A stretch of DNA of 10,637 nucleotides, taken from contig CAYYNC010000107.1 in the NCBI GenBank assembly GCA_964472745.1, forward strand, positions 1-10,637, read 5' to 3'. The position numbers and the translations under genes were made by a program. The DNA is from an uncultured Solibacteraceae bacterium. Lineage in GTDB: Bacteria; Acidobacteriota; Terriglobia; Bryobacterales; Bryobacteraceae. This document shows positions 1 to 10,637 of this stretch, piece by piece (the stretch's first letter is position 1; the number at the start of each line of letters is the position of its first letter). The notes under the pieces were generated by a model. It saw nothing but the letters and a program-made list of their open reading frames with translations, was not told the DNA's origin and made no database searches.

Positions 1-126
1 GGCGGCATGAAAATCTTCGCGCGCGGCAAAGATTTCAAGGGTTAGTAGTACAGGGGGTGTTTGTGTTCGGGTGCAACGGAAAGTCCGGATCGCCGCTGTT
101 GCAAGCTGGCGTCATAGGCGCCTGCC

Positions 127-393
127 TCACGCCTCCTCCGGGCCATCGCCTGTCCGGGGCGCTGAAGTTGACTGGCGGCAGCGTTGATATACGTTCCACT
201 CTCGTTCAGGGCGGAGCAGGGAAAGCTGAACCCGCGCAAGTACGACTGCCACGCCGGCGTCGCCGCCGGAGTCGCCTCTGGGACTCCCCCGCCGCCGCAG
301 GCGCCGTTGCCGGATCACGCGGGCAGCTTGGGACTTAGCAGCCATCGCGGCGACGGTCCACGGCGCAAGCATCAGACTGATTCGCAATTTCAT
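127..393 (-). CDS. Small hypothetical protein with signal-peptide-like N-terminus (MKLRISLMLAPWTVAAMAAKSQAA), immediately downstream of the kinase
   Basis: The ATG at 393-391 is preceded by GGAAGG (complement of 403-408), 9 nt upstream. The N-terminus is hydrophobic with an AMA-AK cleavage-like site. The downstream Arg/Gly-rich sequence is low-complexity, so the reading frame may be corrupted. Confidence 0.3.
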   Translation of the reverse strand: MKLRISLMLAPWTVAAMAAKSQAARVIRQRRLRRRGSPRGDSGGDAGVAVVLARVQLSLLRPEREWNVYQRCRQSTSAPRTGDGPEEA

Positions 394-418
394 GCCGATT
401 GTCCTTCCTGTTTCGAAC

Positions 419-1226
419 TCAAGGAAGCCGTCTTTCAGGCCCCTCTGAAACTGGAAACGGCAAATCCTGCCGCGCGGAGTCGCTCGTGGAAGTTCTCCAG
501 CGCCCACACTCCTTCGCCTGTCCCCGCGTCAACCCCGGCACAGCCTTCGCCACGCCGCCGCTCAGCGGGACCATCGTCACGTTGCCCGGCTTGAACTCGC
601 CGTGCACCACCCCGGCCGCCTGCGCCGCCGCCAGCCCTTGCGCCTGTTGCTCGATCACCGCCAGCGCACGCTCCGCCGGCTGCGGGCCTTCTTCTCTCAT
701 CCGCGCGCGCAGCCTCCGCCCGCGCAGGAGCTCCATCGTCAGCAGCAGCAAAGGCGCGCCCCCCTCTTCCGGCCGGTGCCCGGCGATGTCGTGAATTCGG
801 CAGACATTCGGATGCGTCACCCGCCGCGCCATCTGGATCTCGCGCCGGAATCCCTCGCTCACCGCTTCGCGCTCCCCGACCCCCGTGCGGATCGTCTTCA
901 GCCCGGCAGTCTGCCTCCAGTGGCTGTCCTCGGTCTCGCAGACCTCACCCATCCCCCCGGCCGATGAAACGCAAAACCCTGAACCGTCGCGCCGCCACAT
1001 CCCCCGCCGCGAACCGCGGCTTCTCCCGGCCGGACTCCCCTCCGAACGGAGCCATCGTCAGGTCCATCGATGGGCTCTCGTGCTCCGCCGGCATCCTCTC
1101 CAGGTAGCCCGCCAGCTCGGGCTCGCTCGCGCGCAGCCCGGCCGACAAATCCCTGCGCCCGCTCTCACTCGCGCCCAGCGCCTTGTAAAACGGATCCTTC
1201 AGCCTCTTCCATTCCCGCGGATTCAT
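419..1226 (-). pseudogene. Ser/Thr protein kinase, frameshifted and truncated, with degenerate catalytic motifs
   Basis: The N-terminal segment (ORF 945-1226) ends RFRVLRFIGRGDG*. The kinase segment (ORF 419-1000) continues SSAGGMGEV...LKTIR...HPNV...HGEFKPGN in another frame. The shift falls inside the glycine loop at a GGGGGG run (about 946-960). HRD is replaced by HGE, and the DFG region reads VPG. There is no C-terminal lobe. Pairing with the upstream ECF sigma is typical of ECF43-like STK-associated sigmas. Confidence 0.6.
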
Positions 1227-1785
1227 TCATCGTCCCTCGACCCTTCACGCGCGCTTTCAGCCACGCGCGGGTCACCGCCCGGTCGCGCTTCACCGTCTTC
1301 TCCGAAATGCCCGGCGCCTCGGCGATCTCCGCCGCCTCCAGCCCCGTGAACCAGCGCAGTTCGACAATCCGCGCGCTGCGTGCGTCCATCCGCTCCAACT
1401 GCTCCAGCCATCTCGTTCCAGTGGAGGACCTCGTCCGGCGCGATCGTCTGCGCCGCCGCTTCGTCCGGCGGCTCCACCTGACTCCTGCCCCCGCCGCGCT
1501 TGGCCCGCAGGGTCCGCCGCGCGTGATCCACCAGCACCTGCCGCATCGCCCGCGCCGCCACCGCCGGAAAATGCGTCCGGTCCTTCCAGTCTTTTCGTTT
1601 GTCCCCGCCAGCCGCGGAAACAGCTCGTTGACCAGCGCCGCCGGCTGGAGCGTGTGCTCCCGAGCCTCCCTCCTCATCAGCGCCGCCGCGATCTTGCGCA
1701 GCTCTCCGCACACCAGCGGAAGAACCTCCCCCGCCGCGCTCGCGTCCCCTCTCCGCCACTTCTCCAGCAGCATCGCTACTTCCAT
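1165..1785 (-). pseudogene. ECF-type RNA polymerase sigma factor (TIGR02999/ECF43-like), with two compensating frameshifts
   Basis: Region 2 is in frame A (DEAMEVAMLLEKWRRGD...LPLVCGELRKIAAALMRREAREHTLQPAALVNELFPRLAG). The middle is in frame B (ORF 1223-1876: DRTHFPAVAARAMRQVLVDHARRTLRAKRGGG...). Region 4 is back in frame A (ARSARIVELRWFTGLEAAEIAEAPGISEKTVKRDRAVTRAWLKARV). The likely start is the ATG at 1785-1783, preceded by AGGGA. The 3' end overlaps the kinase start. Confidence 0.65.
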
Positions 1786-2068
1786 CGCTTCGTCCCTGTG
1801 AGCCGTTCGTATTGGACTCGCCCCAAGGCGGATGGCCCATGTCTCTGGATCGCAACCGCTCCTCAACCGGCTGCAATGTTCTCCTGTTGCCAAATCATGC
1901 CGCAAACAAGCGAGTTGGAAGCCTGCGCCGCCCGTTCACCTCTCCTCGAACGCTTGCTCCACGTCTGTCCCGTCCACCGAAGCGATTTGGACCCAGGTGA
2001 CATCAACCATGCCAAAACCTCTCGTCTGACGTTTTCCCCTGCTTAACTGAAGGCTCGGCGGCTCACGT

Positions 2069-2089
2069 TTGAATTAACAGGTGTAAACT
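2069..2089 (+). promoter_or_regulatory. Possible sigma70-like promoter (TTGAAT ... TAAACT) upstream of the SPFH gene
   Basis: TTGAAT at 2069-2074 and TGTAAACT at 2082-2089 lie in an AT-richer intergenic stretch 22 nt upstream of the 2111 start. The spacing is not canonical, so this is weak. Confidence 0.15.
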
Positions 2090-2110
2090 GGCTCTAGGCT
2101 GAAACGAAGT

Positions 2111-3946
2111 ATGATGCCGGGCTGTCTTCCCGCAGTCTCCGCGATTGGTGTGTGCCTGCTGACCTGCATCCTGTGGCCATGCCTGGGCCAGACAACTGCT
2201 TCAACCGCCAGACGGTCGAGCTCCTCCAATCCCAAGTGCCAGTTCCTGCGGCAGGAACTCAGGCGGCTTGCCCAAGAGCGCGAAGAAGTGGTCCAGAATT
2301 CACCATTCAGGTCTGTCACAAACCTCGAGCAGCTTGCGGAGGCAGAAGGAACAATCGACTCGCTCGCCCAGTACTTCGCCGATGTGGAACAGCGAATGTC
2401 TCGCGAGCGGATTCTGCGCGACAGGATTTCTTACTGTGATGCCCAGCGGAGTCTGGCCTCCATGGATAGGTTGGAGTCTATCGAGAGGCTGCGCGCTCGA
2501 CAGGTGGACGACGTGCGGGGGCGCTGGCGCGCGATCGCGGGCGAGCCGGACACGCCGGCCGAGGCTGCGGTGGTTGCCCGCATCAACCAGGTCTTTGAAG
2601 AAGAGGGCTTGAACCTTCAACGCGCCGCTGCCGTTGACCACGGATGGGATCCTGAGGTCCGGATGGGATACCCCAACCTGGTCCAGTTGATCCGCGATTC
2701 ACAGCTCGATCCTGAGACCAAGGACAGCTTATCCACTAAGATCGCCTTGATCCGGTTCGAGGAAGCCGGCAGGCTCGCGAATATCTTGGCCGGCATCGAC
2801 AAGGACTCCAGCCTGAACTACGCAATTAAGTTGCGGAATATCTTAGCCCAGAGAGAGACGCTGATGGAACAGGTGCGTCGTGATCGCGCCGCCGCCGAAC
2901 AGAAAGCCGTTAAAGAGCGATGGAGAAACCTGATGTGGACCTATGGACCGCTCGTCTTCGTGGGTTTGGGCGCCCTGGTCGTGGCCTGGGTGTTTCTGAG
3001 TTACGCGCGTGCCAAAGTACATGCTTTCCGAACGGGCAAGAAAAGAGTCCCTTATTGGGGAGGACTTGCGGAATTGATCCTCTGGGAGCCGGGTGAAACG
3101 GTTGTCATCCTCCAAAACAAACGGCTCACTCCGATGGGCGACCCGGGCGGCGGAATGACCTCGATCTCCGCGTGGAGAGGGCAGGAATACAAGGGCCGCA
3201 TCACTTACAAAACGCGGATGTCGATGTGGCGTAGCGGCCCGATCCTCACCAGCGACGGCCTGCAAGTCAGTCTGGCATTTGGGATCTGGTGGAAGATTGT
3301 CGATCCCGGAAGGCACGTCTCGGCGATCGCAGCGGACTACCACCTCGGCTCAGAACATCGCACCGACGAACTCACCGAAGCCGCTGAAGTCTGGATCGAG
3401 CGCTTCGCCGCCAGCACGCTGAGGGAACAGGTGAACATGCTCCCAGCCGAGAGGCTCATTTCGCCATATGTGCAGACCTATATCCAAGTGGCGAATGAAC
3501 GATCAAGCGAAGTCCCTCAGTTCTCCGACGTTCTGCTCACCGCGCGCGCCCAGCTCAGCGAGAAAACCACTGCCTACGGCATTCAGATCGAGCGCCTCGA
3601 AGTGCAGGAGTTGATCCTCCCGCCCGTCTATCAGGAGAAACTGGAAGCGGTGCGCGTCGCCTTCCTGGAACCCTACCAATCCAAGGCGCTGACCGAGGCC
3701 CAGGTCATTGCACTCCGCGGTTTGGCGAGCGTCATCGGTCCGGAGAAGGTCGGCCTGATCGAGATTCTCAAGCACGTCGATCTTTCCAGGGCGACCATGA
3801 ACCCCTTTACCGGCGTTGTTCCCGTCGTGCAGCCAATCTTGAATACAGTGACGGACTCCACTCTCAAAGGCTTGGATGCCCCGGTAGCGCCCGCTGCAAG
3901 TCTAAACCCAGGTGAGGGTGAACCGGGCTCCGAGAAAGGCGCTTGA
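2111..3946 (+). CDS. SPFH/band-7 (stomatin/flotillin-like) domain membrane protein with a long N-terminal coiled-coil-rich domain
   Basis: This is a 611-aa ORF ending in TGA at 3944-3946. A single strong transmembrane helix (LMWTYGPLVFVGLGALVVAWVFLSYA) lies at about aa 277-300. The C-terminal ~300 aa match the SPFH pattern (LQVSLAFGIWWKIVDPGRHVSAIAADY...; AYGIQIERLEVQELILPPVYQEKLEAV). The N-terminal ~270 aa are heptad-like and rich in R, E and L. The start is uncertain because the first 30 aa are hydrophobic and Cys-rich. Confidence 0.7.
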   Translation: MMPGCLPAVSAIGVCLLTCILWPCLGQTTASTARRSSSSNPKCQFLRQELRRLAQEREEVVQNSPFRSVTNLEQLAEAEGTIDSLAQYFADVEQRMSRERILRDRISYCDAQRSLASMDRLESIERLRARQVDDVRGRWRAIAGEPDTPAEAAVVARINQVFEEEGLNLQRAAAVDHGWDPEVRMGYPNLVQLIRDSQLDPETKDSLSTKIALIRFEEAGRLANILAGIDKDSSLNYAIKLRNILAQRETLMEQVRRDRAAAEQKAVKERWRNLMWTYGPLVFVGLGALVVAWVFLSYARAKVHAFRTGKKRVPYWGGLAELILWEPGETVVILQNKRLTPMGDPGGGMTSISAWRGQEYKGRITYKTRMSMWRSGPILTSDGLQVSLAFGIWWKIVDPGRHVSAIAADYHLGSEHRTDELTEAAEVWIERFAASTLREQVNMLPAERLISPYVQTYIQVANERSSEVPQFSDVLLTARAQLSEKTTAYGIQIERLEVQELILPPVYQEKLEAVRVAFLEPYQSKALTEAQVIALRGLASVIGPEKVGLIEILKHVDLSRATMNPFTGVVPVVQPILNTVTDSTLKGLDAPVAPAASLNPGEGEPGSEKGA

Positions 3947-4322
3947 CCTCCGCCGCAGGCAGCGTGCGCAAGCCGACAACGCCTGCCCTTCGCCGCGCTC
4001 GGGGACATTGCATGTCCCTCCTGGACCCTGGCGCACGAGCGCAATGGCAAGCTTGCACTCGGCCCCATGGGACTCGATGCTTTTTTGGCGATAGAACCTT
4101 CTCGTACCAGCCTGAATGAACACCGCGAATACCTTGCGCCCGGGCGAAGTGACGATCGGCCAGGTCTGCACTCTCGACCTCGTGAAGTCCCTCCAGCCGC
4201 GCTTCGCTGCCTGCGGTTAGAACCTCACTCGGGCGAAGGCCTCCTCCGCGGAATCCGAAGCCGCGGCAACAAAGGCCACCCCACGCCCGCGCGTTGTCGA
4301 GCTTGCGCCTCCTCGCCCCCCT

Positions 4323-4937
4323 CTATGCTGGCCCCCCCGCGCCCCGCACGATCGCCTCCAGCGCAATCCGCGGGCAGATCGCGCCCCGGATGTAATCCAG
4401 CAAACTCAAGCCGGCCCGCCGGATCCGCTTCTCAACCGCCCCGTCCAAACATCGCCCCTCCTCATCGAAGACCTTCTGAACGTTGGCCACCGAAACAGCG
4501 CCCGGCAAAACGATCGCCCCCACATGCAGGCACACCCCGGCCAGCGACTCCAGCGACTTGATCGCCCCGATCTGCCCCTGCGCCACCCCCACCAGCGCCA
4601 CCGGTTTTCCCGCCAGCACCGAAGGGAACCCCAGATTCTCGATCACCAGCTTGATCACGCTCGAAAACGACCCGTGATACTCGGGCGTGGCCAGGACTAC
4701 GCCGGTCGCGCGCCTCACCTTCTCCCGCAGCCCCTTCGAATCCGGCAGCTCGAGATTCACCCCCGGCGGCGGCAACTGCAATCCCGCCGGATCGATCAGC
4801 TCCACCCCAACGCCCTCCTGCCGCTCGAGCTCATCCACCACCAGCCGCAGCGCCTTCAGCGTGTAACTCCCTGGCCTCACCGCGCCCGCGATGGCCACGA
4901 TCTGGATTCGTTCCGAACTCTTGTCGTCCATACGCAT
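4323..4937 (-). CDS. NAD(P)H-dependent FMN reductase (SsuE/YieF/ArsH-like flavodoxin-fold oxidoreductase)
   Basis: N-terminal motif MDDKSSERIQIVAIAGAVRPGSYTLKAL matches the IVAIxGSxRxGSxN nucleotide-binding motif. TPEYHGSFSSVIKLVIENLG... matches the TPEYNGS signature. Stop is TAG (complement of 4323-4325). The start is at 4937 or 4931; the ORF track extends to 5012. Confidence 0.8.
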   Translation of the reverse strand: MRMDDKSSERIQIVAIAGAVRPGSYTLKALRLVVDELERQEGVGVELIDPAGLQLPPPGVNLELPDSKGLREKVRRATGVVLATPEYHGSFSSVIKLVIENLGFPSVLAGKPVALVGVAQGQIGAIKSLESLAGVCLHVGAIVLPGAVSVANVQKVFDEEGRCLDGAVEKRIRRAGLSLLDYIRGAICPRIALEAIVRGAGGPA

Positions 4938-5117
4938 TAGGATGTGCGTCCACGCCCTGCCGCGCCGGAAACCTTTCCTCTGCACTGCCGTCTTCAGGCC
5001 CGCTTCGCACATTCCGGGAGGATTGCATTGGCGCGGCTGGCCGCCGCTGATAGACTTTCATCGCAGCTTCGCGCTCGCCGGGATGGCGCCCATAACTGTA
5101 GCAAAGCGAGGCAAGTG

Positions 5118-5519
5118 ATGGAACCGGATCTCAACCAGGAACGCCGGCGGGCCCACACGTTGCTCGACCTGCTCCCTGGCGAAAAACTGAATGCCAGAAG
5201 GACTTTGCCCGAAATAATGGTTGAACCGCTCGCGCGCTCCTCGGCCCTGGCGCCTGTGGCAGAGGAAGAGATCGCTCCCGCCGCGGCTGCGGCCCTCGAT
5301 CGAGCTCGCGCGGCGCTCGCTCGCGGCGAGGGAATCCCGCACGAAGAAATCTTGCAGCGATTTGGGCCAGGCTGGTCAGCGCAGCCGTCACGCCCGAACG
5401 AATCGCCGTCATCTGGGCGGCGGATGCCCGGACTGAACTCCCGCCGATCGATCGAACTGCGGCAATGCGGATCCTCGATTGGAATGATCGTTATTTGGCC
5501 AGCCGCACCGGCGAGCTGA
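5118..5519 (+). CDS. Putative addiction-module antitoxin (TIGR02574-like), with an abnormally long C-terminal extension
   Basis: The ATG at 5118 is preceded by GAGG 8 nt upstream. The C-terminal core EEEIAPAAAAALDRARAALARGEGIPHEEILQRF matches the E-I-x-AW...R..E...G....IP.EEV motif of this antitoxin family. About 45 more aa read on with no stop, over the region where the partner toxin should begin. Confidence 0.45.
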   Translation: MEPDLNQERRRAHTLLDLLPGEKLNARRTLPEIMVEPLARSSALAPVAEEEIAPAAAAALDRARAALARGEGIPHEEILQRFGPGWSAQPSRPNESPSSGRRMPGLNSRRSIELRQCGSSIGMIVIWPAAPAS

Positions 5520-5647
5520 AACAACTCAAGCTGCCACGCCCCGGCTTCCGGCTCCGCTCTGGCGGCTCTTGCGTGTCTTTCGATCCCAAAGGCGCGAACA
5601 CCATCGGGATGACCGGCGCTCGCAACCGCCGCGAAGCGTATCGCTGA
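5372..5647 (+). CDS. RelE/ParE-family toxin-like ORF lacking a canonical start codon
   Basis: Frame-2 translation gives IAVIWAADARTELPPIDRTAAMRILDWNDRYLASRTGELKQLKLPRPGFRLRSGGSCVSFDPKGANTIGMTGARNRREAYR*. This aligns with the RelE/StbE pattern (...LP..i..ri...i..L...P....KkLkG....fRlRvGdyRviy.......i.i..ig.RkeaY). The frame is open back to 5225, but the first ATG is at 5465, in mid-domain. Confidence 0.45.
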   Translation: MVSAAVTPERIAVIWAADARTELPPIDRTAAMRILDWNDRYLASRTGELKQLKLPRPGFRLRSGGSCVSFDPKGANTIGMTGARNRREAYR

Positions 5648-5662
5648 CGGTTCATATCCGCT

Positions 5663-6115
5663 TCAACCTGACGTTCGCGCTTGGGGCTCCTTGGCGCGGA
5701 AAGGGTCCGCGATGCTCACATCGCGAACCTTCCGGCCGTGTTGCAGGTCTTCGCTGAGCAGCCTGTCGCAGCCGCCCCGGATTGCGGCGCTGACGATCGG
5801 TGCATCCCACCACGACAAGGAATCGTGGCGGTGAAGCTCCAGCGCGGTATCGAGCAGTTCGCGGCTGGATTGGACACGCCAAAGACGTTCGATCAGCTTT
5901 CGGTAGATCGAAGTTGCTTCCTCCGCGCTGAGCGGGACCGCCGCTTTGCGCAACACGACGTTGAACCATTCCTGCACCACTCCATCGCTCAGACATCCAT
6001 CGCCCGTTTCGTGGGCCGTCGCAATCCACTTCTGTGCCGCGGATTATCTCCCAGGGTCGGTTGGATCAATCGCGTACACCAGTAGGTTGGTGTCGAGGAA
6101 GAACCTGCCGCTCAT
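5663..6115 (-). pseudogene. vapC: VapC PIN-domain toxin with in-frame TAA nonsense codon at codon 24
   Basis: N-terminus is MSGRFFLDTNLLVYAIDPTDPGR, followed by TAA (complement of 6044-6046). The same frame continues SAAQKWIATAHETGDGCLSDGVVQEWFNVVLRKAAVPLSAEEA...LSWWDAPIVSAAIRGGCDRLLSEDLQHGRKVRDVSIADPF. The family is recognisable throughout. Reinitiation at the internal GTG would lose the first catalytic Asp. Confidence 0.75.
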
Positions 6116-6326
6116 TGCGCTCCTCGCGTGTGAAACGGCGCCCGGCTCGGAACTGGCCGGCGGCCTCCGCTGCGCGCCGGACGTCTTCGGGCGGCAAACG
6201 CGGTCGCTCCGCGTATCGGGCGAGCCATTCCCGAAAGACATTATTGAGGCTCGTGTTCTCGGCTTCCGCCCTCCGGCGCGCGCCCTCGATGAGCGCTTCG
6301 TCAGCACTAAGAGTGATGTTCTTCAC
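6066..6326 (-). CDS. vapB: VapB-like ribbon-helix-helix antitoxin (GTG start), C-terminally extended into vapC
   Basis: VKNITLSADEALIEGARRRAEAENTSLNNVFREWLARYAERP...GRRFTREERNER matches antitoxins of this class, which usually end near ...NER. Here the frame continues 13 aa further (QVLPRHQPTGVRD) and overlaps the vapC start by about 50 nt. A lost stop (CAG where TAG is expected) would explain this. Confidence 0.6.
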   Translation of the reverse strand: MKNITLSADEALIEGARRRAEAENTSLNNVFREWLARYAERPRLPPEDVRRAAEAAGQFRAGRRFTREERNERQVLPRHQPTGVRD

Positions 6327-6422
6327 GCATGTAGGGTGCGCGAGTCGTGCACACAGAAGTGGACCCCGTGTTCTGGACAGCCCCGTTCGGTGGATCTGCG
6401 GCATGGAAAATGGACAGAAGCA

Positions 6423-6706
6423 ATGCCGAAAACCCGCAAGACTCACCAGCCGAGCCTGAAGGCGAAGGCCGCCGTGGTGGCGATCCGCGGCGTTGGGACA
6501 ACCGCGGAGATCGCGAAAATCTTTGACGTGCATCCCAATCTGGTCGCCAACTGGAAGCGCAGGCGCCGGAGCGGCTGCCGGCGATCTTGGCCGGCGCTCA
6601 GGCTGCGCGCCAGCATTCCGGCCCCGAGAAGGACGCCCTCTACCAGCAGATCGGGAGGCTGAAAGTGGAGCTCGACTGTCTCAAAAGAGTCGGCTGGCAG
6701 GATTAA
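6423..6706 (+). pseudogene. IS3-family transposase OrfA, internally frameshifted
   Basis: The N-terminus MPKTRKTHQPSLKAKAAVVAIRGVGTTAEIAKIFDVHPNLVANWKRR (HTH) is in frame 0. The leucine-zipper part ...ERLPAILAGAQAARQHSGPEKDALYQQIGRLKVELDCLKRVGWQD* is in frame 2 and ends with TAA at 6704-6706. Frame 0 stops at 6660-6662. Confidence 0.65.
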
Positions 6707-7562
6707 GGACAAACGCCGGTGGGCCGATCCGTTCCATCCCCAGCTCAGCATCCAGAGCCAGTGCCGGTTGCCGGGGCTGTCCCGCTCCAGCTACTACTCC
6801 CAGCCACGGGCGGAAAGCGGGGAAACGCTGGCGCTGCCGCGCCGGCTGGACGAACTCTACATGGAACGGCCGTTCTTCGGCAGCCGCCGCACGGCGGCGA
6901 TGCTCGGCGTGAACCGCAAGCCGATGCAGCGGCTGATGCGCCTGGCCGGCATCGAGGCGCTGTGGTGGAAGCCGCGGCTCAGCCGGCCGCGGCCCTGTCG
7001 CGAGATCCGTCCTTGCTTGCTGCGCGATGTGGCGATCGAGCGGCCCAACCAGGTCTGGGCGCGCGACATCACCTCTGTGCCGATGCGCCGGGGCTTTCTC
7101 TACCTGGAGGCGGTGATGGACCGGTTCAGCCGCTACGTGCTGAGTTGGGAGTTGTCGGCGACCCTGGACACCGGCTTCTGCCTGGGGGCATTGGCAGCCG
7201 CCCTGCGCCAGGGCGCGCCGGAGAGTTTCAACACCGGCCAGGGCTGGCAATTCACTGCGGCCGATTTCACCGGCGCCGTGCAGCAGCGCCAGATCCGGAT
7301 CAGTATGGACGGCCGCGGCCGCTGGCTGGACAATGTTTTCGAGCGCTTGTGGCGCTCGGTGAAGTAGGAGCTGATCGAGCCGGGGGACTTCGCCGACGGG
7401 CATGAGCTGTGGATGGCGCTGGAGAATTGTTTCCGGTTCTACAGCCACAGCCGGCGGCACCAGGCGCTCGGCTGCCGGAGGCCGGCCGAGGTGTTCGCTT
7501 CGCGCGGCATGCAGCCGGTGGTTGCCCGAAATTGGGGCTCCGCCCCAAACCCCGGGATGTAG
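6663..7562 (+). pseudogene. IS3-family transposase OrfB (integrase core), with in-frame TAG and a mutated DDE motif
   Basis: SKESAGRIKDKRRWADPFHPQLSIQSQCRLPGLSRSSYY...FGSRRTAAMLGVNRKPMQRLMRLAGIEAL...VWARDITSVPMRRGFLYLEAVMDRFSRYVLSWEL...FNTGQGWQFTAADF...LDNVFERLWRSVK*ELIEPGDFADGHELWMALENCFRFYSHSRRHQALGCRRPAEVF. TAG at 7366-7368 replaces the conserved Tyr of the KYE motif. The HSDqG motif reads NTGQG, so the second catalytic Asp is lost. OrfB is in the same frame as the OrfA N-terminus. Confidence 0.7.
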
Positions 7563-7761
7563 CGCTTTCGGCCAGACTGATTGCTTCGCTGTTGAGGAAG
7601 CATTCGGGCCGCCGGACAATCGAGGAGCCTCGCAGGAGGACAGGGCAACGCAGGGATGCGACCCGGGCGCCTGGCGAGGTCCGGACTGACAGGGCGGTAG
7701 CAAGACCGCCCTGCGAACCCGCCGCGATCCACTTAAGGAACGGGCGAAAACTCTCCAGTCT

Positions 7762-8448
7762 TTGGGGTCCCCCTCACCTTCTCTCGCCCCGCGCCTCAAA
7801 GCGACATTCCGTTTTTGCGCTCAGCCCGGCGATGACGTCAACAATCCCGTCCTCGATGAGTTGGTCGCCCGGCTCGTCAAGCTCAGTCGTCCGGCTGGCC
7901 AAGCGCCTTACATCTCGCTCTGGCGCCCTGAGCGCTGGACAGAAGAGATGATGCGCGACGCCGGCGGCTGCGGGGCCGCCATCGGGCGGCAGGCCGCATC
8001 CGGCAACCCCATCGTAATCGGCGGCCGCGCTCCCGTTTGGGCCTACCTGTCCGCCCTCCGCTGTGCGCTCCGCAAAGACCGCGCCGCGCGCGTGTTCTTC
8101 TTCGACCCGCGCCAGCCGCAGGTGCTCGTCGAGATTCCCTGCTCGCCGCAGCCGGGAGAATTCCCTCCCAATGTACTGGCTCTGTGTTGGGACAGGCTGC
8201 CGGACGGCATGCATCGCCTCACCTTCAACCACACCGCCACCGGCAAGTACCTGCCCCCCGCCGTGGCCCAGAAGCTCGCCGCCGCGCCGTGGGCGCTCCC
8301 GGTTCAAGTCCCCCAGGCTGTCGGCCTCAGCGGTCCCTCGCCTTTGTGGCTGTTCGGCGTTTACGCCCGCTGGCTACACAACGCCGGGGTGAAGCGGATC
8401 TCCTCATGGGACATGACAATGAAGAAGTTCGTGCCCGTCTGGACCTGA
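7762..8448 (+). CDS. Tandem double Csx3-like protein (two Csx3/Crn3-like repeats in one chain); start uncertain (TTG at 7762)
   Basis: Repeat 1 is GNPIVIGGRAPVWAYLSALRCALRKDRAARVFFFDPRQPQVLVEI. Repeat 2 is GLSGPSPLWLFGVYARWLHNAGVKRISSWDMTMKKFVPVW. Both match the Csx3 core remembered from AfCsx3 (vISGRGPIWLhcfLAHky.ht.fVAVYDPRLGavVV) and the downstream standalone csx3. This rests on recalled family knowledge, not a database search. Confidence 0.5.
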   Translation: MGSPSPSLAPRLKATFRFCAQPGDDVNNPVLDELVARLVKLSRPAGQAPYISLWRPERWTEEMMRDAGGCGAAIGRQAASGNPIVIGGRAPVWAYLSALRCALRKDRAARVFFFDPRQPQVLVEIPCSPQPGEFPPNVLALCWDRLPDGMHRLTFNHTATGKYLPPAVAQKLAAAPWALPVQVPQAVGLSGPSPLWLFGVYARWLHNAGVKRISSWDMTMKKFVPVWT

Positions 8449-8480
8449 AAAGGGTCCAGCCGCTGTCATATCCAAAGGCC

Positions 8481-8792
8481 ATGCTCCAGCACTTCCACGT
8501 CACCATCCTCGATCAAGCCGGCGGGGTGATCACCCTCCAGATCGGCTTCGGCGATCCGGCCGCCAACACCCTCCTCGTCCCCGCAGCCGTCGCCGCCCTC
8601 GGCGCCCTGAACCTCAAAGGCGGCCGCGGCATCCGCTTCACCGGCCCGGCGAGTCTCCCGGTCGCCATGGCGCTCGCCCACGCCGTCGCCCACCTGTACG
8701 GCTATGTCGCCTGTTACGATCCCAAGCTCGAAGGCTTCGTCGTCGCCATCTCCCACGATCCTGCGGTCCGCCCCGGCCAGTTGCTCAGATAG
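8481..8792 (+). CDS. csx3: Csx3/Crn3-like CRISPR ancillary protein (candidate cA4 ring nuclease), ~103 aa
   Basis: MLQHFHVTILDQAGGVITLQIGFGDP...NLKGGRGIRFTGPASLPVAMALAHAVAHLYGYVACYDPKLEGFVVAISHD aligns along the full length of a ~100-aa Csx3, with the conserved His and the YDP.LG Asp. The ATG at 8481 is preceded by AAAGG. An alternative ATG at 8406 would overlap the upstream gene. Stop is TAG at 8790-8792. Confidence 0.5.
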   Translation: MLQHFHVTILDQAGGVITLQIGFGDPAANTLLVPAAVAALGALNLKGGRGIRFTGPASLPVAMALAHAVAHLYGYVACYDPKLEGFVVAISHDPAVRPGQLLR

Positions 8793-8798
8793 GCCGCC

Positions 8799-9815
8799 TC
8801 AATCCAGCACCAGCACCCGGACCTTCCCCAGCCCGAAGGTCGCCTTCTGCCCGAAATGCAGCACCTCGGCCGCCCGCGCGAACGGCATCCCCGGGTCGAG
8901 CTCCCCTGCCAGATCGATATAACCCACCACGCCGTCGAATTCCAGCCGTTTCTCCTGCCGGAATGTGTACCTCGGCAGGCGGTAGCGGAAAAGCCGGCGC
9001 CCTGCCAGTTCGTAGTTCAGCTTCGGAGCCTCCACCCAGGGCAGCCTTGGCCGGCCGGTGAGGCAGTTGTAGACTTGCACCGCCCGCGCCAGGCAGTGTT
9101 CAAAAAAGCAGGCCGCCAGATCGCTTGGGTTGAAGGTGATCCCCTGGCCCAGGTTGACCAGCGCCGGTGTCAGGAATGCGATCCGGACCACCCTGGCCCG
9201 CTCCTGTTCGCACGGCAGCCTGGCCAGCCCGGGCTGTTGCGCCGGAATCCGCGGCAGCCGGCTGTCGTATAACGCCCGCCCCGCAGCGTCGCGCGCGCCG
9301 CGCAGCCGGAAGCGCACTCCCCCCAGTTGCAGGCCGTAGCGTGCGATCGCAGCGACGATGCCGGCCAGTGTGATCGACAGCGGGCCGACCAAGCGGAGTC
9401 CCGGCCGCAGCAGCGCCCCTCTCTGCACCCTGAGAAGGTGATCGTTTTCCAGTGTCGGCGTGCGCTCCCCGCGCAGCGAAGGACCGCTGCGATAGGGCGG
9501 GTGCACGGGTCCCCCCATGGCGATCTCCTCCAGCGCCTCCGTCAGCGGCGCCTCCACGATCAAGGGCTTCGGCGCATTGGCCCCGCTCGAGGTTCGCGAC
9601 CGCTCGAAGATCGCAAAGTACTTGCAGGTGTCCGGCCGCTGGCAGGTGTCCCCGCACTGCGCCGCCTCGCACAGCGCCGGCCGCATCAGGCGCCCCACAG
9701 CCCCCCTGAGACTCGAGCCCAGATACGGCGGCAGGTCCCCGGCCTCCGCCGCTTCCAGCTCGATCCATGCTTCCCGGTAGGTGATCTCTTCCAAAAACTG
9801 CGTCATCTGCGCCAT
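8799..9815 (-). CDS. cas6: Cas6-family CRISPR endoribonuclease with an inserted four-Cys (zinc-finger-like) cluster
   Basis: The N-terminus ...DLPPYLGSSLRGAVGRLM matches the Cas6 LP.nYgs.LhGallsll motif. The C-terminal glycine-rich loop HFGQKATFGLGKVRVLVLD matches GhGxxxxxGhG. Inserted between is CEAAQCGDTCQRPDTCKYF. It lies adjacent to cas2. Stop is TGA (complement of 8799-8801). Confidence 0.6.
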   Translation of the reverse strand: MAQMTQFLEEITYREAWIELEAAEAGDLPPYLGSSLRGAVGRLMRPALCEAAQCGDTCQRPDTCKYFAIFERSRTSSGANAPKPLIVEAPLTEALEEIAMGGPVHPPYRSGPSLRGERTPTLENDHLLRVQRGALLRPGLRLVGPLSITLAGIVAAIARYGLQLGGVRFRLRGARDAAGRALYDSRLPRIPAQQPGLARLPCEQERARVVRIAFLTPALVNLGQGITFNPSDLAACFFEHCLARAVQVYNCLTGRPRLPWVEAPKLNYELAGRRLFRYRLPRYTFRQEKRLEFDGVVGYIDLAGELDPGMPFARAAEVLHFGQKATFGLGKVRVLVLD

Positions 9816-9828
9816 GATATCCCTTGCG

Positions 9829-10092
9829 ATGCATTTTGTAATCGCCTACGACATCGAAAGCGACCGCCGCCGCAACAAGGTGATGTCCACGTTGAAGGAC
9901 TTCGGCCTTCGTGTGCAGTTCAGCGTCTTCGAGTGTGAGCTCGACGCTGCCCGCCTGTGGAAGCTCCGCGCGCGCCTGGAGCGCCTTATCGACCGCCGTT
10001 GCGACCGGCTCCATATCTACCCTCTTTGCGATGCCTGCTATTTCCGGGCCGAGAATCTCGGTCACGAGTCCGGCGATCTGGAGGGCGTGTGA
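9829..10092 (+). CDS. cas2: CRISPR-associated endoribonuclease Cas2
   Basis: MHFVIAYDIESDRRRNKVMSTLKDFGLRVQFSVFECELDAARLWKLRARLERLIDRRCDRLHIYPLC matches the Cas2 signature (YD.....RR.kv.k.l..yG.RvQ.SVFEC.l......l...l...i....D.vriY.l). ATG at 9829 (alternative 9814). Stop is TGA at 10090-10092. Confidence 0.8.
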   Translation: MHFVIAYDIESDRRRNKVMSTLKDFGLRVQFSVFECELDAARLWKLRARLERLIDRRCDRLHIYPLCDACYFRAENLGHESGDLEGV

Positions 10093-10148
10093 ATCCTGCC
10101 CGGTTCTCGTCCTGCTCCCAGACCCTCGGCCGGCCGTTTCGGTCCTTT

Positions 10149-10528
10149 CCGGTTTGCGAAACTTGGGGCCTTGCGCTCATTCGGCGCAACTCAAACATTT
10201 TCCAGCCCCTTACGCGGCCGATGGCAGGATCGTCCCAAAGCCTCGTTTTTACGCAAACCGCCCTCCATGGCCGTTCTTTCCGAGGTTTGCGAAGATGGGC
10301 GCGATTCGCGCTGCAACCGGGCCAATGGAATCAAGGGTTTGGGACCTGGCCGGAGGCCCGGATTTCGCAAACCTCCCCATGACGAAGAATCGCGATCCGG
10401 TTTGCGAAGCGCTATCTGATGGACAAGTGGTTGATTTCGTGGAACTTGACTATGCTAACCCTCGTTCAACCGGCGGTTTCGACGCGGCTGAACCGGCCGG
10501 TTTGCGAAACTCGTGGCCCTTGGCGCAA
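10149..10528. repeat. Dispersed CCGGTTTGCGAAAC-type repeats in both orientations in the noncoding region downstream of cas2 (candidate leader or regulatory boxes); not a regular CRISPR array
   Basis: Forward copies are at 10149 (ccggtttgcgaaac), 10284 (gaggtttgcgaaga), 10397 (ccggtttgcgaagc), 10497 (ccggtttgcgaaac) and a partial at 10474 (cggtttcgacgcg). Reverse-complement copies are at 10359 (ggatttcgcaaacc) and 10245 (gtttttacgcaaaccg). The copies at 10149-10178 and 10497-10528 share about 30 nt (CCGGTTTGCGAAACTtGgGGCCcTTGgCGC). Spacings are irregular (135, 75, 38, 77, 23). Confidence 0.55.
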
Positions 10529-10637
10529 GCCGGGGGCGATCAACAACTTAGCAATTCCGGCACAGGGCGCTTGCGGAGCTAAGCCATTGATGGCACAATT
10601 GAATCACCCGGCCGGGTCGCAAAGGTGCGATTGATAC

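Follow-up and report, generated by a model that had tools for sequence, protein, structure and literature searches.

The locus described here raises the question of whether an ORF at positions 7762-8448 on the plus strand of a 10,637-nucleotide stretch of DNA (the window), which reads from a TTG start through 228 aa as earlier described, encodes a free-standing enzyme made of two fused Csx3 copies. The earlier note had proposed such a single-chain double Csx3, with asymmetric ring-nuclease sites, ahead of a canonical Csx3 gene and close to a type III CRISPR system that signals through cyclic oligoadenylate (cOA). The present analysis suggests another answer. Specifically, the ORF is probably the surviving 3′ portion of a type III accessory gene, the rest of which was lost in association with an IS3 element; the intact product would combine a SIMIBI-class NTPase with two diverged Csx3 domains, arranged as a SAVED-like pseudodimer and serving as a cOA sensor for the NTPase.

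Both halves of the 228-aa ORF are homologous to Csx3 and lie in one chain. In a Pfam scan the protein matched PF09620 (Cas_csx3) only (E=1.6e-6, 28.3 bits against a 21-bit cutoff), in two stretches, and the PADLOC Csx3 models agreed with Pfam for this protein and for the 103-aa product of the next gene, which PF09620 also matches. When the halves were scanned alone, PF09620 was again the sole family matched, in 5 of 25 homologues for half 1 and 4 of 25 for half 2; in homologues P0010 and P0006 the match falls in domain 2. A profile of the two-domain module was used in an exhaustive search of 1.84 billion representatives, and the weak matches at its tail (whole-library E 2e-5 to 7e-4) are genuine PF09620 proteins: P0253 (98 aa) and P0251 match the half-1 region (profile region 56-120), and P0243, P0244, P0245, P0247, and P0248 match the half-2 region (profile region 128-217). 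In addition, a cyanobacterial protein annotated as Crn3 aligns to each of the two halves of the full-length homologue P0002. With PF09620 matched in two stretches and each half reaching true members of that family, the two Csx3-like domains that had been claimed are confirmed, while the core motif given for them, GxxPxW...DPxxxxFVxV, holds only approximately, repeat 1 reading DPRQPQVLVEI and repeat 2 DMTMKKFVPV. The individual Pfam domain scores of the long ORF are low, its score against NCBIfam TIGR02579 is 23.5 bits, under the equivalog cutoff of 55.4 bits, and a sequence search of PDB chains with the ORF and with the profile of each half returned no Csx3, AfCsx3 included. HHalign comparisons of narrow family profiles were weak and were left aside for that reason: the two domains gave P=2e-4 to 3e-3 with each other, and with the acidobacterial Csx3 clade domain 1 gave P=0.003 and domain 2 P=0.08. 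The Csx3 relationship of this ORF is visible only by structure comparison and with the broad Pfam and PADLOC models.

The ORF is a truncated tail, probably cut by an IS: of the approximately 380 aa typical of its family, only about the C-terminal 60% is left, and its NTPase has been lost. Its homologues number about 50, are 370-420 aa long, possess an extra N-terminal P-loop NTPase and, where named, all belong to the Acidobacteriota; about 48 full-length homologues keep the NTPase domain, with a GPANAGKT Walker A sequence and a DFGG motif. By tblastn, residues 141-379 of P0002 align to window positions 7741-8445 with 56% identity (E=3e-84), and residues 1-140 match nowhere in the window; ten N-terminal NTPase domains, used as tblastn queries to look for the 5′ part at other positions and in other frames of the window, gave noise only. 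Homology to the full-length relatives starts at about 7741-7792, an in-frame stop lies at about 7684-7686, and the TTG start has no convincing ribosome-binding site. The NCBI/Logan gene call covers only 166 aa, from an ATG at 7948, and the 228-aa form is stored as P0067, with L as residue 1, from a 34.5-kb contig. On the basis of tblastn, alignment to full-length relatives, and translation, the 5′-truncated NTPase–Csx3–Csx3 accessory gene occupies 7741..8448 on the plus strand. The double Csx3 of the earlier note therefore stands as regards its two domains but not as a natural stand-alone protein, since the family is about 380 aa long and includes an NTPase.

Directly upstream of the truncated gene, at 6423..7562 on the plus strand, lies a decayed IS3-family element, recognized by Pfam, blastn, and frame translation. 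It contains orfA (HTH; 6423-6662, plus strand) and orfB (rve integrase core; 6768-7367, plus strand), the latter with an in-frame stop at 7365-7367 beyond which the frame is open to 7560; Pfam rve was matched at E=1.1e-15, and blastn led to IS3-like transposases of the ISPpu29 family. The truncation breakpoint is bracketed to about 7563-7790, and the IS3 element is implicated by adjacency alone: inverted-repeat ends were sought, as was another copy of the element farther downstream in L008, the longer sequence of which the window is positions 73-10709, and neither search gave anything convincing. The remnant coding sequence appears free of obvious decay, being off-consensus at 3 of 36 highly conserved positions (family median 1, maximum 5), a value within the family range that speaks neither for nor against a pseudogene. 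Because there is no obvious decay, the remnant could still be expressed and useful. It has, however, neither the first β-strand of domain 1 nor a convincing start site nor a recognizable promoter; a σ70 promoter scan of 7400-8900, of a kind uninformative for Acidobacteriota, found no site.

The gene that follows is a genuine Csx3, as had been proposed. This stand-alone Csx3/Crn3 (103 aa; 8481..8792, plus strand, ATG start) matches PF09620 at E=8.6e-9 and the PADLOC Csx3 model at E=3e-14, scores 29.9 bits against TIGR02579, again under the 55.4-bit cutoff, and has at least 162 homologues, among which all 120 listed carry PF09620. Across its clade (n=109), G55, H67, H71, D80, P81, and K82 are invariant and H92 is found in 108 of 109 members; aligned to AfCsx3, the protein retains the histidine set in a variant form with HxxxH spacing (H67, H71), and from these residues it is probably a ring nuclease. 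Next comes a Cas6-family endoribonuclease (338 aa; 8799..9815, minus strand), identified by AF_1859_N and CRISPR_Cas6, with Pfam PF10040 at E=2.7e-7 and precomputed matches to PF27225 and PF10040, and then Cas2 (87 aa, a JGI and Logan call; 9829..10092, plus strand; PF09827, E=1.4e-23), to which no cas1 is adjacent. The Csx3–Cas6–Cas2 trio recurs in relatives. A CRISPR array begins at 10601 on the plus strand, the last 37 nt of the window (10601..10637) being its first 38-nt repeat, GAATCACCCGGCCGGGTCGCAAAGGTGCGATTGATACG, cut by the window end; in L008 the repeat recurs every 71-73 nt, with four copies and a further, degenerate one. Repeats returned by an array search of 9700-10637 were chance, the real array beginning at 10601.

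The type III system expected nearby is absent from this locus and present beside the intact relatives. In the 18.5 kb seen in L008, which reach 7.8 kb upstream and about 8.4 kb downstream, there is no cas10 or RAMP gene, a result that answers the suggestion to inspect the flanks for cas10, csm, and cmr, and the III-D genes cas10, csx10, csx19, and Cas7-family RAMP are missing from the window and from L008 alike. What survives is the truncated gene, csx3, cas6, cas2, and a short array, a decayed CRISPR remnant flanked by IS elements. The intact relatives (L001-L004, L010-L012, and L014-L015) lie in type III-D loci, beside genes for Cas10 palm2 (PF22335), Csx10 (TIGR02674), Csx19 (TIGR03984), TIGR03986, and fused Cas7 RAMPs. 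Their Cas10 proteins are without an HD domain, and of the four acidobacterial Cas10 sequences that were aligned, three have GGDD; HD domains are rare in type III-D systems, which are thought to work through cOA signaling (PMC11229360). In the closest relatives the order is full-length fusion gene, Csx3 (103 aa), Cas6, and in L014 and L015, where upstream sequence is visible, a RAMP gene precedes the full-length fusion gene; in L010 and L011 the fusion gene and the stand-alone Csx3 gene are 5-7 kb apart. Two sets of candidates in these loci were rejected: the small "genes" that follow the fusion gene in L002, L003, and L010, considered as partners, are translated CRISPR arrays, and the 104-aa genes in L011 and L012, at E=2.3 and 0.033 with the Csx3 clade HMM, are not Csx3 by that model.

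AlphaFold2 models of the window ORF (pLDDT 87.2, pTM 0.79) and of full-length P0002 (pLDDT 94.6, pTM 0.91) place two domains of Csx3 fold in one two-lobed module. The best structural matches of this module are SAVED domains and AfCsx3 itself (PDB 3WZH, 3WZI, and 6YUD). Almost all top Foldseek matches are SAVED domains, and for 8fm1 and 6vm6 the E-value is about 1e-3, the probability 0.99, and TM 0.42-0.46; in Pfam, no SAVED family matches the window ORF (E<=1) or its homologues (E<=0.1). These confident models support the single-chain pseudodimer that had been proposed, and the tandem Csx3 part is read, as a prediction, as a SAVED-like one.

The residues of the module were compared with those of AfCsx3 across 49 family members, with roles taken from a published study (PMC7371418). 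AfCsx3 is a homodimer of chains of about 110 aa that stacks head to tail around cA4; it needs H57, H60, and H80 together with Mn2+, these histidines being essential or important for activity and absolutely conserved in Csx3, and its active site is shared between neighboring dimers, one contributing the D69 face and the next the H60 face. Activity returns when the H60A and D69A variants, both inactive, are mixed (PMC7371418). Csx3-like domain 1 (7792..8145, plus strand; ORF residues 11-128, with Pfam and PADLOC Csx3 matches at residues 83-124) has the motifs GG-x-AP-x-W (G87, G88, P91, W93) and F-D-P-K/R (D115, P116, K/R117) and an inserted helical segment; its first β-strand is absent because of the truncation. 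Csx3-like domain 2 (8146..8448, plus strand; residues 129-228 plus the stop codon) has a compact β-β-α-β-α-β-β fold with conserved G191, P194, W196, R203, and D217 and no conserved histidines. Equivalents of the D69/R71 ligand face and the G45 loop are kept in domain 1 as G88, D115 (46 of 49), and K/R117 (42 of 49) and in domain 2 as G191 and D217 (48 of 49 each), with R219 in only 26 of 49 and T at 219 in the window copy; D115/K-R117 and D217 are the counterparts of D69/R71. At the positions of H57, H60, and H80, domain 1 has R100 (R30/H10), L103, and E124, with no conserved histidine, and domain 2 has R203 and the variable position 206, where histidine occurs in 3 of 49. The histidine noted earlier in repeat 2 is present in the window sequence, in which H206 sits at the H60-equivalent position, but it is not conserved in the family.

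Since the ligand-face motifs are conserved and the catalytic histidines are not, we read the module as a probable cOA sensor coupled to an NTPase switch. In the intact protein, an N-terminal MinD/ParA-like P-loop NTPase would precede the two Csx3 domains, and the tandem module would use its counterpart of the AfCsx3 D69 face to bind cOA, most likely cA4, and would switch the NTPase, possibly by ligand-induced head-to-tail stacking or dimerization. Because both halves are without the Mn-site histidines, we infer that the module is not a ring nuclease of the Csx3 type; the stand-alone Csx3, which keeps those residues, would then reset the signal as a ring nuclease. The missing histidines, a feature read from the alignment, argue against catalysis of the AfCsx3 type, although the module might still use another catalytic arrangement or cleave in trans with the stand-alone Csx3, and a signal sensor seems more likely than a ring nuclease. 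In the window, an IS3-associated rearrangement would have removed the entire effector module together with the NTPase domain and the gene's native start and promoter, leaving a decaying relic composed of the truncated gene, csx3, cas6, cas2, and an array of four to five repeats.

The alternative that survives best, though still unlikely, makes the module and the stand-alone Csx3 two parts of one hetero-oligomeric timer or ring nuclease: with cA4 bound on the D69-like face of the tandem module, a stand-alone Csx3 dimer would dock head to tail and bring in the H60 face, the ligand would be cleaved and the NTPase turned off, and the truncated ORF could keep a function as partner or sponge. The two-face active site of AfCsx3 and the rescue by mixed H60A and D69A variants provide a precedent, and the D-face motifs conserved in the tandem module and the histidines conserved in the stand-alone Csx3 would divide in this way, as they do in P0243, where HxxH and D-P-R/H80 are naturally split between two Csx3 domains; the two genes lie side by side in the window and its closest relatives and co-occur in other loci, and the remnant ORF is without clear sequence decay. 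The proposal is, however, purely inferential: the stand-alone Csx3 has a D80/K82 face of its own and presumably can act alone, the 5-7 kb between the genes in L010 and L011 weighs against it, and so do the lost β-strand and the missing start site and promoter of the remnant. Somewhat less probable is the reading of the earlier note, in which the double Csx3 would itself degrade cA4, as a ring nuclease made of one pseudodimeric chain whose active sites are asymmetric. Consistent with it are the two Csx3 homologues packed as a pseudodimer in the model, the D69/R71 equivalents, His206 of the window sequence, and the presence among the top structural matches of 9r8s, a viral SAVED ring nuclease whose activity means that pseudodimeric sensors can be nucleases. 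The H57/H60/H80 equivalents are nevertheless conserved in neither half, H206 is shared by only 3 of the 49 members, the natural protein has an NTPase domain that suggests an effector or sensor role, and the same loci encode a canonical Csx3 whose catalytic set is intact, which would make another nuclease redundant. Finally, that the Csx3 resemblance is spurious, reflecting chance motifs in a GC-rich ORF that is unrelated to Csx3 or noncoding, would fit the low single-domain Pfam scores, the subthreshold TIGR02579 score, and the failure of the half profiles to reach AfCsx3 in the PDB by sequence, but it is refuted by the conserved columns of about 50 full-length homologues, the confident AlphaFold2 models, the true PF09620 proteins reached through both halves, and the conserved CRISPR context taken together.

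Returning to the reading of the module as a sensor coupled to an NTPase, the window gene is a truncated remnant within a CRISPR locus eroded by IS elements and is evidence neither of an active type III system nor of a free-standing double-Csx3 enzyme. The architecture itself has already been cataloged bioinformatically as "AAA-Csx3" (C3a67), of which the window gene would be a truncated member. The present analysis adds that the "Csx3" part of this NTPase-first form is two diverged Csx3 domains, predicted to form a SAVED-like pseudodimer, that the tandem module is without catalytic histidines across the family, and that what has been called "AAA" is a switch NTPase of the MinD/ParA-like (SIMIBI) class. 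Collectively, these features make the family a candidate new cOA-sensing effector or regulator, and they suggest a testable division of labor with the stand-alone Csx3 ring nuclease. A broader proposal, which we offer tentatively and consider more doubtful than this one, is that in C3a67 and the acidobacterial family alike the Csx3 part arose by an ancient tandem duplication that produced a SAVED-independent pseudodimeric cOA receptor, which gave up catalysis and gates a MinD/ParA-like NTPase as a new class of cOA-controlled effector or regulator, and that the stand-alone Csx3 docks on the ligand-loaded receptor and gives the histidine half-site in trans, acting as a built-in timer.

NTPase–Csx3 fusions have been on lists of type III accessory genes since 2018-2019, and we know of no function for them. 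They have been cataloged in both orders, as cluster 35 ("Csx3-AAA") and cluster 67 ("AAA-Csx3"; C3a67, example Caur_2269, subtypes listed as (A),B), and cOA-controlled ATPase activity has already been proposed for both (Shah et al. 2019, PMC6546367). Deletion of slr7080, a cyanobacterial Csx3-AAA gene, gave no interference phenotype (PMC6546367, PMC9676260). A single-chain double Csx3 had been thought undescribed; the fusions are in fact cataloged (C3a67, PADLOC PDLC01059), whereas the tandem, SAVED-like nature of the Csx3 part of AAA-Csx3 is not mentioned in the literature searched. C3a67 and the acidobacterial family share one order, an N-terminal P-loop NTPase followed by the Csx3 region, and both are accessory genes of type III CRISPR loci. 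P0247 matches C3a67 in full (E=3e-88, model positions 4-377), shows two Csx3 stretches, and aligns end to end with acidobacterial P0002 (23% identity, 417 columns, E=4e-13). P0002 itself matches the C3a67 model at positions 5-212 of 382 (E=2.7e-20), over the NTPase part only, because the tandem Csx3 part is too diverged, and the window ORF does not match the model at E<=0.01. The acidobacterial family differs from C3a67 in its association with III-D rather than (A),B and, compared with the published description of one Csx3 domain and an "AAA" ATPase, in its tandem Csx3 and SIMIBI-class NTPase; the window copy differs further in having no NTPase at all and in not lying beside a type III module.

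The cyanobacterial Csx3-AAA proteins (cluster 35; Slr7080; Nostoc crn3, L005 5623-6576) have an NTPase domain homologous to that of the acidobacterial family, residues 5-164 of P0002 aligning to L005 residues 127-287 with 30% identity (E=1e-18) and the PADLOC Csx3-AAA model PDLC01045 giving E=2.7e-32. Their genes also lie in III-D loci, with csx19 near, and TIGR03985 as well in the Nostoc loci shown, and sometimes beside a stand-alone Csx3. In contrast to the acidobacterial family, their order is reversed, Csx3 then NTPase, and L005 and L006 have one canonical Csx3 domain each, with the histidines kept in L005 and only one kept in the fused domain of L006. P0243, with the order Csx3–Csx3–NTPase, is an intermediate form. 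Each half of the tandem module shares its fold and its core motifs (G-x-x-P-x-W; D-P-K/R) with AfCsx3, but the module consists of two diverged copies that are fused, without the histidines of AfCsx3, and attached to an NTPase. SAVED domains, as found in Cap4, Cap5, CalpL, TIR-SAVED, SAVED-CHAT, and the viral SAVED ring nuclease, are likewise single-chain pseudodimers of two CARF-like α/β domains, which sense cyclic oligonucleotides and control a fused effector. In contrast, the halves of the tandem module are recognizably Csx3 and have no Pfam sequence match to SAVED. The tandem Csx3 module would be an independent, parallel origin of the SAVED design, or else a very distant relative of it.

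Both ORFs described in the earlier note lie on the forward strand of this GC-rich stretch (~57–71% per 500-nt window): a long ORF with a TTG start (7762–8448, 228 aa) and a second ORF with an ATG start (8481–8792, 103 aa). Downstream are a Cas6-family gene (8799–9815, reverse strand), cas2 (9829–10092, listed on the forward strand), and a CRISPR array within whose first repeat (10601–10637) the window ends. In a longer contig spanning the window (L008), this array occupies 10673–10998 and has a 38-nt repeat, GAATCACCCGGCCGGGTCGCAAAGGTGCGATTGATACG, in four good copies plus a degenerate one at its end. The long ORF matches a single Pfam family, PF09620 (Cas_csx3; E = 1.6e-6, two stretches). The 103-aa ORF also matches it (E = 8.6e-9), and the PADLOC Csx3 models agree, with the long ORF matching plain Csx3 models only. 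The better Pfam match is half 1 in the long ORF and its closest homolog, P0002, and half 2 in the homologs P0010 and P0006; scanned singly, the halves match only PF09620 (half 1 in 5 of 25 members, half 2 in 4 of 25). When 1.84 billion representatives were searched exhaustively by HMMER with a profile built on both domains, only 57 proteins reached E ≤ 1e-3, and the tail below the family consists of true Csx3-domain proteins (Pfam E from 5e-8 down to 1e-37). The half-1 region was matched in P0253 (98 aa) and P0251, the half-2 region in P0243, P0244, P0245, P0247, and P0248, and the single Csx3 domain of a Nostoc protein annotated as Crn3 aligns to both halves of P0002. These profile matches show that both halves are Csx3 homologs and bear out the proposal of a double-Csx3 ORF followed by a Csx3 gene. 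When their profiles are compared directly, half 1 and half 2 match only weakly, indicating that the duplication is old.

The 228-aa ORF is what remains of a truncated gene. It had been proposed to encode a free-standing double-Csx3 ring nuclease; instead, an N-terminal NTPase domain has been lost, and the catalytic histidines are not conserved. Homolog searches with the ORF yielded 15, then 66 clusters, none with a functional annotation. The homologs are mostly 370–420 aa long (shorter ones are largely fragments from short contigs), those named come from Acidobacteriota (Bryobacterales, Candidatus Angelobacter, Acidobacteriia, and Thermoanaerobaculia), and they are 28–59% identical to the ORF across its entire length, with ~160 extra N-terminal residues bearing a Walker A motif, VVGPANAGKTTLL, and an LLDFGG motif. 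In tblastn, P0002 matches window positions 7741–8445 through its residues 141–379 only, and no frame of the window holds a trace of the NTPase domain. Upstream, an in-frame stop at about 7684–7686 ends the frame and the coding remnant of an IS3-family element ends at 7560, which, with the homology limits, places the junction between about 7563 and 7790. This element (6423–7562; orfA 6423–6662, orfB 6768–7367) is a decayed IS: orfB has an in-frame stop at 7365–7367, after which the frame stays open to 7560, and a search for its inverted-repeat ends identified none. The first β-strand of Csx3 domain 1 corresponds to residues 155–158 in the full-length AF2 model of P0002; the window lacks clear homology to these residues, so this strand has been lost as well. 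There is no Shine–Dalgarno sequence near the TTG start, gene calls differ (166 aa from an ATG at 7948 in NCBI and Logan, 228 aa in JGI), and a scan of 7400–8900, of a kind uninformative for Acidobacteriota, found no sigma-70-like promoter near the gene. The remaining coding sequence does not look obviously degraded: of 36 positions with high conservation, it departs from the family at 3 (family median 1, maximum 5). The window copy keeps the putative sensor module alone, minus its first strand and an evident start site, and is most likely non-functional.

Farther upstream are a Ser/Thr-kinase-like short ORF and an ECF sigma factor (419–1905, reverse; precomputed Pfam), a 611-aa SPFH/Band-7 protein (2111–3946, forward), and an NADPH-dependent FMN reductase (4323–5012, reverse), which appear to have no relation to CRISPR. 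Between the reductase gene and the IS is a PIN-domain (VapC-like) ORF (5663–5980, reverse; weak Pfam match, E = 0.008), near which small ORFs could include an antitoxin.

Intact relatives of the truncated gene are found within or beside type III-D modules with a Cas10 of ~520–540 aa that lacks an HD domain, Csx10, Csx19, and fused Cas7 RAMPs; the loci that reach far enough (L010–L012) also carry RT-Cas1, Cas2, Cas6, and stand-alone Csx3. HD domains are rare in type III-D systems, which are thought to depend on cOA signaling (PMC11229360). The Cas10 GGDD motif is present in L011, L012, and the cyanobacterial Csx3-AAA loci L005 and L006; in the Cas10 of L001 (8171–9790), the locus carrying P0010, it is replaced by AGED, and the cyclase there may be weakened or altered. 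The closest relatives (L013, L014, and L015) share the order full-length gene, Csx3 (103 aa), Cas6, which is the arrangement of the window with the 5′ part intact, and L014 and L015 also have a RAMP gene immediately before the full-length gene. A 34.5-kb JGI contig contains the window sequence unchanged. The type III system expected nearby is not borne out within 18.5 kb of this contig around the locus, which contain no cas10 or RAMP genes. The short array is followed by a second rve-type IS and then by β-oxidation genes; with an IS on either side, the locus is a relic flanked by IS elements. Its adaptation module has been eroded too, because cas2 has no cas1 partner, while L011 (14560–16878) and L012 (12919–16549) carry reverse-transcriptase–Cas1 fusions, or Cas1 together with an RT, which in L012 has AEP/TOTE-like domains.

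Some related loci encode candidate effectors: a 740-aa TIR_2-domain protein beside the fusion gene (L011, 1–713) and a 662-aa NACHT and metallophosphoesterase protein immediately upstream of, and overlapping, it (L012, 8016–10004). Right after the fusion gene of L012, in the slot of Csx3 in the closest relatives, a 104-aa gene (11262–11576) with no Pfam match and a borderline score against the Csx3-clade HMM (E = 0.033) may encode a small sensor or nuclease that has diverged very far. Predicted "proteins" downstream of the fusion gene in L003 (5180–5924), L002 (11191–11547), and L010 (11396–12064) contain repeated FNRTFANRPGEP peptides and were discarded as gene-caller translations of CRISPR arrays.

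The AF2 models are confident for the window ORF (pLDDT 87.2, pTM 0.79) and very confident for full-length P0002 (pLDDT 94.6, pTM 0.91). The structural matches include Cap5, CalpL, TIR-SAVED, and Cap4, and the top Foldseek matches are almost all SAVED domains, at modest E values of about 1e-3. SAVED domains are pseudodimers of CARF-like domains in a single chain, and the modeled structures thus lend support to the single-chain pseudodimer suggested in the earlier note. In the reference ring nuclease AfCsx3, the Mn-dependent "H60 face" comprises H57, H60, and H80, and the "D69 face," the main cA4-binding surface, comprises D69, R71, and the G45 loop; H60A and D69A are each inactive alone, and their mixture complements (PMC7371418). 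Among 49 family members, numbered by the 228-aa ORF, equivalents of the D69 face are retained: the G45 loop as G87, G88, P91, and W93 in domain 1 and G191, P194, and W196 in domain 2; D69 as D115 (46/49), followed by P116, and D217 (48/49); and R71 as K/R117 (42/49) and R219 (26/49; T in the window copy). H57 is replaced by R or H in domain 1 and an invariant R in domain 2, H60 by L in domain 1 and variable residues in domain 2, and H80 by E in domain 1, with no residue of domain 2 assigned to it. The His ascribed to the second repeat is present in the window copy (His206), but in only 3 of 49 family members. With the D69-like face conserved and the histidines not, the tandem module is predicted to bind ligand without cleaving it in the manner of AfCsx3. 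In the stand-alone Csx3 clade (n = 109), G55, H67, H71, D80, P81, and K82 are invariant and H92 is present in 108; aligned to AfCsx3, the clade has the full catalytic set with HxxxH spacing, and we infer that the 103-aa Csx3 is a ring nuclease.

Taken together, we consider it likely that the window holds a truncated NTPase–double-Csx3 accessory gene, encoding a sensor module, in a decayed locus; that the module is a sensor rather than a nuclease is favored with somewhat less assurance. In intact systems, Cas10 would produce cOA upon target recognition, the cOA would be bound on the pseudo-symmetric D69-like face of the tandem module, and binding would change how the MinD/ParA-like NTPase oligomerizes or which nucleotide state it adopts, the signal being cleared by stand-alone Csx3. 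SIMIBI NTPases are typically nucleotide-dependent dimers. Head-to-tail stacking on ligand binding is typical of Csx3 and SAVED proteins (PMC7371418, PMC11229360).

The single-chain double-Csx3 fusion had been thought undescribed, but NTPase–Csx3 fusions were already cataloged by Shah et al. as cluster 35 "Csx3-AAA," which is cyanobacterial and includes Slr7080, and cluster 67 "AAA-Csx3" (C3a67; example Caur_2269), in which the domains come in the reverse order; cOA was proposed to control the ATPase allosterically through Csx3 (PMC6546367). Later reviews describe the function of these fusions as still unknown (PMC8284326, PMC12409355, PMC9676260), and deleting slr7080 had no effect on interference (PMC6546367, PMC9676260). 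The literature searched makes no mention of Csx3 domains in tandem or of a Csx3 pseudodimer resembling SAVED, although either may be described elsewhere, e.g., in the supplementary material of Makarova et al. (2020). PADLOC has models for both clusters: the C3a67 model matches P0247 end to end (E = 3e-88) and P0002 in the NTPase part only (E = 2.7e-20), whereas the Csx3-AAA model matches the NTPase part of P0002 (E = 2.7e-32). An alignment of P0002 with P0247 spans both proteins in full (23% identity), and the NTPase domains of C3a67, Csx3-AAA, and the acidobacterial proteins are homologous (~30% identity). A third arrangement, Csx3-Csx3-NTPase, occurs in P0243 (426 aa); its first Csx3 keeps HxxH with Glu at the D69 position, and its second keeps D-P-R and an H80-like His without HxxH, so that in this protein the two half-sites of AfCsx3 are naturally divided between fused domains. 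The PADLOC matches, the P0002–P0247 alignment, and the NTPase homology suggest that the acidobacterial family is a divergent sister of C3a67 in a wider Csx3–NTPase fusion group. The window gene is a new, truncated member of this known but uncharacterized kind of fusion, and what it chiefly offers is a new structural reading of the AAA-Csx3 family rather than the relic copy itself.

Follow-up and report, generated by a model that had tools for sequence, protein, structure and literature searches.

The 508 nt that follow cas2 in the window (the whole analysed stretch of 10,637 nt) are the leader of a type III-associated CRISPR array from the Cas6, Cas2 and RT-Cas1 adaptation-module family, and it is almost certain that this leader carries a motif set selectively conserved at the level of DNA. 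Its boxes, copies of the 10-nt core GGTTTGCGAA, are most likely sequence-specific protein-docking sites that are predicted to help direct spacer integration at repeat 1.

The window closes with a complete 37-nt CRISPR repeat (GAATCACCCGGCCGGGTCGCAAAGGTGCGATTGATAC, 10601-10637, forward strand), the end of which coincides with the end of the window. On longer contigs of the same locus (L001, an extended contig of 20 kb, and L002), the array goes on with four full repeats and a fifth that is interrupted by an IS element. Considering that repeat 1 lies at 10601-10637 and that the array continues on these contigs, positions 10093-10600 constitute a CRISPR leader. The earlier note had described noncoding DNA in place of a CRISPR array and proposed to extend the contig; the extension revealed that an array does follow, starting at 10601 and not, as had been considered, immediately after 10637. 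The leader lies directly upstream of repeat 1 on the strand of repeat transcription, ten such leaders can be aligned, and loci with multiple arrays have one copy per array. Read away from the leader, the repeats terminate in ATTGAAAC or ATTGATAC, the latter being the 8-nt-tag-like end of the repeat 1 in the window. The earlier assignment as noncoding was borne out, since the overlapping open reading frames in 10093-10600 gave no Pfam match and the indels that separate homologous leaders measure 10-11 nt, not multiples of three. L001 and L002 differ by three additional spacers at the leader (cas2) end and have the distal spacer in common. This difference fits leader-proximal acquisition; recombinational deletion between repeats would give an identical picture.

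The features of the region are listed in Table 1. The Cas6-family gene is a conserved partner of the module formed by cas2 and the leader, with synteny kept in the homologous loci L004, L005, L007, L009 and L010. No Cas1 or RT-Cas1 gene was seen within 20 kb in the window's own locus. Only one open reading frame of the window is HTH-like (5946-6662); it borders on a fragment of an rve integrase and resembles an IS remnant.

Table 1 Features of the cas2-leader-array region, in coordinates of the window
Feature	Position	Strand	Remarks
Cas6-family gene (AF_1859_N and Cas6 domains)	8799-9815	-	divergent from cas2
cas2 (87 aa)	9829-10092	+	Pfam CRISPR_Cas2, E = 1.4e-23; exact protein on 8 public contigs; leader starts just downstream
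CRISPR leader, 508 nt, non-coding	10093-10600	+	between cas2 and repeat 1; aligns with 9 other array leaders
Box F1, GGTTTGCGAA	10151-10160	+	extended form CCGGTTTGCGAAAC at 10149-10162
Box R1, TACGCAAACC on the + strand, 1 mismatch	10250-10259	-	inverted pair with F2, start-to-start 34 nt
Box F2, GGTTTGCGAA	10284-10293	+	
AATCAA-N4-TTG motif in the F2-R2 interval	10329-10341	+	matches the E. coli IHF consensus WATCAANNNNTTR; conserved island
Box R2, TTCGCAAACC	10364-10373	-	inverted pair with F3, start-to-start 35 nt
Box F3, GGTTTGCGAA	10399-10408	+	
Weaker reverse IHF-like motif CAA-N4-TTGATT in the F3-F4 interval	10424-10436	-	weakly conserved (core in 5/36 leaders)
Conserved block GGCGGTTTCGACGCGG	10472-10487	+	~20 nt upstream of F4; alignment island GGcG.tTt.GACgc
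Box F4, GGTTTGCGAA	10499-10508	+	100 nt after F3, 102 nt before the repeat start
Putative array promoter	10571-10599	+	-35 TTGCGG (10571-76), 17-nt spacer, extended -10 TG-g-CACAAT (10591-99)
Reverse IHF-like motif TAA-N4-TTGATG	10580-92		embedded in the putative promoter
First CRISPR repeat, 37 nt	10601-10637	+	ends ATTGATAC; array runs past the window end

When up to one mismatch was allowed, six copies of GGTTTGCGAA were found in the window against 0.75 expected, and none of 200 shuffled sequences reached this number. The copies occur in mixed orientations at spacings of 99, 34, 80, 35 and 100 nt, and no further copy was found in the remaining ~19.6 kb of L001 or in the flanks of the homologous loci. 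Six to seven copies of a 14-nt box had been counted previously; the six cores were recovered, whereas the possible seventh, CCGGCCGGGTCGCAAA (10608-10623), lies inside repeat 1. The 14-mer CCGGTTTGCGAAAC does recur: the copies at 10149 and 10497 are exact, and the one at 10397 has a single mismatch. Two direct copies of about 30 nt had also been noticed, and these could be delimited to 31 nt each (10149-10179 and 10497-10527, 348 nt apart) with 81% identity.

Homologous loci were retrieved by Cas2 homology alone (64-77% identity). Upstream of every array in these loci (two in L004, two in L005, one in L007, three in L010 and one in L014), the boxes appear in the order F, R, F, R, F, F. The locus L012/L013, with a Cas2 of 69% identity, is outside the leader comparison; there, RT-Cas1 is followed by an IS-like gene, after which the contig stops. 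In the alignment of ten leaders, the boxes form invariant islands amid diverged sequence, and in an alignment of 25 leaders with a mean pairwise identity of 48% they are at least 80% conserved. No boxes are present in the leader of a type I-D-like locus (L015), the Cas2 of which is 51% identical.

The spacing of the boxes is conserved as well. Among ~36 distinct leaders, R1 and F2 are 34-36 bp apart, R2 and F3 likewise 34-36 bp (with one case of 38), and F3 and F4 ~100 bp (mostly 99-100). The F2-R2 interval takes only values of 67-70, 76-80 or 89 bp, i.e., steps of one helical turn, with a periodicity that peaks at 10.5 bp (R = 0.91, 36 leaders). Length steps of 10.5 nt are a property of double-stranded DNA, and the conserved box geometry points to a role at the DNA level. 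In its general form, the earlier proposal of sites for a DNA-binding protein agrees with these data, given the conserved sequence, the fixed spacing, the helical-turn indels and the lack of compensatory changes. No covariation was found between the boxes and the hairpin of the repeats, which alternates between TCGCA..TGCGA and TCGCG..CGCGA with the boxes constant. The idea of a single reader for both was rejected on the ground of this switching. Within the inverted pairs, the spacer N measures 23-26 everywhere, nearly all repeats are 37 nt long (30 nt in WOR-3) and the CRISPR spacers are ~35-40 nt long, a variation too small for comparing the pair as a ruler with repeat or spacer length.

Apart from the boxes, the most conserved island of the leader family is the putative promoter region. 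Downstream of all boxes and 1-2 nt before repeat 1, a putative promoter of the form TTGAAA-17-TGnCACAAT is conserved. The promoter scan called TTGAAA-17-CACAAT with the TG in L010; it made no such call in the window, which has a weaker -35 element (TTGCGG). A sigma-54 reading of the TGGCAC before the repeat was rejected, as the GC of the -12 element is absent and the G varies (TGCCAC, TGACAC); because TGn together with CACAAT fits every sequence, an extended -10 element is preferred. The IHF consensus WATCAANNNNTTR, which is that of E. coli and may not be that of the hosts, is matched exactly in 11 of 36 leaders (0.1 expected), and the core AA-N4-TTGAT occurs beside the repeat in 13 of 36 (0.3 expected from shuffled sequences). 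IHF-like matches are thus far above the shuffled expectation but not universal, with the exact consensus in only about one third of the leaders.

The inverted pair TTCGCAAACC-N24-GGTTTGCGAA also occurs beyond the homologous loci. Of 120 metagenome loci, at least 81 have it beside arrays and/or cas1, cas2, cas4 or RT-cas1 genes; since the 120 loci were chosen by exact boxes, the conservation of the boxes in this set is given by construction. Moreover, the pair adjoins a type I-B operon in WOR-3 and cas2-cas4-csa1 in a Dehalococcoidia MAG, and at least three phyla share the same 10-bp box. Exactly 54-55 bp separate the pair from repeat 1 in the Cas1-Cas2-Cas4 class, although the intervening sequences and the repeats differ. 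A contig scan with two F boxes yielded true leaders only in loci of Acidobacteriota, WOR-3 and Dehalococcoidia. Matches in Paenibacillus and Bacillus proved to be tandem repeats of 37-38 nt, and the other false positives were chance two-box matches. The WOR-3 leaders contain the identical box even though their Cas1 and Cas2 proteins are only 26-34% identical and their repeats unrelated. Together with the box-less leader of L015, this indicates that the presence of the boxes does not simply track Cas2 similarity, so that a conserved reader other than a Cas protein would fit as well. From sequence comparison, the boxes appear to travel with adaptation modules and not with host taxonomy. A full-text literature search for the box sequence returned no CRISPR-related mention; the leader-motif survey of Santiago-Frangos et al. 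2021 was outside its coverage and may show the motif.

How could such boxes direct integration? We suppose that they would act as a single F1, two inverted pairs (R1/F2 and R2/F3) and a single F4, with ATCAA-type (IHF-like) motifs between them and the extended -10 promoter abutting repeat 1. Protein bound at the boxes, combined with bends at the IHF-like motifs, may give rise to a phased nucleoprotein scaffold in which ~450 bp of leader are folded up. This scaffold would recruit and orient the Cas1-Cas2 integrase (here RT-Cas1-Cas2) such that new spacers enter the leader-proximal repeat. Pairs with two-fold symmetry and ~35 bp between box centres (about one spacer length) would suit an integrase that is itself two-fold symmetric. 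We put the chance that the motif set serves spacer integration at about even. As a fixed distance to repeat 1 is at the same time a fixed distance to the abutting promoter, the geometry alone does not separate integration from control of transcription.

More tentatively, GGTTTGCGAA, and especially the two-fold unit TTCGCAAACC-N24-GGTTTGCGAA, might represent an undescribed leader-recognition code common to many adaptation modules across phyla, namely type III RT-Cas1-Cas2, Cas1-Cas2-Cas4 and some type I-B modules. Its reader might be the integrase, for which the pair would be a pseudo-substrate of about one spacer length, or a leader-binding factor that travels with the arrays. If so, the six-box leader of the Acidobacteriota type would be a multi-site, helically phased landing pad for the integrase, which would explain how RT-Cas1 systems locate the correct end of the array. 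Outside types I-E, I-F and II-A, little is known of the way in which Cas1-Cas2 integrases recognise the leader side of an array, and this applies also to the type III integrases fused to a reverse transcriptase, which are able to record RNA. The leaders described here offer a candidate code (a 10-bp box in fixed geometry, conserved across phyla and subtypes) along with natural variants, i.e., spacing classes one helical turn apart and minimal one-pair leaders at 54-55 bp. Should the boxes indeed direct integration, the minimal leader needed for transplanting RT-Cas1 recording systems would follow from them, and the orientation and leaders of arrays could be called more reliably in metagenomes.

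Among known systems, type I-F leaders contain two IHF sites and two inverted-repeat motifs bound by Cas2 (bioRxiv 10.1101/2023.05.26.542337); in Pseudomonas aeruginosa, a distal and a proximal inverted-repeat motif are bound by the Cas2 dimer of Cas1-2/3. Akin to these, the leaders studied here have short repeated motifs upstream of repeat 1 that are interspersed with putative IHF-type sites, that are conserved in spacing and not in intervening sequence, and that are common to arrays using the same adaptation module. Unlike them, they have a motif of their own, GGTTTGCGAA, with six copies over ~360 bp of a 508-bp leader, whereas type I-F folds ~150 bp. Two of the elements are inverted pairs of 44-45 bp, and the context is type III with RT-Cas1, or elsewhere type I-B and Cas1-Cas2-Cas4. 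The E. coli type I-E leader (PMC5224486; discussed in PMC6607411) has an IHF site and an upstream integrase-anchoring motif. The logic is shared, in that an IHF-like site separates the point of integration from a motif farther upstream, but the type I-E leader is shorter than 100 bp and has a single upstream motif, in contrast to several phased motifs up to 450 bp upstream in our case. In Synechocystis type I-D, the leader harbours motifs I-III and removal of the distal motifs lowers acquisition (Kieper et al. 2019, PMC6607411). Both leaders are long, with conserved motifs at the repeat-distal end that emerged from alignments of leaders belonging to related Cas1 systems; the motif sequences differ, however, and the type I-D motifs (e.g., TTGGC) include no box repeated in both orientations and no helical-turn classes.

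The main rival to docking for integration is a role in transcription, with the boxes forming an operator or upstream-activating cluster through which a dimeric transcription factor switches the pre-crRNA promoter on or off. In favour of this rival, the conserved promoter next to repeat 1 has all the boxes on its upstream side, inverted pairs and helical phasing are what regulator sites typically show, and 54-55 bp to repeat 1 in the Cas1-Cas2-Cas4 class is a plausible position for an activator. Leader-binding regulators are also known: in the type I-A system of Sulfolobus islandicus, Cas1 binds a leader stem-loop and Csa3a a distal motif (PMC9456107). As a precedent, this system comes closest both to inverted pairs in leaders and to the suggestion of the earlier note that the boxes are operators of cas genes for a Csa3/CARF-type regulator. 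However, whereas that archaeon has a Csa3a gene, no such gene was found in the loci considered here, and the box arms show no selection for mutual complementarity. The homologous loci hold only Cas6, Cas2, RT-Cas1 and Csx3, with no conserved regulator gene and, specifically, no conserved HTH or CARF-HTH gene, and the promoters of cas genes within 20 kb lack boxes, so the operator proposal in its Csa3/CARF form is not sustained. Furthermore, a host-specific factor does not explain a box found in at least three phyla, and six sites over 360 bp, the nearest ~55 bp upstream of the -35 element, would be unusual for sigma-70. We regard a regulator as rather unlikely; were it true, the boxes would imply a widespread controller of crRNA expression.

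Still less probable is that a conserved non-Cas architectural protein of the host reads the boxes and in turn brings the integrase in or into position, the part that IHF plays in types I-E and I-F. Host factors are established in leader recognition (bioRxiv 10.1101/2023.05.26.542337; PMC6607411). An invariant box across very different Cas1 and Cas2 proteins and repeats would agree with such a factor, as would its absence from L015 despite the more similar Cas2 of that locus. On the other hand, the boxes are essentially confined to CRISPR leaders in the flanking DNA examined, although a general factor should have other sites, and the literature search on the box sequence gave nothing relevant to it. 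We know of no conserved bacterial factor with specificity for GGTTTGCGAA.

The preferred reading, docking of protein on DNA, was also weighed against a structured leader RNA, in which the alternating F and R boxes would form hairpins (F1/R1 and F2/R2, or R1/F2 and R2/F3), the first two of which the earlier note had envisaged. Perfect inverted repeats of 10-12 nt are present and the minimum-free-energy fold pairs F2 with R2, but folding of 10140-10520 revealed ordinary stability (z = -0.60; 27 of 100 shuffled sequences fold at least as well), and a scan of 9500-10637 against Rfam at a permissive E-value returned only noise. In ~36 leaders, the four candidate pairings accumulated 78 one-sided changes (60 mismatches and 18 wobbles) and not a single compensatory one. 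Considering further the helical-turn length steps and the position of all boxes upstream of the conserved promoter, an RNA element is highly improbable.

Equally implausible, and largely refuted by the loci examined, is the idea that the boxes are degenerate CRISPR repeats left by the decay of an array end, or copies of a generic element (REP/MITE) dispersed through the genome: CCGGCCGGTTTGCGAA (10493-10508) weakly resembles the 5' part of the repeat, CCGGCCGGGTCGCAAA, and the same box pair occurs in an unrelated extended-palindrome element in some sediment metagenomes, but the boxes are present in both orientations without a 72-nt period, are far better conserved across homologous loci than the repeats, accompany unrelated repeats too, do not recur in L001 outside the leader (19.6 kb) or in the flanks of the homologous loci, and are in their metagenome copies mostly associated with arrays or cas genes. 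Of the degenerate, repeat-derived leader that the earlier note had also considered, the leader stands, whereas the boxes are not decayed terminal repeats, remaining constant where the repeats diverge.

The earlier note had described GC-rich noncoding DNA after cas2 (Pfam Cas2, E = 1.4e-23) instead of a CRISPR array. This proved wrong: the first repeat already lies inside the window, whose end coincides exactly with the end of that repeat, and repeat ends are the usual breakpoint of assemblies. Two longer contigs of the same locus, L001 and L002, were found via the exact Cas2 protein. In L001, repeat 1 is followed by three further full repeats, with spacers of 35-36 nt, and by a fifth that an IS3-type element cuts short. 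Given repeat 1 and the continuing array, the sequence between cas2 and repeat 1 is a CRISPR leader. L002 holds the oldest spacer only, so that L001 is longer by three spacers at the end facing cas2.

The two contigs represent the same population, sharing the distal spacer and differing in the three leader-proximal ones, which reflects either recent acquisition or deletion between repeats. Acquisition would have occurred in trans, as no Cas1 or RT-Cas1 gene was found within the 20 kb seen of this locus; it holds cas2, cas6, csx3, and the array, with no integrase gene of its own nearby. A pair of neighbouring genes upstream of cas6 is Csx3-like (Pfam Cas_csx3), and Csx3 recurs beside the Cas6/Cas2 module in contigs L010, L012, L102, L110, L160, and L201. 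An ORF with weak HTH_23/HTH_28 matches, followed by an rve integrase-core fragment, probably represents a decayed transposase of an IS rather than a regulator of cas genes. By cas gene similarity, the closest relatives are Acidobacteriota MAGs.

Coordinates of the leader, its boxes and associated features (window coordinate = L001 coordinate minus 72)
Feature	Contig	Position	Strand	Detail
ORF with HTH matches	window	5946-6662	+	
rve fragment	window	6768-7367	+	
Csx3-like genes	window	7762-8448; 8481-8792	+	
cas2	window	9829-10092		
CRISPR leader	window	10093-10600		
GGC(C/G)GTTTCG motif	window	10130-10141; 10470-10481		precedes F1; precedes F4
14-mer CCGGTTTGCGAAAC	window	10149; 10497; 10397		exact; exact; one mismatch
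Direct copies	window	10149-10179; 10497-10527		81% identical, 348 nt apart
F1	window	10151	+	core GGTTTGCGAA
R1	window	10250	-	core
F2	window	10284	+	core
R2	window	10364	-	core
F3	window	10399	+	core
F4	window	10499	+	core
Repeat 1	window	10601-10637		37 nt, GAATCACCCGGCCGGGTCGCAAAGGTGCGATTGATAC
Differing spacer region	L001	10710-10962		
Differing spacer region	L002	10710-10745		
Fifth repeat and IS3-type element	L001	10963-12700		repeat cut after 19 nt
orfA; rve orfB	L001	11050-11571; 11947-12609		
F1-like box and repeat-like pair	L012	8269-8440		between cas2 and RT-cas1
Repeat with box-like centre	L010	11020-11056		
AT-rich element	L157	1058-1503		

Other parts of the initial description held up, namely the recurrence of boxes in both orientations and the two direct copies of about 30 nt. 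Six copies of the 10-nt core (≤1 mismatch) were present, compared to 0.75 expected window-wide, and six were reached in 0 of 200 shuffles. The GC content of the box region (0.59-0.62) is slightly under that of the neighbouring genes (0.65-0.72). The boxes are not a locally dispersed repeat, since no further copy occurs in the 20,164 nt of L001. The same motif precedes F1 and F4, so both seem to be copies of some longer unit; the additional likeness is specific to the window's lineage and missing from the family consensus.

In order to obtain an unbiased set, we searched for Cas2 homologues and collected the contigs encoding eight of them, using the boxes at no step. The conserved module comprises a Cas6 gene (AF_1859_N and Cas6 domains) divergent from cas2, usually an RT-Cas1 fusion (L005, L012, L014; split or broken in L004 and L010), and often Csx3, with type III RAMP genes nearby. 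Within 450 nt before repeat 1, the boxes occurred in the order F,R,F,R,F,F at every array-bearing locus of this set: L004 (two arrays), L005 (two), L007, L010 (three, both strands), and L014. The 215-nt leader of the type I-D-like outgroup L015 (Cas2 51% identical) carried no boxes.

When ten leaders were aligned, conservation was limited to islands. The six boxes stand out as (C)GGTTTGCGAA(A/G), longer than the core; F2 and R2 have an AATCAAT-N3-TTG motif between them; a GGCGGTTTCGACGC block lies ~20 nt ahead of F4; and TTGAAA-N17-TGnCACAAT stops 1-2 nt short of the repeat. That final island is, judged from its sequence, a putative promoter of the sigma-70 type with an extended -10, from which transcription would begin within repeat 1, beyond all the boxes. 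A promoter scan called this island in L010 but not in the window (-35 = TTGCGG). In L012, an F1-like box (GGTCTGCGAAAAA) is followed by two copies of the 37-nt GTTGACTGGTCTCGATTGACAGCCGCGCCGGGTAACG, ~38-39 nt apart; lying within the adaptation operon, they resemble a mini-array of two repeats or else a regulatory element similar to a repeat.

Boxes with ≤2 mismatches each were chained under wide spacing windows, yielding about 36 distinct six-box leaders, and their spacings were much narrower than these windows permitted: 93-99 nt for F1-R1, 34-36 for R1-F2, 34-36 for R2-F3 (one at 38), and 97-102 for F3-F4 (mostly 99-100). F2-R2 fell into three classes, 67-70 (n=12), 76-80 (n=19), and 89 (n=5), with no intermediate values; a Rayleigh test gave a period peak at 10.5 bp (R = 0.91), its p-value being indicative only because the leaders are related to one another. 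If proteins must sit on fixed faces of double-stranded DNA, length should change by whole helical turns, which would not be expected of RNA. The motif array of the leader is under selective conservation at the DNA level. An exact match to the E. coli IHF consensus occurred at the syntenic F2-R2 position in 11 of 36 leaders (0.1 expected by shuffling), and an AA-N4-TTGAT core beside the repeat in 13 of 36 (0.3 expected), suggestive of IHF-type sites, although these are not universal.

The boxes are not decayed repeats, as the earlier note had considered, given their alternating orientation, spacings of 99/34/80/35/100 nt and not 72, and better conservation than the repeats. Nor is the structured hairpin RNA it proposed supported: the fold of 10140-10520 was not unusually stable (z-score -0.60; 27 of 100 shuffles equally or more stable), Rfam matched no known RNA, and in the four possible box pairings every change was one-sided (60 mismatches and 18 wobbles), with no compensatory pair of changes among them, indicating that the arms are conserved as sequences, not as partners. 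A coding role, already doubted there, is dismissed because the ORFs overlapping the leader have no Pfam match and homologous leaders differ by 10-11-nt indels.

Across 185,579 species genomes, we scanned for a pair of F boxes separated as F2 and F3 are. Besides many irrelevant tandem repeats and chance hits, this recovered leaders with Cas6/Cas2/RT-Cas1 in four Acidobacteriota MAGs (Bryobacterales, Bryobacteraceae, Ca. Angelobacter). About nine arrays in MAGs of candidate division WOR-3 had a leader of R, 103 nt, [R-N24-F], and ~81-91 nt to an array of 30-nt repeats, adjoining a complete type I-B operon (Cas8b, Cas7, Cas5, Cas3, Cas4, Cas1, Cas2). A Dehalococcoidia MAG showed cas2-cas4-csa1 and, after it, the order R, 98 nt, [R-N24-F], with one repeat-like sequence at the end.

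A metagenome scan for the inverted pair (an R then an F box; TTCGCAAACC-N22-27-GGTTTGCGAA) gave at least 120 loci. Among the 120 matches listed, 40 had an array within 350 nt and cas genes within 2.5 kb, 29 an array only, and 12 cas genes only with the contig ending; 21 lay too near a contig end to judge, 9 belonged to an apparently unrelated extended-palindrome element, and 9 were internal without a CRISPR feature. As exact boxes were demanded, these counts show CRISPR association and not box conservation. The genes beside the listed pairs were the Cas6/Cas2/RT-Cas1 module, other RT-Cas1 and Cas2 pairs, or a Cas1-Cas2-Cas4 module, and nearly all listed arrays had 37-nt repeats and 35-40-nt spacers. 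In the Cas1-Cas2-Cas4 class, a single pair lies exactly 54-55 bp from repeat 1, while intervening sequence and repeats both vary. Leaders belonging to several kinds of adaptation module, from at least three phyla, share the same box and the same inverted-pair unit.

The same box pair is also carried by an AT-rich element (L157, L204, L115, L142, L215, and others, from metagenome samples Ga0224501/506/511), where it is embedded in a perfect palindrome of far greater length (...gcgctctTTCGCAAACCcgcttttaattt|aaattaaagccgGGTTTGCGAAagaggcgc...) with conserved flanks common to several copies and no CRISPR array nearby. On two IMG/VR contigs classified as viral, L098 (152 kb) and L099 (70 kb), the inverted pair lies ~58 nt from two-repeat mini-arrays.

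We favour the interpretation that the boxes are docking sites which would organise the leader and thereby polarise spacer integration. The main rival is a cluster of transcription-factor sites acting on the array promoter; because this promoter abuts the repeat, geometry alone does not separate the two. Docking is favoured because the motif follows arrays and adaptation genes, not host lineage, because no regulator gene is conserved in homologous loci, because the minimal (Cas1-Cas2-Cas4) class keeps a constant distance to the integration site, and because the architecture parallels known leaders. Speculatively, the ~35 bp between box centres of a pair, near one spacer length, would suit a two-fold symmetric integrase.

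Integration-guiding leader motifs are an established concept, of which the box set is a variant. The type I-F leader has two IHF sites and two inverted-repeat motifs held by Cas2 (bioRxiv 10.1101/2023.05.26.542337), an architecture parallel to the box leader with its candidate IHF sites and inverted pairs; the distal motifs of the type I-D leader are a further parallel (PMC6607411), as is the binding of Cas1 and Csa3a to Sulfolobus leaders (PMC9456107) to the proposed docking. In papers on RT-Cas1 integrases, leader stretches of 49-163 bp were used, and motifs were not discussed. We found no CRISPR-linked mention of the box sequence in the full-text literature, though a prior description (e.g., in the survey of Santiago-Frangos et al. 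2021) is possible.

Direct reading by Cas1 or Cas2 would face a real difficulty, as the box is identical where these proteins are only 26-34% identical and the repeats unrelated. This mismatch, and a box-free leader in L015 although its Cas2 is closer, make it possible that a conserved non-Cas protein reads the boxes. Some repeat centres (L010, L004, L135; GATTCGCGAAGG) closely resemble the variant box GGTTCGCGAAGG of L014 and L005, and 9 of 12 positions agree between GGGTCGCAAAGG, the centre of the repeat in the window, and the box taken together with its flanking GG (GGTTTGCGAAGG); repeats of other leader classes show no such resemblance. The likeness could be chance, or a hint of one protein reading both.
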